A stretch of DNA of 64,000 nucleotides from Escherichia phage JN02. The notes below the pieces were generated by a model, which was not told where the DNA came from, made no database searches, and was given only the letters and a program-made list of their open reading frames with translations. Positions 1-64,000 of this stretch are shown one piece after another (positions within the stretch are counted from its first letter, which is position 1; every line of letters starts with the position of its first letter). The DNA lies in sequence record MT782071.1, one strand, 5' to 3'. The position numbers and the translations under genes were made by a program.

Positions 1-30
1 GACCCCGACCAAGAACAAGAGGATTTTTAA
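1..30 (+). CDS. 20: portal vertex protein gp20, last 9 codons (partial, start outside window)
   Basis: Frame 1 reads DPDQEQEDF-stop ending at 28-30 with TAATG overlap onto gene 67; T4 order 20-67-68-21. Confidence 0.4.
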   Translation, partial: DPDQEQEDF

Positions 31-266
31 TGGACGATTTAATTCAAGCTATTAAATCAAACGACCTCGTTGCTACTCGAAAGTTTTTTGAAAGTGCAAT
101 GGCAGAAAAAACGGTTCGTTTGATTGAAGCACGCAAAGCAGAAATCGCTTCTCAATTTTTGATTGAAGGCGAAGAACCTGAAGAAGAAAAGAAAGCTAAA
201 GCTTCGGAAGATGACGCTGATGAAGGCGATGACGACGAAGACGAAGATGATGAGGACGATGAATAA
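30..266 (+). CDS. 67: prohead core protein gp67
   Basis: 78 aa with D/E-rich C-terminal tail; SD GAGGA; size and position as T4 gp67. Confidence 0.85.
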
Positions 267-691
267 TGTATCTTATCCCTGAATCTTATGAATTGGTACT
301 CGAAAATGTCGAAGCACTTATTCCTGAAGCACAGGGCCGAATCGATGCATTGTCTTCTGCTCTCGATATTGACGATATAAATACTATTATCGAGAACATG
401 CTTGAAACTGAAACGGATTTAGCTGTTGCAATGGCTTCCATTATTAATGAAGAACAGTTAAATGAGTTTATCGTTAAACATGTTTCTTCTCGTGGTGAAG
501 TCACCCGCACTAAAGACCGTAAAACTCGTGAACGTAACGCGTTCCAAACAACTGGTCTTTCTAAAGCAAAACGTAGACAAATCGCTCGTAAGGTCGTTAA
601 AGCTAAAAAAGCTAACCCTTCAGGCCAAGTTAAAGGCTTGCGTAAGCGTAAAAAAGCTCTTAAACGTCGTAAAGCATTAGGATTAAGCTAA
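266..691 (+). CDS. 68: prohead core protein gp68
   Basis: 141 aa, basic C-terminus; TAATG coupling to gene 67; T4 synteny. Confidence 0.85.
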
Positions 692-1332
692 TGAATAAAC
701 CCGAGTTACTTATTGAAACTTGGGGTCAACCCGGTGAGATTATTGATGGCGTTCCAATGTTGGAATCTCATGATGGAAAAGATTCTGGCTTAAAACCAGG
801 GCTTTATATAGAAGGTATTTTTCTTCAGGCAGAGGTTGTTAACCGAAATAAACGTTTATATCCTAAACGCGTTTTGGAAAAAGCAGTAAGTGACTATATT
901 AAAGAACAAGTCGAAACCAAACAAGCCCTTGGAGAATTAAACCATCCACCTCGTGCAAATGTTGACCCTATGCAAGCCGCTATCATTATTGAAGATATGT
1001 GGTGGAAAGGAAACGATGTATATGGACGTGCTAGAATTATTGAAGGCGACCATGGTCCCGGTGATAAATTAGCTGCTAATATACGAGCTGGTTGGATTCC
1101 AGGTGTTTCCTCTCGTGGTCTTGGTTCTTTAACCGACACCAATAAAGGGTACCGTATCGTGAACGAAGGATTTAAATTAACCGTCGGCGTAGATGCCGTA
1201 TGGGGACCTTCTGCTCCAGATGCTTGGGTTACTCCTAAACAAATATCAGAATCAGAAAATTCGGTGGAAATCACCAAAAACAGTGCTGATGAAGCATTTA
1301 AAGCTCTCGCAGAGAGTTTAAAAGCATTATAA
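691..1332 (+). CDS. 21: prohead core protease gp21
   Basis: 213 aa; near-identical to remembered T4 gp21 sequence ([17 protein letters not shown]...). Confidence 0.95.
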   Translation: MNKPELLIETWGQPGEIIDGVPMLESHDGKDSGLKPGLYIEGIFLQAEVVNRNKRLYPKRVLEKAVSDYIKEQVETKQALGELNHPPRANVDPMQAAIIIEDMWWKGNDVYGRARIIEGDHGPGDKLAANIRAGWIPGVSSRGLGSLTDTNKGYRIVNEGFKLTVGVDAVWGPSAPDAWVTPKQISESENSVEITKNSADEAFKALAESLKAL

Positions 1333-1335
1333 ATA
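1328..1335 (+). promoter_or_regulatory. late promoter TATAAATA (gene 22)
   Basis: exact TATAAATA about 30 nt before gene 22 ATG. Confidence 0.7.
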
Positions 1336-1365
1336 ATAATGTAATCTAAACCACAGGACACTAAA

Positions 1366-2178
1366 ATGATCAAAGAACAACTTTTGAAAGAAGCTCAGAA
1401 TATCGAGACTTCAGTTGCTCTTAATAGTGTTTTCGAATCAGTAGAACTGTCTCCGGACGTTAAAGCTAATTTCAGCACTGTATTCGAAGCCACCGTTAAG
1501 CAGGAAGCAGTCAAACTAGCTGAATCTCATATCAAAGCTATCGCCGAAAAAGCCGAAGAAGAAGTTGAAAAGGCTAAAGAAGATGCTGAAGAGAAAGCTG
1601 ATAAAAAATTGGCTGAACAAGCTTCTAAATTCCTGGACCATCTTGCAAAAGAATGGCTCGCAGAAAACCAAATCGCAGTTGATAAAGGCATTAAAGCTGA
1701 TTTGTTCGAATCCATGCTTGGTGGTCTGAAAGAACTGTTTGTTGAACATAACGTTGTTGTTCCAGAAGAATCTGTAGATGTTGTAGCAGAAATGGAAGAA
1801 GAGCTGGCCGAACATAAAGAAGAAACCGCTCGTTTGTTCGAAGAAGTTACCAAACGTGATGCATATATCAATTACGTTCAGCGTGAAACCGCTATTAATG
1901 AAAGCGTAAAAGACCTGACTGAATCTCAGAAAGAAAAAGTTATTGGCCTGGTTGAAGGTATGGATTATTCTGACGCATTTGGTACTAAGTTAACTGCTAT
2001 TGTAGAAATGGTTAAAGGTTCTACTAAAGAAGAAGCCGCTATTACCGAAAGTATAAATACAGTTGACAATGACGCTGCCGGTCTTAATTTTGTTGCCGAA
2101 GCAGTTGACACTACCACAACTCAGGTAGAACAGAATTCTAATGTAAGTTTATATGCGAAAGTCGCATCTCGTTTCTAA
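1366..2178 (+). CDS. 22: prohead core scaffold protein gp22
   Basis: 270 aa, E/K-rich coiled-coil-like; preceded by late promoter TATAAATA; T4 synteny. Confidence 0.9.
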   Translation: MIKEQLLKEAQNIETSVALNSVFESVELSPDVKANFSTVFEATVKQEAVKLAESHIKAIAEKAEEEVEKAKEDAEEKADKKLAEQASKFLDHLAKEWLAENQIAVDKGIKADLFESMLGGLKELFVEHNVVVPEESVDVVAEMEEELAEHKEETARLFEEVTKRDAYINYVQRETAINESVKDLTESQKEKVIGLVEGMDYSDAFGTKLTAIVEMVKGSTKEEAAITESINTVDNDAAGLNFVAEAVDTTTTQVEQNSNVSLYAKVASRF

Positions 2179-2195
2179 TTTAAAGGTTAACACAA

Positions 2196-3764
2196 ATGAC
2201 TACTATCAAAACTAAAGCTCAGCTCGTAGACAAATGGAAAGAACTGCTGGAAGGTGAAGGCCTGCCGGAAATCGCTAATAGCAAGCAGGCTATTATCGCT
2301 AAAATCTTCGAAAACCAGGAAAAAGATTTCGAAGTATCCCCTGAATATAAAGACGAGAAAATCGCTCAGGCATTTGGTTCTTTCTTGACCGAAGCTGAAA
2401 TTGGTGGTGACCACGGTTATAATGCTCAGAACATCGCAGCAGGTCAAACCTCTGGTGCAGTAACCCAAATTGGGCCAGCAGTTATGGGTATGGTTCGTCG
2501 TGCTATTCCTAATCTGATCGCTTTTGATATTTGTGGTGTTCAGCCTATGAACAGCCCTACCGGTCAGGTATTTGCTCTCCGTGCAGTATATGGTAAAGAC
2601 CCTATCGCTGCTGGCGCTAAAGAAGCTTTCCATCCGATGTATGCCCCAGACGCGATGTTCTCTGGTCAGGGTGCTGCTAAGAAATTCCCAGCTCTGGCTG
2701 CTGACACTACTACTGTTGTAGGTGATATCTATACTCACTTCTTCCAAGAAACTGGTACTGTATATCTGCAAGCTTCTGCTGTAGTAACACTTGATTCTGG
2801 TGCAACTGATGCAGCTAAATTAGATGCCGAAGTTAAGAAACACATGGAAGCTGGTGCACTGGTAGAAATCGCTGAAGGTATGGCTACTTCTATCGCTGAA
2901 CTTCAGGAAGGCTTCAATGGTTCTACCGACAACCCGTGGAACGAAATGGGCTTCCGTATCGACAAACAAGTTATTGAAGCTAAATCTCGCCAGCTGAAAG
3001 CTGCTTACTCCATCGAATTGGCACAAGACCTCCGTGCAGTACACGGTATGGATGCTGATGCTGAACTGAGCGGTATTCTTGCTACTGAAATTATGCTAGA
3101 AATCAACCGTGAAGTTGTTGATTGGATTAACTACTCGGCACAGGTTGGTAAATCTGGTATGACCCTGACTCCGGGTTCTAAAGCTGGCGTATTTGACTTC
3201 CAGGACCCGATTGATATCCGTGGTGCTCGTTGGGCCGGTGAAAGCTTTAAATCTCTGTTGTTCCAGATTGATAAAGAAGCAGTTGAAATTGCTCGTCAAA
3301 CCGGTCGTGGTGAAGGTAACTTCATTATCGCTTCCCGTAACGTAGTTAACGTACTGGCTTCAGTTGACACTGGTATTTCTTACGCTGCACAGGGTCTGGC
3401 TTCTGGTTTTAATACCGACACTACTAAGTCTGTATTTGCCGGTGTACTTGGTGGTAAATACCGCGTATACATCGACCAGTATGCTAAACAGGATTACTTC
3501 ACCGTTGGTTACAAAGGCGCTAACGAAATGGATGCAGGTATTTACTATGCTCCTTACGTTGCACTTACCCCACTGCGTGGTTCCGATCCTAAGAACTTCC
3601 AGCCGGTAATGGGCTTTAAAACTCGTTACGGTATCGGTGTTAACCCGTTTGCTGAAAGTTCCCTGCAGGCTCCAGGTGCTCGCATCCAGTCCGGTATGCC
3701 GTCTATCCTGAACAGCCTTGGTAAGAACGCTTACTTCCGCCGTGTATATGTAAAAGGCATCTAA
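2196..3764 (+). CDS. 23: major capsid protein gp23
   Basis: 522 aa; matches remembered T4 gp23 (MTTIKTKAQLVDKWKELLEGEG...) over full length. Confidence 0.98.
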   Translation: MTTIKTKAQLVDKWKELLEGEGLPEIANSKQAIIAKIFENQEKDFEVSPEYKDEKIAQAFGSFLTEAEIGGDHGYNAQNIAAGQTSGAVTQIGPAVMGMVRRAIPNLIAFDICGVQPMNSPTGQVFALRAVYGKDPIAAGAKEAFHPMYAPDAMFSGQGAAKKFPALAADTTTVVGDIYTHFFQETGTVYLQASAVVTLDSGATDAAKLDAEVKKHMEAGALVEIAEGMATSIAELQEGFNGSTDNPWNEMGFRIDKQVIEAKSRQLKAAYSIELAQDLRAVHGMDADAELSGILATEIMLEINREVVDWINYSAQVGKSGMTLTPGSKAGVFDFQDPIDIRGARWAGESFKSLLFQIDKEAVEIARQTGRGEGNFIIASRNVVNVLASVDTGISYAAQGLASGFNTDTTKSVFAGVLGGKYRVYIDQYAKQDYFTVGYKGANEMDAGIYYAPYVALTPLRGSDPKNFQPVMGFKTRYGIGVNPFAESSLQAPGARIQSGMPSILNSLGKNAYFRRVYVKGI

Positions 3765-3788
3765 TCTTAATTGATTAAATCTTATTTT

Positions 3789-3812
3789 GGGAGACTTCGG
3801 TCTCCCTTTTTT
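3789..3812 (+). terminator. intrinsic terminator after gene 23
   Basis: GGGAGAC-UUCG-GUCUCCC hairpin followed by T6. Confidence 0.8.
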
Positions 3813-3816
3813 GGTT

Positions 3817-4086
3817 TTATTTCTGTGCAATTTCGATGTAAGTTTTCAAAATATTTTGCCAATTAGGCATACCTTCTTGGACATATGCCGGAGAGCCGTC
3901 TTTGTTTTTGAATGACGCAAGTTTATCAGTGGCCCAATAACCTTTAGCTCGAGCTTCAGAATCAACTTTCATCCATACTTTGTTGAAGGCATTACCATTA
4001 ACTTTTGCACCATATTTTTCTACTAACTTAACTGCTTCAGCTTCTAGAACTTTTAAAGTATCTCGTAAGAAACGTGCTTTAGTCAT
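3817..4086 (-). CDS. hypothetical early protein in the gene 23-24 gap (segD position in T4)
   Basis: 89 aa; ATG with SD GAGGAG; own early promoter just upstream; no recognisable domain. Confidence 0.6.
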   Translation of the reverse strand: MTKARFLRDTLKVLEAEAVKLVEKYGAKVNGNAFNKVWMKVDSEARAKGYWATDKLASFKNKDGSPAYVQEGMPNWQNILKTYIEIAQK

Positions 4087-4116
4087 TTTGTTTACTCCTC
4101 TGTAGTTGATAAGTCT

Positions 4117-4146
4117 ATAGTATCACATACCAAATACGTTGTAAAC
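4117..4146 (-). promoter_or_regulatory. early promoter (sigma-70, T4 early type)
   Basis: minus strand GTTTAC, 18 nt, TACTAT; drives ORF 3817..4086. Confidence 0.65.
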
Positions 4147-4152
4147 AATCTT

Positions 4153-4160
4153 TATAAATA
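4153..4160 (+). promoter_or_regulatory. late promoter TATAAATA (gene 24)
   Basis: exact TATAAATA 28 nt before gene 24 ATG. Confidence 0.7.
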
Positions 4161-4187
4161 ATCTATATCACATAAGGAAAAAATGCA

Positions 4188-5471
4188 ATGAGTAAAATCC
4201 AAAAATTATTGCGTGAATCTACAACGTCTACTAGCAACTCAATTGGTCGCCCAAATCTCGTTGCTTTGACTCGCGCTACGACTAAATTAATATATTCTGA
4301 CATTGTAGCAACACAAAGAACTAATCAGCCTGTTGCTGCTTTTTATGGTATCAAATATCTTAACCCAGATAACGAATTCACATTTAAAACTGGTGCTACT
4401 TATGCGGGTGAAGTTGGATATGTAGACCGAGAAAAAATTACTGAGCTCACAGAAGAATCAAAAGTCACACTAAATAAAGGCGATTTTTTCAAATATAATA
4501 ATATCGTCTATAAAGTGTTAGAAGATACACCATTTGCAGATATTCAAGAAAGTGATCTAGAATTAGCTCTTCAGATTGCAGTCGTTCATTTAAAGGTACG
4601 GTTATTTTCAGATGCAGCGGTAACAAGCAAATTTGAAAGCTCTGATAGCGAAATTTCTGATGCAAGATTCCAGATTAATAAATGGCAAACTTCAGTCAAA
4701 TCTCGTAAACTTAAAACTGGACTCACGGTTGAATTAGCGCAAGATTTGGAAGCGAATGGATTTGATGCCCCTAACTTCTTAGAAGATTTGCTTGCTACTG
4801 AAATGGCCGATGAAATTAATAAAGATATTCTTCAGTCTTTAATTACTGTATCGAAACGTTATAAAGTTACTGGAATTACTGACACCGGATTTATTGACTT
4901 GAGCTATGCATCCGCTCCAGAAGCAGGACGTTCATTATATCGAATGGTGTGTGAAATGGTATCACACATTCAAAAAGAGACAACTTATACTGCAACGTTT
5001 TGTGTAGCCTCAGCTCGTGCAGCTGCTATTCTTGCTGCTTCTGGTTGGTTAAAACATAAGCCAGAAGATGACAAGTATCTTTCACAAAATGCTTATGGAT
5101 TCTTGGCAAATGGATTACCTCTTTACTGTGATACCAACAGTCCGTTAGATTATGTTATTGTGGGTGTTGTAGAAAATATCGGCGAAAAAGAAATTGTAGG
5201 GTCCATCTTTTATGCTCCATACACTGAAGGAGTAGATTTAGATGACCCGGAACATGTTGGTGCATTTAAAGTTGTAGTTGATCCAGAAAGCTTGCAACCG
5301 TCTATCGGATTATTGGTTAGATATGCTTTATCAGCAAATCCTTACACAGTAGCAAAAGACGAAAAAGAAGCGAGAATAATTGATGGTGGGGACATGGATA
5401 AAATGGCAGGACGTTCAGACTTGTCTGTTTTACTCGGTGTTAAATTGCCTAAAATTATTATAGATGAATAA
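4188..5471 (+). CDS. 24: head vertex protein gp24
   Basis: 427 aa; matches T4 gp24; late promoter TATAAATA at 4153-4160. Confidence 0.95.
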   Translation: MSKIQKLLRESTTSTSNSIGRPNLVALTRATTKLIYSDIVATQRTNQPVAAFYGIKYLNPDNEFTFKTGATYAGEVGYVDREKITELTEESKVTLNKGDFFKYNNIVYKVLEDTPFADIQESDLELALQIAVVHLKVRLFSDAAVTSKFESSDSEISDARFQINKWQTSVKSRKLKTGLTVELAQDLEANGFDAPNFLEDLLATEMADEINKDILQSLITVSKRYKVTGITDTGFIDLSYASAPEAGRSLYRMVCEMVSHIQKETTYTATFCVASARAAAILAASGWLKHKPEDDKYLSQNAYGFLANGLPLYCDTNSPLDYVIVGVVENIGEKEIVGSIFYAPYTEGVDLDDPEHVGAFKVVVDPESLQPSIGLLVRYALSANPYTVAKDEKEARIIDGGDMDKMAGRSDLSVLLGVKLPKIIIDE

Positions 5472-5481
5472 ACAAAAAAAA

Positions 5482-5497
5482 GGGACCTTACGGTCCC
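5482..5497. terminator. bidirectional intrinsic terminator between gene 24 and rnlB
   Basis: GGGACC-UUAC-GGUCCC hairpin flanked by A8 and T9. Confidence 0.8.
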
Positions 5498-5507
5498 TTT
5501 TTTTTTG

Positions 5508-6515
5508 TTATGATACTAATTCAATCCATGCAGGACGCAGAACATCTTGCACCATTCGGACTAATTCTTTCTTAACAAGATTCGGATTATCAGATGATGT
5601 TAATACAATACCTTCACGAGAAGTTTCTTCCAGAATATCTTGAACAGTCAATCCCATCACTTTACCAAAATCTTTTGGCGTTACAGTCCCAATCTTAGAA
5701 ATCACATTATTAACACGATTTAATGTAACATAACAAGCTAGAACATCAAGCAGGTTTTTGTCAATTTCGGTTAATGGAACCTGAGTTTTAACAGGCTTAT
5801 CAGACTTTTTCTTTTCACTGAATTTAGAGTTCTTGCACTTAATAGCTACACGAGTACCGTTTGACAGCCATTTAGGGAAACAGGGCTTCAGAACATAACC
5901 TTCTGCTGTATTATCGCCAATAACATTAGCATCAAATACACAATTATTTGCTTCTACAAGGTCTTCTGATGCAGTAGAATTATAAGCGGCTAAGACAGAA
6001 TCAAGGTCATTTGGAATCATGATAAGAGAATCAAATGTTCCACGACCAAGCATTGGTGCCATTTTAAAACCAAACGTATTACAGAAATCTTGCATTTCGT
6101 AATCACTCATATAATAAGTATCATCACTTTCCGTGTTTATGATGATATCGAACACATAAAAATCTTTTTCACCGTAGTCAACACCTTTCTGGATTCCACC
6201 ACCAGCGAATTCACCAAAGACTTGATATGACACCGGCACTGAAGTTGAAATACTTTCCATGACTTCTTGAACGGCTTTAATAGCTTTATCATACTTCTTA
6301 AGTACGATTTCATAACCATAAAAATCTTCTGCTGGAAGAATAGGGCCTGTGCGCTTGGCGCATGTGACGTTGTCACGTTCAATTATTAACGAGAAGTTGG
6401 TCCCATGGATTTTCTCACGTGCTACCCAAACACCGGTAGTCAAACCATTAGTGTAGAGTTTTTCAATAAACTTAGAGTTGTAGTGGTTTTCAAGACTGCT
6501 GTATTTCTTAAACAT
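5508..6515 (-). CDS. rnlB: RNA ligase 2 (Rnl2)
   Basis: 335 aa; adenylylation motif KIHGTN; matches T4 Rnl2 length and position. Confidence 0.93.
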
Positions 6516-6634
6516 AAATCACCATTATAAATAATAATATCAAAATAATTAGCAGAGACTCTATCTCTGGCCCGATGTTTAATTTGAATGGATAGAACCT
6601 AGATTCATTATACCATCAAAAAATGTAAAGCATA

Positions 6635-6886
6635 CTAGAACTTGATTTCTATCCAATGCCCATCACGCTGGTCGTGATTAATTTTGTACTGAAAGCCGTT
6701 ATCACGGAACCACTGCCCAATTTGCTCGGTGATAGTTAAATCATTCTTTGAGGGATAGTACGTAAATTGTGTCTGACCTTTGTCAGCGGCTTTCTCTGCC
6801 ATCACAGAGAAGTTAGTAATAAAATCTTTCAACAAATTGGCTTTAGTGGCCAGGGCCCTTTCTCTTAATTCCTGTGCAAAACTCAT
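6635..6886 (-). CDS. hypothetical protein (T4 24.2 position)
   Basis: 83 aa ORF with ATG start, between rnlB and hoc. Confidence 0.6.
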   Translation of the reverse strand: MSFAQELRERALATKANLLKDFITNFSVMAEKAADKGQTQFTYYPSKNDLTITEQIGQWFRDNGFQYKINHDQRDGHWIEIKF

Positions 6887-7089
6887 TTCTTCACCTTTTT
6901 GTTAATCAAACGTTTACGGTATACAACTTTTTCTTTTGCTTTAAACTTTGACCGAGCTGTCTCGGCTTTAGTCCATAGTAATCCAACTTCTTTAGGTTGT
7001 AAACCAATTTTTTGAGCAATTTCTACGAATGAAAATCCCGCCTCATGTAATGTATAAACTTCAACTTCAGCTCTCATAATCAATCCCAT
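6883..7089 (-). CDS. hypothetical protein (T4 24.3 position)
   Basis: 68 aa basic ORF; overlaps stop of downstream ORF; weak SD. Confidence 0.5.
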   Translation of the reverse strand: MGLIMRAEVEVYTLHEAGFSFVEIAQKIGLQPKEVGLLWTKAETARSKFKAKEKVVYRKRLINKKVKK

Positions 7090-7158
7090 ATTATTTGGTT
7101 TGTGCCATTATATACATCAATCTCAAGTTGTGTTTTGTATGCTTTAAAAACGAAGAAA

Positions 7159-7172
7159 GGGGCCGAAGCCCC
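7159..7172 (-). terminator. intrinsic terminator after hoc
   Basis: minus strand GGGGC-UUCG-GCCCC followed by a U-rich tract. Confidence 0.7.
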
Positions 7173-7178
7173 TTACGA

Positions 7179-8597
7179 TTATGGATATGTATAGATGATA
7201 CCAGTTTCTAAAGCAGTTTTATGGATGACGTATCCATTACGTGATTCTTGAACATCAACTTCCGGATAGTCTTTCATCATCTTCTGAAGTGTGTAACGAT
7301 GCAAGTAGTACTTACTATCTGGATCTTCAGTTTTCCAATCTTTACCTTCTTCAGTCATTTTTTGGATTTCATCCATAACCCACCATCCGCACCAGATGTA
7401 AGCTGAAGTACGATGTGGAAGAGGATGAACATAAGGTAGTTCACCTTCTGGTTCTGGAGCAACTTTATCGGTTACCTGAACTTGACCTTCTGCTGTAATA
7501 GTTTTGCTATCGTAATCAGTTGCAGTAATAGTTGCAGTAACTTCAATAGTTTGACTTCCAATAGATGAGGTATCAACAGTATATACATTAGTTGACCCTT
7601 CTACAGGAGAAGAATCTTTCTTCCACGAGTAAGTAATTTGTGCTGCGTCAGGTGCGCCAGTAACATTAGCAGTAAATGTAGCCGAAGCATCTTGTTGAAC
7701 ATTAATAGAAGGAGGAGTCAATGTAATCTGTGGATTCATTGTCTTCTTATTAACCGTTAATGATACTTCATTCGAAGTAACTTCCTTTGCATCATAATCT
7801 GTCGCTGTTACTTGGGCTACACACTTAATTTTTTTAACTCCACTTGTAGTTGGAGTATAGCTAAATGTAGAGTTAGTTTCTCCACCAACCTGTGAATCAT
7901 CTACATACCACTGATACGTAGCAGACGCTCCAACCGGTTGAGAAGCTAAGGCAGCAGTAAATTGAACTTGGGTTCCAATTACTCCGGCCGAAGGACTATT
8001 GGGAGTTACTGCCAACGTAGTTGTCTGTGTCTTTTTATTAACAGTCAGTGACACTTCATTAGAAGTAACGCTTAGTGCATCATAATCTGCCGCAGTTACT
8101 TGAGCTACACACTTGATTTTTTTAACTCCGCTTGTAGAAGGAGTGTAATTGAATGTAGCGGAAGTTGCTTCGCCAACAGGAGAATCATCTACATACCATT
8201 GATAAGTAGCGTTTGCGCCTGATGGCTGCGAAGCTAAAGCGGCAGTAAATTGAACTTGGGTTCCAATTACTCCAGCGTCAGGGCTATTAGGAGTTACAGC
8301 TAAGGTAGTCGTTTGTGTCTTGTTTTGAACTGTGATAGTTGTAGAAGCTTCTGCTGTTTCAGCTTCAGCTTCCGGAACTGTATTTGTTGCAACTACTTTA
8401 ATAGTCTTTTGACCTGCAGGTCCTTTTAGTACATAACTAAAAGTTGCTTCAGCTCCATCTTGTGGAACATCATCTACAGTCCAAGCATATGTAATAGTTC
8501 CACCTCCAGTTTCACCACTGGGAGTAGCAGTAAACTGCTTAGTCTCATCTATAACTCCAGTAGGTGTTTTAGGAGTTATATCAACTGTAAAAGCCAT
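7179..8597 (-). CDS. hoc: highly immunogenic outer capsid protein Hoc, with an extra tandem Ig-like domain
   Basis: 472 aa; T/S/V-rich Ig-like repeats; two ~96-aa tandem copies; T4 position between 24.3 and inh. Confidence 0.85.
   Translation of the reverse strand: MAFTVDITPKTPTGVIDETKQFTATPSGETGGGTITYAWTVDDVPQDGAEATFSYVLKGPAGQKTIKVVATNTVPEAEAETAEASTTITVQNKTQTTTLAVTPNSPDAGVIGTQVQFTAALASQPSGANATYQWYVDDSPVGEATSATFNYTPSTSGVKKIKCVAQVTAADYDALSVTSNEVSLTVNKKTQTTTLAVTPNSPSAGVIGTQVQFTAALASQPVGASATYQWYVDDSQVGGETNSTFSYTPTTSGVKKIKCVAQVTATDYDAKEVTSNEVSLTVNKKTMNPQITLTPPSINVQQDASATFTANVTGAPDAAQITYSWKKDSSPVEGSTNVYTVDTSSIGSQTIEVTATITATDYDSKTITAEGQVQVTDKVAPEPEGELPYVHPLPHRTSAYIWCGWWVMDEIQKMTEEGKDWKTEDPDSKYYLHRYTLQKMMKDYPEVDVQESRNGYVIHKTALETGIIYTYP
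7740..8320 (-). repeat. tandem duplication of a 288-bp unit inside hoc
   Basis: two adjacent 288-bp units, roughly 85-90 percent identical by eye (landmark motif at 7955 and again at 8243). Confidence 0.8.
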
Positions 8598-8606
8598 AAG
8601 TTATCC

Positions 8607-9275
8607 TTATTTTAATGTTACGAAAGAAGAATTACGAGTTTCACGAATTAGAACTGATCCATCGCGATTAATATAATAAATTAAGCTAAATAATGTTTGG
8701 TGAGCAGAAGCATGCACAAAACTAGTTGGGCGAGATTTCCAATCTGGGGTTTCGGCTATCCATTGATAAATCCACCAAGGAACAGTAACATATCCTGGGC
8801 CTTTGCCTAATTTAATGAGTGTAGGACTAAAATTTTCAGGCAGAACAAATTTTACTTCTTTATTTACCTCTGCCTCAGGCTCTTTTTCAGATTCAACAAC
8901 CTGAGTAATTGCTTCTTCGAATTTATCATGGTCGAATTCTTTTTCTTGTTCGACAACTTCTAATACTTCAACTTGTTCTGTTGGAGAATCAAACAACAGA
9001 ATAGCTTCTTCTTTAACTTCTTCGTTGGTGAAATTAACACCGTCTACATCATCTGCGGCAGTAATTAAATCAGTGATAGATAATCCATCAGTTTCAGGTA
9101 ATGGTTCATCAGCCAGTGCGTTAAGAGCTTCTTCGATATCAATAACAATATTATCGAATGATTTTGATTTCTTAACACTAATGCCAAATTGTTCCGCATA
9201 TTCAAACAGTTTAGCTTTGGCTTCCTTTTTATCAGAAAGAGCACGTAACTCTTCAATATAGTCTTTATCGATCAT
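8607..9275 (-). CDS. inh: inhibitor of prohead protease Inh
   Basis: 222 aa acidic protein at the T4 inh position; SD TGAGGAAA. Confidence 0.7.
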   Translation of the reverse strand: MIDKDYIEELRALSDKKEAKAKLFEYAEQFGISVKKSKSFDNIVIDIEEALNALADEPLPETDGLSITDLITAADDVDGVNFTNEEVKEEAILLFDSPTEQVEVLEVVEQEKEFDHDKFEEAITQVVESEKEPEAEVNKEVKFVLPENFSPTLIKLGKGPGYVTVPWWIYQWIAETPDWKSRPTSFVHASAHQTLFSLIYYINRDGSVLIRETRNSSFVTLK

Positions 9276-9288
9276 GATATTTCCTCAT

Positions 9289-9296
9289 TATAAATA
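9289..9296 (+). promoter_or_regulatory. late-type promoter TATAAATA upstream of uvsW
   Basis: exact TATAAATA 30 nt before uvsW ATG. Confidence 0.55.
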
Positions 9297-9325
9297 TAAT
9301 TATATTTATTACATGGTAATTTGAC

Positions 9326-10840
9326 ATGACTGACATTAAAGTACACTTTTATGATTTTAGTCACGTGCGCATTGAATGCGACGAAAGTACGTTTTACGAA
9401 CTTCGTGACTTTTTTAGCTTTGAAGCTGACGGGTATAAATTTAACCCAAAATATCGCTATGGGCAATGGGATGGTAGAATTCGACTTTTAGATTACAACC
9501 GTTTGTTACCATATGGACTTGTAGGACAAATAAAAAAGTTCTGTAACAATATGAGTTATTCTGTATGGATTGATCCTAAAATCTTTGAGACCGAAGACCT
9601 TACCAGGGAAGATTTTGACGCATGGCTTTCTAAACAAGAAATTTATTCGGGCAACTCCAAAATCGAACCACATTGGTATCAAAAAGATGCGGTATATGAA
9701 GGTCTAGTTAATCGTCGTCGAATTTTAAACCTTCCGACATCAGCAGGTAAATCACTAATCCAAGCACTTTTAGCTCGATACTATCTAGAGAACTATGAAG
9801 GTAAAATTCTCATTATCGTCCCTACAACAGCATTGACAACCCAGATGGCTAATGATTTTGTTGATTATCGCTTGTTTAGTCATTCGATGATTAAGAAAAT
9901 TGGCGGTGGTGCTGATAAAGCAGACAGAGCTAAAAACGACGCTCCAATTATTGTTGGCACATGGCAAACGGTAGTTAAGCAGCCTAAAGAATGGTTCTCT
10001 CAGTTCGGTATGATGATGAACGATGAATGCCACTTAGCAACAGGCAAAAGTATTTCTTCAATCATCTCAGGATTAAATAATTGCATGTTTAAATTCGGTT
10101 TATCTGGCTCATTAAGAGACGGAAAAGCCAATGTAATGCAGTACGTAGGTATGTTCGGCGAAATCTTCCGTCCTGTTAGCACGTCTAAATTAATGGAAGA
10201 CGGACAGGTAACTGAGCTTAAGATTAATAGTATTTTCCTTCGTTATCCGGACGAATTCACCGTTAAATTAAAAGGTAAAACATACCAAGAAGAAGTTAAA
10301 ATTATTACCGGACTAAAACGACGTACAAAGTGGATTGCTCAACTTTCAGTCAAATTGGCTAAGAAAGACGAGAACGCCTTTGTAATGTTTAAACACGTTA
10401 CACACGGTAAAGAAATATTTGAAGCTATTAAAGAGCTTGGATACGAAAAAGTTTATTACGTATCAGGTGAAGTTGATACTGAAACACGTAACGCGCTTAA
10501 AGTCATGGCAGAAAATGGTAAAGGCATTATTATTGTCGCATCATATGGAGTATTCTCTACTGGTATTTCAGTCAAGAATCTTCATCATGTTATTTTCGCC
10601 CATGGTGTTAAATCAAAAATTATCGTACTTCAAACCGTAGGTCGAGTGCTTCGTAAGCATGGTTCTAAAGCTGTTGCTACAGTTTGGGATCTCATCGATG
10701 ACGCAGGTGTAAAACCTAAATCATTAAATACTAAAAAGAAGTATACTCATCTTAATTACTTGTTAAAACACGGTATTGATCGTATCCAACGTTACGCTGA
10801 TGAGAAATTTAACTATGTAATGAAAACAATTAATTTATAA
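9326..10840 (+). CDS. uvsW: UvsW RNA-DNA and DNA-DNA helicase
   Basis: 504 aa; Walker A PTSAGKS; DECH box; matches T4 UvsW. Confidence 0.93.
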   Translation: MTDIKVHFYDFSHVRIECDESTFYELRDFFSFEADGYKFNPKYRYGQWDGRIRLLDYNRLLPYGLVGQIKKFCNNMSYSVWIDPKIFETEDLTREDFDAWLSKQEIYSGNSKIEPHWYQKDAVYEGLVNRRRILNLPTSAGKSLIQALLARYYLENYEGKILIIVPTTALTTQMANDFVDYRLFSHSMIKKIGGGADKADRAKNDAPIIVGTWQTVVKQPKEWFSQFGMMMNDECHLATGKSISSIISGLNNCMFKFGLSGSLRDGKANVMQYVGMFGEIFRPVSTSKLMEDGQVTELKINSIFLRYPDEFTVKLKGKTYQEEVKIITGLKRRTKWIAQLSVKLAKKDENAFVMFKHVTHGKEIFEAIKELGYEKVYYVSGEVDTETRNALKVMAENGKGIIIVASYGVFSTGISVKNLHHVIFAHGVKSKIIVLQTVGRVLRKHGSKAVATVWDLIDDAGVKPKSLNTKKKYTHLNYLLKHGIDRIQRYADEKFNYVMKTINL

Positions 10841-10854
10841 GGGCTTCGGCCCTT
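10839..10854 (+). other. intercistronic stem-loop between uvsW and uvsW.1
   Basis: AAGGGC-UUCG-GCCCUU hairpin overlapping uvsW stop, directly followed by SD AGGAG; no U-tract. Confidence 0.5.
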
Positions 10855-10865
10855 AGGAGATAAAA

Positions 10866-11099
10866 ATGGTACTTGAATTTAAACAATTTTTATACGAAGC
10901 ATCTATTGACGAATTCATGGGTAAAATTGCTAGTTGTCATACCTTAGAAGGGCTTGAAGAGTTGGAAGCTTATTATAAGAAACGTATAAAAGAAACGGAA
11001 TTAAAAGATACAGATGATATTTCTGTCAGGGATGCCTTAGCAGGTAAGCGTGCCGAACTTGAAGGCGACGATGATGAGGATGAGGAAGAAGACTTCTAA
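10866..11099 (+). CDS. uvsW.1: UvsW.1 small acidic protein
   Basis: 77 aa, D/E-rich C-terminus; directly after uvsW with SD AGGAG. Confidence 0.75.
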   Translation: MVLEFKQFLYEASIDEFMGKIASCHTLEGLEELEAYYKKRIKETELKDTDDISVRDALAGKRAELEGDDDEDEEEDF

Positions 11100-11156
11100 T
11101 TAAAAAAAGGCCCGACCTTTTTGGAAGGGCCAAAACCATAGGCAAAAAAGGTAACA

Positions 11157-11324
11157 CTATAGTAAAAGTTGGGTTTCGTTCAATTGCTCTTCTGAACTTT
11201 CTGAAACCGGCATTTGTTGGACATAATTATAACAAGGCCCAGGATGTGCGGGACCTTTGTCTGTTTCAACAACCAATGCAGAATCGATTGGAGTTTTACA
11301 GACAACACAAATCTTATCTGACAT
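11157..11324 (-). CDS. small Cys-rich protein (T4 uvsY.-2 position)
   Basis: 55 aa not in ORF track; hand-translated MSDKICVVCKTP...; SD GGAGG; CxxC plus distal Cys. Confidence 0.5.
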   Translation of the reverse strand: MSDKICVVCKTPIDSALVVETDKGPAHPGPCYNYVQQMPVSESSEEQLNETQLLL

Positions 11325-11356
11325 GATTGCCTCCTAAGTTGAAATTACATATCTAT

Positions 11357-11581
11357 TTATACCACTCGCATGCACATATCGATACCCATATCTTTTGTAT
11401 AAAAATACTCGTCGATGTATCCAGCAAACTTCCCTTTAATATAAAGGACGTCTTCGCCACAAGGATGGTCTGCCAGAATACGAATGTCCTGGCGACGTAG
11501 ACGATACTTTTCCATTAAGAATTTAATTTCGGTTTCAAATTCTTCATCATTATTAAAGGCATCTTCAATTGAATAACGCAT
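11357..11581 (-). CDS. hypothetical protein (T4 uvsY.-1 position)
   Basis: 74 aa; TAATG coupling to uvsY stop. Confidence 0.6.
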   Translation of the reverse strand: MRYSIEDAFNNDEEFETEIKFLMEKYRLRRQDIRILADHPCGEDVLYIKGKFAGYIDEYFYTKDMGIDMCMRVV

Positions 11582-11994
11582 TATTGCCCCGCTTCAAATT
11601 CTCGCATATCTTGGATATGTTTAAGTGCAAAACTACGAGACTTAACTGCGTCAAGTGCACCACTACAGAACTCAAGTAAAATTCCCCAGTATTGTAAAGT
11701 GGTCTCTATTTTAAGCACGTCTTTATCTGCAGCCAGGACAGTTTTCATTTCAGATTTCTCGTATCGGTCCATACTGAATTCATCACCGTCACCTCGTCCC
11801 GAGTAGTAGTCTAATCTTGCTTTTAGAGCAGTTTTCTTCTGAGTCTCTATACGCAACATTTCTTTACGAATAAATGAGTGCTTACGTAGCCATTTGCTGT
11901 ATAACTTAACATTATTCGCCGTCTCATATTGCAACTTTGTCATATCAATAGCTAAGTCTGCGTCTAACTCTTCCTGTAAATCTTCCAGCTTCAT
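11581..11994 (-). CDS. uvsY: UvsY recombination mediator
   Basis: 137 aa from internal ATG (MKLEDLQEEL...) matching T4 UvsY; the longer ORF-track start at 12075 lies upstream of the middle promoter. Confidence 0.92.
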   Translation of the reverse strand: MKLEDLQEELDADLAIDMTKLQYETANNVKLYSKWLRKHSFIRKEMLRIETQKKTALKARLDYYSGRGDGDEFSMDRYEKSEMKTVLAADKDVLKIETTLQYWGILLEFCSGALDAVKSRSFALKHIQDMREFEAGQ

Positions 11995-12049
11995 AATGTT
12001 CTCTCTTTTAACTAATAATCTCCCGGCTGTATCGGAAGGACCTAAAACC

Positions 12050-12076
12050 ATTATACATAGGTTGCCTTGAAGCATT
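12050..12076 (-). promoter_or_regulatory. MotA-dependent middle promoter of uvsY (oriF-type region)
   Basis: minus strand reads aTGCTTCA, 12 nt, TATAAT about 45 nt upstream of the uvsY ATG. Confidence 0.65.
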
Positions 12077-12473
12077 ACACTCTATTGCTTGACGCTAGCT
12101 GAAGTTTAATTTGTTCAATATCGTCAGGGTTGTCTACGACCGAAAATCTAATCTCTACTATAACCGTATAGTCATCATATACTGGCGTTACACTCACAGA
12201 AAGTTTGTCGATGCGTGGCTCATAGTTACGAACAGCTGCCTGGATATTACGCTCAATCGTATCGGCTGTAAGTGGTGTCATGTTCTCGAAAAGTTCATCA
12301 ACCAAATCGCATCCAAATTCAGGGTCGAAGGGGCGTGAGCCTTTTCTAGTTGTCACTATGCCAAGAAGACTATTTTTAATAGAACGAAGTCCTACAGAAC
12401 GAGCAACGTCCTTGTTCCAATCCATACGCATTTCTGGGTCGATATCTGAATAAAGTTTATTGATATTAGACAT
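12075..12473 (-). CDS. 25: baseplate wedge protein gp25
   Basis: 132 aa; matches T4 gp25. Confidence 0.93.
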   Translation of the reverse strand: MSNINKLYSDIDPEMRMDWNKDVARSVGLRSIKNSLLGIVTTRKGSRPFDPEFGCDLVDELFENMTPLTADTIERNIQAAVRNYEPRIDKLSVSVTPVYDDYTVIVEIRFSVVDNPDDIEQIKLQLASSNRV

Positions 12474-13099
12474 TATAGTAACTCAAAGAATTCTTTGAGG
12501 CCTCGTATTGTGTGAACGTGTGACGCCCCACATTTGGGACATTTAATAGGGGTTGCCAGATAAATTGATGGCGATACTAAAAGATTTTTAATATTGATCA
12601 TGTCATCTTCTGTTATAAGGCCGTAAAGGTCGTTTATTTCTGCTTCAGTTAAATCTTCAACAGGGATGGACTCTCCATTGACAAAAACGGCCTCAATACA
12701 TGAAGCAATCATTAATGCGATATTTTTATCGTCAAATAATTTAGGTTGACGGAACTTAATTTTAATACCACTGAACGAATACCAGGGATCGGCCTGTTCA
12801 TCTAATTGAGTGTGCAATAAATTCATATAGACTTGAAATGAATGCCCACAGGAACAATTCCAGGTGTGTTCTTGATTCACTTCACCTAATGAATGTGCCC
12901 ACAGATTTACCAACAATAACTCGGCTTCTTGTTTAGTCAAGTTTTTAGCGTTAGAGCAATTAGTGATAATATTGTTCACTGCTGATTCAATAGTACCAGT
13001 AGCTCGCGCACCTATGAGTCCTAAATATTCTTTTAAAGTAAAGGCTCTACAATTCACTTCTTTATCGCCTAAACGTACGGTAAACGTATATTTGTACAT
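12473..13099 (-). CDS. 26: baseplate hub protein gp26
   Basis: 208 aa; T4 size and synteny; late promoter TATTTATA upstream. Confidence 0.88.
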   Translation of the reverse strand: MYKYTFTVRLGDKEVNCRAFTLKEYLGLIGARATGTIESAVNNIITNCSNAKNLTKQEAELLLVNLWAHSLGEVNQEHTWNCSCGHSFQVYMNLLHTQLDEQADPWYSFSGIKIKFRQPKLFDDKNIALMIASCIEAVFVNGESIPVEDLTEAEINDLYGLITEDDMINIKNLLVSPSIYLATPIKCPKCGASHVHTIRGLKEFFELL

Positions 13100-13117
13100 G
13101 TTAACTCCTTTATTGTG

Positions 13118-13125
13118 TATTTATA
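13118..13125 (-). promoter_or_regulatory. late promoter (gene 26, minus strand)
   Basis: TATTTATA on plus strand, 19 nt upstream of gene 26 start. Confidence 0.65.
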
Positions 13126-13129
13126 AATA
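13122..13129 (+). promoter_or_regulatory. late promoter TATAAATA (gene 51)
   Basis: exact TATAAATA 18 nt before gene 51 ATG; shares 4 nt with the gene 26 promoter. Confidence 0.65.
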
Positions 13130-13146
13130 ATAGAAAAGGAGTAATT

Positions 13147-13899
13147 ATGGCTAATATAATTCGTTGTAAATTACCGGATGGTGTTCATCGTTTTAAGCCG
13201 TTCACTGTGGCGGATTATAGAGACTTTTTACTAGTTAGAAATGATATCGAACATCGTTCGCCGCAAGAACAAAAAGAAATAATTGCCGATCTGATTGATG
13301 ATTATTTTGGCGAGTACCCTAAAACATGGCAACCATTTATATTCCTGCAAGTTTTTGCAGGCTCTATAGGCAAAACAAAAGTTCCTGTTATTTTCACTTG
13401 CCCTAAATGCTCTAAAGAAAAAACCGCACCATTTGAGATATATCAAAAAGAACTAGTCGAACCTGAACTTGATGTTGCTGGTATAAAAATACGTTTTTCT
13501 TTCCCTGAAAAGTTTTATGACAATAAAGCATTAATGATAAGTGAAAACATAAAAGAAATATATTATAATGATGAATGGTACCCATGGAATGATTTGACTG
13601 AAGAGAACCAAATCCAAGTAATAGAAGCAATAGACATTGACTCGCTCGAGAAGGTTATTGCTTCTATGAACCCTATTAATTTGACCCTTAGATTAGGTTG
13701 TTGTGAACGTCATGTTAAAACATATACTGATATCTTAGAGGTTTTTAAATTGTTAGTTAACCCTGATGAGATTTTTACATTCTATCAGATAAACCATTCA
13801 CTAGTAAAGAGTCAATACACATTGGATTCTATTATGCAAATGATTCCTGTTGAACGTGGTATTGCTTTAACATTAGTAGAAAAGGACCATAAAAAATGA
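13147..13899 (+). CDS. 51: baseplate hub assembly catalyst gp51
   Basis: 250 aa; T4 synteny; late promoter upstream. Confidence 0.88.
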
Positions 13900-15068
13900 C
13901 AGTATTCCAACGTCCAGGATATCCTAACTTAAGCGTTAAATTATACCAAGATTATTCGGCTTGGCAAGAAAATAGATACGTTGAACTCGCAGCAACAATA
14001 ACAACTTTAACCATGCGAGATTCGCTATATGGAAGAAATGAAGGGATTCTTCAATTTTATGACACTAAAAACATCCACACTAAAATGGACGGTAGACAGA
14101 TAGTCCAAATCTCTGTTTCAAATTCAAACACACCTCTCCAAGTTAGAACTCGAATTTACGGATGTAGACATTATTCTGTGTCTGTGGACTCAAAAGGTGA
14201 CAATATTATTGCAATTGAGCTTGGAACAATACATTCTATAGAGAACCTTAAATTTGGGCGACCATTCTTCTCAGACGCAGGAGAATCTATACGTGAAATG
14301 TTAGGTGTCATATATAAAGACCGTACGTTAATTACTCCGCCAATAAACACTATTAACGCTTATGTTCCTGATATTCCTTGGACAAGCACATTTGATGATT
14401 ATTTGGCATATGTCAGAGAATTAGGACTTGCTACAGCGAGTGATAAGTTCGTATTCGTATGGCAAGATATTTTAGGCGTAAACATGATTGACTATGATAC
14501 TCTTATTGGTCAGGAAGGCATTAAGATGATTGTAGGCGAGCCAAATACTGTAGGTCAGTATATTCAAGAGCTTGAGTATCCATTAGTATGGGATTTCACC
14601 TGGATGACTAAAGCTAACCAATTTACAAGAGACCCTATTAAAAACGCCACGATATTCGCTCATTCATTTTTAGATACATCTATTCCGGTTATTGTTACAG
14701 GTGATGGTGATAATGCTATTCTTGTGTCAAGATCTGGTGGATATTCCGAAATGACCTATCGTAATGGATTTGAAGAAGCAAGTCGTCTTCAGACAATGGC
14801 TCAATATGATGGATATGCTAAATGCACTACTACAGGTAATTTTAACATAACGCCTGCTACTAAAATTATATTTGTTGACCAAAAGAACCAATTCAAATCC
14901 GAATTTTACGTCGATGAAGTTATTCATGAGTTATCAAATAATAACTCACAAACTCATCTGTACATGTTTACCAACTCAATGGTGTTAGAACCTGTTAACC
15001 CAGTTAAGGTTAAAAATGAACTTAAATCTGATTCTACCTCTAAAGAAAATAATTCTACCACAGTCTAA
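13896..15068 (+). CDS. 27: baseplate hub protein gp27
   Basis: 390 aa; T4 size and synteny. Confidence 0.9.
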
Positions 15069-15549
15069 TAAAAAGGTAATGATTCCTAAATTAGGGCTCA
15101 AACATTATAATCTTTTAAAGGACGTTAAAGGTCCTGACGAAAACATGAAAATCTTAGCCGATTCTATTTGTAAAAATATGAGTCCTGCAGATTTTGATTT
15201 TGCATGTCTACACATATTGGAATTTAATAACAAACTTAAGTCTGAAGTTGAAAAAGACGGATTCACTTATAAACTAGATGACGTCTATGTATGCCAACGA
15301 ACAGAATTCCAATTTCAAGGTAATACTTTTTATTTTAGACCCCCAGGCAAATTTGAACAATTCGCTACAATCAGTGAAATGCTATCAAATTGCTTAATAA
15401 AAGTTAATGACGAAGAGAAAGAAATTTCTTTCCTTGAGATGCCTGCTTTTGTAATCAAATGGGCAGAAGACCTTTCGACAACTATTGCTATTCCAGGCCC
15501 TAATGGCCCTATTAAGGGTATAGCAGAAATTATTGGATTGCTTGAATGA
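15016..15549 (+). CDS. 28: baseplate hub distal protein gp28
   Basis: 177 aa; overlaps gp27 3' end by 53 nt. Confidence 0.85.
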
Positions 15550-17318
15550 AACCTGAAGAAATGAAATCCATGCGTAGAAATAAGGTCATTGCCGATAATA
15601 AACCACAAAAAGTAGCTGCAACAGCAGCTACTGATTCATTAGAAGCATTGAATGACATTTCATCAAAACTAGACGATGTCCAAGCCGCGTCTGAACTCAC
15701 ATCACAAAGTGTAGAAGATAAAGGCAATGGAATTATTGAATCAATTGGAGACTTAAAGAATTCGACAGATAATACTGCTGAAGGCACAGAGCTTATCGCA
15801 GAAGTTATTGAAAAACAAACTGAAGTCGCTAAAAGTATAAACGAAGTTTCTAGTGCAATAAGCTCTAAGTTAGACCGATTAGCTACATTATTAGAGCAAA
15901 AATTACAAACATCTACCGCTATTCAAAATACAGGAGGCACCTCTCTTGAAGTAATTGAGAACGCAATACCTGTTAAAGTGGTTGAGAATGAAACTTCTGA
16001 TGAGCTGTTTAAAGCATTACCTACACCTGAAAAGATTGATAATAAGCCAGACGAAGATTTCTTCCCAACCCCGGTTCAAGAAAGTGCTAATTCTACTTCC
16101 GATTCTAAAGGTGGAATTAGCTTTAAATTGAGCGATAAAATTGCAATGCTCACCAAAACAGTTCAAACCGGGTTTAATAAATCAATATCAATTTCAGACA
16201 GAATTGCTGGAATGCTTTTCAAATACACTATAACGGCTGCTATTGAAGCAGCAAAAATGGCCGCACTTATTCTTGGTATTGTTATCGGTATTGATTTATT
16301 GATAGTCCATTTCAAATATTGGACAGACAAGTTCACTTCTGCCTGGGATTTATTTGATGAAAACTTTACTAAATTCTCCGATGAAGCTAAAGAGTGGGGT
16401 AAATTCTTAAGTGATATATTCACTTCTATTGACTCGATAAAACAATTGTGGGAAGCTGGAGACTGGGGTGGTTTAACAGTTGCTATTGTCAAAGGTGTAG
16501 GAACAGCATTAATGAACTTAGGCGAACTAATTCAATTAGGAATGGCTAAACTCTCCGCGTCTATATTGCGTGCTATAGGTTTTGGTGATACCGCAGACGA
16601 AATAGAAGGACGTGCTTTAGAAGGATTCCAAGAAACTACTGGGAACAAATTAAAGAAAGAAGACCAAGAGAAAGTCGCTAAATATCAAATGAAACGTGAC
16701 GATGGGGAATTAGGAACCGTTTCTAAAGGTCTTGATATGTTACAACGCGGCAAAACATTCGTTACTAACTGGGTTCGTGGTAATGACAATAAAGAAGAGT
16801 TTAGTACAAGCGATGAGCGTGCTGCGGAATCAGCAAAATTAAAAGAGTTACCTGAAGAGGAGCGTAAAGAGGCGTATATAAAAGCTAATGAAACTCGTGC
16901 GGCACTGGTTAGATTTGAGGATTATATCGATAAAATCGATATGACTAATCCGGAAAATGCTAAAAACGTCGAGAAGTCTTATGCTGATTTAAGTAAACTT
17001 ATTAAAGACCCTGAACTTAATAAAACTCCTGTTGTTAAAAAGGAATTAGATGCTAGATTTGAAAAGCTAAATAATAAAATGGCTGAAGCCAAAAAGGCTC
17101 AGACAACAGTTAAGCCTGAATCTTCGACTAAATCTCCGGAAGCAAAACAAGTTCAGTCAATAGAGAAAGGACGTGCTTCTGAATCTAAACAACAGCAACC
17201 GGTAGCGGCGATTAGTAACACAAATAATGTCGTCAAAAAGAATACCGTAGTCCAGAATATGACCCCTGTAACAAGTACAACGGCTCCTGGAATTTTCCAT
17301 GCCACCGGTGTTAATTAA
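15546..17318 (+). CDS. 29: baseplate hub / tail length determinator gp29
   Basis: 590 aa; T4 size and synteny. Confidence 0.9.
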   Translation: MKPEEMKSMRRNKVIADNKPQKVAATAATDSLEALNDISSKLDDVQAASELTSQSVEDKGNGIIESIGDLKNSTDNTAEGTELIAEVIEKQTEVAKSINEVSSAISSKLDRLATLLEQKLQTSTAIQNTGGTSLEVIENAIPVKVVENETSDELFKALPTPEKIDNKPDEDFFPTPVQESANSTSDSKGGISFKLSDKIAMLTKTVQTGFNKSISISDRIAGMLFKYTITAAIEAAKMAALILGIVIGIDLLIVHFKYWTDKFTSAWDLFDENFTKFSDEAKEWGKFLSDIFTSIDSIKQLWEAGDWGGLTVAIVKGVGTALMNLGELIQLGMAKLSASILRAIGFGDTADEIEGRALEGFQETTGNKLKKEDQEKVAKYQMKRDDGELGTVSKGLDMLQRGKTFVTNWVRGNDNKEEFSTSDERAAESAKLKELPEEERKEAYIKANETRAALVRFEDYIDKIDMTNPENAKNVEKSYADLSKLIKDPELNKTPVVKKELDARFEKLNNKMAEAKKAQTTVKPESSTKSPEAKQVQSIEKGRASESKQQQPVAAISNTNNVVKKNTVVQNMTPVTSTTAPGIFHATGVN

Positions 17319-17326
17319 GGATTATT

Positions 17327-18436
17327 ATGATTAGTGTAAAAGAAATAGTAGTAGATGCAAAGGATTTAAATAAAGCAATCCCAGTCTCAGAAAGTGCTGG
17401 GCAAAGCACTAAAACCGAAACAACTACTAAAACTTATGTTGCTCAATTTCCTACAGGAAGAGCAGCCGGAAATGACTCCACAGGAGACTTCCAGGTAACA
17501 GACCTTTATAAGAATGGATTATTATTTACCGCGTACAATATGTCTGCACGCGATTCAGGATCCCTCAGGAATTTACGCCCGGCATATGCCGGCACTTCAT
17601 CTAATGGTATCATATCAGATTTAACTGATAATGTGAAAGATGCAGTGACTAAATTCTCTAATGGGTTGCTTCCTGCTGGAGCTAATAAACCTACTATAAA
17701 TAAAACTCCTGTTGCTAATATACTTTTGCCACGTTCCAAATCTGATGTTGATACAACTTCACATCGTTTTAATGATATCGGCGATAGCCTTATTACTAAA
17801 GGTGGAGGTACTGCTACGGGTGTTTTAAGTAACATTGCTTCTACTGCAGTTTTTGGTGCATTAGATTCTATTACTCAAGGGCTTATGGCTGATAATAACG
17901 AACAGATTTATACGACTTCTCGTAGTATGTATGGCGGTGCTGAGAACCGTACTAAAGTCTTTACATGGGATTTAACTCCGCGTTCAACTGAAGACCTTAT
18001 GGCTATTATAAACATTTACCAGTATTTTAACTATTTCTCATATGGTGAGACCGGTAAATCACAGTACGCCCAAGAGATTAAAAGTTATTTAGACGAATGG
18101 TACCGTTCAACGTTTATTGAGCCTATGACACCAGATGATGCGGTAAAAAATAAGACATTGTTTGAAAAGATTACTGCGTCATTAACAAACGTATTAGTTG
18201 TAAGCAACCCTACAATTTGGATGGTTAAAAACTTTGGTTATACGTCTAAATTTGATGGATTAACTGACGTATTTGGCCCATGTCAAATTCAAAGCGTACG
18301 TTTTGATAAAACTCCAAATGGACAATTTAATGGTCTCGCTGTTGCTCCTAACTTACCGTCAACATTTACGTTAGAGATAACAATGCGAGAAATTATTACA
18401 TTAAACCGTTCTTCACTTTATGCGGGGACTTTCTAA
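17327..18436 (+). CDS. 48: baseplate tail tube cap gp48
   Basis: 369 aa; T4 synteny. Confidence 0.9.
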   Translation: MISVKEIVVDAKDLNKAIPVSESAGQSTKTETTTKTYVAQFPTGRAAGNDSTGDFQVTDLYKNGLLFTAYNMSARDSGSLRNLRPAYAGTSSNGIISDLTDNVKDAVTKFSNGLLPAGANKPTINKTPVANILLPRSKSDVDTTSHRFNDIGDSLITKGGGTATGVLSNIASTAVFGALDSITQGLMADNNEQIYTTSRSMYGGAENRTKVFTWDLTPRSTEDLMAIINIYQYFNYFSYGETGKSQYAQEIKSYLDEWYRSTFIEPMTPDDAVKNKTLFEKITASLTNVLVVSNPTIWMVKNFGYTSKFDGLTDVFGPCQIQSVRFDKTPNGQFNGLAVAPNLPSTFTLEITMREIITLNRSSLYAGTF

Positions 18437-19398
18437 TGTACTCTTTAGAAGAATTTAATAACCAAGCTATAAATGCAGATTTCCAACGAAACAATATGTT
18501 TAGTTGTGTATTTGCTACTACACCATCGACTAAATCATCTTCACTAATTTCGTCAATTGGTAGTTTTGCTTATAATAACTTAGGGTTGAATTCTGATTGG
18601 TTAGGATTGACTCAAGGTGATATCAATCAGGGCGTAACAACCCTGATTACAGCAGGAACACAGAAATTAATTCGAAAATCAGGTGTAAGTAAATATCTGA
18701 TTGGAGCAATGAGTCAACGTACGGTACAAAGCTTGTTAGGTGAGTTCACAGTAGGAGCTTATCTGATAGACTTCTTCAATATGGCATATAATAATACAGG
18801 TTTAATGATTTATTCTGTAAAAATGCCTGAGAACCGATTATCTTATGAAACGGATTTCAACTATAACTCACCGAACATCCGAATTACCGGTCGTGAAATG
18901 GACCCGTTAGTAATAAGCTTTAGAATGGATTCTGAGGCATCTAACTTTAGAGCAATGCAAGACTGGGTAAACTCAGTCCAAGACCCTGTAACAGGTCTTC
19001 GTGCTTTACCACAAGACGTCGAAGCAGATATTCAGGTTAATTTACATGCACGAAATGGTTTACCACATACCGCTGTCATGTTCACCGGATGTATTCCTGT
19101 TAGTGTCTCTTCTCCTGAGTTAACGTATGATGGTGATAATCAGATAACAGTTTTTGATGTAACATTTGCTTATCGCGTTATGCAATCAGGTGCTGTAAAT
19201 AGACAGGCTGCTTTAGAATGGCTGGAATCAGGACTTATTAGTAGTGTTTCAGGAATGTTTGGAAATAATCAGAATGATTCTGGTCTAGGAAGCGCAGTAT
19301 CAAGACTTTCTAGATTAGGTGGGACTGCTGGAGGTGTGTCTAATATAAACACATTGACAGGTGTGGTGAATTCTGCGTCAAGAGTTTTAGGACTATAA
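18436..19398 (+). CDS. 54: baseplate tail tube initiator gp54
   Basis: 320 aa; T4 synteny; followed by terminator. Confidence 0.9.
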   Translation: MYSLEEFNNQAINADFQRNNMFSCVFATTPSTKSSSLISSIGSFAYNNLGLNSDWLGLTQGDINQGVTTLITAGTQKLIRKSGVSKYLIGAMSQRTVQSLLGEFTVGAYLIDFFNMAYNNTGLMIYSVKMPENRLSYETDFNYNSPNIRITGREMDPLVISFRMDSEASNFRAMQDWVNSVQDPVTGLRALPQDVEADIQVNLHARNGLPHTAVMFTGCIPVSVSSPELTYDGDNQITVFDVTFAYRVMQSGAVNRQAALEWLESGLISSVSGMFGNNQNDSGLGSAVSRLSRLGGTAGGVSNINTLTGVVNSASRVLGL

Positions 19399-19405
19399 GA
19401 AAAAA

Positions 19406-19422
19406 GGGAGACGTTGTCTCCC
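19406..19422. terminator. terminator between gene 54 and the minus-strand early gene
   Basis: GGGAGAC-GUUG-UCUCCC hairpin with A-run before and T-run after. Confidence 0.7.
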
Positions 19423-19431
19423 TTTAGGGGT

Positions 19432-19725
19432 TTATTTACGGAATGAAAGGAATGCTGGTGCTCGGAATGGAGTATCATCTTTAGAGTATTTAACTAATAC
19501 GACCATTGGTACCTCTGTTTCTAAATGACCTGTCACTACACCGATAAAAATTTGATCGGTGTGTTCAGGGTCACGAAAGTTTTTAAGAGGTTCCATAGCA
19601 ATATGGAATGCACCTGGGAATACTCGATTCAATTCGTCAATCACAGCTTCGTTAAAAACATCATCCGCTGGGATAGCATCTTCAACTACTAGTTCTTGAC
19701 CATTAAAGCGAAGCATAGATTTCAT
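19432..19725 (-). CDS. hypothetical early protein (T4 alt.-x position)
   Basis: 97 aa from internal ATG (MKSMLRF...) with SD GAGGAAA just downstream of an early promoter; ORF-track start at 19797 lies upstream of that promoter. Confidence 0.6.
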   Translation of the reverse strand: MKSMLRFNGQELVVEDAIPADDVFNEAVIDELNRVFPGAFHIAMEPLKNFRDPEHTDQIFIGVVTGHLETEVPMVVLVKYSKDDTPFRAPAFLSFRK

Positions 19726-19754
19726 AACGTTTTCCTCATGTTGTTGATGGGATG

Positions 19755-19784
19755 ATAGTATCACACATCCATGTGTTTGTAAAC
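19755..19784 (-). promoter_or_regulatory. early promoter
   Basis: GTTTAC, 17 nt, ATACTAT, then leader CAACAACATGAGGAAA and ATG at 19725. Confidence 0.65.
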
Positions 19785-21871
19785 TATCCTTGGACAAATT
19801 TAAACGGAACTGATTCTAAATCCATTAAAGATGCTAACAATTTCAATCCTTTAGGAGCACTAGTTTTTTCTACAAATGAGGAGAACGATACCGGCTCATC
19901 TGATTCGATTTCACCCGTCATAGCAACCACCTCGCCTGTTTCCATGAGAACATCACCATCGTAAATGACAGCTTCGTCCAACTGGTCCGAGGACATGACT
20001 TCAGCTTGAATAAATTTAAGGTTGGATTCTAAACCTGCACCAGTGTCAGATGACGCATCTGTAATTTTATTTATCTGCAAGAGAATGCCTCTAGGCAAAA
20101 TAATTTCTTGCTCATTAGGGTGATTACTCAACTGGCCGGGATAAATCACGTTAACTTTATGGGCGCCATCAATAGCCCATCCAACGTTAACACGGATTTG
20201 TTCTGGTGCATGCATAGCTGTTCTTACTTGGCTAGGAGAAATAGTAACACCTTCGTCATTATTATCAATGTTAAGCTCTTTGCGAACTTCTTCAGGAGCA
20301 AGTCCAAGGGCAACGTTCTCTTTAAACCCACCGAAAATAATAGGAGCTAGTGAAGTGGAAACATAGTTTCTGAAGTAGAATACCTTATTTTTAACCATTG
20401 CTTCGTAAATAGGCATTCTGATAGACTGAGCTCTATATAACGTTAGTCCTTCAGGTAAACGATCTCCATTTAAAAACGCTGAATCAAGACCATCAATAGC
20501 GCGTTTAACTTCATCTTCATCTGCAACATCGTAAAAATCTGGTTTATAACGACCTAACAACATATTATTAATATCGATATATGCAGAAGAGGCATATTCA
20601 CGAATAGCTCGTTTTTCAGCAACAGAGTATTGTTTAGGGTCCCGATTCATTGTTATATTAAAGGTGCCTCTAGCCGATTCTCGTGCATAAGTATACATCA
20701 CATTAGACAAGAACGCTGATTTACGTTGTTTCCAAGTTCTTTCAGATACTTCAGCTAAAACGTCGTCGGGCAGTTGGAAATTATCACGTCTAAAATCTTC
20801 AAACCATTCGTCTTTAATAGAGTCTGCAATTTCATTTGCAGCTTCAACAAAAGCAGCTAATGCTTTAACAGATGTTGTTTTTTCTGTTTTAATTTTCTTA
20901 GCAAACTTTTCTAAAGTTGGCTTAATAACACCACCATAAGAAACTTCATCAGCAAATCTAAAGGATTCATCAATACGATTATAAATCTTATTTTCGATAT
21001 CAGCAACTAAAGTGCCTTTTGCTGTGGACGATGCTTGGGCTAGTACGATTTCATATGCTTCAGGAAGTAATTCGGCCGTAGCTGGGCCACTAACTTCTTT
21101 AGCAGAATTTTCGTATTTCTGGAATAACTCACCTTCTTGGCGGTCAGCTTCTAAAGATTGACTTGCTGCAATAGCACGACGAGAAATTTTAGTACGAGCA
21201 ATAACAGGCTTATCTTTACGTTTTTCTTCTACAGCAGCAATAGAACCAGCAATAGCCGTTTCTTTGGTGACCTTTTCGCCAGTCTTTTTACTCACATAAA
21301 CTTCGCCAACATCAGAATCTACTTTCGTGTACAACTCTGTGTTAATGTTAGGGATGCCTTTAATATCTTCAATGTTGGCATTTTTACGGACCATCATCAC
21401 ATAGGTGTGTTTACCTGTGAATTGATACATTGCCGACAATACTTTAAAACGACCACCGGTTTTAGTAGAAACTAAACGAGCAAGAAGAGTTTGAAGTTGC
21501 TGTCCGCGTCCTTTCAATTTCTTGGTAGGGAATCGGAACAGAACTGCATCCATACGAAGAGCTTTAACCTGCTCATATACTGTATTGAAAATGGTGTTGA
21601 TTGCATCAATAGGAGCAGGACCAAGGCCATTTTTCAATTCAGCGAGATTACCCTTTTCAGACAGACTCATAATAACAACATGAGCGTATTTGTCGCCAAG
21701 TTTAACTTGTTTTACAGCATCGCCTTCAGAAAGGTAAGAGAATAAGCGAACTACGATGTTTGTATCAACATCACCAATTTTCCAGACTTGTGGAACTTTA
21801 GCTTTAGGGTTCAAATTGACGACAGGAAGACTGCCTTCAGATTCAAACACTTCATTTAATTGTTCGGACAT
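19784..21871 (-). CDS. alt: Alt ADP-ribosyltransferase (injected virion protein)
   Basis: 695 aa; ART-type motif YVSTS; T4 size and position. Confidence 0.85.
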   Translation of the reverse strand: MSEQLNEVFESEGSLPVVNLNPKAKVPQVWKIGDVDTNIVVRLFSYLSEGDAVKQVKLGDKYAHVVIMSLSEKGNLAELKNGLGPAPIDAINTIFNTVYEQVKALRMDAVLFRFPTKKLKGRGQQLQTLLARLVSTKTGGRFKVLSAMYQFTGKHTYVMMVRKNANIEDIKGIPNINTELYTKVDSDVGEVYVSKKTGEKVTKETAIAGSIAAVEEKRKDKPVIARTKISRRAIAASQSLEADRQEGELFQKYENSAKEVSGPATAELLPEAYEIVLAQASSTAKGTLVADIENKIYNRIDESFRFADEVSYGGVIKPTLEKFAKKIKTEKTTSVKALAAFVEAANEIADSIKDEWFEDFRRDNFQLPDDVLAEVSERTWKQRKSAFLSNVMYTYARESARGTFNITMNRDPKQYSVAEKRAIREYASSAYIDINNMLLGRYKPDFYDVADEDEVKRAIDGLDSAFLNGDRLPEGLTLYRAQSIRMPIYEAMVKNKVFYFRNYVSTSLAPIIFGGFKENVALGLAPEEVRKELNIDNNDEGVTISPSQVRTAMHAPEQIRVNVGWAIDGAHKVNVIYPGQLSNHPNEQEIILPRGILLQINKITDASSDTGAGLESNLKFIQAEVMSSDQLDEAVIYDGDVLMETGEVVAMTGEIESDEPVSFSSFVEKTSAPKGLKLLASLMDLESVPFKFVQG

Positions 21872-21911
21872 AGTGTTTTCCTTTTAGTAATAATTTATAT
21901 TTATGCCAAAA

Positions 21912-21927
21912 AGAGCCCGAAGGCTCT
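21912..21927 (-). terminator. intrinsic terminator upstream of alt
   Basis: minus strand AGAGCC-UUCG-GGCUCU followed by UUUUU. Confidence 0.7.
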
Positions 21928-22115
21928 TAATCTACAATCGGGAGCAAAGTACGATAAACTTCAAAATTAGGGCCTTTTTCGTACTTATCAAAATTGTCCA
22001 TAAAAATATGATAGGAATCGTTATTAGGAAAATCTAATACAATTTGGGAACAAGAGGTGGAAACATTGCGTCCATCTTTATTAGCGACAACTACTGTTTC
22101 TAAATAAGCTTTCAT
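21927..22115 (-). CDS. hypothetical protein
   Basis: 62 aa from ATG at 22115, one nt after gene 30 stop; longer ORF-track start overlaps gene 30. Confidence 0.5.
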   Translation of the reverse strand: MKAYLETVVVANKDGRNVSTSCSQIVLDFPNNDSYHIFMDNFDKYEKGPNFEVYRTLLPIVD

Positions 22116-22116
22116 A

Positions 22117-23610
22117 TTATAGACCAGTTTGAGACCAATCACCAAATACATCTTCAAATGAATCGGCCTCTGTTTTATCGAAACGCCAACCTTTAATAGT
22201 TGGAAGGAAAATACCTACAGTGCCTTCACGTCCTTTAGAATGAACCCAACCATTGCATTCACAATCAGCAATACGTCCAATCAATTTACCTTCACGAGCT
22301 TCAGACATTAATCGTTCGCGGTCCAAATCATGACGCTCATCTAAAGGAATAAGAACCTTTACACCATCAACTGTTTTATGAGTTGTATCTTTAAACCCTG
22401 AACCACAATCAGTTGTAATACGACGACAACGTGATACGAGTTCGACACCACCTAATTTGTTAGGGTCTTTAGAGTGTTCATAGTATCCTACAACTTCTAA
22501 AGCGATATCAATAACTTCTTTAAATTTAATTAGGTTCTTAGAGCGTTTGTTTTCCCAATATGAATCACGGTTTTTAAGGATAATACCTTCAAGACCTTGG
22601 TCAACGTATTTTTTATAAACCACTTTAGCTTCGTCAAGATTACGAACTAACTGATTTTCAATTGGCTCAATTCGCTTAAAGCCTTCAGCCATATTTTCAA
22701 GAGCAGCAAAACGAACATCGTATTTCTGACCTTTAATTTTGCCTTCAGAATAAACTTCATCCAATGGAACATAGTCCCAGGCTTGAAGAACCATACCTTC
22801 CGCTTCTTTAGGAGAAATAGTCCCTTGAAGAGATTTATTTGCTAAACCATTTGAAGTGCTACGGTCTGCAACTTGTACTTCTTCGGATTCTTCATTATCA
22901 CCAAATAAGAACGACAGATCATTTCCTGAGCTCACAGCCTTTTTAATATCGAATGAATGATAAACTAATTCACCGTCGATTAAAACCCCATTAGGGTGTC
23001 TTTCACGAGCTTCTTTAGTCATTTCCATTAGTTCATCAGCTAATAGAGTAAGACCATGGTATTCGTTACCTGCGCGAGAAAAGAATTGAACACCATCATC
23101 GCGAACTTCGGCGAAACAACGAGCACCATCTGCTTTTAATTGGGCAAATGCAGGCCATTTAATATTTTTAGTAATCAATTTCTCATCATATGCAGATGCT
23201 AACATCTGTGGTTGCAATTGAATAAGTCCAGGCCACACCTTATTCGCGATAGACACTGAAGCACCTACTTCAAGGTCGCGCATCATTACACGACGAAGGA
23301 CTTCTACATCATCAGGTTTACCGTCCGCAATATAACCCATGAGCTCTTTAATTGCAGCATTACCAGTGAGTTTACGAGTAGCTAATGTGAACTCAATAAA
23401 ATCCAACATGTCATCTAATTCAAGAAGTCCATACGCTTGAGACCTTTCACCCGGTCCTGGCCATTTCTTAATATAATACTGGATACCACGTGCATATGTT
23501 AAACGATACACACGTTCAAGTAATTTGTTGTCCTTATTTTTCTTAAGGATTTCTTGTTTTGTTTTAGTAGAACCGATCGCAGCTATTTGGTTTAAAATAT
23601 CTAAAATCAT
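22117..23610 (-). CDS. 30: ATP-dependent DNA ligase gp30
   Basis: 497 aa; adenylation motif KADGAR; matches T4 DNA ligase. Confidence 0.95.
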   Translation of the reverse strand: MILDILNQIAAIGSTKTKQEILKKNKDNKLLERVYRLTYARGIQYYIKKWPGPGERSQAYGLLELDDMLDFIEFTLATRKLTGNAAIKELMGYIADGKPDDVEVLRRVMMRDLEVGASVSIANKVWPGLIQLQPQMLASAYDEKLITKNIKWPAFAQLKADGARCFAEVRDDGVQFFSRAGNEYHGLTLLADELMEMTKEARERHPNGVLIDGELVYHSFDIKKAVSSGNDLSFLFGDNEESEEVQVADRSTSNGLANKSLQGTISPKEAEGMVLQAWDYVPLDEVYSEGKIKGQKYDVRFAALENMAEGFKRIEPIENQLVRNLDEAKVVYKKYVDQGLEGIILKNRDSYWENKRSKNLIKFKEVIDIALEVVGYYEHSKDPNKLGGVELVSRCRRITTDCGSGFKDTTHKTVDGVKVLIPLDERHDLDRERLMSEAREGKLIGRIADCECNGWVHSKGREGTVGIFLPTIKGWRFDKTEADSFEDVFGDWSQTGL

Positions 23611-23876
23611 TTGATGTCCTCGATTTTGGTTACGGTTCTATTATAAGCCACTTCATCTAGAAGCGATTTCAGCGTTTTCTGATAAGTGGTAATCCATTTA
23701 CCGAGACCTTCAACATAATATTCTGAAATGTAGATGAACCCTTGTTCAACACACTCTTTAAATATTTCTGCGTCTTTTACTGAACGAAACACTGGCCAAT
23801 CTCGAAAGAACATGTTAACGTGGCCGTAGTCACGCGTTGTGTTTTTGCCATCTGTAATATCATGAACTACAAACAT
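23607..23876 (-). CDS. hypothetical protein (30.1 position)
   Basis: 89 aa, ATG start. Confidence 0.6.
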   Translation of the reverse strand: MFVVHDITDGKNTTRDYGHVNMFFRDWPVFRSVKDAEIFKECVEQGFIYISEYYVEGLGKWITTYQKTLKSLLDEVAYNRTVTKIEDIK

Positions 23877-23885
23877 AATTAACCC

Positions 23886-24701
23886 TTAACAATTTATAGA
23901 CCAAGTCCATTTGGACGAATCTAAAGGAAAGTTTTGAATCGTCCACCATGGCTGCATATCGGTTGGTCCTTGGGTTCGCCAGGTATACGGATTCGACGGA
24001 GCACCAATTTGATTAGGCCATGCGCCTGGACTTGTTGTACCAGATTCTTTAAGCAAATCTGCCAATCGTTTTAAAAGGTCTTCACGATCTGAATCTGAAT
24101 TATGCTCTGGTGGAACCAAACGAGATTCAATATCATCCCACGTGTGTACACGTTGTGCAGTACGAGGAATGGCATCACGTTCACCACGAGCCAACCAATA
24201 AATCGGTACATTAAGAATTTCTGCTGCATGGTCACAGTGATGAGCTAAATCGTCAACGTAACAAATCACGTTATATTTTGTTTTAGCTAGTTCGAATAAT
24301 TGTTCCTTTGAAGAATCATGTCCACACATCATTACTTCAGAAAAGGCGCCTGGGAACAAAGCATTCAAATTAAATTGTCTATTCAATCGAGCATCAATTG
24401 AATCACCTAGCGCCGTCACGGCTACAAAATTATAGTTTTCTTTTAGTTTATTGATAACTCGAAGAGCATCCGAATAAGGCGCTAAGTAACGAATAAAATC
24501 AGAGCGATTATATTTTTCTATTAATTGTTTACCGAGATTATCGTCGGTATTGAATAGTTTACCAGGAGAAATAAATTTTTCGTCCTGAATCATTTTTAAA
24601 ATATGTTCTAATGGAAGATTATATTTTTGGGCAAAATAAGGAAGTCCAGATTGCCAGCTTAAACATACACCATCAATGTCAGTCAAAATAGTAGGCTTCA
24701 T
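23886..24701 (-). CDS. HAD-superfamily phosphatase-like protein (30.2 position)
   Basis: 271 aa; N-terminal DIDGV motif and later VDD motif typical of HAD hydrolases. Confidence 0.7.
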   Translation of the reverse strand: MKPTILTDIDGVCLSWQSGLPYFAQKYNLPLEHILKMIQDEKFISPGKLFNTDDNLGKQLIEKYNRSDFIRYLAPYSDALRVINKLKENYNFVAVTALGDSIDARLNRQFNLNALFPGAFSEVMMCGHDSSKEQLFELAKTKYNVICYVDDLAHHCDHAAEILNVPIYWLARGERDAIPRTAQRVHTWDDIESRLVPPEHNSDSDREDLLKRLADLLKESGTTSPGAWPNQIGAPSNPYTWRTQGPTDMQPWWTIQNFPLDSSKWTWSINC

Positions 24702-25156
24702 AAAGAGTCTCTTAATAGGTTTAACACATCAATAAATTCAGCTTCAGTTAATATTGTATCATCTTTTGTTAGGTGGCTGGCCATGCTGTGCTTCAAAATT
24801 TTTCCTTTCGAAGCCTGTAATGCATCACGAAAGCCTTTGTTTTGGATCGCGGCTTCAAAATATGCATTTGTATATAATTCTTTCCATGCTTCAGAGTATC
24901 TTGAAAATGGAATTCCAAGCCAGAAAAGCGTCCCACGGTCCTGAGCTCTTGCATAAGACCTTCCAGCTTGCTGGGCGGCCAATCCGGACATCCCAAATAT
25001 ACGTTTTTGTTGTTCAACATTTTTCACCTTACACCCTTGGAGAAATCCTTCAAGTCCTCCGAATTGAATACCATCCATAACAAAAGGCCATTGGGCGAAA
25101 TTACTTAATGCGCATGACGGCCATTTGAAATTGCTTCTTATTTCTAATTCACACAT
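24698..25156 (-). CDS. NADAR (YbiA/DUF1768)-like protein (30.3 position)
   Basis: 152 aa from ATG at 25156 (track used GTG at 25165); SNFA-WP-DG signature resembling YbiA-type NADAR domains. Confidence 0.65.
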   Translation of the reverse strand: MCELEIRSNFKWPSCALSNFAQWPFVMDGIQFGGLEGFLQGCKVKNVEQQKRIFGMSGLAAQQAGRSYARAQDRGTLFWLGIPFSRYSEAWKELYTNAYFEAAIQNKGFRDALQASKGKILKHSMASHLTKDDTILTEAEFIDVLNLLRDSL

Positions 25157-25367
25157 CTTTAACACTTATAATTTCAACATCAGCCCAATGACCGTATCCA
25201 GGTATACGGTCTTCGATAGATAAATTTCCGTCATTTTTAGGCATTTTAATTGACGTAACGTATGGTTCTAAACGGTTTTCTGCATAATATGGAAAAACGT
25301 CTGTTACACGATAAGTAACTTCGATCATTTCCGTACCAAACAATTTCTGGATTAATTTATTCAACAT
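25149..25367 (-). CDS. hypothetical protein
   Basis: 72 aa, ATG start, coupled to downstream gene. Confidence 0.55.
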   Translation of the reverse strand: MLNKLIQKLFGTEMIEVTYRVTDVFPYYAENRLEPYVTSIKMPKNDGNLSIEDRIPGYGHWADVEIISVKDV

Positions 25368-25554
25368 GTTTCAACCCTTTAATAGGAGATAACTCTTTAC
25401 CCATACGTATGTCAGAAGTCCAATCAACCCATTGAACAGCATACGCTTCATTGATAATTCCAGCGGCGGTTTTAAATTCAGGGAGAACTTTAAAAATCAC
25501 CCCAGGAATTCCAACACCTTTTAATTGGACTGTTTGTGCTATTAAAAATTTCAT
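25357..25554 (-). CDS. hypothetical protein
   Basis: 65 aa, ATG start downstream of an early-type promoter. Confidence 0.55.
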   Translation of the reverse strand: MKFLIAQTVQLKGVGIPGVIFKVLPEFKTAAGIINEAYAVQWVDWTSDIRMGKELSPIKGLKHVE

Positions 25555-25578
25555 ATTTTTCCACTTACTAAAGAAATC

Positions 25579-25609
25579 ATTATACTCTAATCCGTCCTTG
25601 GATGTAAAC
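25579..25609 (-). promoter_or_regulatory. early promoter (weaker match)
   Basis: GTTTAC and TATAAT with a 17-19 nt spacer upstream of ORF 25357..25554. Confidence 0.45.
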
Positions 25610-26223
25610 TACTTAACGAAATTAATTTCTACCGGATGAACAACAGGTTGAGCAGTGATATATTGAGTAATTGCTTTCATGACTAGAGCTTCAGAACCAG
25701 GATTTTTCTCAACGAATTCACGTGCTTGGTTATGGGCTTCGAGTTCACTTAGTAAACCACTTCGTTGGCATCCACGGTCTTGAGTACCTTGTTCAGATAA
25801 AAAGACGACGATGTATTTTTCATCGTCATACGGTTTAGACGGTTGAGCAAATGTTCCTTTACTTCCAAAAGGAGAGTTATGACGCCACATCACGCCGTGA
25901 GGAGTTTCAACCTTCGTATATTCATGCGGGCCATTTTTCTTAGTTTCTTGATGTGGAACTTCGTAGACCTTAGGGTTAGGACATTCAATAAAATGCTCAT
26001 CTAAATCGGTCGAGAATATTAAAGTAAAACAATGTCTGAATTTACCAACACCTGCCTGATAAATTTTACCTTCAGAAGTTCTAATTTCACAAACTGAGCC
26101 GGCATCAGTAACTTCTAAAACTTCAAAAGGCTCAATAAGGTCATATGAGAACATGTTTTTAAGGCGTGGAGTAATATCCCCATTTTTAAAATTCATTTTA
26201 TAAAAAGTATTAACTTTAAACAT
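25609..26223 (-). CDS. hypothetical protein (30.6 position)
   Basis: 204 aa from internal ATG (MFKVNTF...) with SD GAGGAAA; the stem-loop at 26235-26252 would lie inside the longer track ORF. Confidence 0.6.
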   Translation of the reverse strand: MFKVNTFYKMNFKNGDITPRLKNMFSYDLIEPFEVLEVTDAGSVCEIRTSEGKIYQAGVGKFRHCFTLIFSTDLDEHFIECPNPKVYEVPHQETKKNGPHEYTKVETPHGVMWRHNSPFGSKGTFAQPSKPYDDEKYIVVFLSEQGTQDRGCQRSGLLSELEAHNQAREFVEKNPGSEALVMKAITQYITAQPVVHPVEINFVK

Positions 26224-26234
26224 AATTTCCTCAG

Positions 26235-26252
26235 TGGGAGCCGAAGCTCCCA
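26235..26252 (-). other. stem-loop immediately 5' of an RBS
   Basis: minus strand UGGGAGC-UUCG-GCUCCCA, then SD GAGGAAA and ATG at 26223. Confidence 0.5.
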
Positions 26253-26258
26253 ATTAAT

Positions 26259-26624
26259 TTAGATATCAAATTCGTTAAGAACTACATCAAAGATTGCTTC
26301 GAGATGTTCAGGTTTAGCTCGGTTACTCAGGATATGACGAATCCAAGTTTTAACCAGAAGTTTACGATTAACACCATTCCAGCAAGGATGAGTACCTAAA
26401 TCACGCTGACGGAAATCGTCATCTAATGCAATTTTAAAATTTGAACCTTCCATCGTGATTGAAACCGTGATACCATTTTCAAATCGCATATAAACGTAAT
26501 TAGGAGTCATGCACTGTTCGATTTCACAAACTGTACCGTTTTCGTGTTTCCATAAGCAAATAACTTCAGAAGAACCAGCAATACCGTTAGAAACATATTT
26601 ACGTTCGAAGTTGGTGTAGTTCAT
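26259..26624 (-). CDS. hypothetical protein (30.7 position)
   Basis: 121 aa, ATG start, early promoter upstream; shares a CMTP motif with the next ORF. Confidence 0.6.
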   Translation of the reverse strand: MNYTNFERKYVSNGIAGSSEVICLWKHENGTVCEIEQCMTPNYVYMRFENGITVSITMEGSNFKIALDDDFRQRDLGTHPCWNGVNRKLLVKTWIRHILSNRAKPEHLEAIFDVVLNEFDI

Positions 26625-26664
26625 TTTATTCTCCAGATGTTTAAGTTGTTTGTTGGTACAGGTC

Positions 26665-26693
26665 TATAATAACATAACCTGTACCAAAGTAAA
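26665..26693 (-). promoter_or_regulatory. early promoter with inverted repeat around the -10
   Basis: GTTTAC, 17 nt, TATTAT; 9-bp inverted repeat GGTACAGGT/ACCTGTACC flanks the -10. Confidence 0.6.
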
Positions 26694-26698
26694 CTGTT

Positions 26699-27067
26699 TT
26701 ATGCAACTTTAATCCAATTGTCTAAATTTAAAACACCTTTGGCTTTCATTTTTTCTATCAGGTTATCTGCTGTAATGCGTCCATTTTGATACCATGTAAC
26801 ATCTTCAGAGTAACCAGTTTCTTCGTCAACGTATGTTTCTGAACGAATTTTACCGGTAATAATAGTTTTTAATTCGTATGTGTCACCTGTGAAAAGGTTT
26901 GCTAACACAATTTTCCAAGAGAAATCATCAGAAGGACCTTCAGGGGTCATACAACCTACGAACTCAAATTGCTCTTTGTATAACATCCACTGGAATTCTT
27001 TAATTTCGATAGCTTTATAACCATCGTGGTCTTTACATTTGATGTATGAGTTCAGATTGATTTTCAT
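26699..27067 (-). CDS. hypothetical protein (30.8 position)
   Basis: 122 aa, ATG start, early promoter upstream. Confidence 0.6.
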   Translation of the reverse strand: MKINLNSYIKCKDHDGYKAIEIKEFQWMLYKEQFEFVGCMTPEGPSDDFSWKIVLANLFTGDTYELKTIITGKIRSETYVDEETGYSEDVTWYQNGRITADNLIEKMKAKGVLNLDNWIKVA

Positions 27068-27109
27068 TTTGTTCTCCAGGTGGTTTTATTGATTAGATGG
27101 TACAAGTCT

Positions 27110-27138
27110 ATAGTAACACATCCTACAGGAGAGTAAAC
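27110..27138 (-). promoter_or_regulatory. early promoter
   Basis: GTTTAC, 17 nt, TACTAT upstream of ORF 26699..27067. Confidence 0.6.
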
Positions 27139-27174
27139 ATCTTTTTAAACTTTTTCTGCCCTAAACGCACAAAA

Positions 27175-27192
27175 GGGAGACCGAAGTCTCCC
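27175..27192 (-). terminator. intrinsic terminator after the 59-aa basic ORF
   Basis: minus strand GGGAGAC-UUCG-GUCUCCC followed by UUUUG. Confidence 0.75.
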
Positions 27193-27197
27193 TAAAA

Positions 27198-27377
27198 TTA
27201 TGCAGCAACCTTTCCAAAACGAGAAGCATCATCTCGAAGAACTGCACGTGCTCTGCGCATGATCTTCTCAACTGTTTGATTAATACGAGAGTTCGACCCA
27301 CGCTTGTATCCAGCGCGTTTAGAGGTACCATCAACTTTCTTTTCAACTGCTTTCTTTGCTTTAGCTTGTTTTGCCAT
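27198..27377 (-). CDS. small Lys/Arg-rich protein
   Basis: 59 aa hand-translated (MAKQAKAKKAVEKK...); ends 6 nt before a terminator hairpin; replaces track ORF 27161..27346. Confidence 0.45.
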   Translation of the reverse strand: MAKQAKAKKAVEKKVDGTSKRAGYKRGSNSRINQTVEKIMRRARAVLRDDASRFGKVAA

Positions 27378-27640
27378 TATAAATTCTCTTTAAATGAAAA
27401 TGCAGGACTTATTGACATTGCCTGCGCAAGCCCTCAAGGGGAACATAGGTTTTGGATATTTAACGACAGGATAACCATAAGCCCGTCATCATACCAACCA
27501 CGACTTAGACAGATAACCTTTTTCTGACGCGTGATAGTACAAAATACATTCAAGAGGTACACCGTAAAATTGTCGGGGTCTTAAAACTATAATGATTCGC
27601 AAATCATTAATCAGACAATTCGACGGCTCCTCGATTTAAC

Positions 27641-27889
27641 TTACTTCAGGGTAATAACAAAATGACGAACTGCTTTACGTGCTGCAGAAGCCAGAGGCTT
27701 AGCATATTTCAATTCATCTTTCTGGACCAGGATATCGCGAAGATCGGCTTGTGCTGGATTCAGATGTTTGAAATACTGTAAGATTTCAAGAGCTTCGGCT
27801 TCAACATCAATAGATGCGCCGTAATTGTCATGGCCATTATTCCATGCATGGCGTTGCAGTTCAAGAGCGTGTTGTAATTGTTTAGTCAT
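27641..27889 (-). CDS. rIII: rIII lysis inhibition accessory protein
   Basis: 82 aa; size, position and remembered sequence similarity to T4 rIII. Confidence 0.85.
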   Translation of the reverse strand: MTKQLQHALELQRHAWNNGHDNYGASIDVEAEALEILQYFKHLNPAQADLRDILVQKDELKYAKPLASAARKAVRHFVITLK

Positions 27890-28013
27890 TTTAAATTCTC
27901 AATTCGAGATAATATTTAGTAGCCACGTTCTTCTGAATTTCACCTTCTTTCGACAAGTCTCTCAGTTGTAGGCTACTGCTTAGAAGAGTGTTCTCTTCAT
28001 ATAGTTATTTATA

Positions 28014-28346
28014 TCACTTATAAAGACATGGAATAGCTTTATAGTGGCATGTTACGAATTTCTGTTTAATTTCTTTAGGATGTTTAAGACCTAAAGCCAC
28101 AAATGGATGTGGAACATTTCGAATTTGTCCAACTGGTAGTGAAGTCAAATCACCGACTTCAACAAAACCTTCAGGAACATCAGGACCTACAGAATGAACT
28201 ACACATAGTTCAGGAACTTCACCTTGAACACGTTTACCAATCACAAGTCCTGATTCGGTAACTTCTTCATCACCTGCTTGAGCGGGTTCAGAAACCAGAA
28301 TGACATATTCACCAACAGCACGAATTGGGAGTTGTACTTCAGACAT
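28014..28346 (-). CDS. 31: gp31 co-chaperonin (GroES analogue)
   Basis: 110 aa; T4 size and position; middle promoter upstream. Confidence 0.9.
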
Positions 28347-28376
28347 CTTATTTCCTTGTTGTTTGACGATAGATTA

Positions 28377-28402
28377 ATAATACCATACTATTCGTAAAGC
28401 AT
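28377..28402 (-). promoter_or_regulatory. MotA-dependent middle promoter of gene 31
   Basis: minus strand reads ATGCTTTA, 12 nt, TATTAT upstream of gene 31. Confidence 0.6.
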
Positions 28403-28403
28403 A

Positions 28404-28700
28404 TTACATAAGAAGCAAACGTTCTACCGGAGTACCATCAACCGAAATTACTTTATCAAGGCGGAAAGAACGCCACTGACCTAACTTGGTATCGAATGCT
28501 CGAACTGATTCACGAGGTTCATAACGAACTTCTGTTGCTGGATTGTTATTTTCGTATTTGACTTCAAGTTCATCGCGCGAAGCAAACATCGTACGAACAT
28601 CACCGTTAGCCTTTTCAAATACAACACAATGAACGCCTACAGACAGAATAGTTTTAATACGTTCACGAAGAATCATAGTTTCTTTTTCAGTTAAAATCAT
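28404..28700 (-). CDS. hypothetical protein (31.1 position)
   Basis: 98 aa from ATG at 28700 (track used GTG at 28712 overlapping cd). Confidence 0.6.
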   Translation of the reverse strand: MILTEKETMILRERIKTILSVGVHCVVFEKANGDVRTMFASRDELEVKYENNNPATEVRYEPRESVRAFDTKLGQWRSFRLDKVISVDGTPVERLLLM

Positions 28701-28701
28701 A

Positions 28702-29283
28702 TTATTCACCACAAAAGTTTCGGATTTGTTCCCAATTCAGAGAACGAAGATTATTACGAGAGTACTGAATTACTTCAATACCGGCTTGTTTTAGAATGTC
28801 TGCCCAATTTTCAGGAGATCGATCGTATAATTCTGCATATACAACCTTTTTAATACCTGACTGCGTAATAGCTTTAGTGCAATCAGGACATGGAGAAAGC
28901 GTCGTATATAACGTAGCGCCTTCAATAGAATTACCTTTACGAGCTGCAAACAAAATTGCATTCAGTTCCGCATGGATTTCATTATTAGCAGACCATGCAC
29001 TATGAGCGGCCCGAGGTTCTTTAGCCAAAACAAAATTATCTATCCGTCCAAATGCTGTAGTGCCTTCTTTATGTCCAGCAACTATGACCGGGCTTGGTTT
29101 ATTCTTCAACCAACCATTTTCGGATGCATGTTCACAACAGTTAACACCACCGGCTGGTGAGCCATTATATCCAGTAGAGATAATGCGCCCATCTTTTTCA
29201 ATGACGGCACCAACTTTCCATGAACAACATTTTGATTCTTGAGAAATCAGATATGCAATCTGAAGGTATGTGCTAGCTTTCAT
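28702..29283 (-). CDS. cd: dCMP deaminase
   Basis: 193 aa; zinc motifs HAELNA and SPCPDC; T4 size and position. Confidence 0.93.
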   Translation of the reverse strand: MKASTYLQIAYLISQESKCCSWKVGAVIEKDGRIISTGYNGSPAGGVNCCEHASENGWLKNKPSPVIVAGHKEGTTAFGRIDNFVLAKEPRAAHSAWSANNEIHAELNAILFAARKGNSIEGATLYTTLSPCPDCTKAITQSGIKKVVYAELYDRSPENWADILKQAGIEVIQYSRNNLRSLNWEQIRNFCGE

Positions 29284-30275
29284 TATTGAACCTTATTAAT
29301 ATGAGTTAACAGCTCTTTAGTTTGTTCCCAACTGATGCACGCATCGGTAACGGAAACGCCATAGGACATATTATCAGAAATTTTTTGATTTCCTTCATGT
29401 AGGAATGATTCTATCATAATTCCTTTGACCAAATCATTAGCTGCTAAATTTTTACCAATACCAATTTGATTGCTATAATGCCCATCAGCGTTTGCATGGC
29501 TACAGTCAACCATTACATAATGATTCAGACCTACTGCCCTTGCTTTGTTAGAAGCTTCTTGAATATCAGAAGAATGATAGTTCGGGCCGTTGGTCCCGCC
29601 ACGCAATACGATATGCGTATTCTGATTACCTTCAGCTTCAACAATGCCTACAGTACCATCGACGTCCATACCCATATACCGATGAGGCCAGGCGGCACTA
29701 TACATCGCGTCTGTAGCTACTTTAATAGAACCATTGGTTGCGTTCTTGAAGCCTACGCACATCGGTAGACCTGAAGCAATTTCACGATGTGTCTGACTTT
29801 CAGTCGTACGGGCGCCAATAGCAACCCATGAGAAAATACCAGAAAGATACTTAATCGTGAATGGGTCTAATACTTCAGTTGCTAATGGAAGTCCCATACG
29901 TAGAAGTTTACGACACAATGTTCGTGCAACTATAAGACCGTGGTTCATATCAAAACTTCCGTCAAGATATGGATCATTTACAAGACCTTTCCAACCTACG
30001 GTAGTTCGAGGCTTTTCAAAATAAACGCGCATCACTAACAGAACATTAGGAAGACGAGTTTGAAGTTCAGCCAGACGTTTGCCGTATTCAACAGCAGCAA
30101 TAGGGTCATGAATTGAACAAGGACCTACAACAATAAGTTTGCGTGGGTCTTCACCATTCATAATCGAATTAACTTGTTCACGATGAGAAGCCACTTGTGA
30201 TGCGTAAGCTTCCGACAAAGGAATAATCTCAGCCAGTTCTTTTGGAGAAATAAGTTTTCCGACGACAGGTAACAT
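29283..30275 (-). CDS. 3-deoxy-7-phosphoheptulonate (DAHP) synthase, class I AroG/AroF/AroH-like
   Basis: 330 aa; colinear with E. coli AroG from memory with motifs VVGPCSIHD, KPRTTVGWKG, GARTTESQ, FKNATNG, DCSHAN, EGNQ, TDACISWE; TAATG coupling to cd. Confidence 0.9.
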   Translation of the reverse strand: MLPVVGKLISPKELAEIIPLSEAYASQVASHREQVNSIMNGEDPRKLIVVGPCSIHDPIAAVEYGKRLAELQTRLPNVLLVMRVYFEKPRTTVGWKGLVNDPYLDGSFDMNHGLIVARTLCRKLLRMGLPLATEVLDPFTIKYLSGIFSWVAIGARTTESQTHREIASGLPMCVGFKNATNGSIKVATDAMYSAAWPHRYMGMDVDGTVGIVEAEGNQNTHIVLRGGTNGPNYHSSDIQEASNKARAVGLNHYVMVDCSHANADGHYSNQIGIGKNLAANDLVKGIMIESFLHEGNQKISDNMSYGVSVTDACISWEQTKELLTHINKVQ

Positions 30276-30395
30276 AACAATCCTTAGGAGATATAAACAG
30301 ATTCTGATTCAACAATACCTTTAACCCGATTAGACAGGCTAAGTTGGTAGTGCTCAGATTTATGACCATTCTCGATAGTAATGAGATAGCTCTCA

Positions 30396-30632
30396 TTATA
30401 GTGTTCCATATACTCGAGTTGCTTCAACAAGACCATCACTGCCTAATTTAAGATTAGTAATTTGGTCACCATCTTTAGGATTAACGATTATGAGAAAAGA
30501 ACGTGGAGATTCTTGAATAACTCGTAATGTTGCATCTTGGAAACGTTCAGACACTTTATTGATGAGTGCTTGAGCAAATTCTTTTACTTTAATCTGAAAT
30601 TCGTGTACTGTAATTGGGTTTTCACTTAGCAT
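30396..30632 (-). CDS. hypothetical protein
   Basis: 78 aa; ATG with GAGGAAA leader downstream of early promoter. Confidence 0.55.
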   Translation of the reverse strand: MLSENPITVHEFQIKVKEFAQALINKVSERFQDATLRVIQESPRSFLIIVNPKDGDQITNLKLGSDGLVEATRVYGTL

Positions 30633-30660
30633 TTCTATTTCCTCATTTGTTGGTAGAGTT

Positions 30661-30690
30661 ATAGTATCACAACTCCACCGTGTTGTAAAC
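30661..30690 (-). promoter_or_regulatory. early promoter
   Basis: GTTTAC, 18 nt, TACTAT, then leader CAACAAATGAGGAAA and ATG at 30632. Confidence 0.65.
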
Positions 30691-30692
30691 TA

Positions 30693-30968
30693 TTAAATTG
30701 CTTTGCATTCAATTTTTTGTGTACCGAAATTGATATCACATTGGATAACTAAATCGCCGTCAAGATCAAATACCACTATGACGTGTGCAGACCCAGGGAG
30801 AAGAGTAATAGCAATAGAATCTACTTGGTCTGGGAGCAAAGCATTGAGTACATGAGTTAGTTGAGCATGAACTCTGAGTTCGGCTGCATTATCAAGCACT
30901 TCAAACATATTATTAGCAATAATCTGACTGAAGACTACCTTTACAATTTCAGAATAAGTTGGGAACAT
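30693..30968 (-). CDS. hypothetical protein
   Basis: 91 aa; SD GAGG. Confidence 0.55.
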   Translation of the reverse strand: MFPTYSEIVKVVFSQIIANNMFEVLDNAAELRVHAQLTHVLNALLPDQVDSIAITLLPGSAHVIVVFDLDGDLVIQCDINFGTQKIECKAI

Positions 30969-30975
30969 AATTACC

Positions 30976-31200
30976 TCAGTGTACAGTATTTACTTTAACT
31001 CGAACAACAAATCGCTCGGTCGGTTCACCTACAGGAACAAACTCTACATGATATTCACCTTTGTAACGAGTATTCAGATCATTACGAATTCCTGCGAGTT
31101 TGTTGATTAATGTAGGACTCATATTAAGTCCCACTAGTTTACGAAGCATTTTGTATGCTTCATCTTCGATTTCATGATGTTTATCGTACATAGTTTTCAT
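30976..31200 (-). CDS. hypothetical protein
   Basis: 74 aa, ATG start. Confidence 0.55.
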   Translation of the reverse strand: MKTMYDKHHEIEDEAYKMLRKLVGLNMSPTLINKLAGIRNDLNTRYKGEYHVEFVPVGEPTERFVVRVKVNTVH

Positions 31201-31371
31201 TTAACCATTCAATTGCCTGGTCGACGTTATCAAATATACCGCCATCCAACCATTCTTCATGTTCATAGTCCAGCACATCAATACCGAACCGTCCATTTAC
31301 TAAAGGCCATACTACAAACAAATATTCTTTATGCTGTTCGATGGCCTCAATCACTTCATATAATCGTTTCA

Positions 31372-31372
<1 letters not shown>
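31181..31372 (-). CDS. hypothetical protein
   Basis: 63 aa acidic; TAATG coupling with pseT stop. Confidence 0.5.
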
Positions 31373-32458
<1,086 letters not shown>

Positions 32459-32459
<1 letters not shown>

Positions 32460-32758
32460 TATTTTATTCCTAAGAAAGTTTCAAGAATACGAATGTTATG
32501 CTCGCGCCGGTCTTTATTAATTTCAGCAACGTTTTTATTAATTGACTTACTTCTAACGTTTGAAGAAATAAATTTAATCATATGACTTTTGAGTTGTTGT
32601 AAATCCAACCCTTTTTCTTTAGCAGCTTTACGAAGAGCTTTACCAGCTTCATCTAGTGCCTTTGCTGCATCTTTGTCATAATTGGCAAGTGACATTCCGC
32701 GGCAGATATCAATATACTCATCAGACCGTTTGATGTAATTCTCTAGTAATGTTTTCAT
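32459..32758 (-). CDS. hypothetical protein
   Basis: 99 aa, ATG start, early promoter upstream. Confidence 0.55.
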
Positions 32759-32786
32759 TTAGATTTCCTCAATTATCCATAGGAGC

Positions 32787-32816
32787 ATTATACTCTGCTC
32801 CCGAGAGTTTGTAAAC
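32787..32816 (-). promoter_or_regulatory. early promoter
   Basis: GTTTAC, 18 nt, TATAAT; flanking inverted repeat GGAGC/GCTCC. Confidence 0.6.
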
Positions 32817-33040
32817 TATTTTACTAAAGATTCAATATACTCATGAAGAGCTTTAGTAGCTACTGCCCACTTATTCTGATATTCATTTTTCAGATTAGCA
32901 CGAGACTGAACTAACAAGCGGTCATTAGTTGGAGGCAAAGATTCTAATCGTTGAATCTGGCGCCCATAAATCATAGCCGCCATTTCAGATTCATAGATAA
33001 GCCCTTTAATGTATTCATGCTGTTCTTTAGTCATTGGCAT
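32816..33040 (-). CDS. hypothetical protein
   Basis: 74 aa; SD AAGAGGAAAAATG. Confidence 0.55.
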   Translation of the reverse strand: MPMTKEQHEYIKGLIYESEMAAMIYGRQIQRLESLPPTNDRLLVQSRANLKNEYQNKWAVATKALHEYIESLVK

Positions 33041-33321
33041 TTTTCCTCTTTTAAACCACTACGATAATAACATAACATAGTCTTCTGGTCATGTATATAT
33101 CTTTTTACGTCGTTTAACCAGATACGAAATTCTTGAGAGTCTTCAAACGGCATTCCAACCCACGGATTACCATCAATAACCTTTACTTGCCATTTCTGGT
33201 TATATTCAACAATAGATTCAGGCCAAGGTGGATGTAAAGTTTCTTTAGGGCTTAAGGGCACATCCTGGGCACATCCGGCCAAAATGCCAATAGATAATAC
33301 AACTGCGGTTAATTTAATCAT
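33031..33321 (-). CDS. outer-membrane spanin lipoprotein (o-spanin; T4 pseT.2 type)
   Basis: 96 aa; signal peptide with lipobox LAGC; sits directly after the i-spanin candidate. Confidence 0.75.
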   Translation of the reverse strand: MIKLTAVVLSIGILAGCAQDVPLSPKETLHPPWPESIVEYNQKWQVKVIDGNPWVGMPFEDSQEFRIWLNDVKRYIHDQKTMLCYYRSGLKEEKCQ

Positions 33322-33674
33322 TCTGAGAGCTTCCTGAGGTCTTCTGCGAAGGAATCGAAGGACCTGTTGATTTGTTTTTCGACCAATCCTGGTTTACTTG
33401 CCACCACGTTCTTCTTCTTCGAATCCTTACGGAGCTTTTCATTTTCGGCCTTAAGTTGGTCAACTAAAACACGGTTCTTATAAGTCATTTCTTCGATTGA
33501 CTGATATTGAGCCTTGAAGTCGTCTAATACTTTAGCATTGTTTTTAGCAGTCTCTTTGACAGAAGCTAATTCAGTATTCAACGAATCAACTTTGTTGTTT
33601 AAGACAACTATTGTTACCGTAGAAACTAGAGCAAAAGCTGCTACTATAACATAAATCGGATTTACTTTAAGCAT
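33318..33674 (-). CDS. inner-membrane spanin (i-spanin; T4 pseT.3 type)
   Basis: 118 aa; N-terminal TM helix then coiled-coil-like K/E-rich region. Confidence 0.75.
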   Translation of the reverse strand: MLKVNPIYVIVAAFALVSTVTIVVLNNKVDSLNTELASVKETAKNNAKVLDDFKAQYQSIEEMTYKNRVLVDQLKAENEKLRKDSKKKNVVASKPGLVEKQINRSFDSFAEDLRKLSE

Positions 33675-34162
33675 GTTTTAATAATCTCAATGATTTCATC
33701 TCTGGATAATCCATTGATAAGAACGGTTTTCGGACCATCACACTGGATTTTGTACGATTCAAACAATACACACAACTCTTCTGCTGTATGATATGGACTT
33801 GAGATTCCGAGGCGGTTGAATTTGTCTGTAAGAGGGTCGCAAATAATGTAGAATTTTATACCTGAGATATGTACGTTTGGTTGACTAATATTAATGAACA
33901 CATTAGCGTCATATTTAGTCAAATTGTTTTGAAGAAATTCTACCATGGCATTAACCGCTTCTGGCATCGCTTCGCGTTTCTCTTCAGCGTATCGGGTGGA
34001 ATACTCTTTTTGTTTTACTTTCTTTTTAAGATTTTTGGCCAGTGTAACACGTAGGTCAGTAAGATAACCAACTGGACGTCCTTTCTTAAAGACCCGGATT
34101 CCGTCAGTTGTGTCTCCAAAAGCGGTTACGACCATATCGTTAGTAATCAATTGCATATTCAT
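33662..34162 (-). CDS. alc: Alc-like protein, assigned by position only
   Basis: 166 aa from internal ATG (MNMQLITND...) with SD GAGGAG downstream of early promoter; lies between spanins and rnlA as alc does in T4. Confidence 0.55.
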   Translation of the reverse strand: MNMQLITNDMVVTAFGDTTDGIRVFKKGRPVGYLTDLRVTLAKNLKKKVKQKEYSTRYAEEKREAMPEAVNAMVEFLQNNLTKYDANVFINISQPNVHISGIKFYIICDPLTDKFNRLGISSPYHTAEELCVLFESYKIQCDGPKTVLINGLSRDEIIEIIKTCLK

Positions 34163-34192
34163 AATTTTCTCCTCGTGTTGTTGATAAAAGCC

Positions 34193-34222
34193 ATAGTAAC
34201 ACCTTCCTTGGTGTTTGTAAAC
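34193..34222 (-). promoter_or_regulatory. early promoter (alc-position gene)
   Basis: GTTTAC, 17 nt, TTACTAT, then CAACAACACGAGGAGAAAATT and ATG at 34162. Confidence 0.65.
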
Positions 34223-34224
34223 CA

Positions 34225-35358
<1,134 letters not shown>

Positions 35359-35375
35359 TCAGTTAGTTTTTTTAA

Positions 35376-35405
35376 ATTGTACCACAATCCTTGTGGTATG
35401 TAAAC
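35376..35405 (-). promoter_or_regulatory. early promoter (rnlA)
   Basis: GTTTAC, 17 nt, GTACAAT; spacer contains palindrome CCACAAGGATTGTGG. Confidence 0.55.
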
Positions 35406-35815
35406 TACTTTTTCTTATGTTGGATATTCCAAGGCGGGTTGAACTTTTTGATAAAAAGCGGTTCTTCAAGGTCCATTGTTGCGATGGTCATTGAACCAAG
35501 TTCGTTGGTGACTGAAAGGTCAAAACATTGGCGGGCCCAGAATTCAACCTTTTTGCCTTGCATTAAGGCATCCAAAATCATAAGTGATTTTCTTGAATCT
35601 GAAGTCTGGTCTTTTCGATTTATGGCTGTTCGATAATAGTTAATGCGTTTCTTTAAATTCTTGGTTTTACCAATATACACAAGTTCGTCATCTATAGCAA
35701 TAGCGTATATGACATTTTTCTTATTAGGGACATCAACTGTTTTAATTGTTGCATCTTCTAATAGCTCCAATTCTGTATATTTAATAAAGGAATATTCGGC
35801 GGCAATATCTTTCAT
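35405..35815 (-). CDS. denA: endonuclease II (GIY-YIG nuclease)
   Basis: 136 aa; GIY-YIG-type motif (IYAI...LVYIGKT...R...Y); T4 size and position. Confidence 0.85.
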   Translation of the reverse strand: MKDIAAEYSFIKYTELELLEDATIKTVDVPNKKNVIYAIAIDDELVYIGKTKNLKKRINYYRTAINRKDQTSDSRKSLMILDALMQGKKVEFWARQCFDLSVTNELGSMTIATMDLEEPLFIKKFNPPWNIQHKKK

Positions 35816-35841
35816 AATAAAGTGGGACCGAAGTCCCGTCC

Positions 35842-37020
35842 TTAGAAATATTTTTTGTACGAATTGATTACATTTTGGTCTACATCATTATCAATTTGTG
35901 CGACAAGATAAGAACTGATTTCAACTTCCTGAGGAGCTGCTTGAACTAAATCGGAGTTCAGATATTCACGAATCCAAGGATACGGATGCTTGGTCGGAGC
36001 ATCAGTGATTGGGCATGGCAAACCACACTGTTTCATACGAGACACAGTCAAGTAATCAACAAAAGCACACATACTCTGCGTATTGATACCTGGACATGTA
36101 CCATCTTTAAAGAGGTGTGCAGCCCATTCCTTCTCTTGGCTATTTACTTCCATAAAAATGTCAACTGCTTCTTGTTCACATTCTTTAGCAATTTGAACCC
36201 ACTCATCACCATCAGTACCAGATTGAAGTTGACGGATAATGTACTGAGTACCCTTGAGGTGGAGTTGTTCGTCACGAGCAATGAACTTCATAATCTTTGC
36301 ATTACCTTCCATAATTTCCATATTTTTATGGAAGTTGAAAGTACATGCAAATGATACGTAAAAACGAATAGCTTCCAAGGCGTTAATTACATGAAGGCAA
36401 AGATAAAGAGATTTCATTAGCTCACGCTTCCAATATGTCTCATGCTCAATAGCATCTTCAATAACGTCTTTGTCTGCATTAATTTCTTTTTGGTATTCGA
36501 TATCAGCTTTAGCGTTTTCCCAATAACGAGTTTTAACCAGAACATCATCGTAATATTTACCTATTGATTCAGCTCGTTTCATGATTGCTTCGTCTAATAC
36601 AATCTCATCAAATACTTTGGATGGATCGGTATAAAGATTTCGCATAATATGAGTATATGAACGAGAGTGAATAGTTTCACTGAATGTCCATGTTGCAACC
36701 CATGTATCTAATGAAGGGTCGGAAATCAGTGCCATAAGTACCGCAGATGGGGCTCTGCCTTGGATAGAATCTAATAATGATTGATACTTAAGATTGTTTG
36801 TAAAGATGTCCTGTTGGAACTGAGGAAGCTTATTGAACTGCGCAGAGTCCAACATCAAGTTTACCTCTTCAGGGCGCCAGAAAAACGACAATTGCTTTTC
36901 AATAAGTTCTTCAAAAACTTTATGACGCTGAATATCATAACGTGCGAGGCCAAGACCAGAACCAAAGAACATCGGTTCATTCAAAACATCAACTTGTTGT
37001 GTGTTAAAAACTGTACTCAT
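35842..37020 (-). CDS. nrdB: ribonucleotide reductase small subunit, uninterrupted
   Basis: 392 aa continuous ORF, no intron; di-iron RNR family features; T4 synteny. Confidence 0.93.
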   Translation of the reverse strand: MSTVFNTQQVDVLNEPMFFGSGLGLARYDIQRHKVFEELIEKQLSFFWRPEEVNLMLDSAQFNKLPQFQQDIFTNNLKYQSLLDSIQGRAPSAVLMALISDPSLDTWVATWTFSETIHSRSYTHIMRNLYTDPSKVFDEIVLDEAIMKRAESIGKYYDDVLVKTRYWENAKADIEYQKEINADKDVIEDAIEHETYWKRELMKSLYLCLHVINALEAIRFYVSFACTFNFHKNMEIMEGNAKIMKFIARDEQLHLKGTQYIIRQLQSGTDGDEWVQIAKECEQEAVDIFMEVNSQEKEWAAHLFKDGTCPGINTQSMCAFVDYLTVSRMKQCGLPCPITDAPTKHPYPWIREYLNSDLVQAAPQEVEISSYLVAQIDNDVDQNVINSYKKYF

Positions 37021-37073
37021 TATATTTTCTCACTTAGTTTAACTCATCCATGAGTAAATTATAATCAAAAGTC

Positions 37074-39329
37074 TTAAAGCTTACAAGCAGAACAATCTTC
37101 AGCTTTAGGTGTTTCTAATTCATAGTCATCTGTACCAGACCCATCACGAGTGTTATGATAGTAGAGGTTTTTTCCACCAAAGTACCAGAAGTAAAGTAGA
37201 TCGTCAAGCATTACTGACATTGGCACTTTACCTTTCTCAAATACTGCAGGGTCATAGTAAGTATTAGCAGAAGCAGATTGGCACACCCATTTCAACATGA
37301 TAGCAACTTGGGTCAAATAAGGTTTATTACCTTTCTTAGCAAGTTTCCACGCGTAGTCGTAAAGACCCATGTTATGTTCTATATTAGGAACAACCTGACG
37401 GAAGTTGCCTTCTTTAGATTCTTTAATACTCACTGGACCACGCGGCGGTTCAATCCCGTTTGTAGAGTTTGATACTTGACTGCTTGACTCACAAGGCATG
37501 AGTGCAGACAACGTTGAGTTACGAATTCCATGTTCTTTGAGTTCAGCTCGAAGTTCTTCCCAATCACATACGTAGTTCGGGGCTGCGATTTGGTCAATCT
37601 TTTTATTGTACCAGTCGATAGGTAATTCGCCTCTAGACCATTTAGTGTCTGAATAATACTCGCAACATCCTTTTTCTTTGGCGAGTTTGATTGAAGCTTT
37701 GATAAGGCCATATTGCAATCTCTCAAACAATTCATGAGTCAAATCGTTAGCGTCTTCATATGAAGCGAAGTTAGAAGCTAACCATGCAGCATAGTTCGTA
37801 ACACCAACACCAAGATTACGACGCTTTTTGGCTTTTAAAGCTTCTGGAACCGGATAATCTTGATAGTCTAACAGATTATCAAGTGCACGTACTTGTACTT
37901 CAGCAAGTTCATTAATTTTATCTTGGTCTTGCCAATCAAATTTATCTAATACAAAAGCAGATAATGTGCATAAACCAATTTCAGCATCAGGACCATTCAC
38001 ATCATTAGTTGGAATAGCGATTTCACAACATAAGTTACTCTGACGAATTGGAGCTTTTTCACGAATAAACGGAGTGTAGTTATTCGTGTTATCAACAAAC
38101 TGTGGATAAATTCGAGCAGTACCAGAGCGTTCAGTCATGAACAATTCAAAGAGTTCTAGTGCTTTGATTCTTTTCTTTCTGATTGTTGGGTCTTTTTCAG
38201 CTTTCTCATAAAGCTCACGGAATTTATCTTGATCTTCAAAGAACGAGTAATATAGTTCGCCTGACATTTCGTGAGGGCTAAATAAAGTAATATAATCATT
38301 TTTGCCAAGGCGTTCCATCATGAGGTCATTAATCTGAATTCCATAGTCCATATGTCGAATACGGTTTTCATCCACGCCTTTGTTATTTTTCAGAACTAAT
38401 AGGTTCTCTACTTCTAAGTGCCACATCGGATAATACGCTGTAGCAGCACCACCACGAATACCACCTTGAGAACAAGATTTTACTGCAGTTTGGAAATGTT
38501 TCCAGAATGGAATAACACCCGTATGTCGAACTTCACCCATACCGATCTTAGAACCTTCTGCACGAAGCATACCAACGTTGATACCAATACCAGCTCGTTT
38601 AGAAATATATTCAATAATTGATGCTGAAGTTTTGTTAATAGATTTTAACGAATCACCGGCTTCAATAACTACACAACTAGAGAACTGGCGAGTTGGAGTA
38701 CGAGCACCTGCCATAATTGGGGTTGGCAATGAAACTTGATGAGTAGAAACGGCATCATAAAAACGAATAATATGTTTCAAACGGTCATGAGTTTCGTTTT
38801 GGTGTAAGGCCATGCCAATAGCCATGATAGCAAACTGGGGAGTTTCATAAATCTTCCCAGTTGTTTTATCTTTAACTAGATATTTTTCTTTAAGCTGCAT
38901 AGCACCAGCATAAGTCAGGTCAAAGTCTCGTTCATGTTTAATCTGTGAATCGAGATAAATGATTTCTTCTGCTGAATATTGAGACAACAGCTCAGGGTCA
39001 TATTTGCCTTCATTAACACAATAAGAAATATGGTCGATAAAAGCAGGCGGTTCAAACTGCCCATATACATCTTTACGAAGTGCAAACATTAGCCCTTTGG
39101 CGGCGACATACTGATAATCAGGTTCTTCGACAGAAATCGAGTTAGCTGCAACTTTAATACAAATCTTCTGGATATCTTTGGTGCTCATCCCGTCAACAAG
39201 ATGGGTCTTAATTTCTTCGTACAATTCATATGGGTCAATTTGTGTTCCTTCACATTGCCAGGTCAGAACTTGGATAATTTTCTGTGCATCAAAATTTTGG
39301 GATACGCCACTGCTCTTAGTTACTTGCAT
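37074..39329 (-). CDS. nrdA: ribonucleotide reductase large subunit
   Basis: 751 aa; class Ia RNR alpha subunit; T4 synteny. Confidence 0.95.
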   Translation of the reverse strand: MQVTKSSGVSQNFDAQKIIQVLTWQCEGTQIDPYELYEEIKTHLVDGMSTKDIQKICIKVAANSISVEEPDYQYVAAKGLMFALRKDVYGQFEPPAFIDHISYCVNEGKYDPELLSQYSAEEIIYLDSQIKHERDFDLTYAGAMQLKEKYLVKDKTTGKIYETPQFAIMAIGMALHQNETHDRLKHIIRFYDAVSTHQVSLPTPIMAGARTPTRQFSSCVVIEAGDSLKSINKTSASIIEYISKRAGIGINVGMLRAEGSKIGMGEVRHTGVIPFWKHFQTAVKSCSQGGIRGGAATAYYPMWHLEVENLLVLKNNKGVDENRIRHMDYGIQINDLMMERLGKNDYITLFSPHEMSGELYYSFFEDQDKFRELYEKAEKDPTIRKKRIKALELFELFMTERSGTARIYPQFVDNTNNYTPFIREKAPIRQSNLCCEIAIPTNDVNGPDAEIGLCTLSAFVLDKFDWQDQDKINELAEVQVRALDNLLDYQDYPVPEALKAKKRRNLGVGVTNYAAWLASNFASYEDANDLTHELFERLQYGLIKASIKLAKEKGCCEYYSDTKWSRGELPIDWYNKKIDQIAAPNYVCDWEELRAELKEHGIRNSTLSALMPCESSSQVSNSTNGIEPPRGPVSIKESKEGNFRQVVPNIEHNMGLYDYAWKLAKKGNKPYLTQVAIMLKWVCQSASANTYYDPAVFEKGKVPMSVMLDDLLYFWYFGGKNLYYHNTRDGSGTDDYELETPKAEDCSACKL

Positions 39330-39625
39330 ATGTCCTCTATATTAAATTCGTCTTTAAAAAGTTTATTAACCACTAGAGCTATTATATCACCATGACAGGC
39401 TTTTGGTTTACATGTGCATCCCAGACGCATACCACGTAAAGGTTCTAGATGAGCTTTTGTGATTTCTCCACACTTAATTCTCTTAATAAAATCCTTTTTG
39501 AAAAGCTCAATAGCTTCTTCTCGGGAAGAGGCATCCTTGCCTACATAATTTCCCCAGAATGTGCCACGATGAATATTAACATCAAAATCGGATTTATATT
39601 TATTCACAACGCGGCACATTTTCAT
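39320..39625 (-). CDS. hypothetical protein (nrdA.1 position)
   Basis: 101 aa with several Cys. Confidence 0.55.
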   Translation of the reverse strand: MKMCRVVNKYKSDFDVNIHRGTFWGNYVGKDASSREEAIELFKKDFIKRIKCGEITKAHLEPLRGMRLGCTCKPKACHGDIIALVVNKLFKDEFNIEDICK

Positions 39626-39879
39626 TACATGTCCTCTGCAATAATTTCTTCGTATTCTTTAGGAGTCAAGACCGTGATATTAAAATAAACCAACGGTTCT
39701 TTTTCTATACCGAATCCACCACAGAATTCACGGTATTCATAAATTCGTTCATGTGAATAACAAATGAATCGTTCACCTTTAACTGTGATTTCACTATTTG
39801 GTGAAGGGATATCCAGTTCACTTGGATTTTTCATTTCAAAAATTGTGGTGCCATATGAATTAATAAAACGTAAAATCAT
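39625..39879 (-). CDS. hypothetical protein (nrdA.2 position)
   Basis: 84 aa, ATG start. Confidence 0.55.
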   Translation of the reverse strand: MILRFINSYGTTIFEMKNPSELDIPSPNSEITVKGERFICYSHERIYEYREFCGGFGIEKEPLVYFNITVLTPKEYEEIIAEDM

Positions 39880-39880
39880 T

Positions 39881-40741
39881 TTATACCGCCATTTTAGCTT
39901 TGATAGCTGGATGAGATTCGTAATTTTTAAGAACGAAATCAGAATGTGTCATCGTTCCAGTAACCCAGTCCATTTGGATTTTTGTAGGCCAATTCTCAAA
40001 ATTACTAGGCCAATTAATTTCAAGAGAACACAACTCTTTAGGTTCACGACGAAGAACTTCTTTGCATTGTTCTACATGATTGCTGTAGATATGCGTGTTG
40101 CCGCCTGAGAACACTAAATCACCCGGGATAAGGTTACACATCTTCGCTACAATATGCGTCAAGGCAGCGTACGAGGCAATGTTGAACGGCAAACCCAAGA
40201 AAACATCAACACTTCTCTGGTACCATTGTAAATCAAGATGTCCATTACGCACATTGAACTGATAGAACATATGGCAAGGAGGAAGAGCCATTTGATTTAT
40301 TTCAGCTGGATTCCAGGCAGAAACAATTTGACGACGATCAGTTGGTAATTTTTTAATACGGTCGATTGTTTCAACTAATTGGTCTACACCACCAAAATCA
40401 CGCCATTGTTTACCATATATAGGACCAAGTTCACCGCTATGGTACCCAAGGTCTTTTGCCTGATTTTCGTAATTATCGTCCCAAATAGTTTTACCTTCAA
40501 TTAGACTACCATGGGTACGAAGACGTAATTCGTTAACATTAGTAGAACCGGACATGAACCACAGTAGTTCGGCAATACAAGCTTTCCATGCTAATTTCTT
40601 AGTTGTTACCGCAGGGAATCCTTTAGTCAGATCCCAACGTAATTTAGTTCCGAACAGGGCAATAGTGCCGGTACCTGTACGGTCGTCTGTTTCGTAGCCA
40701 TTTTCTAAGATATCTTTAATCAGGTATTGGTATTGTTTCAT
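39881..40741 (-). CDS. td: thymidylate synthase, uninterrupted
   Basis: 286 aa; active-site PPCH; matches T4 TS as one continuous ORF. Confidence 0.97.
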   Translation of the reverse strand: MKQYQYLIKDILENGYETDDRTGTGTIALFGTKLRWDLTKGFPAVTTKKLAWKACIAELLWFMSGSTNVNELRLRTHGSLIEGKTIWDDNYENQAKDLGYHSGELGPIYGKQWRDFGGVDQLVETIDRIKKLPTDRRQIVSAWNPAEINQMALPPCHMFYQFNVRNGHLDLQWYQRSVDVFLGLPFNIASYAALTHIVAKMCNLIPGDLVFSGGNTHIYSNHVEQCKEVLRREPKELCSLEINWPSNFENWPTKIQMDWVTGTMTHSDFVLKNYESHPAIKAKMAV

Positions 40742-41325
40742 TTATAAACGCTCTCGGTAATTTCGGTGAGTTCATCGATTCTGTAGTAATGAGATTCTAC
40801 CATAGAACGTTGAAGCATAATATCTTGGACGAAATCTTTATCAAGTTGAACATCGGAATTAACACGAGATTTCTTAATGATTTTAGTCATCACGATTTCA
40901 TCGGCATAAGGCAGTGCTTGTTTTAATAATGCAGGACCGCCAATAACCGAGACATCAACATGTTCAGTAGAAAGTTTAAACGGTACATCAGTTGCAGGGC
41001 TAAACAGGTTAATTTCACCACCTGTTACCAAGGTAATAAATTCAGATTGGGTGATATAGAACCGTGCAAGTTCGTTGGTTTTAGTCCTAGGCAGTTTTCT
41101 GGCCATATCAGTGACAACCACATGAGTACGATCTGGGAGTAGACGAGGTAATGATGCAAAAGTCTTAGCACCCATAACCATTACAGTGTTTTTAGTGCGA
41201 GCAACAAAGTTACTCATATCTTGTTTGATATGCTTCCATGGAAGTCCATCACCTAATCCAAAAGCATATTCCAGTTTATCATCAACTGTTTTAGACGGTG
41301 CGCATGCGAATACTAATTTAAGCAT
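40738..41325 (-). CDS. frd: dihydrofolate reductase
   Basis: 195 aa; matches T4 DHFR. Confidence 0.93.
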   Translation of the reverse strand: MLKLVFACAPSKTVDDKLEYAFGLGDGLPWKHIKQDMSNFVARTKNTVMVMGAKTFASLPRLLPDRTHVVVTDMARKLPRTKTNELARFYITQSEFITLVTGGEINLFSPATDVPFKLSTEHVDVSVIGGPALLKQALPYADEIVMTKIIKKSRVNSDVQLDKDFVQDIMLQRSMVESHYYRIDELTEITESVYK

Positions 41326-41327
41326 TT

Positions 41328-41576
41328 TTATTTCCTCAGATTTTTCTTAACAACTTTCCAATCAGCTTTAAATGATTCAACATCAGAGTGGTGAATCCAG
41401 AATCCTGCGCTTTCACCATCTTCGTAGAGTGGACATCCATCACATTCTTCGTTCCAACCCATTTCACGTAAAGCTTCTTCAGCTTGTTCAAGGAGTTCAG
41501 CGTCTTTACCGACGATGTTGAAGTACCATTTACCTCTAACTTCAGAATCTTTGATGCTCTGGCGTTGCAATCTCAT
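41328..41576 (-). CDS. hypothetical protein (frd.1 position)
   Basis: 82 aa from ATG with SD AAGGAG (track used GTG at 41591). Confidence 0.55.
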   Translation of the reverse strand: MRLQRQSIKDSEVRGKWYFNIVGKDAELLEQAEEALREMGWNEECDGCPLYEDGESAGFWIHHSDVESFKADWKVVKKNLRK

Positions 41577-41608
41577 TTTATTCTCCTTCACTTTTATTTG
41601 ATAGGGCT

Positions 41609-41638
41609 ACTATAACATAACCCTATCTTGTTATAAAC
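41609..41638 (-). promoter_or_regulatory. early promoter with inverted repeat around the -10
   Basis: GTTTAT, 18 nt, TATAGT; inverted repeat ATAGGG/CCCTAT. Confidence 0.55.
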
Positions 41639-42030
41639 TACTTTTTAAAAGTTTTTTGCAAAAGTTCGATGATTTCGTCGACGTTGGTTTCATCTACGAT
41701 ACAATGGATTTTTGTTACACCTAAAGTTACACCTTCGTTAGTAGGTTGAGGCTTTACTAAATCTACCTCAGTAAAGTATTTGAACTCATCATAATAAATC
41801 TCAAAATAAGTTTCAATTTCACCACCGGCAGAACATACAGTACCGTCTTCCATAGTTACACTTACTACGTTTGGCGTATCGCTGTCATAATCAGGTTCCA
41901 TTCCATTTACAACAAAACTAGGCCCATGGAGTTCAATCAATTTTAACATCTTAGCGTTATTGTGTGGTGCTTCTTGAACAAAGTCGTCTTTAAATAAAGG
42001 GTTAATGATATAAGATTTTCCGATTTTCAT
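41638..42030 (-). CDS. hypothetical protein (frd.2 position)
   Basis: 130 aa from internal ATG with SD GAGGAAA; longer track ORF overlaps upstream gene. Confidence 0.55.
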   Translation of the reverse strand: MKIGKSYIINPLFKDDFVQEAPHNNAKMLKLIELHGPSFVVNGMEPDYDSDTPNVVSVTMEDGTVCSAGGEIETYFEIYYDEFKYFTEVDLVKPQPTNEGVTLGVTKIHCIVDETNVDEIIELLQKTFKK

Positions 42031-42040
42031 TTTGATTTCC

Positions 42041-42292
42041 TCATTTGTTGATGTGTTGTAATAAAGATTCTGCAAACGTCTCATATGATTCCAGGTGTTC
42101 TTCTTTAATGCGAACTGCATGATTATCACCCGAAGAATAGAACATCTGTACGATAAGAGCTTCGTAATCAGACGAAATACATGCTACGTTTTCCGGCTTC
42201 AGGCATTCATTGTATGTCGCAAGTGGGTCAGTGAAAGCTGCAACGTTTTTGCTACCGCAGTAATCCATACTTCTTTGAATAATAAAAATCAT
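42041..42292 (-). CDS. hypothetical protein (frd.3 position)
   Basis: 83 aa; SD GAGGAAA; early promoter upstream. Confidence 0.55.
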   Translation of the reverse strand: MIFIIQRSMDYCGSKNVAAFTDPLATYNECLKPENVACISSDYEALIVQMFYSSGDNHAVRIKEEHLESYETFAESLLQHINK

Positions 42293-42321
42293 TTTATTTT
42301 CCTCTCATTTGTTGATAAGTC

Positions 42322-42350
42322 TATAGTATCATGTTTAAAGGAAAAGTAAA
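42322..42350 (-). promoter_or_regulatory. early promoter
   Basis: GTTTAC, 17 nt, TACTAT, then CAACAAATGAGAGGAAAATAAA and ATG at 42292. Confidence 0.65.
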
Positions 42351-42382
42351 CAACTTTTTTGGCAATTTACAGATACTCAAAA

Positions 42383-42400
42383 GGGAGACCGAAGTCTCCC
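42383..42400 (-). terminator. intrinsic terminator after gene 32
   Basis: minus strand GGGAGAC-UUCG-GUCUCCC followed by UUUUG. Confidence 0.8.
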
Positions 42401-42406
42401 GATTTA

Positions 42407-43309
42407 TTATAGACCAGCTAACAGGTCATCTAGGTCGCCATCATCAGAGGATGAGGTAGAGCTCATGAAGTCATCTTCAGTTTTTGCAGAACTAAAGGCT
42501 TCCATGTCTTTATCAAAATCGTCGAGGTCAGAAGCAACTTTATCTGCAACAGAAGCTGCGGCAGCTGCTGCACCGCCCAGAGCGGCAGTACCAAGAACCT
42601 TAGCGAAAGATTCATTTAATTTTTCAAAGGATTTGAACTGGTCTTTAGCCGTCAAAGTAGTAAGGTCTACCATCTGGTCATATAGTTCTTTCTGGAATGC
42701 TTCGTCATTAATACGAGGAATTTCAGATTGACCCAAGAATTTAGATTCGTCATAGTTGCTAAAACCGGAAACCTGCTTAGCTTTCAGAACGAAGTTAGCA
42801 CCTTCAAACGGGCAAGTAACATCAACCGGAGTTTCACCCATTTCGGTATCAACTGCAATCATTGCATTGATTTTGTCCCAAATCTTTTTACCGAAACGAT
42901 ATTTAAATACTTTACCTTCGTTATCTGGAGCTTGAGGATCTTTAACAACCAGAATATTAGCCCAATAAGAAGTTTTACGTTTCAGTTGAGAATATTCAGT
43001 TTTGTTGGTATTGTACAGGTCATTTTTGATAATGTACTGACATACAGGACAAGAGTCATAATCACCATGTGTAGAAGAGCAATTTTCAATATACCATTTA
43101 CCATTTTTCTTGAAACCGTGGTTAACAAGAATTGCAAATGGTAGTGCATCATCAGTTTTTGCTGGCAAGAAACGAATTACCGCTTGACCATTACCAGATG
43201 CATCTAGCTTCAGCTTCCATTCGCCTTTATCTTCTGAAGAGAAACCTTTGTTACCATTCAGTTTAGCCATTTGAGCAGCGAGGTCAGCAGTAGATTTACG
43301 TTTAAACAT
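42407..43309 (-). CDS. 32: single-stranded DNA-binding protein gp32
   Basis: 300 aa; zinc-binding region and acidic C-terminal tail; matches T4 gp32. Confidence 0.97.
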
Positions 43310-43356
43310 GGATTATTACCTTTTATTTAGATTATTTAATTTATTTACAGTTGGTT

Positions 43357-43380
43357 GCTACGACACTTATACCTCGTAGC
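43357..43380 (-). promoter_or_regulatory. gene 32 translational operator hairpin (autoregulatory leader)
   Basis: minus strand GCTACGA-loop-TCGTAGC followed by an A/U-rich unstructured stretch down to the gene 32 ATG. Confidence 0.55.
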
Positions 43381-43390
43381 TGGTATGATT

Positions 43391-43398
43391 TATTTATA
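43391..43398 (-). promoter_or_regulatory. late promoter (gene 32, minus strand)
   Basis: TATTTATA on plus strand about 80 nt upstream of gene 32 ATG. Confidence 0.6.
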
Positions 43399-43427
43399 AA
43401 GTAATTTTAACACACAAGAAATAAAGC

Positions 43428-44081
43428 TTAATACTTACATGATTTGATTGTTTCTATGAACAATTTCTTAGCAGCATTTCCATCGATTTGAAGTATTTTT
43501 CGATATGCCTTTAATTTGGTAGAATAATTTTGCCAGACTAAATTGTCAGTAAGTTCATCATGCTTATCTATAATATTCAAAAATGAGTCCAACAATAAGA
43601 AAGTCTCAAATGAAATTATATTGCTTTGTAGCAATTTGAATATGTAGCTCGACTGAACGTTGTTATTATAATCAAATATCTCTTGAAGCGCACTAACTTC
43701 AACTTTCTTACTGAAATAGTAGATGTTACGTACATCTTCAGCAAACGTCTCCTTGGCTTGTTTGAGACGTCCAATATATTCCCTATAGAAAACTAATGCA
43801 TCAGCGTCTGATATCTCACCAATCCATGCGTCTTGGTTAGCAACTAAGTTGCTTATGAATATCAAGGTGAGTTCCTTCAATTTATATTTCTCTGCTAGTT
43901 TTTCAAAGAAATATTTATCTCGGCGTTTTTGATACGCATTATCCGAAACACGCATGCACCAGTTATATTTGATTACGTCATACCGACCATTAAAATGTTG
44001 TTTGCACATCAAGTATAGTTTGTATACCGATTTTCCGTTAATATAACGTTCTCCATCAGGAGGCATGCGTATTTTAATCAT
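43428..44081 (-). CDS. 59: gp59 helicase loader
   Basis: 217 aa; T4 size and position. Confidence 0.85.
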   Translation of the reverse strand: MIKIRMPPDGERYINGKSVYKLYLMCKQHFNGRYDVIKYNWCMRVSDNAYQKRRDKYFFEKLAEKYKLKELTLIFISNLVANQDAWIGEISDADALVFYREYIGRLKQAKETFAEDVRNIYYFSKKVEVSALQEIFDYNNNVQSSYIFKLLQSNIISFETFLLLDSFLNIIDKHDELTDNLVWQNYSTKLKAYRKILQIDGNAAKKLFIETIKSCKY

Positions 44082-44416
44082 AATAAGAAATCTAACGTAT
44101 TAGTTTTTTCACCACGAGCAACTGATGGACGAAGCATGTTTTCGTCAATTGCTTCGCTTGTAATTTTTTCAACAATTCCGGTAGGAATAAATTTAGCAAA
44201 TTGTGTTTCTGGAATAGAATTTTCTTCCAAGAAAGCAGTTGTTGCTTCTAAATAAGACATACCAAATTGTTCAACCATGGATTCGATAATGAATCCATTT
44301 TCTTGTCGGTCAAGCAATTTAGCGATATCATCTTTATCGTGTTTTACTGCTAATTCTTGTTCAGATAAACCGGCCTCATCAACCGGTTTAATATCACTTA
44401 GTGAAAACTGTGTCAT
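44078..44416 (-). CDS. 33: gp33 late transcription co-activator
   Basis: 112 aa acidic; T4 size and position. Confidence 0.8.
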   Translation of the reverse strand: MTQFSLSDIKPVDEAGLSEQELAVKHDKDDIAKLLDRQENGFIIESMVEQFGMSYLEATTAFLEENSIPETQFAKFIPTGIVEKITSEAIDENMLRPSVARGEKTNTLDFLL

Positions 44417-44663
44417 AAAGCTCGACTACCTCTTCGTTTTCAGCTTCAAATTGGTCACGAGCGTCTTTATGATAAAGAGCTAACAAACGATTAAACATTT
44501 TTCCATCGACGCCAAGCTCTTCTTTAGCACGAGTACGAATGTCTTTAATCAGTTCATTATAACCAGAAATTTTAAGTTTGTTATCGGAAGCTTCCTTGAC
44601 TAGTTTAGCCAGTTCTTCACCATGCACATCTTGATTAAATTCAACTGCTTCTTTCTTAGCCAT
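44394..44663 (-). CDS. dsbA: DsbA dsDNA-binding protein
   Basis: 89 aa from second ATG, preceded by SD GAGGTAAAC; T4 size and position. Confidence 0.7.
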   Translation of the reverse strand: MAKKEAVEFNQDVHGEELAKLVKEASDNKLKISGYNELIKDIRTRAKEELGVDGKMFNRLLALYHKDARDQFEAENEEVVELYDTVFTK

Positions 44664-44670
44664 GTTTACC

Positions 44671-45588
44671 TCAGAATTCATTAATTACACTTGTTAATTT
44701 AGAAAGACCGGATTTTACAAAGTATGAATAAATCTTGCCTTTAGGTTGTGGTTTATATGAGTTATAATACTCTATAATGGTTGAAGCAATATTATCAGGG
44801 ATATAATCAAAATCAATGAGAACCAAATTTTCTTGATACCGTTTATATTCTTCAGCACTTAATAATACTTCAGCTTGAGAACGGTCGTTAGCAATTGCTT
44901 CAATAATTGATGTTTTCATGCTCGGAGTTCGTTCACCATCAACTCTGGTAAACCAGAAGTCGCCACGAACTCGAACAGATGCAACACCATCCTTACGGTC
45001 ACCTTTAAGAATTTTAGTCATGCAATCAATTTCGGCAGAACCGTTCTTAATTTTAACCCATTTTTTCTGTGGTGGTGACCACTGTTTAACGTTAGGATAT
45101 TTATGTAATTGTGTAAAGTCACCATCTGATGCAACAATACATACCTTATGTCCAGCTAATGACAAATATTTGGTTAATACACCGATATGGTCATCCGCTT
45201 CATACTTGTCAATATCCATTACAACGTATGGCATGTATTTCTTAATCTCATCAACAACTTGACGGAGTGCAGTAAAATATCCTTCCCAATCCCACTTTGA
45301 AGCTTCACGATCGGTTTTACGATTTTTCTTGTAATAGTAAGCAAAGTCACGTCGCCAATAACCTGAAGTAGCATTATCCATACACAATACAAATTTTGTA
45401 TAGCCTTGCTTACGGAACATCACTACGTTTTTACGAATTGAATTCAAGATTACATGGCGAACCATCGGAACAGTAATTTTATCGCCGTCTTCAAAGTTGT
45501 TTAATGCGGCTGCCAATGCAATGTTACTAAAGTCGGCAAGTGCAATACCTTCTTTGTAATCTTCATCCAACATCATTTCTAAATCCAT
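44671..45588 (-). CDS. rnh: RNase H (5'-3' exonuclease)
   Basis: 305 aa; T4 size and position; early promoter upstream. Confidence 0.9.
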   Translation of the reverse strand: MDLEMMLDEDYKEGIALADFSNIALAAALNNFEDGDKITVPMVRHVILNSIRKNVVMFRKQGYTKFVLCMDNATSGYWRRDFAYYYKKNRKTDREASKWDWEGYFTALRQVVDEIKKYMPYVVMDIDKYEADDHIGVLTKYLSLAGHKVCIVASDGDFTQLHKYPNVKQWSPPQKKWVKIKNGSAEIDCMTKILKGDRKDGVASVRVRGDFWFTRVDGERTPSMKTSIIEAIANDRSQAEVLLSAEEYKRYQENLVLIDFDYIPDNIASTIIEYYNSYKPQPKGKIYSYFVKSGLSKLTSVINEF

Positions 45589-45620
45589 ATGAACCTCTTG
45601 TTCAGTTAGTCAACTTGTCT

Positions 45621-45650
45621 ATAGTAACATACTCATTTGAAAGCGTAAAC
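45621..45650 (-). promoter_or_regulatory. early promoter (rnh)
   Basis: GTTTAC, 18 nt, TACTAT upstream of rnh. Confidence 0.6.
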
Positions 45651-45653
45651 TGG

Positions 45654-45661
45654 TATAAATA
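45654..45661 (+). promoter_or_regulatory. late promoter TATAAATA (gene 34)
   Basis: exact TATAAATA 31 nt before gene 34 ATG. Confidence 0.7.
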
Positions 45662-45691
45662 AGTATTATTGAAACAATAAAGGAAAAACGA

Positions 45692-48600
45692 ATGGCCGAC
45701 ATCAAACGTAAGTTCAGAGCCGAAGACGGTCTGGACGCCGGTGGCGACAAGATTGTTAACGTAGCATTAGCCGACCGTACAGTAGGTACTGATGGCGTAA
45801 ACGTTGACTTCCTGGTACAAGAAAACACCGTTCAAGTATATGATTCTACGCGTGGATATAACAAAGGATTTGTTGTTCTTTATGACAACCGTTTATATCA
45901 AGCAATAAATGATATTGTGTCTCCTTCCGGGGCATTTAACCTTTTACAATGGCGCGCAGTTCGTACTGATGCACAATGGATAACTGTCGCTTCTGGGACT
46001 TATCAACTTTCTTCAGGTGAATCGATTTCGGTTAACACTGGTGCCGGCAATGATATGGTTTTCACGTTGCCAAATGCGCCGGTTGATGGTGATACTGTTG
46101 TTTTGGCTGATATTGGTGGAAGAACCGGTACAGTTAAAGTACAGATTAACGCGTCTGTGCAGAGTATTTTAAACTTTAGAGGTGAACAAGTTCGTACAGT
46201 TTTAATGACGCGCCCCCGTTCACAACTATTGTTTGTGTTTAGTAATCGTTTGTGGCAGATGTATATTACCGATTATGGTAAAGAATCAATCACTGTTACA
46301 CCTGCGACACCATATCAAGCACAAGCAAATGATTTTATCGTTCGTCGTTTTACTAGTGCAGCACCAATCAACATTACACTTCCACGTAATGCTAACAATG
46401 GTGATATAATCAGCCTAGTCGATTTAGATGGATTAAACCCACTGTATCATACAATTGTTAAAACATTTGATGATACAACGTCTATTGGCGAAGTCGGGAC
46501 TCATATTGCCGAAGGCAGAAATGACTCTGACGCGTTTTTTGTTTTTGATGCTGCAAGTAGTTTATGGCGTATATGGGAAGGCGACCAGAAATCACGTCTT
46601 CGTATTATCCGTGCGGATTCAAATATTCGTCCAAATGAAGAAGTTCTTATTTTTGGCACAAATAACGCTACAGCCGGAACTATTAATCTTACGCTGCCTT
46701 CCGGAATTTTGAGTGGTGACACTGTTAAAATTTCAATGAACTACATGCGTAAAGGCCAAACAGTAAAAATTAAAGCTGCCGAAGGTGATACAATTGCTTC
46801 TTCTGTTGCGTTGCTTCAGTTCCCTAAACGTTCTGAATATCCACCTGATGCTCAATGGGTCTCTGTTACTGAACTAGAATTCAATGGCACTACTTCATAT
46901 GTTCCTGTATTAGAATTAGCGTATATCGAAGACACCGTTGCTGGTACACGTTATTGGGTTGTGCAACAGAATGTCCCTACGGTAGAACGTGTTGATGCTG
47001 GATCCGATACAACTAGAGCTCGTGTAGGTGTTATTGCTCTTGCTACTCAAGCGCAAGCAAATGTTGATTTTGAAAATTCTCCAGCTAAAGAAGTGGCTAT
47101 TACTCCTGAAACGTTGGCAAATCGTACAGCAACTGAAGCTCGACGTGGTATCGCTAAAATTGCTACAACAGCACAAGTTAACCAGAATTCCACAGCATCA
47201 TTTGTGGACGATACTATTGTTACGCCTAAAAAACTAAATGAGCGTACAGCAACTGAAACTCGTCGCGGTCTTGCTGAAATTGCTACTCAGACTGAAACCG
47301 ATGCTGGTCTTGATGACACAACGATTATTACACCTAAGAAATTGCAGGCACGTCAGGGCTCTGAAACGCTGTCTGGTATAGTTAAATATGTATCGACTAC
47401 TTCTGCTACTCCTGCTGAAACTCGTGGGGCTGCAGGCACTAACGTTTATAATAAAACCGTAAATAATTTAACTATTTCTCCTAAAGCCCTTGACCAATAT
47501 AAAGCAACTTATGCTCAACAAGGTGCAGTAATTTTAGCTGTTGATAGTGAAGTAATTGCTGGTCAATCACAAGCAGGTTATTCTCACGCTGTAGTAACTC
47601 CTGAAACACTACATAAGAAAACTTCTACTGATGGACGTATTGGTTTAATTGAAATTGCTACGCAAGCAGAAACTAATGCTGGGACTGATTATACACGTGC
47701 AGTAACGCCTAAGACGTTAAATGATAGGAAAGCGACGGAAGGATTATCCGGCATAGCCGAAATTGCTACGCAAGTTGAATTTGATACTGGAACTGATGAT
47801 ACTCGTATCTCGACTCCACTTAAAATTAAAACTCATTTTGATTCTTCTGACCGTACCGGTGTTAATTCTGATTCCGGACTTATTGAAGAAGGAACCTTGT
47901 GGAACCATTATACTCTTGATATTTCTAAAGCAAATGAAACACAACGTGGTACACTTCGCGTAGCGACCCAGGCAGAATCTAATGCAGGAACTTTAGATGA
48001 TGTTCTTATTACTCCTAAAAAGCTTTTAGGGACTAAGTCCACTGAAACGTCTGAAGGCGTAATTAAGGTTGCTACTCAGGCTGAAACTGTAACAGGAACT
48101 TCTGCTAATACTGCTGTATCTCCTAAGAATTTAAAATGGATTGTGCAGAGTGAACCAACATGGGCTGCTACTACAGCAATTCGTGGATTCGTTAAAACTT
48201 CATCCGGTTCTATTACATTCGTTGGTAATGATACAGTCGGTTCTACACAGAACTTAGAGCTATACGAGAAAAATAGCTATGCAGTATCACCATATGAATT
48301 AAACCGTGTATTAGCAAATTATTTGCCATTAAAAGCAAAAGCTGCTGACGCAAATTTATTGGATGGTCTAGATTCATCTCAGTTCATTCGTAGGGACATT
48401 GCACAGACGGTTAATGGTTCACTAACCTTAACCCAACAAACGAATCTGAGTGCCCCTCTTGTATCATCTAGTACTGCTACGTTTGGTGGTTCAGTTTCGG
48501 CAAATAGTACATTAACTATTTCTAATACTGGAACGGCAACTCGTCTGATTTTTGAGAAAGGACCTCAAACTGGAACTAACCCAGCACAGTCAATGAGCAT

Positions 48601-49567
48601 CCGTGTATGGGGAAATGAATTTGGTGGCGGTTCAGATACAACACGTTCTACTGTATTTGAAGTTGGTGATGAAACATCTAATCACTTTTATTCTCAGCGT
48701 AATAAAGCTGGGAATATAGCGTTTAGCATTAATGGTACTGTAATGCCAATAAACATTAATGCTTCCGGTTTGATGAATGTTAATGGCGTTGCAACGTTCG
48801 GTCGTTCAGTTACAGCCAATGGCGAATTCATCAGCAAGTCTGCAAATGCTTTCAGAGCAATAAACGGTGATTATGGATTCTTTATTCGTAATGATGCTAC
48901 TAACACCTATTTTATGCTTACTGCATCAGGTGATCAGACTGGTGGATTTAATGGATTACGTCCTTTAGCTATTAGCAATACATCTGGTCAAGTAACGATT
49001 GGTGAAAGCTTAATCATTGCCAAAGGTGCTACTATAAATTCAGGCGGTTTAACTGTTAACTCGAGAATTCGTTCTCAGGGTACTAAAACATCTGATTTAT
49101 ATACCCGTGCACCAACATCTGATACTGTAGGATTCTGGTCAATTGACATTAATGATTCAGCTACTTATAACCAATTCCCAGGTTATTTTAAAATGGTTGA
49201 AAAAACTAATGAAGTGACTGGACTTCCATACTTAGAACGTGGTGAAGAAGTTAAATCTCCTGGTACATTGACTCAGTTTGGTAACACACTTGATTCGCTT
49301 TACCAAGATTGGATTACTTATCCAACAACTCCAGAAGCACGTACAACCCGTTGGACACGTACATGGCAGAAAACTAAAAATTCTTGGTCAAGTTTTGTTC
49401 AGGTATTTGATGGTGGAAACCCTCCTCAACCTTCTGATATTGGCGCTTTACCTTCTGATAATGCAACAATCGGAAACTTGACAATAAGGGATTTCTTAAG
49501 GATTGGTAATGTCCGCATTATTCCAGACCCTGTGAATAAATCTGTTAAATTCGAGTGGATTGAATAA
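45692..49567 (+). CDS. 34: long tail fibre proximal subunit gp34
   Basis: 1291 aa; matches remembered T4 gp34 end to end; late promoter upstream. Confidence 0.97.
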   Translation: MADIKRKFRAEDGLDAGGDKIVNVALADRTVGTDGVNVDFLVQENTVQVYDSTRGYNKGFVVLYDNRLYQAINDIVSPSGAFNLLQWRAVRTDAQWITVASGTYQLSSGESISVNTGAGNDMVFTLPNAPVDGDTVVLADIGGRTGTVKVQINASVQSILNFRGEQVRTVLMTRPRSQLLFVFSNRLWQMYITDYGKESITVTPATPYQAQANDFIVRRFTSAAPINITLPRNANNGDIISLVDLDGLNPLYHTIVKTFDDTTSIGEVGTHIAEGRNDSDAFFVFDAASSLWRIWEGDQKSRLRIIRADSNIRPNEEVLIFGTNNATAGTINLTLPSGILSGDTVKISMNYMRKGQTVKIKAAEGDTIASSVALLQFPKRSEYPPDAQWVSVTELEFNGTTSYVPVLELAYIEDTVAGTRYWVVQQNVPTVERVDAGSDTTRARVGVIALATQAQANVDFENSPAKEVAITPETLANRTATEARRGIAKIATTAQVNQNSTASFVDDTIVTPKKLNERTATETRRGLAEIATQTETDAGLDDTTIITPKKLQARQGSETLSGIVKYVSTTSATPAETRGAAGTNVYNKTVNNLTISPKALDQYKATYAQQGAVILAVDSEVIAGQSQAGYSHAVVTPETLHKKTSTDGRIGLIEIATQAETNAGTDYTRAVTPKTLNDRKATEGLSGIAEIATQVEFDTGTDDTRISTPLKIKTHFDSSDRTGVNSDSGLIEEGTLWNHYTLDISKANETQRGTLRVATQAESNAGTLDDVLITPKKLLGTKSTETSEGVIKVATQAETVTGTSANTAVSPKNLKWIVQSEPTWAATTAIRGFVKTSSGSITFVGNDTVGSTQNLELYEKNSYAVSPYELNRVLANYLPLKAKAADANLLDGLDSSQFIRRDIAQTVNGSLTLTQQTNLSAPLVSSSTATFGGSVSANSTLTISNTGTATRLIFEKGPQTGTNPAQSMSIRVWGNEFGGGSDTTRSTVFEVGDETSNHFYSQRNKAGNIAFSINGTVMPININASGLMNVNGVATFGRSVTANGEFISKSANAFRAINGDYGFFIRNDATNTYFMLTASGDQTGGFNGLRPLAISNTSGQVTIGESLIIAKGATINSGGLTVNSRIRSQGTKTSDLYTRAPTSDTVGFWSIDINDSATYNQFPGYFKMVEKTNEVTGLPYLERGEEVKSPGTLTQFGNTLDSLYQDWITYPTTPEARTTRWTRTWQKTKNSWSSFVQVFDGGNPPQPSDIGALPSDNATIGNLTIRDFLRIGNVRIIPDPVNKSVKFEWIE

Positions 49568-49575
49568 GAGGTATT

Positions 49576-50703
49576 ATGGAAAAATTTATGGCTAAGTTTG
49601 GACAAGGATACGTCCAAACGCCATTTTTATCGGAAAGCAATTCAGTACGATTTAAATTAAGCATAGCGGGATCTTGCCCGCTATCAACATCTCCTGCTTA
49701 TATTAAGTTCCAAGATAATCCACTTGGGTCCCAGGTTTTTTCCGTTGGATTAAACGTTCGTGTAATAAATCCTACAACAGGTGCAGTAGTTGAATCTAAG
49801 TCATATAATTTCTCTACTGAAAACGACGCCACATCAAGTGCATTTGTTACTTACATGGACACATATGCTTCAAATTTTATATTTGCTCTTGTTACTAACG
49901 CTAAAACAAACTTTCCGCCAGAAGTTCTTGCATGGTTTACTAAAGCTGGGAGTTCTGTTATTCCATTAGCTCAACAAGTTTTAAATATAGTGGACATTTC
50001 CTATTCGGCATTTTATATTTCTGGTAAGAATGCTATAGCACTAGAACATATTAAGTATAGTAATAAGAAAACTTCAACCGACTATAGTACACCACTTGAT
50101 GTTGTGTACGACACGATTGATGATATTGGTGCTACCGGCTTCCCTAGACGTACGTACGAATCGACAGACACATTTTTATCTGCCATTGGAGGTACTAATA
50201 ATGAAATTAAAAGGATGCCTACAACATCCATTATTACACCTCTCGCTGGGTATAAATTGAAGCCTGGAGATTTCCTTTATATGAAATTCCAACTAATGGC
50301 TGATGCTGATTTGTTAGCACAAGGGACGACACGACTTTCTATTCGTTTCTTTAAATCTCCTTCTACTTCACCTATTTCATTTAAGGATATAAACTTTGAT
50401 GGAGGCGCAGGTGAATGGAAGATATATGAAGACTACATAGAAATTCCTGCTGGTGCTGACGGGTTCACGATTTATTGTTATCGTACAGCTCCAGTCGGGC
50501 AAGGTGGATTAAGAAACGTTATATTCACTGAAGTATCATGTAATGGAAGCGTTTCAAAACCTGCGGAGTTTGGTATAAATGGTATTCGTGTAAATTATGT
50601 TTCAGAATCTTTAAGTGCTCCAGACATAATGACATTACCTACTCAATCTTCAACTGATACCGGTAAGGTATTTGGACAAGAATTTAAAGAAGCATCAGAA
50701 TAA
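49576..50703 (+). CDS. 35: long tail fibre hinge connector gp35
   Basis: 375 aa; T4 synteny. Confidence 0.88.
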   Translation: MEKFMAKFGQGYVQTPFLSESNSVRFKLSIAGSCPLSTSPAYIKFQDNPLGSQVFSVGLNVRVINPTTGAVVESKSYNFSTENDATSSAFVTYMDTYASNFIFALVTNAKTNFPPEVLAWFTKAGSSVIPLAQQVLNIVDISYSAFYISGKNAIALEHIKYSNKKTSTDYSTPLDVVYDTIDDIGATGFPRRTYESTDTFLSAIGGTNNEIKRMPTTSIITPLAGYKLKPGDFLYMKFQLMADADLLAQGTTRLSIRFFKSPSTSPISFKDINFDGGAGEWKIYEDYIEIPAGADGFTIYCYRTAPVGQGGLRNVIFTEVSCNGSVSKPAEFGINGIRVNYVSESLSAPDIMTLPTQSSTDTGKVFGQEFKEASE

Positions 50704-50708
50704 ATTTA

Positions 50709-50732
50709 GGGAGACTTCGGTCTCCCATTTTT
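50709..50732 (+). terminator. intrinsic terminator after gene 35
   Basis: GGGAGAC-UUCG-GUCUCCC followed by AUUUUU. Confidence 0.8.
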
Positions 50733-50733
50733 G

Positions 50734-50741
50734 TATAAATA
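50734..50741 (+). promoter_or_regulatory. late promoter TATAAATA (gene 36)
   Basis: exact TATAAATA after the gene 35 terminator, 25 nt before gene 36 ATG. Confidence 0.7.
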
Positions 50742-50765
50742 TGGTATACATATAAGGAGACAACT

Positions 50766-51431
50766 ATGGCCGATTTAAAAGCTGGTAGTACAACTGGCGG
50801 TGCCGTTATATGGCATCAAGGTAATTTCCCTTTAATGCCAGCAGGTGATGACGTCCTGTATAAAACGTTTAAACTCTATTCAGAATATAATAAACCACAA
50901 GCTGCTGATAACGATTTCGTTTCTAAAGCTAATGGTGGTACGTATGCCGCTCGAGTAACATTTAATAATGGTGTGCAAGTACCTTATGCCGTAAATAACA
51001 CAAATCAAAGCGGTATTTATCCTGGCAATGGTGATGCTGCTACTTTTGATACAGCAAATATTGATATTGTTTCATGGTATGGCATTGGTTTTAAATCATC
51101 ACAAGGATCTGCAGGTAGAACTGTTGTTGTTAACACTCGTACCGGTGATATCAGCACTAAGGGTGGTATTTATGCAAATGGACCCGTCCGTTCTAACGCT
51201 ACCGCTCCAGTTGCAGCAAATGATCTCACAAGAAAAGATTATGTTGATGGACGAATAAATATTGTTACGGATAACGCAAATTCCCGTGTATTGCGTTCTG
51301 GCGATACCATGGCTGGTACTTTAACAGCACCAAACTTTTTCTCACAGAATCCGGCGTCTGAGGCTAATCATGTTCCTCGTTTCGACCAGATTGTAATTAA
51401 AGATTCTGTTCAAGATTTCGGCTATTATTAA
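50766..51431 (+). CDS. 36: long tail fibre hinge-distal connector gp36
   Basis: 221 aa; late promoter TATAAATA upstream. Confidence 0.88.
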
Positions 51432-51439
51432 GAGGACTT

Positions 51440-54400
51440 ATGGCTACATTAAAACAGATACAATTTAAAAGAAGCAAAGTGGCAGGAGTTAATCCTACTG
51501 CAGCACAATTAGCCGAAGGCGAATTAGCGATAAACTTAAAAGATCGAACTCTTTTTACTAAAGATGACCTCGGTAATATTATTAGCCTAGGCTTTGCTAA
51601 GGGCGGGGATATTAACGGTAATGTAACTCAAAATGGTGATTATTTACAAAACGGCACATATAATCTTAATGGAACCCAGTTTGTTTATGCAGGAAAGTAT
51701 ATTGAATTCTTGCCAAAAACTGCTGGAAATGGCGCTTGGGCTAACCAACATCAGAATAAAGCCCCTATCTTTACAGATTTGAGTTCAACTACTTCAACTT
51801 CTGAATACCACCCTTTGATTAAGCAACGTTATAAAGATGGTACTTTTTCAGTAGGTACATTAGTAAGCGAAGGCTCATTTAGAGTCCATTATATTGATTC
51901 TACAGCTCCAGACAATTCTAAACACTGGGTCTTTAACCGTAATGGTAATTTTATTGTAGATTCTGGTAGTATTGAGGTCCGCACAGGTAATATTTCTGCG
52001 TCCGGAAATATTAACTCCGCTAATGGTATAGTTTCTGCTCCACAAGTTAATACGAAAACCATTGTTTTGGACACAAAAGCATTCGGACAATATGATTCGC
52101 AATCATTAGTTCAATATGTTTATCCTGGAACAGGTGAAGAAAATGGTATAAACTATCTTCGTAAAGTTCGAGCTAAATCGGGCGGAACTATTTACCATGA
52201 AATCGCTTCAGCTCAAACTGGTAAGAATGATGAAATTTCTTGGTGGACCGGAAATACACTTACTACTAAATTAATGGGTCTTCGTAATGATGGCGCAATG
52301 GTATTACGTCGTTCACTTGCTATTGGCACAATTACCACTGATGAAAATACTAACAACTATGGCTCTCCTACTCCAATGGGAGAAAGATATATTGCTTTGG
52401 GCGATGCTGCAACTGGTTTAAAATATATTAAGCAAGGCGTTTATGATTTAGTAGGTAATTGGAATTCTGTTGCTTCTATTACTCCTGATAGTTTCCGTAG
52501 TACTCGTAAAGCATTATTTGGACGCTCAGAAGACCAAGGCGGAACCTGGACAATGCCTGGAACCAACGCCGCGCTTTTATCGGTTCAAACCCAGGCTGAT
52601 ACAAACAATGCAGGTGATGGTCAAACCCACATTGGATATAATTCTGGCGGTAAATTTTCTCATTATTTCCGTGGTACAGGTCAGATGAATATCAATACCC
52701 AACAAGGTATGGAACTTAACCCAGGTATTCTTAAACTGGTAACCGGCGCAAATAATATACAGTTTTATGCCGACGGAACTATTTCTTCCATTCAACCTAT
52801 TAAATTAGATAACGAGATATTTTTAACTAAATCTGATAATAGTGCAGGTCTTAAATTCGGAGCCCCTAGCCAAGTTGATGGCACAAGGGTTATCCAGTGG
52901 AATGGCGGCACTCGCGCTGGTCAGAATAAGAGTTATGTAACTGTAAAGGCTTGGGGTAATTCATTTAACGCATCCGGCGATCGTACTCGTGAAACAGTTT
53001 TTGAAGTAGCTGACGGGCAGGGATATTATTTTTATTCTCAGCGCGTAGCTCCAACCGGTTCAGAAACTGTGGGACCTGTTGTAACCCAGTTCAATGGACA
53101 AGTTAATGCTAGAGGGAGCATTATCACCGATGGAAGTCTTAGAGTTAATGGATTAAGTGCATTATCCGGACAAGTTACTATGGATAACGGGCTTGTTTTA
53201 TCCGGTGGTGGTTCTATTACCGGCCAAGTTAAAATCGGTAATACCGTAGATGCTTTCCGTATTTACAATGCTGAATATGGAGCTATTTTCCGTCGTTCTG
53301 AAGCGTCTTTGCATATTATACCTACACTTAAAGATGCAGGTGAAAGTGGTGGAATAAGTAATCTCCGTCCACTAAGTATTAGTCTTAATAATGGTATGGT
53401 TCAAATGCGCCATTCTGTTACGTTAGGTGATGATGGTGCTGGCGGTAATATGGTGACCGTTGATAATGATAATAAACTTGTTGTTATAACTAGCCATAGT
53501 CGCATTTCTCCTAATTACCGTATGCAGTTAGGTCAGTCGGCATACATTGATGCAGAATGTACTGATACTGCACGACCTGCTGGAGCCGGTTCTTTTGCTT
53601 CACAAAATAATGAAAACGTTCGTGCTCCGTTCTATATGAATATTGATAGAACAGATACAAGCACTTATGTTCCTATTGTGAAACAAAGATACGTTCAAAA
53701 TAATAGTTGCTATTCTATTGGTACTTTAATTAATGGTGGTAACTTTAGAGTTCATTATCACGAAGGTGGTGACGGCGTTTCTACTGGTGCTGTTATAAAG
53801 GATCTTGGATGGGAATTTAATAAAAACGGTGATTTTTATTCTCCTGGTAAATTAGGCGCTGGTAATGTTCGTATTGGTACTGATGGTAATATCACTGGCG
53901 GTTCTGGTAATTTTGCTAACTTGAATACCACAATAAATAACCTTAAGACGGATATTGTCTCAAGTTATCCAATTGGTGCTCCGATTCCTTGGCCTACTGA
54001 TACACCTCCTGAAGGTTACGCCATAATGGAAGGTCAAACATTTGATGCTGAGTTGTATCCTAAGTTAGCTGCTGTGTATCCTTCCGGCTCTCTGCCTGAT
54101 ATGCGTGGTCAAACTATCAAGGGTAAACCATCTGGGCGTGCTGTATTAAGTACAGAAGCAGACGGTGTTAAGTCACATAGCCATAGTGCAAGTGCATCAA
54201 GCACAGATTTGGGTACTAAAAATACGTCAAGTTTTGATTATGGTAGCAAAACGACTTCAAGCTTTGATTATGGTACTAAGACCAGTAATACCACTGGCAA
54301 CCATAACCATACAGTAAGTGGTAATACTAGTTCCGCTGGTGCTCACCAACACGCGCGTTCAGGCCCTCAGATACAAGCCGGCATACCCAATAACATATTC

Positions 54401-54721
54401 TATGACGGATATAATAGTGTAGGTGCAAACGCCAACGCTAAATTCACTGGATCCGTGAATGGTGCTACTGCAGGGTCGAATATAGCCAAAACTTCTTCAG
54501 ATGGTGCTCATACTCATAGTTGGTCAGGTACTACAAGTACCACAGGTAACCATGCTCATACGGTAGGTATTGGTGCTCATTCTCATACTGTGGGTATTGG
54601 TGCTCATTCTCATACTGTTGCAATTGGTTCCCATGGACATACAATAACTGTAAATGCCACAGGAAATACAGAAAACACTGTTAAAAACGTTGCTTTTAAC
54701 TATATCGTTCGTTTAGCATAA
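51440..54721 (+). CDS. 37: long tail fibre distal subunit gp37 (receptor-binding fibre)
   Basis: 1093 aa; conserved gp37 core; C-terminal HxH repeats; distinct tip segment. Confidence 0.95.
54566..54646 (+). repeat. 27-bp tandem coding repeat in the gene 37 C-terminus
   Basis: GGTATTGGTGCTCATTCTCATACTGTG twice, then a degenerate third unit; encodes GIGAHSHTV. Confidence 0.7.
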
Positions 54722-54727
54722 GGAGAA

Positions 54728-54746
54728 GGGACTTCTGTCCCTTTTT
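54728..54746 (+). terminator. terminator-like hairpin after gene 37
   Basis: GGGAC-UUCU-GUCCC followed by T5, directly before gene 38 ATG. Confidence 0.65.
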
Positions 54747-54751
54747 ATAAT

Positions 54752-55303
54752 ATGAAACTCTATCACTATTATTTTGACACTAAAGAATTTTACAAAGAAG
54801 AAAATTATAAACCATTAAAAGGCGTAGGATTTCCGGCTCATTCAACACCAAAAAAACCTTTAGACCCTAAAGAAGGCTATGCTGTTATATTTGACGAACG
54901 CGAGCAAGAATGGGTATATGTTGAAGACCATCGTGGAAAAACAGTATGGACTTATGATAAGCAAAAAATTGTTATTGACACTCCAGGTGCTCTTCAAAAT
55001 GTTACTACAGAAGAACCCGGTGAATTTGACATTTGGACCGGCGACGGGTGGAAGGAAGATGAAGCATATAAACGCGTAGTTCAACGTGATAAGAAAATTC
55101 ATGAACTCTATAAATTATTCAGTGTTTTAAGTTCTCTTATTGACGCAGAGGTTGCTAATAGAGAAGAAAAACGAAAATTTAAAGAGCTCAAAAAATTCTT
55201 TGCCCTTTTAGAAAAACACGAACATCTTGGCGGTGAATTCCCTAAATTCCCTGACCTTGAAAAGAAATCTATTGTCAAAGCGATTATAAATATCTTTAAG
55301 TAA
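54752..55303 (+). CDS. 38: gp38 tail fibre assembly chaperone (T4 type)
   Basis: 183 aa; matches T4 gp38 N-terminus (MKLYHYYFDTKEFYKEENYKP...). Confidence 0.9.
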   Translation: MKLYHYYFDTKEFYKEENYKPLKGVGFPAHSTPKKPLDPKEGYAVIFDEREQEWVYVEDHRGKTVWTYDKQKIVIDTPGALQNVTTEEPGEFDIWTGDGWKEDEAYKRVVQRDKKIHELYKLFSVLSSLIDAEVANREEKRKFKELKKFFALLEKHEHLGGEFPKFPDLEKKSIVKAIINIFK

Positions 55304-55312
55304 GGAGGTATT

Positions 55313-55972
55313 ATGGCAACACCAAAAGTATCATTTTCGCCTAGTGATATTCTATTTGGGTTGCTAGATCGTATTTTCAAAGATAACGCTACTGGAAAGG
55401 TTTTAATGTCACGAGTAGCGGTAATTATTCTTTTGTTCCTAATGGCACTAATATGGTACAAAGGAAGTATTTTGCTGGATTATTATGTAAGAGCTAAGTA
55501 TGATACTTATACTGAAATAATCCAAAAAGAACGAGCTTTACGTTTTGAATCTGCGGCTCTAGAACAACTGCAAATAGTTCATATCTCATCTGGTGCAGAT
55601 TTTAGTGCTGTGTATTCTTTCAGACCTAAAAACTTAAATTATTTTGTCGACCTTATAGCTTATGAAGGCAAACTACCTAGCACAATTTCTGAAAAGTCCC
55701 TTGGTGGATTCCCGGTGGATAAAACGGCCGATGAATATATAATTCATTTAAGCGGCCGTCATTTCTCATCTAAATCAGAATTTGCATTTTTGCCTACAAA
55801 ATCTAAGACTGCCGAACTTTCTTATATGTATAGTTGTCCATACTTTAATTTGGATAACATCTATGCTGGAACTGTGACGATGTATTGGTATAAGGGGAAT
55901 AATATACTTGAGGAGGATCGCTTAGCGGCTATATGCAACCAAGCGGTCCGAATACTAGGAAGGGCTAAATAA
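55313..55972 (+). CDS. t: holin T
   Basis: 219 aa; matches T4 holin. Confidence 0.93.
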   Translation: MATPKVSFSPSDILFGLLDRIFKDNATGKVLMSRVAVIILLFLMALIWYKGSILLDYYVRAKYDTYTEIIQKERALRFESAALEQLQIVHISSGADFSAVYSFRPKNLNYFVDLIAYEGKLPSTISEKSLGGFPVDKTADEYIIHLSGRHFSSKSEFAFLPTKSKTAELSYMYSCPYFNLDNIYAGTVTMYWYKGNNILEEDRLAAICNQAVRILGRAK

Positions 55973-56245
55973 TTAGTTGTTAGAATACATCGCTAAATGA
56001 CGATAAATATTTTCAAAACCTTCATTGAATTCACTAATCAGTGTTTTCTTTTCTTCGGCAGTTAAATTTGTAATTAGTTTTCTGAACGAATTCTGATTTA
56101 GCTGCCGACCATCTTTTTTAATTCCAATCTCATTCAAGAATCCGATGAAACTTGCTCGGTCTTCGACAATATCTTCCCTAGAGAATTTAATCAAAATAGA
56201 AGCAATAGTAATAATTTCACGTACGATTTCAATGTCTTTATTCAT
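55973..56245 (-). CDS. asiA: anti-sigma-70 factor AsiA
   Basis: 90 aa; matches T4 AsiA. Confidence 0.92.
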   Translation of the reverse strand: MNKDIEIVREIITIASILIKFSREDIVEDRASFIGFLNEIGIKKDGRQLNQNSFRKLITNLTAEEKKTLISEFNEGFENIYRHLAMYSNN

Positions 56246-56279
56246 AACGTTTTATTCATTCCACTTAGTTGATATGGAT

Positions 56280-56309
56280 ATAGTACCATTATCAGTGTTG
56301 ATTGTAAAC
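56280..56309 (-). promoter_or_regulatory. early promoter (asiA)
   Basis: GTTTAC, 18 nt, TACTAT about 35 nt upstream of asiA ATG, overlapping the end of the upstream ORF. Confidence 0.55.
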
Positions 56310-56453
56310 GGCTTTTTCTACGCTTTTAACGTAATTGGTATAGTCTTCCTGTTCGTACGAGTGTAAGGCCAAGAACGGAACTAATAGTTCATTATAGACT
56401 AAAGCCTCACGCTCACGTTCGGCCTCTACTACGTTCTGAAGATTATGACTCAT
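56292..56453 (-). CDS. hypothetical small protein
   Basis: 53 aa from internal ATG; asiA early promoter lies in and just after its 3' end. Confidence 0.4.
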   Translation of the reverse strand: MSHNLQNVVEAEREREALVYNELLVPFLALHSYEQEDYTNYVKSVEKAVYNQH

Positions 56454-56742
56454 ATCGTTCCTTATAACTATCAATGTAGTCCTGTATGTCAAAGAATGAC
56501 ATTTCATATTCTAGGGCATTAAGAGCCCGTTCTTCAGTATAGTCAGAACCAAAGACGATAGTGATTTCACCAGGCTTCATGTGATTGAAATCAACACTAA
56601 AAGGAATACGAGAACATACTTCGTCTGCCATATCTGCAACAACACTACGATACACTTCTCGGTTAACCTGATAAAGCTCTGCGAGTTCTTCACAACGAAT
56701 AACAAGTTCAGTGGCAGGATTTTCTTTGATTTTAGTAAGCAT
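56443..56742 (-). CDS. arn: acidic protein at the arn (anti-restriction) position
   Basis: 99 aa, D/E-rich; sits between asiA and motA as arn does in T4; identity not verifiable here. Confidence 0.5.
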   Translation of the reverse strand: MLTKIKENPATELVIRCEELAELYQVNREVYRSVVADMADEVCSRIPFSVDFNHMKPGEITIVFGSDYTEERALNALEYEMSFFDIQDYIDSYKERYES

Positions 56743-56816
56743 AGTCTTTACCCTTATGTTTTTGTTTACGTTTAGATTGAAGTTCTGATTTCTTCTTGTC
56801 CTTATGGACAGAAGCC

Positions 56817-57041
56817 TTATTGAAATCGTGTTTTGCTACAAGATTGTTCATAATGATTTATAACCTCATTTAAACATTTATCGGTAAAAGAAAACTTTTT
56901 AGCCACAGAACATTCGATAATGTGCTCTTTCAAATCTTTAGAGTCGGTATATCCCATCTCAGTAATAAAGTGGCGAATTAAAGCTTTATTCTTATCATTA
57001 ACAGAATTAAAATAATCTGCTTTAGAATCAATTATTCTCAT
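56817..57041 (-). CDS. hypothetical protein (arn.x position)
   Basis: 74 aa, ATG start. Confidence 0.5.
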   Translation of the reverse strand: MRIIDSKADYFNSVNDKNKALIRHFITEMGYTDSKDLKEHIIECSVAKKFSFTDKCLNEVINHYEQSCSKTRFQ

Positions 57042-57309
57042 CGTCTAATTTCCTTAATTGATATTGCAACGAGCTAATAATTTCTTCGTTCATTTTAATA
57101 TACATGTCACGCAAGAAAGATTTTAACCCGTCACGAATAATTGCTAACGTATCACCTTTACATAAATTAACCAAATAAGGATGGTCTAAAGCGTCCCAAC
57201 CAGGCTGATTAGCATACATACCATAGTTTTCTTCCATCATATGATTAAGACGTTTGATATCTTGGATACGTGATTCAATAGCATCTTTCTGGAGTTGTTT
57301 AATATTCAT
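57028..57309 (-). CDS. hypothetical protein (arn.x position)
   Basis: 93 aa, ATG start. Confidence 0.5.
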   Translation of the reverse strand: MNIKQLQKDAIESRIQDIKRLNHMMEENYGMYANQPGWDALDHPYLVNLCKGDTLAIIRDGLKSFLRDMYIKMNEEIISSLQYQLRKLDDENN

Positions 57310-57770
57310 TAATAAAGGTCCTCTGAATAAAGTTCTTTCTCACTTCCACCGCGTTCAATACGTACCTGACCAGCATACGTTGCAATAATCATTGCTTCTT
57401 CACGAGTCCAGTAATTAGAGTATTGGTCGATAAAGCCTTGGTCATCGCCACAAACTTGTTGCGAGACTAATTGAGGACCAACTATATCAAGTACTTCAGC
57501 CATATCTTTAGAGTAATGACGAACTCCAGGAATAACCAGAGTTCCACCACTCTTCAATTTAAACCTATTAGCTGCACATACTATAACACGTTGAACTTTT
57601 TGGTCATTATTCCAATAACACGTTTGCCAACAGATTTCAGGAACTTCATTCATTACATCATCAGCAGAATAATTATAACCATAGGACTGAAATTTTTCTG
57701 CTAGACTTTCAGGAGTCTCACGAGACAAGGCCAAATCTAATAGCTCTAAACGTTCTTTAAATGATTTCAT
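57309..57770 (-). CDS. hypothetical protein (arn.x position)
   Basis: 153 aa, ATG start. Confidence 0.55.
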
Positions 57771-58111
57771 TTAAACCATTCCTTAATACGTTGCCAAATA
57801 GATTTTTGTGCTTGTTTATTTACACCAATCGAACGAATAACCGGTTGTGACTGCTGATATTCTTTATAATCTTCTTTATAGATTTCGTAAGCTGCATCAA
57901 CAAATGAACTGATCGCTGCCATGTAGTTTTTACGAAGGCCACCAGGAGCTACTCCATTAGGGAATTCAGAATTTTCGCGAATAATTAAATATAACCCAGC
58001 TTTAACTTTAACGATAGTTCCAAGATAAGCCCCGTGGTACCAAATATCCCATCCTTCCTGAGTAGGTTCTGCACATTTACGAAGTTCGTTAATAATATTC
58101 AGCTTATTCAT
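57767..58111 (-). CDS. hypothetical protein (arn.x position)
   Basis: 114 aa, ATG start. Confidence 0.55.
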
Positions 58112-58121
58112 TATGTATTCC

Positions 58122-58754
58122 TCACAGTACGTTAGTTACAAGGGTAATGATTTCTTTGGACACATTAGGGAAGTCGATGTAGGTATATTTACCACCGATC
58201 TTAATCTTAACATCATTTTCAAGAGAAGTAAACAGCTTTGATTCAGTTTCTGTCATGTTGTATGCAAAGATTCTAAGAGCGCCATCTCGACGAATTTCGA
58301 TCTGACGAATACCTAGAACTCGTTTTGCAAATCGAACTTCCAAGTTACTACGGTTTTCACCAATTTCTTTAACTTCAACTTTATCTTTAATATTTTCAAA
58401 AACAAAGTTTGCTAGTTCATGCATTTCAGGAGTAACTCCACGTGCTTTTCTGGTGTTACGTTTCTGAAGAAGTTCCGGAGCATTTTCTTGAGCAAATAGG
58501 TCTGCAGCTTTTTGGATAATATCCATTGCTTCACCTGTTGCTATAAGTCCATCACCAGATTTTTCGACTAAACCTTTCTTAATCAATACACCAATGTTAG
58601 AGTTAACAACCGATGCATTGTATTCCGCTTCCAGAGCTTCACGGACATTGGCAGCAGTGGTGAAGTTGTTCTTAATGATATAAACCATTATTGCAGCAGT
58701 TTTTTCATTCAGAGCGTTTTCAGAAGCTTTGATGATGTAAGTAACTTTAGACAT
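58122..58754 (-). CDS. motA: MotA middle-transcription activator
   Basis: 210 aa; N-terminal domain matches T4 MotA. Confidence 0.85.
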   Translation of the reverse strand: MSKVTYIIKASENALNEKTAAIMVYIIKNNFTTAANVREALEAEYNASVVNSNIGVLIKKGLVEKSGDGLIATGEAMDIIQKAADLFAQENAPELLQKRNTRKARGVTPEMHELANFVFENIKDKVEVKEIGENRSNLEVRFAKRVLGIRQIEIRRDGALRIFAYNMTETESKLFTSLENDVKIKIGGKYTYIDFPNVSKEIITLVTNVL

Positions 58755-58820
58755 TTTATTTCTCCAAATTAGTATTTGTTTTGATAGGTCTATAATATCA
58801 TGTTTGAAGCAAAAGTAAAC
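58747..58820 (-). repeat. promoter-leader direct repeat, copy A (motA)
   Basis: about 75 bp nearly identical to 59066-59141, covering -35, -10, RBS and the ATG-TCT-AAA start. Confidence 0.75.
58792..58820 (-). promoter_or_regulatory. early promoter (motA)
   Basis: GTTTAC, 17 nt, TATTAT; part of direct repeat copy A. Confidence 0.65.
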
Positions 58821-58857
58821 TTTATTTTGGGCTCTTTTTCAAAAGCCCTGGTAAAAT

Positions 58858-59073
58858 TTACAAACTCATTTCTTTAATAAGGCTAATAAGTTTTGCCTTT
58901 TTAGAACGAAGCTTTTCTAAATGATGTCCATTTGAACCGCGAACCACTAAAGAATTGATTTCAACTTCTAAGAAATTTAATTCTTCAACAAGTGCTTTAC
59001 GTGGAGCATTCATACCAGGTTTAACTTTACCGAAACGAGTAGTTGTGTTTTGGGTTAATTTCATTTTAGACAT
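58858..59073 (-). CDS. small basic protein
   Basis: 71 aa, K/R-rich; promoter, SD and first codons duplicated from motA. Confidence 0.5.
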   Translation of the reverse strand: MSKMKLTQNTTTRFGKVKPGMNAPRKALVEELNFLEVEINSLVVRGSNGHHLEKLRSKKAKLISLIKEMSL

Positions 59074-59141
59074 TTTATTTCTCCAATTTGGTTGTTTTGT
59101 TTTGATAGGTCTATACTATCATGTTTGAAGCAAAAGTAAAC
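59066..59141 (-). repeat. promoter-leader direct repeat, copy B (71-aa ORF)
   Basis: near-identical to copy A. Confidence 0.75.
59113..59141 (-). promoter_or_regulatory. early promoter (71-aa basic ORF)
   Basis: GTTTAC, 17 nt, TAGTAT; part of direct repeat copy B. Confidence 0.65.
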
Positions 59142-59167
59142 TGTTTTGTGAGAAAAAATGCACAAAA

Positions 59168-59183
59168 GGGAGCCGAAGCTCCC
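59168..59183 (-). terminator. intrinsic terminator after gene 52
   Basis: minus strand GGGAGC-UUCG-GCUCCC followed by a U-rich tract. Confidence 0.75.
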
Positions 59184-59259
59184 TAATCATGTTTGTCCAA
59201 CCAATACAGCCAAATCACTAGTGCAGCTATTGCACCGAGAAATCCTAAGGCCAGGGCAC

Positions 59260-60585
59260 TCAAAGTGCCTCCAAGTCTTTAGTGTACTCGGTCACAACAT
59301 CAGTAGACTTCCAATACTCATTTTCTTCTTTCTTAGCTTTAGCTTCTTCTGCCAGTTTGCGTGCTTCGTCGGAAGTGATATGGAAGATGTTAAGACCTAC
59401 CAGTTTATCGACATGTTCTTTATACATTTCGATTTGTGCTAGCTCTTCAGTCAAAGCTTTACGAGTCTTGCCCTGAATCACGATTTCACCTGTAATAACT
59501 TTTTTGATGAAGTGTGCCTTAGCAAAAGCAAGTTTAAATGCTTTTTCAGATTCAAGGATTTTGTTGTCAATACGTTTCTGAACGTAAGTCTTACGGACTT
59601 CAACAAAATCTTTGATTAAGTCTACTACATTATCATAGACTGCTAATTTACCCTTTTCATTAATCACTGTGATGTTTTGTGAACGACGTTCGATGAGACT
59701 AAAATCTTTCATGATTTTTTCATGACGTAGCTCTTCATCATCAGGAAGCGAGTACTCTTTACGGAACTTCACTTTAAACCCAAAGCCGTGTTCACCACAA
59801 TCATCTTCCCATGAGATTAGACCTTTGTCTTCCAACGGGTCAAGAACCTTACTCACATACGTTTCACGGTCGAATTTATACGGGATTTCAGTTATCTGCA
59901 TTTGAGTGCGAGATGTGAACTTATATGTTCCGTGAATCTCATAACGCCCATCAACTTCATGTACTTCACCACGGAATTCCGGGAATTCAACTTTTGGCTT
60001 AGTGACATTTTTACCTTGAAGAGCTTGTAATACAGCCTTTTTGACCGATTTAAAACTATGAGGCAGAATATTTGTTGCGTAACCGGTTGCAATACCAGAT
60101 ACGCCGTTCAAAAGAACTGTCGGAATAATAGGAAGATAGAATTTTGGTGGAATGTGTTCTTTATCTTCATGAGCTGGAGCATATTCAGTATCTTTATATA
60201 CGTTATAGAAATTTTTACTCACACGAGCAAAAATATAACGAGATGCTGCAGCTTTTTGGACTGTTCGAGAACCAAAGTTGCCTTGGCCATCTAACAGTGG
60301 ATAGTTGTTGTTCCATGTGTTAGCCATCAATGCACCTGCATCTTGTGCAGAAGATTCACCATGGTGATAACCTAAATCTGCAACACCACCTGCAATTGAC
60401 GCAAGTTTATGAAATTTTTCTTTATTACCACGAGCCAAATCTAATGCACGATGAACCACAAAACGTTGAACCGGCTTAAATCCATCGATCATGTTTGGGA
60501 TTGCACGGTTTTCAACGGTGTACATCGCATATGCTAAGGCTTCGTTATCAATAATACTTTTTAGATTACGAGAATTCAATTGCAT
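59260..60585 (-). CDS. 52: DNA topoisomerase II medium subunit gp52
   Basis: 441 aa; T4 size and position. Confidence 0.93.
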   Translation of the reverse strand: MQLNSRNLKSIIDNEALAYAMYTVENRAIPNMIDGFKPVQRFVVHRALDLARGNKEKFHKLASIAGGVADLGYHHGESSAQDAGALMANTWNNNYPLLDGQGNFGSRTVQKAAASRYIFARVSKNFYNVYKDTEYAPAHEDKEHIPPKFYLPIIPTVLLNGVSGIATGYATNILPHSFKSVKKAVLQALQGKNVTKPKVEFPEFRGEVHEVDGRYEIHGTYKFTSRTQMQITEIPYKFDRETYVSKVLDPLEDKGLISWEDDCGEHGFGFKVKFRKEYSLPDDEELRHEKIMKDFSLIERRSQNITVINEKGKLAVYDNVVDLIKDFVEVRKTYVQKRIDNKILESEKAFKLAFAKAHFIKKVITGEIVIQGKTRKALTEELAQIEMYKEHVDKLVGLNIFHITSDEARKLAEEAKAKKEENEYWKSTDVVTEYTKDLEAL

Positions 60586-60589
60586 ATTT

Positions 60590-60730
60590 TCACCATATTA
60601 ATGAACGAATAGCCATTATAACATCTGAAATGAAAAGCACTACTTGGATTAGTCCAAACATCGCACCATAGTACAGAACCGTAAGCAACAACAAGAGCCC
60701 GAAGGCTCCCGCTAAGATTTTCTTAATCAT
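60590..60730 (-). CDS. ac: small hydrophobic membrane protein (ac position)
   Basis: 46 aa hand-translated (MIKKILAGAFGLLLLLTVLYYG...); stop 4 nt before gene 52 ATG. Confidence 0.5.
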   Translation of the reverse strand: MIKKILAGAFGLLLLLTVLYYGAMFGLIQVVLFISDVIMAIRSLIW

Positions 60731-60876
60731 TACTCGCCTTTTAATACGTTAAGAAGAGCTAAGACCGCTAAGGTACCTTGTGACACTGCCTGTTGAAATA
60801 CTGTTGTTTCGCCTGTAACTAAAGTGTTAACGAATAAAAACGACCAACACAGCAATGCAATAATCCATGATATCAT
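60730..60876 (-). CDS. small hydrophobic protein
   Basis: 48 aa hand-translated; SD GAGG; TAATG overlap with next start. Confidence 0.4.
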   Translation of the reverse strand: MISWIIALLCWSFLFVNTLVTGETTVFQQAVSQGTLAVLALLNVLKGE

Positions 60877-60901
60877 TTTAATTACCTCAAAAATAAATTA
60901 A

Positions 60902-60921
60902 AGGCCTATTAAGCTAGGCCT
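60902..60921 (-). terminator. terminator-like hairpin after ndd
   Basis: two AGGCCT hexamers 8 nt apart form a 6-bp stem, followed on minus strand by a U-rich tract. Confidence 0.5.
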
Positions 60922-60928
60922 GTATAAA

Positions 60929-61375
60929 TTAGTAACTCTGCAGAATGAATTTGAAATTATCGGCCAGAAGACGGTTCATTTCAGTCAGTGTTTGATATTC
61001 TGATGTATGATTGCGAGTGAATGCCAGAGCCAATTGTCCTTTACCATAACCAGTAGTCAGTGGTTTCATGTTCTTAGCTGCAACAAAGATTACATCATAT
61101 TCAATATTATTAGTGCCCATGGTACGAGCCAGTTGCGAACGGCCTTGACGAATGTGAGAAAGAATTGCATCTAACCCTTGTTTAGAACGTTGACGTCCTA
61201 CAAAGAATCGTGCTGCAACTTGACGCCAATCAGATGAACCTTTAACAAAGAAGTAAAAACCTTCACGAGAACGAAACTCTTTAGAAACTTCAGAACCGTA
61301 CTCGCCATTACGAACTACTGCAACAACTTCACCGCCAACTGCCAGAAGGTCTTTACGAGTTAAATATTTGGACAT
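60929..61375 (-). CDS. ndd: nucleoid disruption protein Ndd
   Basis: 148 aa; T4 position and remembered sequence similarity; early promoter and GAGGAAA leader. Confidence 0.7.
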
Positions 61376-61419
61376 GCTAATTTCCTCAATTGATTAATGT
61401 TTTTGTAATCCATGAGAGC

Positions 61420-61449
61420 ATTATACTCTGCTCTCAAGAGTTTGTACAA
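61420..61449 (-). promoter_or_regulatory. early promoter (ndd), variant -35
   Basis: TTGTAC-type -35, TATAAT -10; flanking inverted repeat GAGAGC/GCTCTC. Confidence 0.5.
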
Positions 61450-61451
61450 TT

Positions 61452-61652
61452 TTATTCGGCTATATCAGAACGTTCAAAAAGCTCTTCAACAGTTAAACAT
61501 TCGGTGTCATCCTCAATAAAGAATCGAGTCCAACACGTTGGGGCGATACAGTTATGAGTTTGTCCGGCGATAGAAGCTACACGAATAAGCTGCTGACCAT
61601 TATTCAGAACAAATTTTTCACCAATTTCAACATCTTTAAAAAGCTTAGCCAT
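61452..61652 (-). CDS. hypothetical protein (ndd.x position)
   Basis: 66 aa; early promoter and SD upstream. Confidence 0.5.
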   Translation of the reverse strand: MAKLFKDVEIGEKFVLNNGQQLIRVASIAGQTHNCIAPTCWTRFFIEDDTECLTVEELFERSDIAE

Positions 61653-61680
61653 TTTGTGTTCCTCGTGTTTCAGTAGGACT

Positions 61681-61710
61681 ACTATACCATAATCCTACCT
61701 TGATGTAAAC
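61681..61710 (-). promoter_or_regulatory. early promoter with inverted repeat around the -10
   Basis: GTTTAC, 18 nt, TATAGT; inverted repeat GTAGGA/TCCTAC. Confidence 0.6.
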
Positions 61711-61899
61711 AGTTAAATTACATTAAAATATGTTAAAGCCAACCATGTTCCAGTGAACGAACATGCGATGTAAAAACCCGTATCACAAATTGTTCTTAGT
61801 ACAATAAGTGCATTTTTCATAAGTACCTCAACACAATTGAAAATATTATACAAATCATTGGGATACTAAGCAACCATATTCCGATCCACATTTTAGAGC

Positions 61900-62163
61900 T
61901 CATATCTCAACTTCCGCGAGTTCCATATATCCTTTGTTGATAACCTCTTTAAGGTCTTTAGAAAGAATAATGTTAAAATGGTCGTTCATATGTCCGTTAA
62001 CTAAACGAGTTATTTCGGCTTCAGATGACATATAAGGCACGTCTGAGTCCCAATGAGATAGACCCAAATGGGTATAAATCATCCCTTCGTCATCTGCAGT
62101 GTTGTACATTGAAACAAATTCGCCTGTTACTTTATGTTTTGCGTAGAAAAATTTAAATTTCAT
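61900..62163 (-). CDS. hypothetical protein (ndd.x position)
   Basis: 87 aa; early promoter upstream. Confidence 0.5.
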   Translation of the reverse strand: MKFKFFYAKHKVTGEFVSMYNTADDEGMIYTHLGLSHWDSDVPYMSSEAEITRLVNGHMNDHFNIILSKDLKEVINKGYMELAEVEI

Positions 62164-62189
62164 GATGTTATCCTCTTTTAGATAGGACT

Positions 62190-62219
62190 ACTATATCATA
62201 ATCCTACTTAGTTGTAAAC
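62190..62219 (-). promoter_or_regulatory. early promoter with inverted repeat around the -10
   Basis: GTTTAC, 18 nt, TATAGT; inverted repeat TAGGA/TCCTA. Confidence 0.6.
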
Positions 62220-62231
62220 ACTTTTATGAAA

Positions 62232-62789
62232 TTAAAGATGAAGATACCACCCATTGTAGTTGCTCTTGCGGACGATTTTCTTTAGGTCTTCATGGTCTCC
62301 CACGAACTTTATAGAATAAGAGAAGACGTCAGGTGAGGTTTCTTTGACATCTAATATAATAATGCAATCTGCGACTCGATGGTTCAAGAAGGGCCCTATA
62401 TTGATTCCATTACCGCCCGGATAATCACCACCGTATCCTGTGGTAACCGAAATCCATTTCGAATCCATCTGATGGGTCTTTACTTCTACGCGTAGACCAC
62501 AGTACTTAGGATGAGCTAAAACGTCCCATGCATACGTGTACGGGTCTTCTACGTCTTCAATACCTTTATTAACATATCCGTCTAGCCAATTTGCTACTAC
62601 ATACTCTGCAAAGACCGCAACCTTACAACGTCGAACTACGTCTTCTTTTATTTGACCTGGATCTTGTTTCAAGGAGTACCGAGCAGTGTCAGCAATCTTC
62701 ACCTTCATTTCACTAGTCAAAAACTCATTCGACAGGATAAATGTCGGAAGATTCTTCAGTCTCAACAGTCCCAAGTTCGTCTTTACCAT
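62232..62789 (-). CDS. denB: endonuclease IV candidate, assigned by size and position
   Basis: 185 aa from internal ATG (T4 DenB is 185 aa); start uncertain. Confidence 0.5.
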   Translation of the reverse strand: MVKTNLGLLRLKNLPTFILSNEFLTSEMKVKIADTARYSLKQDPGQIKEDVVRRCKVAVFAEYVVANWLDGYVNKGIEDVEDPYTYAWDVLAHPKYCGLRVEVKTHQMDSKWISVTTGYGGDYPGGNGINIGPFLNHRVADCIIILDVKETSPDVFSYSIKFVGDHEDLKKIVRKSNYNGWYLHL

Positions 62790-63012
62790 AGATACCTCTG
62801 ATGTGTAGTTCGCCAAAATAAATGCGGTCTCCTTCTTCAAGATATTCTGCATCTACAGGCGGAATTTCAATAACAACTTCGTCACATTCTAACCAGCCGT
62901 AGTGTGCATCACCAGGATGTTTTACCAATTTAGCACAATAAACTGATTTACATTTATGATGGCCACGAAGATTAGCGATTTTGGATTCTGATACGTCAAA
63001 TGGATGAATCAT
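62725..63012 (-). CDS. hypothetical Cys/His-containing protein
   Basis: 95 aa from ATG after the rIIB terminator; overlaps the denB candidate start by 65 nt in another frame. Confidence 0.4.
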   Translation of the reverse strand: MIHPFDVSESKIANLRGHHKCKSVYCAKLVKHPGDAHYGWLECDEVVIEIPPVDAEYLEEGDRIYFGELHIRGIYGKDELGTVETEESSDIYPVE

Positions 63013-63031
63013 AATTACCCCTAAAGAAAAA

Positions 63032-63047
63032 GGGGACCGAAGTCCCC
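63032..63047 (-). terminator. intrinsic terminator after rIIB
   Basis: minus strand GGGGAC-UUCG-GUCCCC followed by UUUUUCUUU. Confidence 0.75.
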
Positions 63048-63052
63048 AATTA

Positions 63053-64000
63053 TTATTCTGCAAATAATTCAGTAACGTCTGAAATTACTTCATAACGACA
63101 AGTACGCATCTTAGCATCACCATAGTCAACTGGGATAGATACAACATCACGTGGATGAACTTTAACTTTCACAACTTTATCTGAGCTTGAACCAAAGTGG
63201 CGAATATAAGATTTAGCACAAACATGTAGACCGCGAGAACAGGTTTGAGTATCATCGTCGTTAACTCGAGTACGAGGCATTGAAACAACTTTACCTGGGG
63301 AGTTATCAAATGTGCCACTATAGCAATCTAAATAGTCTTTACGAACTACTTTCCATGCATAGAAATACCCGTCTTCAGTGATTTCAATATCATTTGCAAC
63401 CAAGAAGTCGAATAAACGTTGTACAGCTTTTTCGCTTGGGTTTTCTAACAGGTTTTCAAGGAACGGCAGATAGAATTTAAAGTCTTCACCTTTTTCCATG
63501 GAATCAATAATACGATTAACCAGTCCTGAACGAATTTCTATACCTTGATAAAATAAACTACCACCTTCAATAGTAACATTACCGTCAACAAACTTACTAA
63601 TAGCTTTCTTGATGTTAATAAGTTCGACAGCTTTACTAAGGTTTCCTGCGACCAGATTAGCTTTAATTTCTTCAAAATTTGCATGACTTGATGGAGTCGC
63701 ATTGTATGCTACGCGTCCTTCAATAATTGAAATAAATTTAGATGACGCGTTCCATACGATTTCAGGACGATGTCCGCCGATAATAGGTTCATCATTTTCT
63801 GGAACTTCTTCGATTACATAAGAGGCATCGTTTGCTTCAGGGACAACGCCTTCTGCTTTAAAATTCTTAACAATCTTACGAAGAGTATCTGTTGAAATGT
63901 CGAAGTAATCGGCAATTTCTTTACGGGTCCATTTGCCTGATTCAACCAGGCCGTAAGCTTCTAACTGTTCTTCTTGGGACAAGCATTTGATATTGTACAT
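63053..64000 (-). CDS. rIIB: rIIB protein
   Basis: 315 aa; matches remembered T4 rIIB N-terminus (MYNIKCL...); ATG sits at the window edge. Confidence 0.85.
   Translation of the reverse strand: MYNIKCLSQEEQLEAYGLVESGKWTRKEIADYFDISTDTLRKIVKNFKAEGVVPEANDASYVIEEVPENDEPIIGGHRPEIVWNASSKFISIIEGRVAYNATPSSHANFEEIKANLVAGNLSKAVELINIKKAISKFVDGNVTIEGGSLFYQGIEIRSGLVNRIIDSMEKGEDFKFYLPFLENLLENPSEKAVQRLFDFLVANDIEITEDGYFYAWKVVRKDYLDCYSGTFDNSPGKVVSMPRTRVNDDDTQTCSRGLHVCAKSYIRHFGSSSDKVVKVKVHPRDVVSIPVDYGDAKMRTCRYEVISDVTELFAE

Follow-up and report, generated by a model that had tools for sequence, protein, structure and literature searches.

The hoc gene of Escherichia phage JN02, which codes for the highly immunogenic outer capsid protein that forms the head decoration fibre, is longer than that of T4, and the locus raises the question of what the additional sequence consists of, how old it is, and whether it is stably kept. 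The window analysed here is a stretch of 64,000 nucleotides from the sequence record MT782071.1. A first-pass annotation, made from the letters alone, had ascribed the additional length to a 288-bp unit present twice in tandem and coding for two near-identical Ig-like modules, possibly a recent and recombinationally unstable duplication. Taking the evidence described below together, we consider it very probable (a probability of roughly 0.88) that the gene is the hoc of a JS09-like Mosigvirus with an old duplication of the second Ig-like domain of T4 Hoc (D2), and that the two-unit gene is a common length allele.

Identification of hoc and its genomic position

In the list of open reading frames, hoc occupies positions 7179..8597 on the minus strand and codes for 472 amino acids followed by a stop codon. 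A phmmer search against the PDB matched the product to T4 Hoc (PDB 5vf3_Z, 376 aa) with an E-value of 9e-236, residues 189–472 of the window Hoc being aligned with residues 93–376 of 5vf3_Z, and the megablast matches led to the same identification. The T4 gene has 1131 bp, and the window gene is longer by exactly 288 bp (96 aa); the proposed excess of about 96 aa over T4 Hoc is thus borne out by the open reading frame, the 376-aa chain in 5vf3, and the length of the T4 gene. From the N- to the C-terminus, the protein is composed of Ig-like domain 1 (aa 1–94; 8316..8597, on the minus strand as all hoc features below), the two D2 units A (aa 95–190; 8028..8315) and B (aa 191–286; 7740..8027), a fourth Ig-like domain corresponding to domain 3 in T4 numbering (aa 287–380; 7458..7739), and a C-terminal domain for capsid binding (aa 381–472; 7182..7457), which is part of the 189–472 alignment to T4 Hoc. 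A Shine–Dalgarno sequence, AAGGA, read directly from the letters (8604..8608), lies upstream of the hoc ATG and overlaps the stop codon of inh.

The open reading frames around hoc comprise a 335-aa frame at the rnlB position (5508–6515) followed by two small frames on one side, and a 222-aa frame at the inh position (8607–9275) and a 504-aa frame at the uvsW position (9326–10840) on the other. The order rnlB–24.2–24.3–hoc–inh–uvsW agrees with that of the annotated phages JS09, moskry, and F31, from whose genes in matching order the names of the neighbours were taken. The gene therefore sits where Hoc is placed in these genomes, between inh and 24.3/24.2/rnlB and next to uvsW. The 19 kb adjoining hoc are ~98% identical to JS09-like Mosigvirus genomes (TU01, SSE1, PNJ-6, and PNJ-9), and the window is therefore from a Mosigvirus.

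Anatomy of the repeat

Tandem Repeats Finder reported a period of 288 bp with 2.0 copies at 7740–8321 (80% matches, no indels; score, 763), and a gap-free repeat finder placed the two copies at 7740–8027 and 8028–8315, that is, exactly at units B and A. Both units are in the reading frame of hoc. The presence and the coordinates of a 288-bp unit repeated in tandem within the gene are therefore confirmed by two programs and by the frame. The description of the two modules as near-identical is overstated, however, for 58 of the 288 nucleotides (79.9% identity) and 13 of the 96 amino acids (86.5% identity) differ between A and B. The two units are nevertheless far more alike than any other pair of Ig-like domains in the protein: compared with the 86.5% amino acid identity between A and B, either unit is 36–41% identical to domain 1 or domain 3 (38–41% to domain 1), and domains 1 and 3 are 29% identical to each other, so that the two units stand apart as a pair, as a duplication requires. 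Domain 1 scores merely 33 bits with a hidden Markov model (HMM) built on the D2 unit.

Each unit contains a run of seven adenines that codes for VKKI (GTT AAA AAA ATC in unit A), located at 8117..8123 in unit A and at 7829..7835 in unit B. At the position of the unit-B run, phage NHEP10 (PQ511148; locus L027, 2198–2274) has eight adenines, which puts its hoc out of frame, and the gene is annotated as a pair of overlapping 'Hoc-like' coding sequences; the additional adenine reflects either a sequencing error in the homopolymer or real slippage.

Fold, capsid-binding residues, and adhesion residues

Pfam profiles detected PKD (44.8 bits; cut-off, 23.5), Ig_3 (32.1 bits; cut-off, 30), and Ig_2 (29.3 bits; cut-off, 27) in the protein, with PKD at aa 99–158 in unit A, and Ig_3, Ig_2, and I-set at aa 289–373 in the domain that corresponds to domain 3 of T4. 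An AlphaFold model built with 39 homologues shows four consecutive β-sandwich domains with a pLDDT of about 90, the first of them over residues 1–93 and the last coinciding with the Ig_3, Ig_2, and I-set region. The C-terminal α/β domain was poorly modelled (pLDDT, 34–64), probably because the alignment is a shallow one of close relatives. In a Foldseek search of the PDB, the top matches of the model were themselves strings of four Ig domains, namely D1–D4 of ICAM-5, Ig1–4 of Dscam, and Ig1–4 of Sidekick. The N-terminal string of Ig-like domains that characterises Hoc is thus found by Pfam, by the model, and by Foldseek alike, and the same three lines of evidence support a tandem duplication of a single Ig-like domain, domain 2 of T4, which adds a fourth module.

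In T4 Hoc, the residues in contact with the major capsid protein gp23 are Tyr293, His295, His299, Arg300, Trp309, Trp310, Asp313, and Glu355–Gly359 (PMC10385173). All of them are present in the window protein with an offset of +96 (Tyr389, His391, His395, Arg396, Trp405, Trp406, Asp409, and Glu451–Ser452–Arg453–Asn454–Gly455), and all are invariant in a 39-sequence alignment except Asn454, which is nearly invariant (at least 90%). The C-terminal domain is accordingly homologous to residues 281–376 of T4 Hoc with its contact residues kept. In T4, each gp23 hexamer has one Hoc monomer at its centre, bound through this domain with the Ig string pointing outward (PMC10385173), and by analogy the window Hoc presumably occupies the centre of gp23 hexamers in the same manner. 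The T4 fibre with three Ig domains measures about 180 Å (~18 nm; PMC10385173), and that of the window phage would be longer by one Ig module, roughly 40–50 Å (4–5 nm).

Binding to E. coli surfaces has been reported for a set of domains that includes D2 (PMC10385173), and bacterial surfaces are the reported targets of the Hoc proteins of T4 and RB49. Contacts with the mucin MUC2 have been reported for Glu29 and Gly33 in domain 1 of the Hoc of PNJ-6, and for Ser183–Leu184–Thr185 in domain 2 of that of PNJ-9 (PMC11853027). Glu29 and Gly33 are present in domain 1 of the window Hoc, and the SLT motif, which corresponds to the contact in domain 2 of PNJ-9, occurs twice, at aa 183–185 and 279–281; the presence of all these residues is no proof of binding. 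Reasoning from these related proteins, the second D2 could serve as a second copy of the reported adhesive surface and could raise the reach or avidity of the fibre.

Distribution of D2 unit number among T4-like phages

To our megablast query with hoc, 656 phage records were matched, annotated as Hoc or as head outer capsid protein. In an even sample of T4-like GenBank records taken down the megablast ranking, 19 of the 52 full-length matches (~37%) aligned over 1419 bp in one piece, and the other 33 aligned over 1131 bp in two pieces. Among the best 120 protein clusters, a list that is ranked by similarity to the window Hoc and is no measure of frequency, 81 have 376–377 aa, 30 have 468–472 aa, and 9 have 567–570 aa, and the HMM of the unit found one, two, and three strong units in these three length classes, respectively. 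Lengths of 376, 472, and 568 aa therefore form a series of one, two, and three D2 units, as the comparison of Hoc lengths in relatives, suggested in the first-pass annotation, has brought out. P0114 (567 aa) and P0038 were left out of the unit consensus, their extra units being far more divergent or out of register.

The two units are orthologous by position among these phages. First-of-two units are 88% identical to one another and to first-of-three units, as against 79.5% to second-of-two units, and the nearest neighbours of D2 units mostly occupy the same position. Comparison of nucleotides with moskry and F31 gave identities of 92–94% for unit A with their unit 1 and of 97–98% for unit B with their unit 2; painting of the DNA likewise assigned unit 1 of both phages to A and unit 2 to B. 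Among one-unit genes, those of JS09, NicPhage, and AV118 have a D2 that is 95–96.5% identical to unit B, and the identity of B to domain 2 of T4 is 90.6%. Orthologues of both A and B are present in moskry, F31, IMG/VR L001, and UGKSEcP1, and the duplication is thus neither private to the lineage of the window phage nor absent from its relatives. In the GenBank record of moskry, a repeat_region is already annotated over the D2 units.

The 472-aa Hoc proteins in GenBank (moskry, MN850651; vB_Eco_F31, OP870147; mar005p1; teqskov; and KarlGJung) share with the window Hoc the same four-Ig architecture and the orthologous units A and B, with hoc being 93–97.5% identical over the full length at the nucleotide level; the window gene differs from them by a private proline-to-glutamine replacement and a conversion patch, each in both units (see below). 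The three-unit proteins of UGKSEcP1 and UGKSEcP2 (568–570 aa) belong to the same repeat family and are in the same register. Unit 1 of UGKSEcP1 is of the A type (89% nucleotide identity to unit A of the window), and its other two units resemble B (86% for unit 2 and 84% for unit 3); unlike the window Hoc, these proteins have one unit more, and their units are 75–78% identical to one another at the nucleotide level. T4 Hoc (PDB 5vf3 and 8t1x; PMC10385173) resembles the window protein in gene position, domain 1, domain 3, and the C-terminal domain, and differs in having one D2 unit instead of two. The closest genomes, with flanks ~98% identical to those of the window, are JS09, TU01, and PNJ-6 (Hoc of 376 aa), and PNJ-9 and RPN187 (283 aa); in contrast to the window, all five carry a single D2 unit that is a hybrid of A and B. 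Hoc homologues contain from 1 to 10 Ig-like domains, with 10 in that of Serratia phage Muldoon (PMC10385173); the sequences of such long fibres are distant from the window Hoc, and the shared principle is a variable number of Ig domains on a conserved capsid-binding domain. A three-domain Hoc has been described in PNJ-9 (PMC11853027), a close relative of the window phage.

Among T-even phages, hoc alleles with product lengths of 283, 376, 472, and 568 aa are in circulation, and those of 283, 376, and 472 aa are found in Mosigvirus genomes with ~98% identity to the window over the adjacent 19 kb. Examples are the hoc genes of PNJ-9 (locus L030, 762–1613), RPN187 (L031, 1001–1852), JS09 (L023, 1501–2631), and UGKSEcP1 (L029, 1501–3207). 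No GenBank record holds the exact hoc allele of the window, the best being the frameshifted gene of NHEP10 (97.5% nucleotide identity), and a look-up in the assembly collection returned no record of the exact protein.

Recombination between the units

Single-unit genes were painted on the DNA level at the 58 sites where units A and B of the window differ. Unit position 20 (Ala/Pro) was rejected as a diagnostic of A and B in the protein, and left out of the mapping of crossovers, because it is polymorphic within both classes. The hoc gene of JS09, whose parts outside D2 agree with those of the window gene to 99.3 and 98.6%, has a single unit that is of the A type at the first five sites (unit nucleotides 3–18) and of the B type thereafter (95.8% identity to B), the switch being located at unit nucleotides 18–25. 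The JS09 unit is what one would expect if A and B of a window-like gene had undergone an unequal crossover. The switch is the same in NicPhage as in JS09, the unit of AV118 switches after two sites, and that of IMG/VR L002 switches near nucleotide 42, at the start of a 32-nt stretch common to A and B. The single unit of IMG/VR L004 is of the A type almost throughout (89.6% identity to A), and in domain 2 of T4, A-type and B-type sites are mixed in a mosaic. In PNJ-9 and RPN187, one A/B hybrid unit is joined directly to the C-terminal domain without domain 3; the unit of PNJ-9 is A-like up to about unit residue 54 and B-like beyond. Whether JS09 has lost a unit or other lineages have gained one is judged by parsimony, a direction that mosaic recombination among T-even phages could blur.

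The longest run identical between A and B comprises 32 nt, at 8242..8273 in unit A and at 7954..7985 in unit B; in moskry and F31, the orthologous A unit differs over this stretch. Both copies in the window also carry a CCA-to-CAA change (Pro to Gln, giving GTQVQ), which is present in both units of no other sequence among 120 homologues and is otherwise found once each in two single-unit proteins. On this sequence evidence, the 32-nt patch is probably a short tract of intragenic gene conversion. The hybrid units and the patch point to recombination between the units on an evolutionary time scale. The surmise that the repeat is recombinationally unstable holds in this sense only, as one- and three-unit alleles and A/B hybrid units attest; frequent contraction in a phage stock would not be expected, because the longest identity between A and B is 32 nt.

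Age and origin of the duplication

Third codon positions account for 38 of the 58 differences between A and B, and the Nei–Gojobori estimates are 0.88 for dS, 0.10 for dN, and 0.12 for dN/dS. Both D2 copies are kept under purifying selection. For the parts of hoc outside D2 (domain 1, and domain 3 with the C-terminus, respectively), dS between the window and T4 is 0.28 and 0.37, that between the window and moskry or F31 is 0.06 and 0.17, and that between the window and JS09 is 0.03 and 0.04. The dS between A and B is thus 2–3 times the divergence between the window and T4 genes, and the A/B split therefore predates the divergence of these alleles across two genera. Judged from these substitution patterns, the duplication is old, with each copy conserved as protein. 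The dS of 0.88 measures how far A has diverged from B; if the gene arose from the joining of two alleles that were diverged beforehand, the tandem could be of a different age.

The last point leads to the alternative that survives best, in which unequal or illegitimate recombination between diverged A-type and B-type single-unit alleles brought the two units together, so that their divergence predates the tandem. Single-unit genes of both kinds do exist, represented by IMG/VR L004 for A and by JS09, AV118, and T4 for B; the middle cassette is of the A type in about 29 and of the B type in about 40 of the 81 single-unit proteins, and the unit boundaries share a short microhomology, NK(K)T. The same single-unit types are, however, equally well explained as deletions with crossovers close to the unit's 3′ or 5′ end, and the A–B order is common to alleles whose flanking domains differ by a dS of 0.2–0.4, which makes the arrangement old in either case. 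We regard such a joining as possible, if rather unlikely; since the tandem arrangement is shared across divergent alleles, it would alter only the story of the origin and not the identity of the feature.

An old duplication of D2 remains the preferred reading, and a recent one in situ, readily contracting and expanding in stocks, is very improbable. It is true that the units lie in exact register without indels and are much closer to each other than to the other Ig domains, that relatives carry one-unit and three-unit alleles, and that the 32-nt patch indicates an interaction between the copies. At a nucleotide identity of 80% and a dS of 0.88 with a dN/dS of 0.12, however, the copies are not near-identical at synonymous sites, and they share no perfect homology longer than 32 nt. 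Positional orthologues of A and B are 92–98% identical in other Mosigvirus phages and 84–89% in a Tequatrovirus, and the 1419-bp class makes up about a third of the T4-like records sampled. The proposal of a recent duplication is consequently not upheld, neither by the substitution rates, set against a dS of 0.28–0.37 to T4 hoc, nor by the many phages that share the two units. Tandem repeats are known to give rise to errors in assembly, and a repeat wrongly expanded in assembly was rejected as practically negligible here, since the 58 differences in 288 nucleotides let reads place the copies unambiguously, the reading frame is intact, and the orthologous two-unit structure is common to many independently sequenced phages.

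Under the favoured reading, alleles with one, two, or three D2 units (376, 472, and 568 aa) circulate commonly among Tequatrovirus and Mosigvirus phages, and the number of units changes rarely, by unequal homologous recombination between D2 units and by swaps of entire alleles when phages co-infect a cell.

Significance of the length alleles

The first-pass annotation was right that the feature exists, but the feature is an ordinary and widespread length allele of Hoc. Records of many T4-like phages already contain the four-Ig architecture, and the variability of the Ig number is published. On duplication of D2 or a four-Ig Hoc, our survey of the literature turned up nothing more specific than general remarks that the Ig number varies and the three-domain variant of PNJ-9, and the searchable literature yielded no description of the one-, two-, and three-unit series of D2, of its age, or of A/B hybrid deletion products. 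What is mildly new is hence the explicit series together with its hybrid deletion products. We tentatively propose, as an idea that we hold somewhat less probable than its negation, that the copy number of D2 is naturally polymorphic, at one, two, or three (with an additional form devoid of domain 3), and that this polymorphism may circulate by unequal recombination and allele exchange and may tune the length of the fibre and the number of adhesive surfaces to different niches. How fibre length and D2 number affect adhesion is an active question in phage-therapy work, and the hoc length alleles offer a natural series for testing the effects of both on adhesion to mucus or cells. For the engineering of Hoc display, they indicate that the presence of two D2 units is both tolerated and stable.

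Minor features of the locus

Within the part of hoc that codes for domain 3, a short tandem of 12–13 nt with 2.3 copies was found at 7512–7540 (Tandem Repeats Finder score, 51); it is probably a trivial product of repeated TATxTAT coding. Directly 3′ of the hoc stop codon, a hairpin GGGGC–TTCG–GCCCC followed by a T-rich run was read from the letters at 7141..7172 on the minus strand; with its UUCG-type loop, it resembles an intrinsic terminator and is a putative one, identified by eye. A search of the minus strand for an exact TATAAATA late promoter ahead of hoc or of the frame at the inh position found none. The only match nearby, a TATAAATA on the plus strand that resembles a T4 late promoter, lies at 9289–9296, ~30 nt ahead of the frame at the uvsW position (start, 9326), and the motif occurs 15 times in the entire window, against 6.7 expected. 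In the interval 9276–9325 of the window, as in JS09, moskry, and F31, the genes on the inh and uvsW sides are directly adjacent without an insert. In T4, the inh region is separated from the uvsW side by the homing endonuclease gene segE (locus L026, 144–761), and NicPhage has an extra unannotated open reading frame at the place of segE in T4 (locus L024, 42–785).

Follow-up and report, generated by a model that had tools for sequence, protein, structure and literature searches.

We analyzed a 64,000-nt stretch of the Escherichia phage JN02 genome (MT782071.1; hereafter the window), which is at least 99% identical to Mosigvirus phages (RB69/JS09-like, Tevenvirinae). Two baseplate genes diverge from a short gap in this DNA. 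Gene 26, on the minus strand (12473–13099), encodes a 208-aa baseplate hub protein/chaperone (PHROG 150, PF12322, with matching RB69 and T4 annotations), and gene 51, on the plus strand (13147–13899), encodes a 250-aa baseplate hub assembly protein assigned to the same families (PHROG 150, PF12322). The two proteins are paralogues that share 25% identity (BLASTP, E = 2e-10). The neighborhood is arranged as in T4: uvsW, uvsY, and gene 25 flank the pair at one end, genes 27–29 at the other. Gene 25 lies downstream of gene 26, both on the minus strand, while genes 27–29, downstream of gene 51 on the plus strand, are probably co-transcribed with it. The gap between genes 26 and 51 is 47 bp long.

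The T4 late promoter consensus is TATAAATA, positioned at –13 to –6 (PMC1524935). An exact motif scan of the window placed this box on both strands of the 26/51 gap, at 13122–13129 (+) and at 13125–13118 (–), with TATA (13122–13125) common to the two. Together, the overlapping boxes make up the 12-mer TATTTATAAATA (13118–13129). The original prediction had described a palindrome-like element here, flanked by genes 26 and 51, with TATAAATA on the plus strand for gene 51 and on the minus strand for gene 26 and with the central 4 nt in common. The exact scan agrees with this arrangement, and both gene names are corroborated by PHROG and Pfam as well as by the T4, RB69, and JS09 annotations. The description of the element can be sharpened: read directly from the window, the reverse complement of TATTTATAAATA is TATTTATAAATA itself, hence the palindrome is perfect over its 12 bp.

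Each box lies 17–18 nt upstream of the start codon of a late gene, with a Shine-Dalgarno sequence in between. The plus-strand box (–13 to –6 relative to the predicted gene 51 start) is followed by ATAGAAAAGGAGTAATT and then by the ATG of the 250-aa ORF (13147–13899), and so ends 17 nt before that ATG; on the minus strand, CACAATAAAGGAGTTAAC separates the box (13118–13125) from the ATG of the 208-aa ORF (13099–12473), 18 nt away. By the –13 to –6 rule, late transcription of gene 51 is predicted to begin at the A at 13135, 6 nt past the box, which would make the leader about 12 nt long (AAAGGAGTAATT). Strictly applied to the minus strand, the same rule puts the gene 26 start at 13112, with A residues flanking it (13111–13113), for a predicted leader of about 12–14 nt. 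The Shine-Dalgarno sequences, AAGGAG in both cases, are at 13136–13141 (+) and 13105–13110 (–) and are kept in relatives. The 53 bp from start codon to start codon (13097–13149) are nearly mirror-symmetric: the outer arms, 13097–13111 and 13135–13149, are 80% complementary, about an axis that falls within half a base of that of the 12-mer. With its paralogous products and this nearly mirror-symmetric 53-bp unit, the whole locus (12473–13899) looks as though an old duplication in inverted orientation had taken place around a bidirectional promoter.

We then considered how often such an element would be expected by chance. The window contains 15 exact TATAAATA 8-mers against 6.7 expected, a number reached in none of 100 shuffles, and about ten of the boxes precede the start of an ORF on their own strand by 17–30 nt. 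A+T makes up about 62% of the genome, and chance alone would supply about seven 8-mer matches per window, which lends some color to the idea that the palindrome is an AT-rich accident with no function. However, the full 12-mer is expected 0.03–0.05 times per 64 kb and about 2e-5 times in a 47-bp intergenic region, yet it is found precisely in the gap between two divergent late genes. The two boxes in the 12-mer are the only exact ones near gene 26 or gene 51. A scan allowing one mismatch around genes 25–29 gave no better alternative late promoter for either gene. Sigma-70 promoters were considered and rejected: the regional scan was at chance level (16 found, 14.5 expected), and the single match in the intergenic region would start transcription inside gene 51. 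Elsewhere in the window, 4149–4160 reads TCTTTATAAATA, one mismatch from the 12-mer, with a plus-strand box (4153–4160) 27 nt upstream of a 427-aa ORF (4188–5471). Since its minus-strand reading is imperfect, this site looks like an ordinary one-directional late promoter.

Conservation of the 12-mer was assessed in a pooled set of annotated phages and IMG/VR loci, using contexts 56 nt long. It is invariant at 12 of 12 positions across 53 loci, which comprise 26 distinct contexts from at least 10 genera. Over these 26 contexts the flanking positions are 30–70% conserved, the two Shine-Dalgarno sequences excepted. The identical 12-mer lies between genes 26 and 51 in T4, T2, and RB69. Among the annotated phages it is unchanged in Tequatrovirus, Mosigvirus, Karamvirus, Gelderlandvirus, and Gaprivervirus, and likewise in Kagamiyamavirus, Jiaodavirus, Zedzedvirus, Lazarusvirus, and Muldoonvirus. 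Of 46 gp51 loci sampled independently from IMG/VR, 39 have the 12-mer. The annotated phages with the 12-mer differ in intergenic length (45–67 bp), and their gp51 identity to that of the window falls to as little as 39–50%. A palindrome left invariant while the neighboring protein has diverged this far is not what chance would leave behind; the conservation data refute an accidental origin, to which we give practically no credence.

A more specific alternative is that a single promoter operates here, most plausibly the gene 51 box, with the box on the other strand arising as a by-product of an AT-rich, nearly self-complementary motif and gene 26 being expressed from elsewhere. A consensus match is by itself no proof of activity, and a review of T4 late transcription cautions that promoter activity in vivo is not proven for every consensus site (PMC2988020). 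Against this, the TATT at 13118–13121, which is private to the minus-strand box, shows no more variation across genera than the plus-strand box does, whereas the bases adjoining it vary among the 26 contexts. T4 late promoters have no conserved upstream element or –35 element (PMC2988020), and none is conserved at the 26/51 site either. The invariance of these four bases is thus evidence for selection on the minus-strand promoter. Consistent with this, TATT precedes none of the 13 other exact boxes in the window. The next exact minus-strand box upstream of gene 26 is at 28013, about 15 kb off; in T4 the gene is late in both RNA and protein (PMC9697503). Overall, the sequence comparison points to selection acting on both boxes, and we regard the single-promoter explanation as very unlikely.

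Upon a closer inspection of other lineages, we noted several variants of the 26/51 junction. In Aeromonas T4-like phages, which we take to include 44RR, the junction carries a 10-bp perfect palindrome, TATTTAAATA, that provides TTTAAATA on both strands with a 6-nt overlap (372–381 in L014, 371–380 in L016, 872–881 in L057 and L059, and 871–880 in L062 of our locus set). The TATTTAAATA site of this junction does not appear in the published set of 44RR late promoters (Nolan et al., 2006; PMC1524935). In Pseudomonas phage PspYZU05, exact boxes are retained on both strands but are crossed and set 7 nt apart, as TATAAATA-ATACTAG-TATTTATA (L055, 864–886); this retention of an exact box on each strand also tells against a single promoter. 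Krischvirus phages (RB49-like) have a 13-mer, TATTTTATAAATA, in which a 1-nt insertion (an extra T) breaks the palindrome (L013, 365–377; L058, L060, and L061, 865–877). Their exact box is on the plus strand only, and the minus strand reads TATAAAATA. Krischvirus speaks for the single-promoter explanation: these phages lack a perfect minus-strand box at this junction, so that expression of gene 26 is possible without an exact overlapping box. We also noted an ACTAAATA 5 nt away from TATTTTATAAATA at the Krischvirus 26/51 site. Lastly, RB43-like phages of Klebsiella and Pectobacterium (L017 and L018) have neither the divergent 26/51 junction nor the palindromic promoter; there, a tail-tube or baseplate gene, gene 51, and gene 26 follow one another on the same strand.

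These variants also bear on whether the palindrome mainly serves as an operator bound by a dimeric protein such as phage DsbA, with the promoter boxes being secondary. Perfect dyad symmetry is a common trait of sites bound by dimers, and DsbA, which is encoded in the window, has been reported to bind, with micromolar affinity, AT-rich sites that overlap two late promoters (PMC2988020). An operator should, however, keep its dyad independently of the boxes, and what is conserved among the variants is one box per strand rather than the dyad. The Aeromonas phages have a dyad of only 10 bp, PspYZU05 has crossed halves with 7 nt between them, and the 13-mer departs from the dyad again; the 10-bp and crossed forms keep a box on each strand, and the 13-mer an exact one on the plus strand alone. 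At the gene 4/48 junction of Aeh1, whose late consensus is CTAAATA (PMC1524935), a 14-bp perfect palindrome, TATTTAGCTAAATA (L066, 505–518), is rebuilt from that variant consensus. Moreover, two overlapping and constrained 8-mers fully account for the invariance of the 12-mer, and dsbA is non-essential (PMC2988020). Since most variants keep one box per strand but shift the register, two promoters are favored over one palindromic protein site, and we consider a primary operator function highly improbable.

Divergent late boxes recur at other junctions. The overlapping plus/minus pairs listed by Nolan et al. for RB49 and Aeh1 were considered as orthologues of the 26/51 pair and rejected: they lie at ORF247/gene 34 and at 4/48, respectively, outside the 26/51 junction, and are therefore analogues. 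TATTTTATAAATA occurs at two different divergent Krischvirus junctions, 26/51 and RB49 ORF247/gene 34 (L067, 499–511). As the Aeh1 TATTTAGCTAAATA site shows, late promoters that are palindromic and bidirectional occur again with another box. The RB69 gene 4/53 and Aeh1 gene 4/48 junctions resemble 26/51 in that the short gap separating two diverging late genes holds two late boxes, one per strand. Unlike 26/51, the RB69 4/53 boxes are crossed (TATAAATA-N7-TATTTATA; L068, 439–461), and the Aeh1 palindrome is 14 bp long and built on the variant consensus. Crossed boxes with the same 7-nt spacer, found in PspYZU05 and at RB69 4/53, constitute a second geometry of divergent late-promoter pairs at two unrelated junctions. 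With this spacing, the two predicted transcripts would overlap by 5 nt at their 5′ ends, and the leader of each would contain the box of the other.

The closest comparison is T4 itself, which has the same orthologous divergent genes and the identical TATTTATAAATA (L001, 3451–3462). Its intergenic region is 50 bp rather than 47 bp, its gene 26 box lies 21 nt rather than 18 nt from the ATG, and its gp51 is about 70–72% identical to that of the window. T4 genes 25, 26, 51, and 27–29 are all classed as late in RNA and protein (PMC9697503 supplements), and late transcripts of either polarity are known, with 32 of the 50 late-promoter sites listed for T4 being perfect (PMC2988020). In RB69, the intergenic sequence is identical to that of the window, and promoters in both orientations, Pl:118620(+) and Pl:118672(–), have been predicted, computationally as here (Nolan et al., 2006; PMC1524935, Additional file 5); the two promoters fall in the gap that separates the starts of gene 26 (118622) and gene 51 (118670). 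The T4 GenBank and RefSeq records have no promoter features annotated at 26/51. A phrase search of a limited literature set gave no match for divergent, bidirectional, or overlapping late promoters. Both divergent 26/51 transcripts of T4 were reportedly mapped by Scarlato et al. in 1989 (Virology 171:475), in a paper with the title phrase 'overlapping promoters direct divergent transcription of the base plate gene cluster'. Being described for T4 and predicted for RB69, the overlapping late-promoter pair at 26/51 is already known and is ordinary for T4-family genomes.

Collectively, an exact 8-bp box on each strand, adjoining late virion/assembly genes (26 and 51), agrees with what defines T4-type late promoters. 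We conclude with high confidence that the 12-mer is a compact bidirectional late promoter, formed by two gp55-type boxes that lie on opposite strands and overlap by 4 bp. The view that both boxes are working late promoters is supported by the sequence comparison, with the final step drawn from homology and from the transcripts that Scarlato et al. reportedly mapped in T4. The original prediction that two divergent late units would start from overlapping boxes is likewise supported by geometry, conservation, the RB69 predictions, and the late classes of the T4 genes.

The T4 late polymerase consists of the host core enzyme, the sigma-like gp55, and the co-activator gp33, tethered to the DNA-loaded gp45 clamp; it melts the DNA at TATAAATA, and RNA synthesis begins about 6 nt past the box. 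Of these factors, gp33 (PF16805) is encoded in the window, as is DsbA (PF11126); genes 55 and 45 presumably lie outside it, judging from T4 gene order. gp55 is conserved across the T4 family, and the RB69 clamp is 81% identical to the T4 clamp (PMC2988020). gp55 reads the non-template strand of the opened box, flipping –12, –9, and –8 (PMC7892883), and gp33 together with DNA-loaded gp45 activates transcription, the clamp sitting at the upstream end of a footprint that is 13 bp longer (PMC2988020). A polymerase bound in one orientation would start near 13135 and transcribe gene 51, beyond which genes 27–29 lie on that strand; bound the opposite way, it would start near 13112 and transcribe gene 26, with gene 25 downstream. 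The predicted starts are about 23 bp apart, and the two bubbles would begin (–12) at 13123 and 13124, each inside the opposite box, so that the two polymerase complexes would probably be mutually exclusive. Each polymerase and clamp complex would cover the opposite promoter.

The choice of direction may lie with the clamp. Its loading nick is required in the non-transcribed strand, and activation changes direction when the nick is moved to the opposite strand (PMC2988020). Because a clamp fires only promoters with the nick in the non-transcribed strand, clamps loaded on opposite strands should fire the 12-mer in opposite directions, and the direction chosen should follow clamp orientation. It is tempting to go further and to propose that the back-to-back register was itself selected as a mutually exclusive switch gated by clamp orientation, beyond a side effect of box overlap. 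On such a reading, whether a given firing goes to gene 26 or to gene 51 would depend on which strand gp45 is loaded on, and hence on the way the last replication fork travelled or on which strand was nicked. If true, the switch would couple and balance the output of the paralogous hub-assembly chaperones gp26 and gp51 (both PF12322). We think this unlikely. Each base of the 12-mer is part of one box or the other, and the central four are part of both; this overlap can by itself account for an element that stays unchanged from genus to genus.

A general precedent is given by sigma-70 promoters that are bidirectional through the symmetry of their –10 element (Warman et al., 2021; Warman et al., 2026, PMC12825309). 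There, too, a short pseudo-symmetric –10-type element serves both directions, one polymerase binding event blocks the other, and a start spacing of 23 bp is a common class (PMC12825309), comparable to the roughly 23 bp predicted here. By contrast, the 26/51 site is of the gp55 type, with an 8-bp box and no –35 element, and its activation would come from a DNA-tracking sliding clamp whose orientation sets the polarity. As a discovery the site has little value, being a textbook-type feature of the T4 family encountered again in an RB69-like phage. It is nonetheless a clean, natural, and minimal example of a bidirectional promoter, 12 bp long and with no upstream elements, in which the orientation of the activator would set polarity. 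Together, the 12-bp, 10-bp, 13-mer, crossed 7-nt, and Aeh1 14-bp forms offer a natural variant series for polymerase competition at clamp-activated promoters. Lastly, gene 33 (44078–44416) and dsbA (44394–44681), both on the minus strand, overlap by 23 nt in the window, which fits the conserved dsbA-33 translational coupling described in the review of T4 late transcription (PMC2988020).

Follow-up and report, generated by a model that had tools for sequence, protein, structure and literature searches.

The window, i.e., the whole 64,000-nucleotide stretch of Escherichia phage JN02 DNA analyzed here (MT782071.1), comes from a Tequatrovirus (T4-like coliphage), and the region described below is 97.6% identical to Tequatrovirus genomes. 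An earlier note on this DNA had singled out three minus-strand genes, encoding an ADP-ribosyltransferase of the Alt type (19784..21871), a HAD-family hydrolase (23886..24701), and a NADAR-like protein (24698..25156), and had implied a functional grouping. All three are present, and chance ORFs could be ruled out: these are conserved genes, with PHROG and Pfam E-values ranging from 1e-26 to 1e-261.

Gene order and transcription units

Overall, the gene order agrees with that of T4, based on a comparison with the T4 annotation. In the direction of minus-strand transcription, on which all features given here lie, it reads 30.5, 30.4, 30.3, 30.2, 30.1, 30 (DNA ligase), alt.1, a terminator, a late-type promoter, and alt, with the NADAR gene 30.3 transcribed first and alt last among the three genes of interest. 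The run opens with homologues of genes 30.5 (65 aa, 25357..25554; phrog_1690, E = 2.4e-28, and T4 gene order) and 30.4 (72 aa, 25149..25367; PHROG search), followed by 30.3 (152 aa), within which a 75-aa ORF in a different frame (24793..25020) is the counterpart of the T4-annotated 30.3′, and by 30.2 (271 aa). Between the HAD gene 30.2 and alt lie gene 30.1 (89 aa, 23607..23876; DUF3045, PF11243, E = 1.1e-26), the ATP-dependent DNA ligase gene 30 (497 aa, 22117..23610; PF01068, E = 6.6e-26, and phrog_114, E = 1.3e-155), and an alt.1 homologue (62 aa, 21927..22115; 63% identity to T4 Alt.1). Just 5′ of 30.5, a scan picked up a sigma-70-type promoter-like site, TTTACA-18-TATAAT (25579..25608, 11/12 match to the consensus), a possible early promoter of the run from 30.5 to 30; across the region, the consensus scan found no enrichment of such sites (30 observed vs. 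24.8 expected).

Genes 30.4, 30.3, and 30.2 are linked by short overlaps. The 30.3 ATG (25156-25154) sits inside the final two sense codons (GAT GTG) of 30.4, as the earlier note had pointed out, and the resulting 8-nt overlap, which involves these two codons and the stop, recurs in 12 related loci. Translational coupling from 30.4 to 30.3, also proposed in that note, is plausible and fits the partial depletion of T4 30.4 insertions on DarTG1 in a published T4 transposon screen (log2FC −1.79, adjusted p = 0.014), although simple transcriptional polarity would equally explain this depletion. The 30.3 stop and 30.2 start overlap in turn as ATGA (24698-24701), an arrangement kept in 14/14 loci of the Tequatrovirus/Mosigvirus type plus one that is more distant.

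The gene 30 run is separated from alt by an intrinsic-terminator-like hairpin (GAGCC-TTCG-GGCTC, then TTTTT; 21908..21926), identified by direct reading of the sequence, and an equivalent hairpin occupies the same place in T4. The output of an automatic scan omitted this hairpin. A T4 late-promoter-like box, TATAAATT (21892..21899), follows and ends 20 nt 5′ of the alt ATG. It matches TATAAATA at 7/8 positions; a motif search found no exact TATAAATA in the sequence, and T4 has this canonical form at the same position upstream of alt. This terminator and the late-type promoter, both with counterparts in T4, set alt apart as a late transcription unit of its own. The locus departs from T4 in lacking the alt.-1 and alt.-2 fragments, and the alt and 30.6-position genes of JN02 differ from those of T4.

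gp30.3 as a phage-type NADAR

The assignment of gp30.3 rests on T4 identity, Pfam, a structure model, and Foldseek. The protein is 94% identical to T4 gp30.3 across all 152 residues, with nine conservative substitutions, none of them at known catalytic positions, and it matches Pfam PF08010 (Phage_30_3) over profile positions 1-138 of 138 (230.9 bits vs. a cutoff of 36, E = 4.8e-69). Searched against the PDB, the gp30.3-family profile had YbiA as its sole match (E = 0.0036), in which FSNFAAWPIKVDG aligns with LSNFAQWPFVMDG of gp30.3. The gp30.3 model (pLDDT 93.5, pTM 0.89) adopts the NADAR alpha+beta fold, and the top three Foldseek matches were all solved NADARs (2b3w, 8bau, and 8bat; probability 0.97–1.00), with no confident matches beyond these three. 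Both the profile search and the structure prediction that the earlier note had proposed for 24698..25156 thus support a NADAR fold.

Catalytic residues further place gp30.3 within the phage group. E36, K43, and H123 were invariant in 57 gp30.3 homologues, and the first two correspond to the Glu and Lys published as catalytic (T4 E36/K43; PnNADAR E43/K50). The third catalytic position is Glu in NADARs of the YbiA type, Asp in those of the DarG1 type, and His in phage NADARs (PMC11543638, PMC11125620), where it replaces PnNADAR E125 (PMC11543638); H123 makes gp30.3 a phage NADAR by this measure. The C-terminal helix is intact, the protein being full-length and the helix spanning residues 138-151 in the model. 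In RB69, loss of the C-terminal helix reduces NADAR activity. DarG1-type NADARs (Geobacter lovleyi 8bat, E. coli C7 NADAR) and YbiA (2b3w) have their fold in common with gp30.3 and, according to the literature, share the Glu/Lys catalytic pair and guanine-ADP-ribose hydrolysis with the gp30.3 family. Unlike these, gp30.3 has no N-terminal extension, carries His in place of Asp/Glu at the third position, and has no DarT toxin next to it. The NADAR assignment is therefore correct, having survived every test applied. Specifically, gp30.3 is the orthologue of T4 AdfN, which it matches in its flanking genes, in how it overlaps 30.4 and 30.2, in the E36/K43/H123 set, and in the C-terminal helix; the NADAR identity and substrate of the T4 protein have already been published.

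In T4, gp30.3 was named AdfN (anti-DarT factor NADAR) and is both necessary and sufficient against DarTG1, with the E36A and K43A mutants being impaired (PMC11825919). It takes ADP-ribose off DNA in vitro (PMC11825919), hydrolyzes G-ADPr but not T-ADPr (PMC11125620), and neutralizes DarT1 (PMC11125620, PMC11825919); the phage employs it as an orphan antitoxin (PMC11825919). The statement that the substrates of the NADAR are unknown is outdated, since the 94%-identical T4 orthologue hydrolyzes guanine-linked ADP-ribose on DNA (PMC11125620, PMC11825919). By analogy, we infer that the JN02 allele would be active as a DNA guanine-ADP-ribose glycohydrolase.

Besides DNA, the main in vivo targets of this NADAR might be other ADP-ribose conjugates, such as RNA guanine-ADP-ribose or soluble ADP-ribose-derived immune signals, with DarTG1 being only one of several defenses countered. 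All four NADAR families, T4's included, strip G-ADPr from RNA as well as DNA in vitro (PMC12945103), phage NADARs were argued by Iyer et al. to act mostly on ADP-ribose derivatives of low molecular weight (PMC9503650), and genes of the gp30.3 family occur widely in phages distant from T4, a 308-kb contig carrying one beside Nudix and Thg1 genes. We nevertheless regard this alternative as unlikely: genetic support exists solely for the DNA/DarT1 role, and C-ADPr is not removed by the T4 NADAR (PMC12945103).

Alt, gp30.2, and their association with the NADAR gene

The 695-aa Alt carries the YVSTS motif reported in the earlier note at residues 503-507, within a complete R-S-ExE triad (R480, S505-T-S, and E587-Q-E589) of mono-ADP-ribosyltransferases, and matches Pfam ADPrib_exo_Tox (PF03496) with 96.4 bits vs. 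a cutoff of 23.4. It is only 41% identical to T4 Alt (VIP2/C2-C3-type) and resembles it in its full-length phrog_802 match (E = 2e-261), R-S-ExE signature, genomic position, and upstream terminator and late promoter. Alt modifies arginine, while NADARs hydrolyze guanine N2 adducts, and this apparent mismatch between the chemistry of Alt and a guanine-specific eraser leaves a functional grouping of the two unsupported.

The association of the three genes was examined in two locus sets, 79 gp30.3-family loci and 77 loci of 30.2, both drawn from a redundant collection whose loci are not phylogenetically independent. Alt occurred within 6 kb in 14/79 gp30.3-family loci, all with the T4-type order, and a relative of 30.2 was found near 19 of these 79 loci, leaving 60 without one. 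Conversely, 30.3 lay directly 5′ of 30.2, with constant order and strand, in 36/77 loci, which include 160–235 kb T4-like genomes of other genera; of these 36, 16 carried Alt in the same orientation and 12 in the opposite one, while 8 lacked it. The other 41 loci of 30.2 had no NADAR nearby, and contig coordinates put the NADAR gene ~60 kb from 30.2 in at least nine T4-like genomes. Hence, alt, 30.2, and 30.3 separate freely across related phages.

These patterns bear on the idea of a writer-eraser pair, in which the NADAR would reverse or tune ADP-ribosylation of protein or RNA by phage Alt (or ModA/ModB) and the genes would be neighbors because of common adducts. The NADAR gene and alt share a strand and are separated by 2.8 kb, and NADAR-ART pairing is known from the DarT1-NADAR and YarT-YbiA toxin-antitoxin operons (PMC11125620). 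However, such ART-hydrolase operons consist of adjacent, co-transcribed genes, whereas four genes, the terminator, and the late-type promoter intervene here, and co-occurrence is low, Alt being inverted in 12 and missing from 8 of the 36 adjacent 30.3-30.2 loci. Alt moreover bears the signature of arginine-directed transferases, all NADARs tested, T4's included, cleave guanine and not thymine adducts (PMC11125620, PMC12945103), and T4 alt insertions were neutral on DarTG1. We consider such a pair extremely improbable.

The 271-aa gp30.2 has DIDGV at residues 8-12, as the earlier note had read it, and carries all HAD motifs: I (DxDx[TV]), II (S/T), III (K), and IV (DD). Across 45 homologues, D8, D10, K132, D150, and D151 were invariant and T96 nearly so. 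A HAD domain with a C1 cap, i.e., a Rossmannoid core with an inserted helical cap, takes up residues 1-195; it is followed by a helix at residues 203-220 and, at 221-271, by a disordered tail rich in Trp, Pro, and Thr. Against Pfam HAD families, the protein scored below the gathering threshold (HAD_2, 16.5 bits vs. a cutoff of 23.8), and it received no NCBIfam assignment. Foldseek E-values were about 7e-8 to both cdN and 3bwv, and cdN was also the best PDB profile match, limited to motif I and the first part of the cap; gp30.2 shares the four HAD motifs and helical C1 cap with HAD subfamily IA and the 5′(3′)-deoxyribonucleotidases (cdN/mdN, 3bwv). It is thus a genuine capped HAD phosphatase, whose substrate, judging from the C1 cap, is probably a small phosphomonoester and might be a nucleotide. 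No function for 30.2 has been published in the literature.

Full T4 AdfN function is confined to T-even infection, which implies that a T-even-specific cofactor is needed (PMC11825919), and gp30.2 could be this missing helper: being co-translated, it might stabilize or localize AdfN or process a phosphorylated by-product of de-ADP-ribosylation. The conserved ATGA overlap and the recurrent 30.3-30.2 adjacency, other genera included, speak for such a role, as does a distant 30.2-like HAD located two genes 5′ of a gp30.3-family NADAR (locus L043). In the published HIDEN-SEQ transposon screen of T4 on DarTG1, however, 30.3 was lost (log2FC −7.25), while 30.2 (−0.12), alt (−0.01), and 30.1 (−0.01) were neutral, with 71 transposon sites in 30.2 undepleted (p = 0.61). 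This suggests that the T-even-specific factor is neither 30.2 nor alt. The NADAR releases free ADP-ribose, which lacks a phosphomonoester and so offers a HAD phosphatase nothing to remove, and the many loci in which 30.2 and the NADAR gene occur apart, or without each other, point the same way. The constant neighbor of 30.2 is moreover the ligase. Overall, a helper role for gp30.2 appears very doubtful. The conserved overlap and adjacency could also mean a conditional tie between 30.3 and 30.2 that is invisible in a single DarTG1 screen.

This constant partner of 30.2 is DNA ligase rather than the NADAR: the ligase gene lies 3′ of 30.2 on the same strand in 71/77 loci from many T4-like phage genera (vs. 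36/77 for 30.3), and the pair frequently abuts or overlaps at stop/start codons while surrounding genes vary. One could envision gp30.2 as a dedicated phosphatase partnering the phage ligase, for example on a nucleotide or DNA-end phosphomonoester, and 30.3-30.2-30 as a DNA lesion-clearing cassette. If true, ADP-ribose would be removed, phosphate trimmed, and the nick sealed in this order. The persistence of the 30.2-ligase pair as neighbors come and go leaves room for this idea, as does the absence of a published 30.2 function, yet descent alone could keep the pair together, the C1 cap favors a small-molecule substrate, and distant 30.2-like HADs outside T4-like phages had no ligase nearby. 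T4 30.2 insertions were also neutral in LB, in M9, and on DarTG1. On balance, we see the cassette as a rather long shot.

A model for the locus

Taken together, it is very likely that the locus consists of a T4-type early/middle run from 30.5 to alt.1 and a separate late alt, that gp30.3 is AdfN, and that the proximity of the three genes reflects an inherited order and not a shared pathway. This reading combines the gene identities, folds, catalytic residues, anatomy, and distribution described here with enzyme activity and phenotype from the T4 literature. Under this model, gp30.3 would be a minimal NADAR-fold glycohydrolase cutting ADP-ribose from guanine N2 in DNA. Acting as an orphan antitoxin, AdfN would clear the ADP-ribose adducts that the DarT1 toxin of the host places on phage DNA during replication, which could then proceed. 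gp30.2 would be an independent capped HAD phosphatase and Alt a packaged arginine-specific ADP-ribosyltransferase modifying host proteins, neither being required for AdfN counter-defense.

That NADAR and ART genes lie close together in T4-like phages had been noted previously, and while the NADAR could be recognized from its motifs by a sequence-only reading, its biology was itself already in the literature. The implied functional grouping is not supported, given the separate late alt, its arginine chemistry, the free separation of the genes, and the neutral 30.2 and alt insertions on DarTG1: annotating Alt, the HAD protein, and the NADAR as a single ADP-ribose module should be avoided.

The 152-aa NADAR-like protein

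For the 152-aa protein of this locus (gp30.3; 24698-25156, minus strand), the earlier note had proposed a NADAR fold, i.e., the ADP-ribose-processing fold that includes E. coli YbiA. The protein is 94% identical to T4 gp30.3 across all 152 residues and matches the Pfam family Phage_30_3 with an E value of 4.8e-69, while HMMER aligned its LSNFAQWPFVMDG to FSNFAAWPIKVDG of YbiA, the sole solved structure matched by a 57-homologue gp30.3 profile (E 0.0036). An AlphaFold model built from a 57-homologue alignment was very confident (pLDDT 93.5, pTM 0.89), and a Foldseek search of this model against the PDB yielded high-probability matches only to the three solved NADARs: YbiA (2b3w), a Phytophthora NADAR with ADP-ribose (8bau), and the NADAR of Geobacter lovleyi DarG1 (8bat), the rest being noise. 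E36, K43, and H123 are invariant in the family, the first two being shared with T4 AdfN and mutated in published work, whereas H123 exemplifies a histidine that phage NADARs carry where the YbiA type has a catalytic Glu and the DarG1 type a catalytic Asp. The C-terminal helix is also intact, unlike in the crippled RB69 allele, which has lost it. Given these Pfam, profile, model, Foldseek, and conserved-residue results, the proposed NADAR fold passed both profile and fold tests.

The AdfN biology of this locus is already known. Phage NADARs, i.e., the gp30.3 family, were recognised by earlier bioinformatics cited in PMC11543638 and PMC11125620, and Cihlova et al. reported that T4 gp30.3 cuts guanine-linked, not thymine-linked, ADP-ribose on DNA in vitro (PMC11125620). 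The gene, since renamed adfN (Nat Commun 2025; PMC11825919), is both required and sufficient for T-even phages to resist DarTG1, a bacterial defence whose toxin DarT1 ADP-ribosylates phage DNA; AdfN takes ADP-ribose off DNA and is impaired by E36A and K43A (PMC11825919). The T4 enzyme also strips guanine-linked ADP-ribose (G-ADPr) from RNA, but not the cytosine-linked form (C-ADPr; PMC12945103), and a T4 transposon screen found adfN conditionally essential on DarTG1 (bioRxiv 10.1101/2025.11.20.689424).

We analyzed the HIDEN-SEQ T4 transposon sheet 'Control_vs_DarTG1', whose identity was confirmed, for genes 26 to rnlA. Insertions in 30.3 were strongly depleted (log2FC -7.25, adjusted p 0) and those in 30.4 partially so (log2FC -1.79, adjusted p 0.014), while no significant change was seen for 30.2 (71 sites; log2FC -0.12, p 0.61), 30.1 (log2FC -0.01), alt (178 sites; log2FC -0.01), or 61.2 (adfA; log2FC -0.34). 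The depletion of 30.4 is consistent with polarity or translational coupling onto adfN, as opposed to 30.4 having a role of its own; the 30.4-30.3 translational coupling suggested in the earlier note is thus compatible with the screen, which polarity fits equally.

Gene order and transcription units

About 150 Tequatrovirus genomes are 96–98% identical to the window over the 5.6 kb surrounding the locus, Escherichia phage GADS24 being the top match for this region (97.6% identity), and gene order follows that of T4 from gene 54 to 30.9. All genes of the locus lie on the minus strand, so that transcription proceeds from high to low coordinates, i.e., 30.5 (25357-25554), 30.4 (25149-25367), 30.3 (24698-25156), 30.2 (23886-24701), 30.1 (23607-23876), gene 30 encoding DNA ligase (22117-23610), alt.1 (21927-22115), alt (19784-21871), and alt.-3 (19432-19725). 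The elements described previously (Alt, HAD protein, NADAR-like protein, and ATG overlap) were all found in the window; that description left out three genes that separate the HAD gene from alt, namely that of DNA ligase and two small ones. The 30.3 ATG does sit within the final two sense codons of 30.4, in an 8-nt overlap that recurs in 12 related loci, and an ATGA (24698-24701) that had gone unmentioned is common to the 30.3 stop and the 30.2 start. A second frame within adfN contains a 75-aa ORF (24793-25020, minus strand), the counterpart of T4 30.3', annotated in T4 as 'internal translation in a different reading frame'. Upstream of 30.5, a 214-aa ORF without Pfam match (25609-26253, minus strand; phrog_17531) occupies the site of the 95-aa T4 gene 30.6, and is a gene replacement in a variable stretch.

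Two further elements absent from the earlier note precede alt. Downstream of alt.1, a GAGCC-TTCG-GGCTC hairpin runs into TTTTT (21908-21926); it was read directly from the sequence and was not listed by the automatic terminator scan. Past this hairpin, TATAAATT (21892-21899) ends 20 nt before the alt ATG. No exact T4 late promoter TATAAATA was found before alt, only this 7-of-8 variant, whereas in T4 an equivalent hairpin is followed at the same place by the canonical TATAAATA. With a hairpin and a late-type promoter preceding it, as in T4, alt forms a separate, late-type transcription unit, in keeping with the packaging of Alt as a head protein (T4 annotation; PMC9503650). The 695-aa Alt carries YVSTS at residues 503-507, with R480 and E587-Q-E589 completing the R-S-ExE triad typical of such transferases; its score on Pfam ADPrib_exo_Tox is 96.4 bits, and its match to the Alt PHROG is full-length. 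It shares just 41% identity with T4 Alt (52–94% for neighbouring genes), and the T4 fragments alt.-1 and alt.-2 are absent, so that alt.-3 directly follows alt (19432-21871, minus strand); the alt locus looks mosaic.

Relationship among Alt, NADAR, and HAD proteins

That NADAR and ART genes lie close together in T4-like phages had already been remarked (PMC9503650), and the earlier note implied a functional grouping of Alt, NADAR, and HAD proteins. This grouping was not borne out, with anatomy, chemistry, distribution, and genetics all against it. An Alt writer paired with a NADAR eraser, in particular, is extremely improbable: between 30.3 and alt lie four genes as well as a terminator and a late-type promoter, and arginine is the target of Alt-type R-S-ExE enzymes, guanine adducts that of tested NADARs. 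As for the HAD phosphatase, free ADP-ribose, the product of NADAR, carries no phosphomonoester that it could remove.

HMMs and phmmer were run on 80 viral loci fetched with a gp30.3 seed and 78 with a gp30.2 seed. In this redundant and phylogenetically non-independent collection, Alt was within 6 kb in just 14 of 79 gp30.3-family loci, again at odds with a writer–eraser pair, compared to 19 for a 30.2 relative and 20 for a ligase, nearly all of these loci having the T4-type order. Where a 30.2 relative was present, 30.3 was directly upstream in 36 of 77 similarly non-independent loci, with constant strand and order and gaps ranging from -16 to +1221 nt; of these 36 loci, 16 carried Alt on the same strand, 12 on the opposite one, and 8 lacked it. 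At least nine T4-like genomes have NADAR and 30.2 ~60 kb apart, judging from contig coordinates. The neutrality of T4 alt insertions on DarTG1 likewise argues against a writer–eraser pair.

We consider it very probable that 30.3 encodes an active AdfN, which would remove DarT1-type guanine ADP-ribose from phage DNA, with 30.2 and alt each acting independently of it. Additional NADAR roles on further substrates, e.g., RNA G-ADPr or soluble ADP-ribose derivatives, seem unlikely here. On a 308-kb contig, presumably of a jumbo phage, a gp30.3-family NADAR lies <5 kb from a Nudix hydrolase and a Thg1-like gene (L160, 5001-10294), which hints at ADP-ribose or RNA-repair settings for other family members.

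gp30.2 and its DNA ligase neighbour

The 271-aa HAD protein (gp30.2) starts MKPTILTDIDGV, and across 45 homologues the residues of motifs I (D8, D10), III (K132), and IV (D150-D151) are invariant, with T96 (motif II) nearly so. Its model is confident over residues 1-220, which form a Rossmannoid core and a helical C1 cap, while residues 221-271 (23889-24041, minus strand) are disordered and Trp/Pro/Thr-rich (6 Trp in 51 residues). Both the length and the sequence of this tail are hypervariable; it differs even from that of T4, and is absent from some homologues, which are ~200 aa long. Conserved motifs and model together mark gp30.2 as a genuine HAD enzyme. The Pfam HAD_2 match falls under threshold, and attempts to narrow the substrate through Pfam and NCBIfam gave generic HAD matches, all sub-threshold; a PDB profile search returned cdN (E 0.22). 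The modelled C1 cap suggests that the substrate is a phosphomonoester of small-molecule size, perhaps a nucleotide.

T4 30.2 is non-essential in transposon data, with no phenotype in LB, in M9 (LB vs M9 log2FC -0.10), or on DarTG1, and a literature search for gp30.2 function found no relevant publication. That gp30.2 would be a missing helper of AdfN was dropped as leading idea once synteny and the T4 screen had been examined, and is highly unlikely given the neutral 30.2 insertions on DarTG1.

Several other phage contexts were considered. A 166-kb phage contig of different gene order carries a gp30.3-family NADAR with a distant 30.2-like HAD (190 aa, HMM E 6e-18) two genes upstream and no ligase nearby (L043, 4745-6465). 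An ATP-dependent ligase adjoins, or is a few kb from, a gp30.3-family NADAR in L022 (5908-7756), where the ligase start overlaps the NADAR stop, L054 (3786-6477), and L164 (1-5456). Such proximity outside the T4-type order (L022, L054, L164/L165) occurs at approximately chance frequency for a 12-kb window, and a recurring ligase/dNMPase/NADAR trio in unrelated phages was rejected, the neighbouring 'Phage_T5_dNMPase (weak)' of L164 showing no relationship to 30.2 (hhalign probability 3%).

A DNA ligase gene is directly downstream on the same strand in 71 of the 77 non-independent loci with a 30.2 relative (window 22117-24701, minus strand; L082-L158), at a median gap of 249 nt and often abutting or overlapping by 1-4 nt. 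These loci span many T4-like genera, with 30.1, 30.3, and alt variably present. The near-constant 30.2–ligase adjacency in T4-like phages stands out as the one item worth noting, and may reflect functional coupling or simply inherited order, i.e., plain vertical synteny.

Follow-up and report, generated by a model that had tools for sequence, protein, structure and literature searches.

The DNA analysed here, called the window below, is the whole 64,000-nt stretch of Escherichia phage JN02 (record MT782071.1). The phage is a T4-type myovirus of the RB69 group (Mosigvirus) with 97% identity over 4 kb to Shigella phage SSE1 and many relatives. The promoters considered in this work lie in its minus-strand early region, between alt and rIIB, as placed by the annotated relatives Shf125875, T4, QL01, ESh27 and VR25. 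Early promoters of this region consist of GTTTAC, a spacer of 17 or 18 nt and TAnnnT with a TGn extension, and a Shine-Dalgarno sequence and an ATG follow 24-42 nt downstream of the -10. The pattern GTTTAC-N16-19-TANTAT has 12 exact matches in the window, all of them on the minus strand, compared to 0.23 expected, in agreement with the promoter pattern described in a sequence-only reading of the window. The same reading had listed six promoters at which an inverted repeat brackets the -10. All six repeats are present at the positions given, and in each of them the -10 hexamer lies in the loop or in the loop-proximal part of the stem. A seventh hairpin, absent from that list, was found at the cd.2 promoter. 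The genes downstream of the seven hairpin promoters are 30.7, cd.2, an RB69ORF231c-like ORF, frd.1, ndd, ndd.1 and an RB69ORF270c-like ORF.

All seven hairpins are on the minus strand. The stem-loop of the 30.7 promoter (26653-26687) is composed of TTGGTACAGGT, a 13-nt loop and ACCTGTACCAA, with the -10 TATTAT at 26666-26671 and the -35 GTTTAC at 26689-26694, and has a folding energy of -19.5 kcal/mol in a 61-nt fold (z = -4.45). At the cd.2 promoter (30652-30679), GGTGGAGTTGTG and TATAACTCTACC form 12 base pairs, including three G.U, around the loop AUAC (-10 TACTAT at 30661-30666, -35 at 30685-30690; -16.0 kcal/mol, z = -3.6), and the orthologous cd.3/cd.2 early promoter of T4 has the same fold at -16.3 kcal/mol. 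The RB69ORF231c-like promoter carries a module that we denote group B (32781-32802; GGGAGCA, GAGUAUAA, TGCTCCT), in which GGAGCA and TGCTCC are the arms of the previously listed repeat; its -10 TATAAT is at 32787-32792 and its -35 at 32811-32816. The frd.1 stem-loop (41600-41627) pairs GATAGGGTTAT with ATAGTAGCCCTATC across a loop and contains the inverted repeat GATAGGG/CCCTATC, with the -10 TATAGT at 41609-41614 and the -35 GTTTAT at 41633-41638 (-16.3 kcal/mol, z = -5.4). The ndd promoter (61409-61439) also has a group B module, with an upper helix of TGAGAGCA and TGCTCTCA (61413-61436) above a short lower helix UCU:GGA, the -10 TATAAT at 61420-61425 and the -35 TTGTAC at 61444-61449. At ndd.1 (61672-61699) the strands are GGTAGGATTAT and ATAGTAGTCCTACT, separated by a loop, with the inverted repeat GGTAGGA/TCCTAC(T), the -10 TATAGT at 61681-61686 and the -35 at 61705-61710. 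The weakest hairpin is that of the RB69ORF270c-like promoter (62182-62207; GTAGGATTAT, loop, GTAGTCCTAT; inverted repeat TAGGA/TCCTA; -10 TATAGT at 62190-62195, -35 at 62214-62219), with -10.9 kcal/mol and z = -1.8. Counting G.U pairs, the RNA stems of the seven hairpins have 8-15 bp and energies of -10.9 to -19.5 kcal/mol, with individual z values of -1.8 to -5.4. Further hairpins at 35381, 34198 and 19760 lie in the promoter spacer and not around the -10. The 30.8 promoter (27090-27140, minus) has a 3' arm, ACTTGTACC, near-identical to that of the neighbouring 30.7 promoter and an unrelated 5' arm (CCTGTAGGA); it resembles a 'half' cassette, of the kind termed degraded PeSLs in Comeau 2014.

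A core TTATGNTATAGTAG had been attributed to four of these promoters. It is exact at three of them (41607, 61679 and 62188), and the copy at 26664 has two mismatches. If G.U pairs are counted, the core TTATGnTATAGTAG belongs to the stem, with UUAU pairing with GUAG. The fourth exact copy in the window, TTATGTTATAGTAG at 33641, is not a member of the set, being located in coding sequence with neither arms nor a GTTTAC box. This copy (33641-33654, minus) lies inside the start of pseT.3, preceded by the MotA-box-like ACATGCTTAAAG and with no inverted repeat, and may be a middle promoter. The leader CAACAAATGAGGAAA, which had been described as conserved at the same promoters, did not hold up: it is exact only at 30638 and 42036, and neither belongs to the six listed promoters. 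The copy at 30638 follows the cd.2 hairpin promoter and the one at 42036 is the frd.2 leader; we ascribe the second exact copy to an ORF insertion flanked by leader repeats (42010-42360).

Each hairpin occupies a short intergenic space of 57-76 nt, in which the elements have a fixed order. The upstream stop codon comes first; the promoter spacer then contains the 5' arm, and the loop contains the extended -10 and the -10. The discriminator and the first bases of the transcript hold the 3' arm, and they are followed by a leader rich in A, the Shine-Dalgarno sequence and the ATG. The upstream gene on the same strand ends 0-15 nt before the -35, and in many cases the stop codon and the -35 share bases (TAGTTTAC).

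In order to compare orthologous promoters, we used the five annotated genomes together with IMG/VR loci found via Ndd, gp30.7 and Frd.1. The repeats turned out to be conserved or covarying, which is the comparison that the sequence-only reading had put forward as its check. The 30.7 arms do not vary among 9 distinct orthologues, which come from four genera and include T4, and the leader diverges. The sole change in the hairpin is a C to U that gives a G.U pair; the search for covariation among these 9 orthologues found conservation only, and the site is uninformative on pairing. At frd.1 the arms are ATAGGG/CCCTAT in this phage, AGGCTAT/ATAGCCT in Dhaka- and Gapriver-type phages and AGGGTA/TACCCT in T4-type phages, and CAGGGTAAT/ATTACCCTG and ATGGGGC/G(G)TCCCAT are found elsewhere. 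The frd.1 stems were tabulated individually; their offset from the -10 varies by lineage. Upstream of ndd, a hairpin is found at the same position in six genera with unrelated stem sequences. It overlaps an early promoter in this phage (GAGAGCA/TGCTCTC), in QL01 (CGAGAATC/GGTTCTCG) and in VR25 (GGGGTCA/TGACCCC), and the combination of hairpin and early promoter extends over Mosigvirus, Dhakavirus and Gaprivervirus. The hairpin is accompanied by a TGCTTTA MotA-box middle promoter in Serratia phage CHI14 (CGGACAT/ATGTCCG), by a TGCTTTA MotA-box promoter in Erwinia phage Cronus (TGGGCAT/ATGTCCA), and by no promoter in T4-group phages (GGCCGyrt.../...GCGGCC), among which the variants differ only by exchanges between G.U and Watson-Crick pairs. 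The hairpin at ndd is independent of promoter type.

The group B module was also searched for with the pattern AAACTCT-N8-GAGTATAAT, in which only the flank and the loop are fixed. There were 22 distinct copies in a T4-like promoter context, with 7-8 of 8 positions paired, and 37 chance matches in unrelated viral contigs, mostly with 1-3 of 8 paired. In an alignment of 16 sequences (A4), which provides the covariation evidence for the 32781-32802 hairpin, 98.4% of cells are paired, and 4 of the 8 pairs show compensatory double changes, one of them taking GC, CG, UA, GU and UG, although the sequences are phylogenetically related and neither pair changes nor G.U counts are independent events. 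The covariation score was 0.448 compared to 0.245 for shuffled alignments (0 of 500 as high), and slid controls were 36-54% paired. RNAalifold on the group B alignment returned the same helix plus two lower pairs. Cells that are not Watson-Crick are G.U, except for an outermost C.A in two sequences. According to Ripley's model, which was reportedly first described in T4, template-switch mutation in quasi-palindromes generates double changes in one step. Since such one-step changes are possible, covariation alone is no proof of selection for pairing.

We then considered whether the hairpins could be a matter of chance or an unselected by-product of the promoter consensus. The inner stem (UUAU/GUAG) is in part made of the extended -10 and -10 consensus, and the individual z values are modest for two of the seven hairpins (-1.8 and -2.5). 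However, the mean MFE over -20 to +20 of 19 curated early promoters was -8.03 kcal/mol, compared to -4.01 +/- 0.46 kcal/mol for column-permuted controls, which preserve the promoter consensus (0 of 1000 as low; z = -8.7), and -3.02 kcal/mol for within-sequence shuffles. Among 199 distinct T4-like early promoters from the fetched loci, 79 enclose the -10 in a stem with 6 or more Watson-Crick pairs, compared to 23.3 +/- 4.4 when their 3' halves are swapped. Moreover, the outer arms are outside the consensus elements and covary, and where the same flanking pattern occurs in unrelated viruses the arms are mostly unpaired. The permutation, covariation and unrelated-virus results thus already contradict an origin by chance, which has next to no probability. 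The embedded hairpins are real and under selection.

The position of the arms relative to the start site bears on the two mechanisms suggested earlier. In T4-type early promoters, the -10 is at -12 to -7 and the -35 at -36 to -31 (Nolan 2006). This places the 5' arm around -28 to -14 and the 3' arm around -6 to +5. A hairpin at the 5' end of the promoter's own transcript, which had been one suggestion, cannot form because the 5' arm is upstream of the start site; only read-through RNA has both arms. The other suggestion was an operator for a shared regulator, which could be of phage or host origin, for instance a factor that turns some of the early promoters off. A dyad with its centre at the -10 is how repressor sites are classically arranged, TAGGA/TCCTA is common to three promoters, and the 30.7 arms, GGTACAGG and CCTGTACC, are the ones that stay invariant in four genera beside a diverging leader. 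A palindromic operator would have the same half-site at all promoters, conserved in orthologues, but we found at least five unrelated arm sequences (GGTACAGGT, ATAGGG, GTAGGA, GAGAGCA and GGTGGAG differ completely), and orthologues substitute complementary pairs. The spacing between the arms varies from 4 to 14 nt, GGTACAGG is found in no other promoter of the window, and no candidate regulator is indicated. The compensatory substitutions with G.U intermediates in one module family are a base-pairing signature and do not point to a sequence-specific dimeric protein site. We regard a shared operator as very improbable. The 30.7 site is the exception, in that its invariant arms are, as far as covariation can tell, compatible with a protein site.

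The elements correspond to a known kind of structure. PeSLs (promoter-early stem-loops) were defined in RB49 and phi1, where they were proposed to have a dual role as attenuators and recombination sites, with recombination between neighbouring cassettes leading to circular DNA, or mini-circles, and weaker AT-rich analogues on T4 early promoters in T-even phages were already noted (Arbiol 2010, PMC2839356). They were later extended to PST/T4 and nt-1/KVP40, with middle-promoter versions included and the ndd region as an example (Comeau 2014, PMC4122927). RB69-type phages are mentioned in neither paper, and the only earlier account of dyad symmetry in T4 early promoters that our literature search turned up was the PeSL paper. 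Like PeSLs, the elements of the window join a stop codon, an AT-rich region, an early promoter, a stem-loop, a Shine-Dalgarno sequence and an ATG in an intergenic cassette. The promoter is strong, of the sigma-70 early type, intergenic and facing a downstream ORF; the upstream stop codon forms the 5' edge and the Shine-Dalgarno sequence and start codon the 3' edge; and a stable stem-loop is within or beside the promoter. Other shared traits are the location of the stem-loop between the -35 and -10 or over the -10 (PeSLs have five positional subclasses), G-T pairs in the stems and, probably, cassettes repeated in hyperplastic regions such as ndd-denB, with ORF indels flanked by cassette repeats. 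There are also differences. The PeSLs of RB49 have polyG/polyC stems on perfect TTGACA/TATAAT promoters, and those of PST/T4 are drawn just upstream of the promoter (AGNA-loop-TCNT), whereas the promoters here are GTTTAC/TAnTAT with mixed-sequence stems of 8-12 bp that include G.U, and the dominant strong class encloses the -10. In structure the elements qualify as PeSLs, a known kind of which this group of phages had no previous description.

We also asked at which level the pairing would take place. The sense-strand fold is more stable than the antisense fold in 7 of 7 hairpins. Among 54 distinct arm pairs there are 30 interior G.U compared to 11 A.C mismatches, an excess due in part to the sense-strand consensus of the extended -10 and the -10, which is rich in G and T. 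The covariation with G.U intermediates and the retention of the hairpin at one locus across six genera indicate that base pairing itself is selected, most simply in RNA. The strand asymmetry, the G.U bias and the retention of the ndd hairpin when the promoter is replaced or missing favour pairing in sense-strand RNA rather than a double-stranded protein site or a cruciform, in so far as this can be read from sequence. An element acting in DNA, as a hairpin, cruciform or target of a structure-specific protein, would need no RNA function and would be mainly a recombination site (as in PeSL mini-circle formation) or a modulator of promoter melting. In this phage, repeats of promoter modules do flank ORF indels, and the 3' arm occupies the discriminator, whose sequence affects open-complex stability. 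RB69 early promoters also show a preference for C at -3 to -1 (Nolan 2006). However, homologous recombination requires only repeated sequence and not self-complementarity, the ndd hairpin persists with another promoter class or none, and the mismatches are mostly G.U on the sense strand, that is, A.C on the opposite strand. In addition, loops of 8-14 nt with arms of 6-11 bp are poor substrates for cruciform extrusion. For these reasons we consider a purely DNA-level element unlikely.

The attenuator role was examined in relation to intrinsic terminators, with which the hairpins share their form, a nascent-RNA hairpin at the end of a cistron. An intrinsic terminator has a GC-rich stem, a short loop and a U-rich tract, whereas the hairpins here have weaker AU-/G.U-rich stems and larger loops, and all seven lack a U-tract, with 0-2 T among the 8 nt that come after the hairpin. 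The hairpin sites are not reported by the terminator scan, which does find GGGAGACTTCGGTCTCCC+TTTT-type terminators elsewhere in the window. An intrinsic terminator is hence rejected on the grounds of the absent U-tract, the AU-/G.U-rich stems and the large loops. The canonical terminators of the minus strand (63032-63069, 59159-59199, 42383-42427, 27166-27204, 21911-21948 and 19403-19425) are a uniform family with a GGGAGnCTTCGGnCTCCC-type stem, a UUCG tetraloop and a U-tract, several of them immediately upstream of an early promoter. A separate hairpin with a UUCG loop and no U-tract, GGGAGCTTCGGCTCCCA (26235-26252, minus), is followed by the Shine-Dalgarno sequence CTGAGGAAAT and edges an 858-nt segment (25358-26217) that is replaced by 294 nt in Shf125875 and 282 nt in ESh27.

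In the strict form of the attenuator proposal, which is that of the PeSL papers, the hairpins stop or strongly cut read-through and so insulate small transcription units. They are located where a terminator would be expected, and one RB49 stem-loop lowered lacZ expression about as much as rrnB T1. Promoters directly after a canonical terminator (27115, 42328 and 59118) have no embedded hairpin, which speaks for a terminator and also fits a hairpin that serves as the end of the upstream message where space is too short. The proposal has to contend with the missing U-rich tails and with stems and loops unlike those of the canonical terminators of the window, and also with the expression of T4 early genes from long read-through transcripts (Hinton review). 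Terminator activity of PeSLs was assayed for one RB49 element only, and it is not transferable to the hairpins here because no U-tract follows them. We therefore consider strict termination quite unlikely. The lack of U-tracts suggests that the published 'terminator' label needs re-examination.

A parallel in geometry is offered by the late promoters of T4 gene e (lysozyme) and related cases, which lie within the DNA for the 5' strand of a hairpin, such that read-through early RNA forms the hairpin and RNA from the embedded promoter is without the 5' arm (Uzan and Miller review, PMC3014915). In those cases the embedded promoter is late, and early translation is blocked by a 3' arm that sequesters the ribosome-binding site. 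Here, the 3' arm does not pair with the Shine-Dalgarno sequence or start codon; the predicted hairpins extend to about +1 to +5, and the Shine-Dalgarno sequence, which lies 15-40 nt downstream, is left unpaired. A second parallel is provided by REP elements, repeated extragenic palindromes between co-transcribed genes that have been proposed to block 3' exonucleases and are prone to recombination. The hairpins here are likewise repeated intercistronic palindromes, although REPs fall into conserved sequence families of their own and are not joined to promoters. Roles of REP elements are listed in PMC3733652. An Rfam scan of the whole window matched no family.

From the structure, its non-randomness, the covariation, the independence of promoter type and the indels flanked by module repeats, we infer that these are PeSL-type cassettes in which an RNA hairpin marks the 3' boundary of the upstream cistron and the repeated modules act as recombination patches, and we assign this reading a probability of roughly 60%. 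Host sigma-70 RNA polymerase initiating at the promoter would produce RNA without the 5' arm and therefore an unstructured leader. Polymerases arriving from upstream promoters would transcribe both arms, and a hairpin of 8-12 bp (-11 to -19 kcal/mol) would fold just past the upstream cistron. There it would be a boundary element for the upstream message, blocking 3'-to-5' exonucleases or serving as a processing stop, and possibly also a weak attenuator. The hairpin would be overlaid on the promoter because there is no room for the two elements side by side. The repeated modules near early regions would provide short homology patches, through which recombination could insert, delete and swap small ORFs. 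Our literature search for transcript 3'-end or TSS maps of T4-type phages found nothing usable. The result is an incremental refinement and no new system. It widens the PeSL concept to include RB69-type (Mosigvirus) phages and the 30.7 and cd.2 promoters of T4 itself, and what it adds to the original PeSL papers is covariation with G.U intermediates and a hairpin kept at one locus across six genera with any promoter. The sites are suited to tests of how T4-type phages delimit or stabilise small early messages in variable regions, and those at 30.7 and cd.2 are also present in T4, where genetics is easy.

A further feature was noticed next to the hairpins. GGAG or GGAU with an A-rich run is found 1-8 nt 3' of the group B hairpins and of the ndd hairpins in all six genera, with CTGGAGAATAAAC and CGGATTATAAA as examples; it lies at 61400-61412 and 32770-32780 in the window and in the loci L014, L020, L025, L061, L064 and L131, on the minus strand. 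The strong consensus for RegB cleavage is GGAGRAYARAA (Uzan and Miller review, PMC3014915). The motif resembles this consensus and can base-pair with an invariant CUCU located 5' of the hairpin. One could speculate that the promoter-embedded hairpin is an RNA switch that gives two transcripts of one gene different fates through RegB access, which we regard as a long shot. The hairpin of read-through RNA would act as a cap that protects the upstream cistron from 3' exonucleases, and the lower helix of group B (CUCU:GGAG) would hide the RegB-like motif. Local RNA, being without the 5' arm, would expose the motif at about +3 to +13 and might be cut by RegB near its 5' end. If this were true, early messages would decay in a transcript-specific manner set by where the promoter lies within the hairpin.

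With regard to the repeated modules, two clean ORF indels (58821-59065 and 42052-42290) were found, and both involve other promoter modules and not the -10-bracketing ones. In the first, two near-identical early promoter modules, GTTTACTTTTGCTTCAAACATGATAKTATAGACCTATCAAAACAAA (within 58740-59180, minus), flank a 71-aa ORF (58858-59073), and the repeated promoter module is 78-86 bp long. In ESh27 there is one module only and no 71-aa ORF (38666-38751 of locus L004), with alignments overlapping by 78-86 bp. This arrangement is a signature of recombination between direct repeats of promoter cassettes. In the second, two copies of a 26-bp leader repeat, ATCAACAAATGAG(A)GGAAA, enclose an 83-aa ORF (42041-42292, minus); this ORF is missing from Shf125875 and ESh27, where the promoter drives frd.2 directly. 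A near-identical copy of the ndd.1-type module is present in QL01 at a different locus, the cd region. Separately, a gene for a segH-like homing endonuclease lies between genes 59 and 33 of Shf125875 (24460-25143 of locus L001) and is missing from the window (about 44080), which is an ordinary mobile-endonuclease polymorphism.

Follow-up and report, generated by a model that had tools for sequence, protein, structure and literature searches.

Gene 30.9 of a T4-like phage and the predicted structured RNAs of the spacer upstream of it

T4 (NP_049823) and T2 are annotated as encoding a conserved hypothetical protein, gp30.9, and RB69-type records also annotate the gene. It is one of many conserved T4 early proteins without an assigned role. 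The T4 30.9 transcript is classed as early, and its product was undetected by proteomics (Wolfram-Schauerte et al., PMC9697503, Table S2). Knock-down of 30.9 by CRISPRi-ART was scored as 'Not Fit', with no fitness cost on the laboratory host (PMC11879866 supplement). In the literature searched, no function is assigned to gp30.9 and no RNA is described in the spacer that precedes it. The upstream neighbor rIII has early, middle and late promoters, and its product binds ribosomal protein S1 and damps RegB (PMC9409239). The pseudoknot in the gene 32 mRNA of T4 has been considered as possibly the only viral pseudoknot in translational autoregulation (PMC3014915, a review of 2010).

The DNA analyzed here, a stretch of 64,000 nucleotides from Escherichia phage JN02 that is called the window throughout, carries this gene. 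The features of the gene and its surroundings are as follows.

27641..27889, minus strand: rIII, lysis-inhibition accessory protein, upstream gene (phrog_1457)
27198..27377, minus strand: CDS, ortholog of T4 gene 30.9 (31.-2), by phrog_1427, annotation in relatives and conservation
27175..27192, minus strand: predicted intrinsic terminator stem-loop, GGGAGAC-UUCG-GUCUCCC, -14.1 kcal/mol
27162..27174, minus strand: U-rich tract after the terminator stem (UUUUGUGCGUUUA; UUUUUU(A/G)UUU in relatives)
27161..27346, minus strand: ORF of the mechanical track, TTG start, 61 aa, +1 frame of 30.9; spurious, a non-gene
27110..27138, minus strand: candidate T4-type early promoter for 30.8, GTTTAC (27133-27138), 17-nt spacer, TACTAT (27110-27115), read from the sequence
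26699..27067, minus strand: gp30.8, downstream neighbor (PF06019)

Identity and conservation of the reading frame

The ORF at 27198..27377 on the minus strand has an ATG start, encodes 59 amino acids beginning MAKQAKAKKAVEKKVDGTSKRAGYKRG (full product MAKQAKAKKAVEKKVDGTSKRAGYKRGSNSRINQTVEKIMRRARAVLRDDASRFGKVAA) and ends in a TAA stop at 27200-27198. The first-pass annotation had proposed this protein in place of the track ORF, and it is present exactly as noted, being the conserved and annotated gene T4 30.9. A homology search with the 59-aa sequence, as had been suggested, returned phrog_1427 (E=2.6e-31, residues 1-58), and tblastn recovered T4 and T2 30.9 at 93% identity over residues 17-59. 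With tblastn the ORF turns up in 1006 phage records, whose hosts include Escherichia, Klebsiella, Shigella, Enterobacter, Yersinia and Serratia. T4-like Mosigvirus genomes share 96-97% identity with the 1.4 kb around the gene, for which 768 phage records match, and in ATK47 the ORF is annotated as '30.9; T4 gene synonym 31.-2'. Full-length similarity, position and frame conservation all place the protein in the T4 gp30.9 family (PHROG 1427).

The T4 protein (NP_049823, UniProt P17310) is about 90% identical to that of the window, has 58-59 residues, is likewise encoded between rIII and 30.8, and shares the stop-proximal terminator. The two differ by a one-residue insertion, KKVDGTS in the window vs KKVGDS in T4, and by the C-terminal tripeptide, which is VAA in the window and QKA in T4. 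An old UniProt model of T4 30.9 with 97 residues (11.1 kDa) is impossible in the window because an in-frame TAA lies five codons upstream of the ATG, and the short start of 58-59 residues is confirmed over that model. The family comprises 65 clusters in a set of 5.8 billion proteins. When 1.84 billion representatives were searched exhaustively with a profile, 17 matched, all small phage-type proteins except a repetitive protein of 617 aa that was rejected as a false positive. Judged from these searches, the family appears to be small and confined to T4-like phages.

The correction replaces a mechanical ORF call by a gene found, through annotation or by search, in about 1000 related genomes. 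The gene itself has long been annotated in T4, so the re-call is correct but ordinary and adds no function. In several deposited genomes (e.g., H4, H31, H52, H60 and H114) 30.9 is labeled '1,4-alpha-glucan (glycogen) branching enzyme, GH-13-type', and in one 31.1 is labeled 'tail fibers protein'. Both labels are evident automatic-annotation errors that propagate.

Dozens of ORFs near this size occur in the AT-rich window, and a length of 59 codons is not unusual by chance. The reality of the gene therefore rests on conservation and not on the ORF itself. The comparison covered 44 loci, made up of the window, three records from GenBank and 40 contigs from IMG/VR, and none of them interrupts the 30.9 frame. 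The +1 frame of the track ORF contains between one and seven stops in 28 of the 37 distinct sequences and is open only in the closest relatives. This is the opposite of the pattern that the first-pass annotation had named as telling against its proposal, namely relatives that keep the other frame open and break this one. The initiating methionine is an invariant alignment column within a conserved MAK or MSK start, and variable sites are distributed over codon positions 1, 2 and 3 as 34, 27 and 52. With a median pairwise dN/dS of about 0.3, 30.9 is under purifying selection. Upstream sequence is included in 43 of the loci, and 41 of these keep the order rIII, gap, 30.9, terminator, next gene, as does one distant metagenomic lineage.

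In three distant metagenomic lineages the homologue forms a self-contained unit consisting of a promoter, a Shine-Dalgarno sequence, the ORF and its own terminator. The promoter is sigma70-like and close to consensus, such as TTGACC-17-TATAAT, and the Shine-Dalgarno sequence is AAGGAG. The stand-alone units encode homologues of 62-88 aa.

L045, 2434-2500: distant 30.9 homologue, stand-alone unit
L046, 1076-1216: distant 30.9 homologue, stand-alone unit
L044, 2414-2500: distant 30.9 homologue, stand-alone unit

In one lineage the homologue adjoins the DNA ligase gene, lying directly after it, and in another it follows gp31-rIII. The distant proteins retain the core SKRAGYKRKSNKRV..QL.R.ARKAL and gain Lys/Ala-rich C-terminal tails. 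In some of them the Lys/Ala-rich tail is C-terminal instead of N-terminal.

Taken together, there is little room for doubt that 27198..27377 on the minus strand is a genuine coding gene, the ortholog of T4 30.9, in a Mosigvirus or T4-like phage; this applies to its identity and to its gene structure. That the 61-aa ORF might be the real gene and the 59-aa frame fortuitous is close to inconceivable. The track frame is indeed open in the window and its closest relatives (T4, Mosigvirus), but it begins with TTG, gave zero PHROG matches in the search that assigned the 59-aa protein to phrog_1427, and is interrupted in most of the distinct relatives. It also spans the hairpin at 27175-27192, as had been pointed out, and that terminator is conserved. 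The 61-aa ORF is thus a spurious chance ORF. It is likewise very improbable that neither frame is translated and that the stretch is merely a structured 3' part of the rIII transcript. RNA structure is abundant in the surrounding spacer, and gp30.9 was not seen in T4 proteomics, which would fit such a transcript. However, the longest predicted tryptic peptide has 7 residues, and with peptides this short non-detection is expected. Furthermore, the frame is kept over deep divergence with the dN/dS and the third-position excess given above, the invariant start codon is accompanied by an SD-like element, and the distant homologues are independent promoter-SD-ORF-terminator units.

The transcription unit and its spacer RNAs

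The stop codon of 30.9 is followed by a hairpin after a short gap, as had been described, although the gap is 5 nt (27197-27193) and not the 6 nt given earlier. The hairpin has the features of an intrinsic terminator, with a stem of 7-8 bp containing 5 G-C pairs, a UUCG loop and a U-tract directly 3' of it. The minus strand after the hairpin reads UUUUGUGCGUUU, and relatives have U5-U8. The RNAfold energy of -14.1 kcal/mol includes an extra A-U pair. Of the 32 distinct downstream sequences, 31 have a hairpin (-13.7 to -18.6 kcal/mol) and a U-run 3-13 nt past the stop. At least five stem variants, each complementary, were found (GGGAGAC/GUCUCCC, GGACUCC/GGAGUCC, GGGAACC/GGUUCCC, GGGACUC/GAGUCCC and GGGGCUCC/GGAGCCCC), and the predicted terminator is conserved with compensatory stem changes. 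It has been annotated as a terminator by others in the near-identical ATK47 and WFK. An automated strict scan that demands at least 5 U in the 8-nt tail returned no terminator at 27175-27192, presumably because the A-U extension of the stem leaves only 4 U in that tail window. For this region a terminator in phages of the T4 type was reportedly described by Truncaite et al. in 2006 (Virology 344:378).

Downstream of the terminator, the sequence at 27110..27138 is called a candidate early promoter on the basis of the T4 early-promoter consensus. The region 27067-27160 on the minus strand also contains the 30.8 Shine-Dalgarno sequence (CUGGAGAACAAAAUG), which includes GGAG, the motif cut by RegB. 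The region matches a cassette of terminator, early promoter and RegB site that has reportedly been published for the stretch upstream of 30.8. A further neighbor, gp30.7, belongs to PF06919, and 30.9 as a whole sits in a plastic region of accessory genes between 31 and 30.

Upstream, the gap between rIII and 30.9 is non-coding and measures 263 nt in the window and roughly 120-416 nt across the loci, and the terminator scan found no terminator-like site in the gap of the window. From this layout, with both genes on the same strand and a gap of this kind between them, we infer that 30.9 is probably co-transcribed with rIII in a unit closed by the predicted terminator. The sigma70-like promoter that the homologue possesses in the distant lineages counts against co-transcription. 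The spacer contains several predicted RNA structures.

27444..27487, minus strand: predicted H-type pseudoknot (core) in the rIII-30.9 spacer, from covariation; covariance-model span 27438-27494
27431..27441, minus strand: small leader hairpin H2, CCC-UUGA-GGG; recurs as CCCUUCGAGGG, CCUCUUAGAGG and similar in relatives
27402..27425, minus strand: leader hairpin H3, GCAGG...CCUGC, with a conserved ..GUCAAUAAG.. loop, by eye
27384..27400, minus strand: ribosome-binding region with SD-like AAGAG (27386-27390), 8 nt before the AUG, by eye and tentative

The unannotated structured RNA of the spacer is more interesting than the gene re-call itself. A pseudoknot module of 45-55 nt recurs across all the lineages compared except the distant 30.9 lineages. 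Its predicted stem S1 pairs 27482-27487 with 27465-27470 (GACGGG/CCUGUC in the window), and S2 joins 27473-27476 to 27448-27451 and could be lengthened to 27479 and 27444, respectively. The S1 loop carries ..GGUUAUC.., and a 3' segment complementary to this loop forms S2. The module has classical H-type geometry: loop 1 is 1-2 nt long, loop 2 is 2 nt long, and the A-rich loop 3, near-invariant and single-stranded, has 13 nt (CGUUAAAUAUCCAAAAC). S2 varies between lineages while remaining complementary: AUGGUU/AACC(U)AU, UUGUUGGUU/AACCAACGG, UAGUAGUU/AACUACUA, GAUGG/CCAUC, GUGAG/CUCAC and CAAG/CUUG.

In a MAFFT alignment of 29 distinct sequences, the same sequences from which the structure was derived, the crossing helices are paired in 80% of cells vs 32-49% for slid controls, and 8 pairs have changed on both sides. 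Covariation scores 0.363, compared with 0.152 for shuffles (0 of 500 reach 0.363) and at most 0.144 for slid versions. G-U pairs (18 cells) favor the sense strand of 30.9. The support for the leader fold is this covariation, the nested MFE of the leader being no better than that of shuffles (z = -0.39). A covariance model finds a single copy in the 64-kb window (E=9e-13), and in 769 phage records blastn likewise detects the module once per genome, mostly where nothing is annotated; the metagenome loci contain only pseudoknot variants already seen. No Rfam family, including the preQ1, SAM-II and fluoride riboswitch pseudoknots, matches the module at E<=1. The Rfam S15 leader scored 20.5 bits (39.5 are required) elsewhere in L020, off the pseudoknot.

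The distance from the pseudoknot to the AUG ranges from 77 to 284 nt, and its order relative to other modules varies. Several roles for the element and its surroundings were considered and either rejected or found to be unsupported. A leader peptide could start at a conserved AUGAUG that borders the pseudoknot on its 5' side, but it was rejected because this small ORF shifts in frame and length through single-nucleotide indels between close relatives. The pseudoknot as a stimulator of rIII read-through or frameshifting was dropped, its distance from the rIII stop ranging from about 5 to more than 200 nt. A promoter at the conserved TATGAT is unsupported, there being no consistent -35 or MotA box across lineages and T4 having GAATGAT. 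Finally, H3 and its U-run were dismissed as an attenuator of the riboswitch type, as the U-tract is unconserved (AAUUAUUACC or AAAGAUUACUCC in other lineages).

A second structured element of 135-147 nt, typically 138 nt, occurs in the rIII-30.9 spacer of 22 related loci and is absent from the window.

L006, ~1254-1391: 138-nt element; also in L007, L008, L010, L011, L013, L015, L016, L020-L023, L028, L033, L035, L037, L039-L041 and L043

RNAalifold predicts 40 pairs in this element, 18 of them with compensatory changes, including a hairpin capped by a GNRA loop. Depending on the lineage it lies before or after the pseudoknot. A single copy per genome is present in 407 records of phages from Klebsiella, Escherichia, Enterobacter and Yersinia, mostly at 90% identity or above, and the element has no match in Rfam. 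It has never been annotated as an RNA; the records either leave it bare or place a 'hypothetical protein' over it, calls that are taken to be spurious. No tRNA or tmRNA was found in the spacers of relatives.

The remaining leader structures, H2, H3 and a mini-hairpin at the ribosome-binding region, were read by eye and have weaker evidence than the pseudoknot. The stems of H3 vary in other lineages yet stay complementary (GAACUGG/CCAGUUC and GGGAGC/GCUCCC). The SD-like AAGAG may pair with an upstream UUUUC (27396-27400) in a mini-hairpin that is present in the MFE structure of the leader, and other lineages have CUCC...GGAAG or CCUC...GAGG at this site. Between the window and loci L022-L034 the 115-nt stretch before the ATG (within 27378-27500, minus strand) keeps 86-96% identity, whereas in the same loci the 30.9 CDS is only 65-71% and rIII 54-82% identical to the window. 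Single-nucleotide indels show that this stretch is non-coding. The high identity reflects either strong constraint on the leader or a recombination breakpoint at the start codon, that is, modular shuffling.

In the distal spacer (27501-27640, minus strand) small hairpin modules form a mosaic, with close relatives differing in which of them they carry. Among these are a hairpin UAAUGAUU-UGCG-AAUCAUUA at about 27581-27600 (minus strand) and a block of about 50 nt at about 27498-27549 (minus strand) with CAGA-AAAAGGUUA-UCUG, which is missing in T4. Just past the rIII stop, a conserved GGAG (AAAUCGAGGAGCC, about 27628-27631) could be an intergenic RegB site.

The protein and its possible roles

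The 59-aa protein has a mass of 6.5 kDa, a pI of 11.35 and a net charge of +13, with 10 Lys and 8 Arg vs 5 acidic residues. Its N-terminal residues 1-19 are Lys/Ala-rich and predicted to be disordered. An AF2 model from an alignment of 41 sequences has disorder over residues 1-19, a short helix over 20-27 and a long helix over 30-54. Its mean pLDDT is a moderate 66, with 81-88 across residues 31-50. The long helix is basic and strongly amphipathic, its hydrophobic moment reaching 0.77, with I32, V36, I39, A43 and V46 on one face. The conserved motif is SKRAGYKRxSNxR, and the invariant and near-invariant positions are concentrated in S19-K-R-A-G-Y-K-R-x-S-N-x-R-I and R42-A-R-A-V. The residues with the highest invariance (S19, K20, K25, N29, R42) are basic or polar.

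The earlier description of the protein as rich in Lys, Arg and Ala is borne out by these counts and by the Lys/Ala-rich tail. The nucleic-acid binding suggested on that ground fits the basic composition, but the likeness to histone-like or ribosomal families that came with it was not recovered. Neither the protein nor 41 family members matched Pfam at E<=1, HU/IHF (PF00216, Bac_DNA_binding) and H1-like families included, and searches of NCBIfam and PADLOC gave nothing significant. The same was true of PDB searches by single sequence and by profile, and of Foldseek against PDB and BFVD. The matches to SlmA (PDB, E ~0.3), RBM45, YbaK and Arc_C were discarded as chance-level helix matches. Membership in the histone-like HU/IHF family is thus without support by sequence or profile, and the ribosomal and ribosome-associated families (bS21, bL34, Sra, RMF and others) have no Pfam, NCBIfam or PDB match.

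Basic composition is by itself insufficient proof of nucleic-acid binding, and it does not separate RNA from DNA. With this understood, gp30.9 is probably a nucleic-acid binder of some sort. A narrower role in binding RNA or ribosomes has somewhat less than an even chance; it is favored over roles confined to DNA or protein because of the ARM-like core, the early timing and, by guilt of association, the neighbor RIII. The protein would then be a small Arg/Lys-rich binder whose basic motif and tail contact phosphate backbones, while the hydrophobic face of the helix would mediate dimerization or docking. It may serve as a dispensable accessory early in infection, possibly in the control of mRNA or translation alongside its S1-binding neighbor RIII.

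Two other roles deserve consideration, and each is unlikely on present evidence. As a DNA-binding protein of the H1-like or nucleoid-associated kind, gp30.9 would coat or compact host or phage DNA early. The tail (AKQAKAKKAVEKK) and the KKAK-type C-terminal tails of the distant homologues resemble the low-complexity tails of H1 or AlgP type. However, the Pfam and NCBIfam searches gave no Bac_DNA_binding, H1-like or other DNA-binding match, the sole PDB matches were those to SlmA dismissed above, and the composition cannot tell DNA from RNA. Alternatively, the helix would dock on a protein of the host or the phage, such as a defense or translation factor, with the tail incidental, and gp30.9 would be an accessory or counter-defense factor required on some hosts only. 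A protein-contact role is in keeping with early expression, dispensability on the laboratory host and location in the accessory-gene region, and also with the strong hydrophobic moment of the helix and the confinement of the family to T4-like phages (17 of 1.84 billion representatives). Against it stand the lack of a PADLOC or anti-defense match, albeit from a library of defense and not counter-defense proteins, and the basic or polar nature of the most invariant residues, which suggests contact with a polyanion and not a hydrophobic interface.

Comparison with known systems

Under the favored reading of gp30.9 as an RNA- or ribosome-associated protein, the closest likenesses are to ARM peptides and small basic ribosome-associated proteins. 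The lambda N ARM, bS21, Sra and RMF resemble gp30.9 in size, in extreme basicity and in combining a disordered tail with a helix, but no sequence or profile similarity to any of them is detectable. Histone-like proteins (HU/IHF and those with H1-like tails) have in common with gp30.9 a low-complexity Lys/Ala-rich tail and a high pI. In contrast, HU and IHF possess a dimeric beta-arm fold, whereas a single long helix is predicted for gp30.9, and there is no Pfam match between them.

For the spacer RNA, the nearest described system is the operator of T4 gene 32, where an H-type pseudoknot likewise precedes the start codon of a gene of the nucleic-acid-binding type by tens of nucleotides and is followed by an A/U-rich sequence that contains UUAAA (PMC3014915). 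The 30.9 spacer shares with it a predicted, covarying H-type pseudoknot in the 5' leader. It differs in being at another locus and in having no fixed relation to the RBS, with other modules intervening, and no A/U tract leading to the RBS. The sequence of the gene 32 operator is presumably unrelated to that of the 30.9 pseudoknot. The pseudoknot is missing from the distant 30.9 lineages and is therefore not an obligatory partner of gp30.9. That gp30.9 is an arginine-rich RNA-binding protein that recognizes the spacer RNA, in a second autoregulatory or RNP circuit possibly tied to the RIII-S1-RegB axis, is a long shot. The covarying spacer RNAs, absent from annotations and from Rfam, provide a testable handle on a possible part of gp30.9 in the control of phage mRNA or translation. 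If the proposal were true, T4-like phages would possess a second pseudoknot-based circuit besides that of gene 32.
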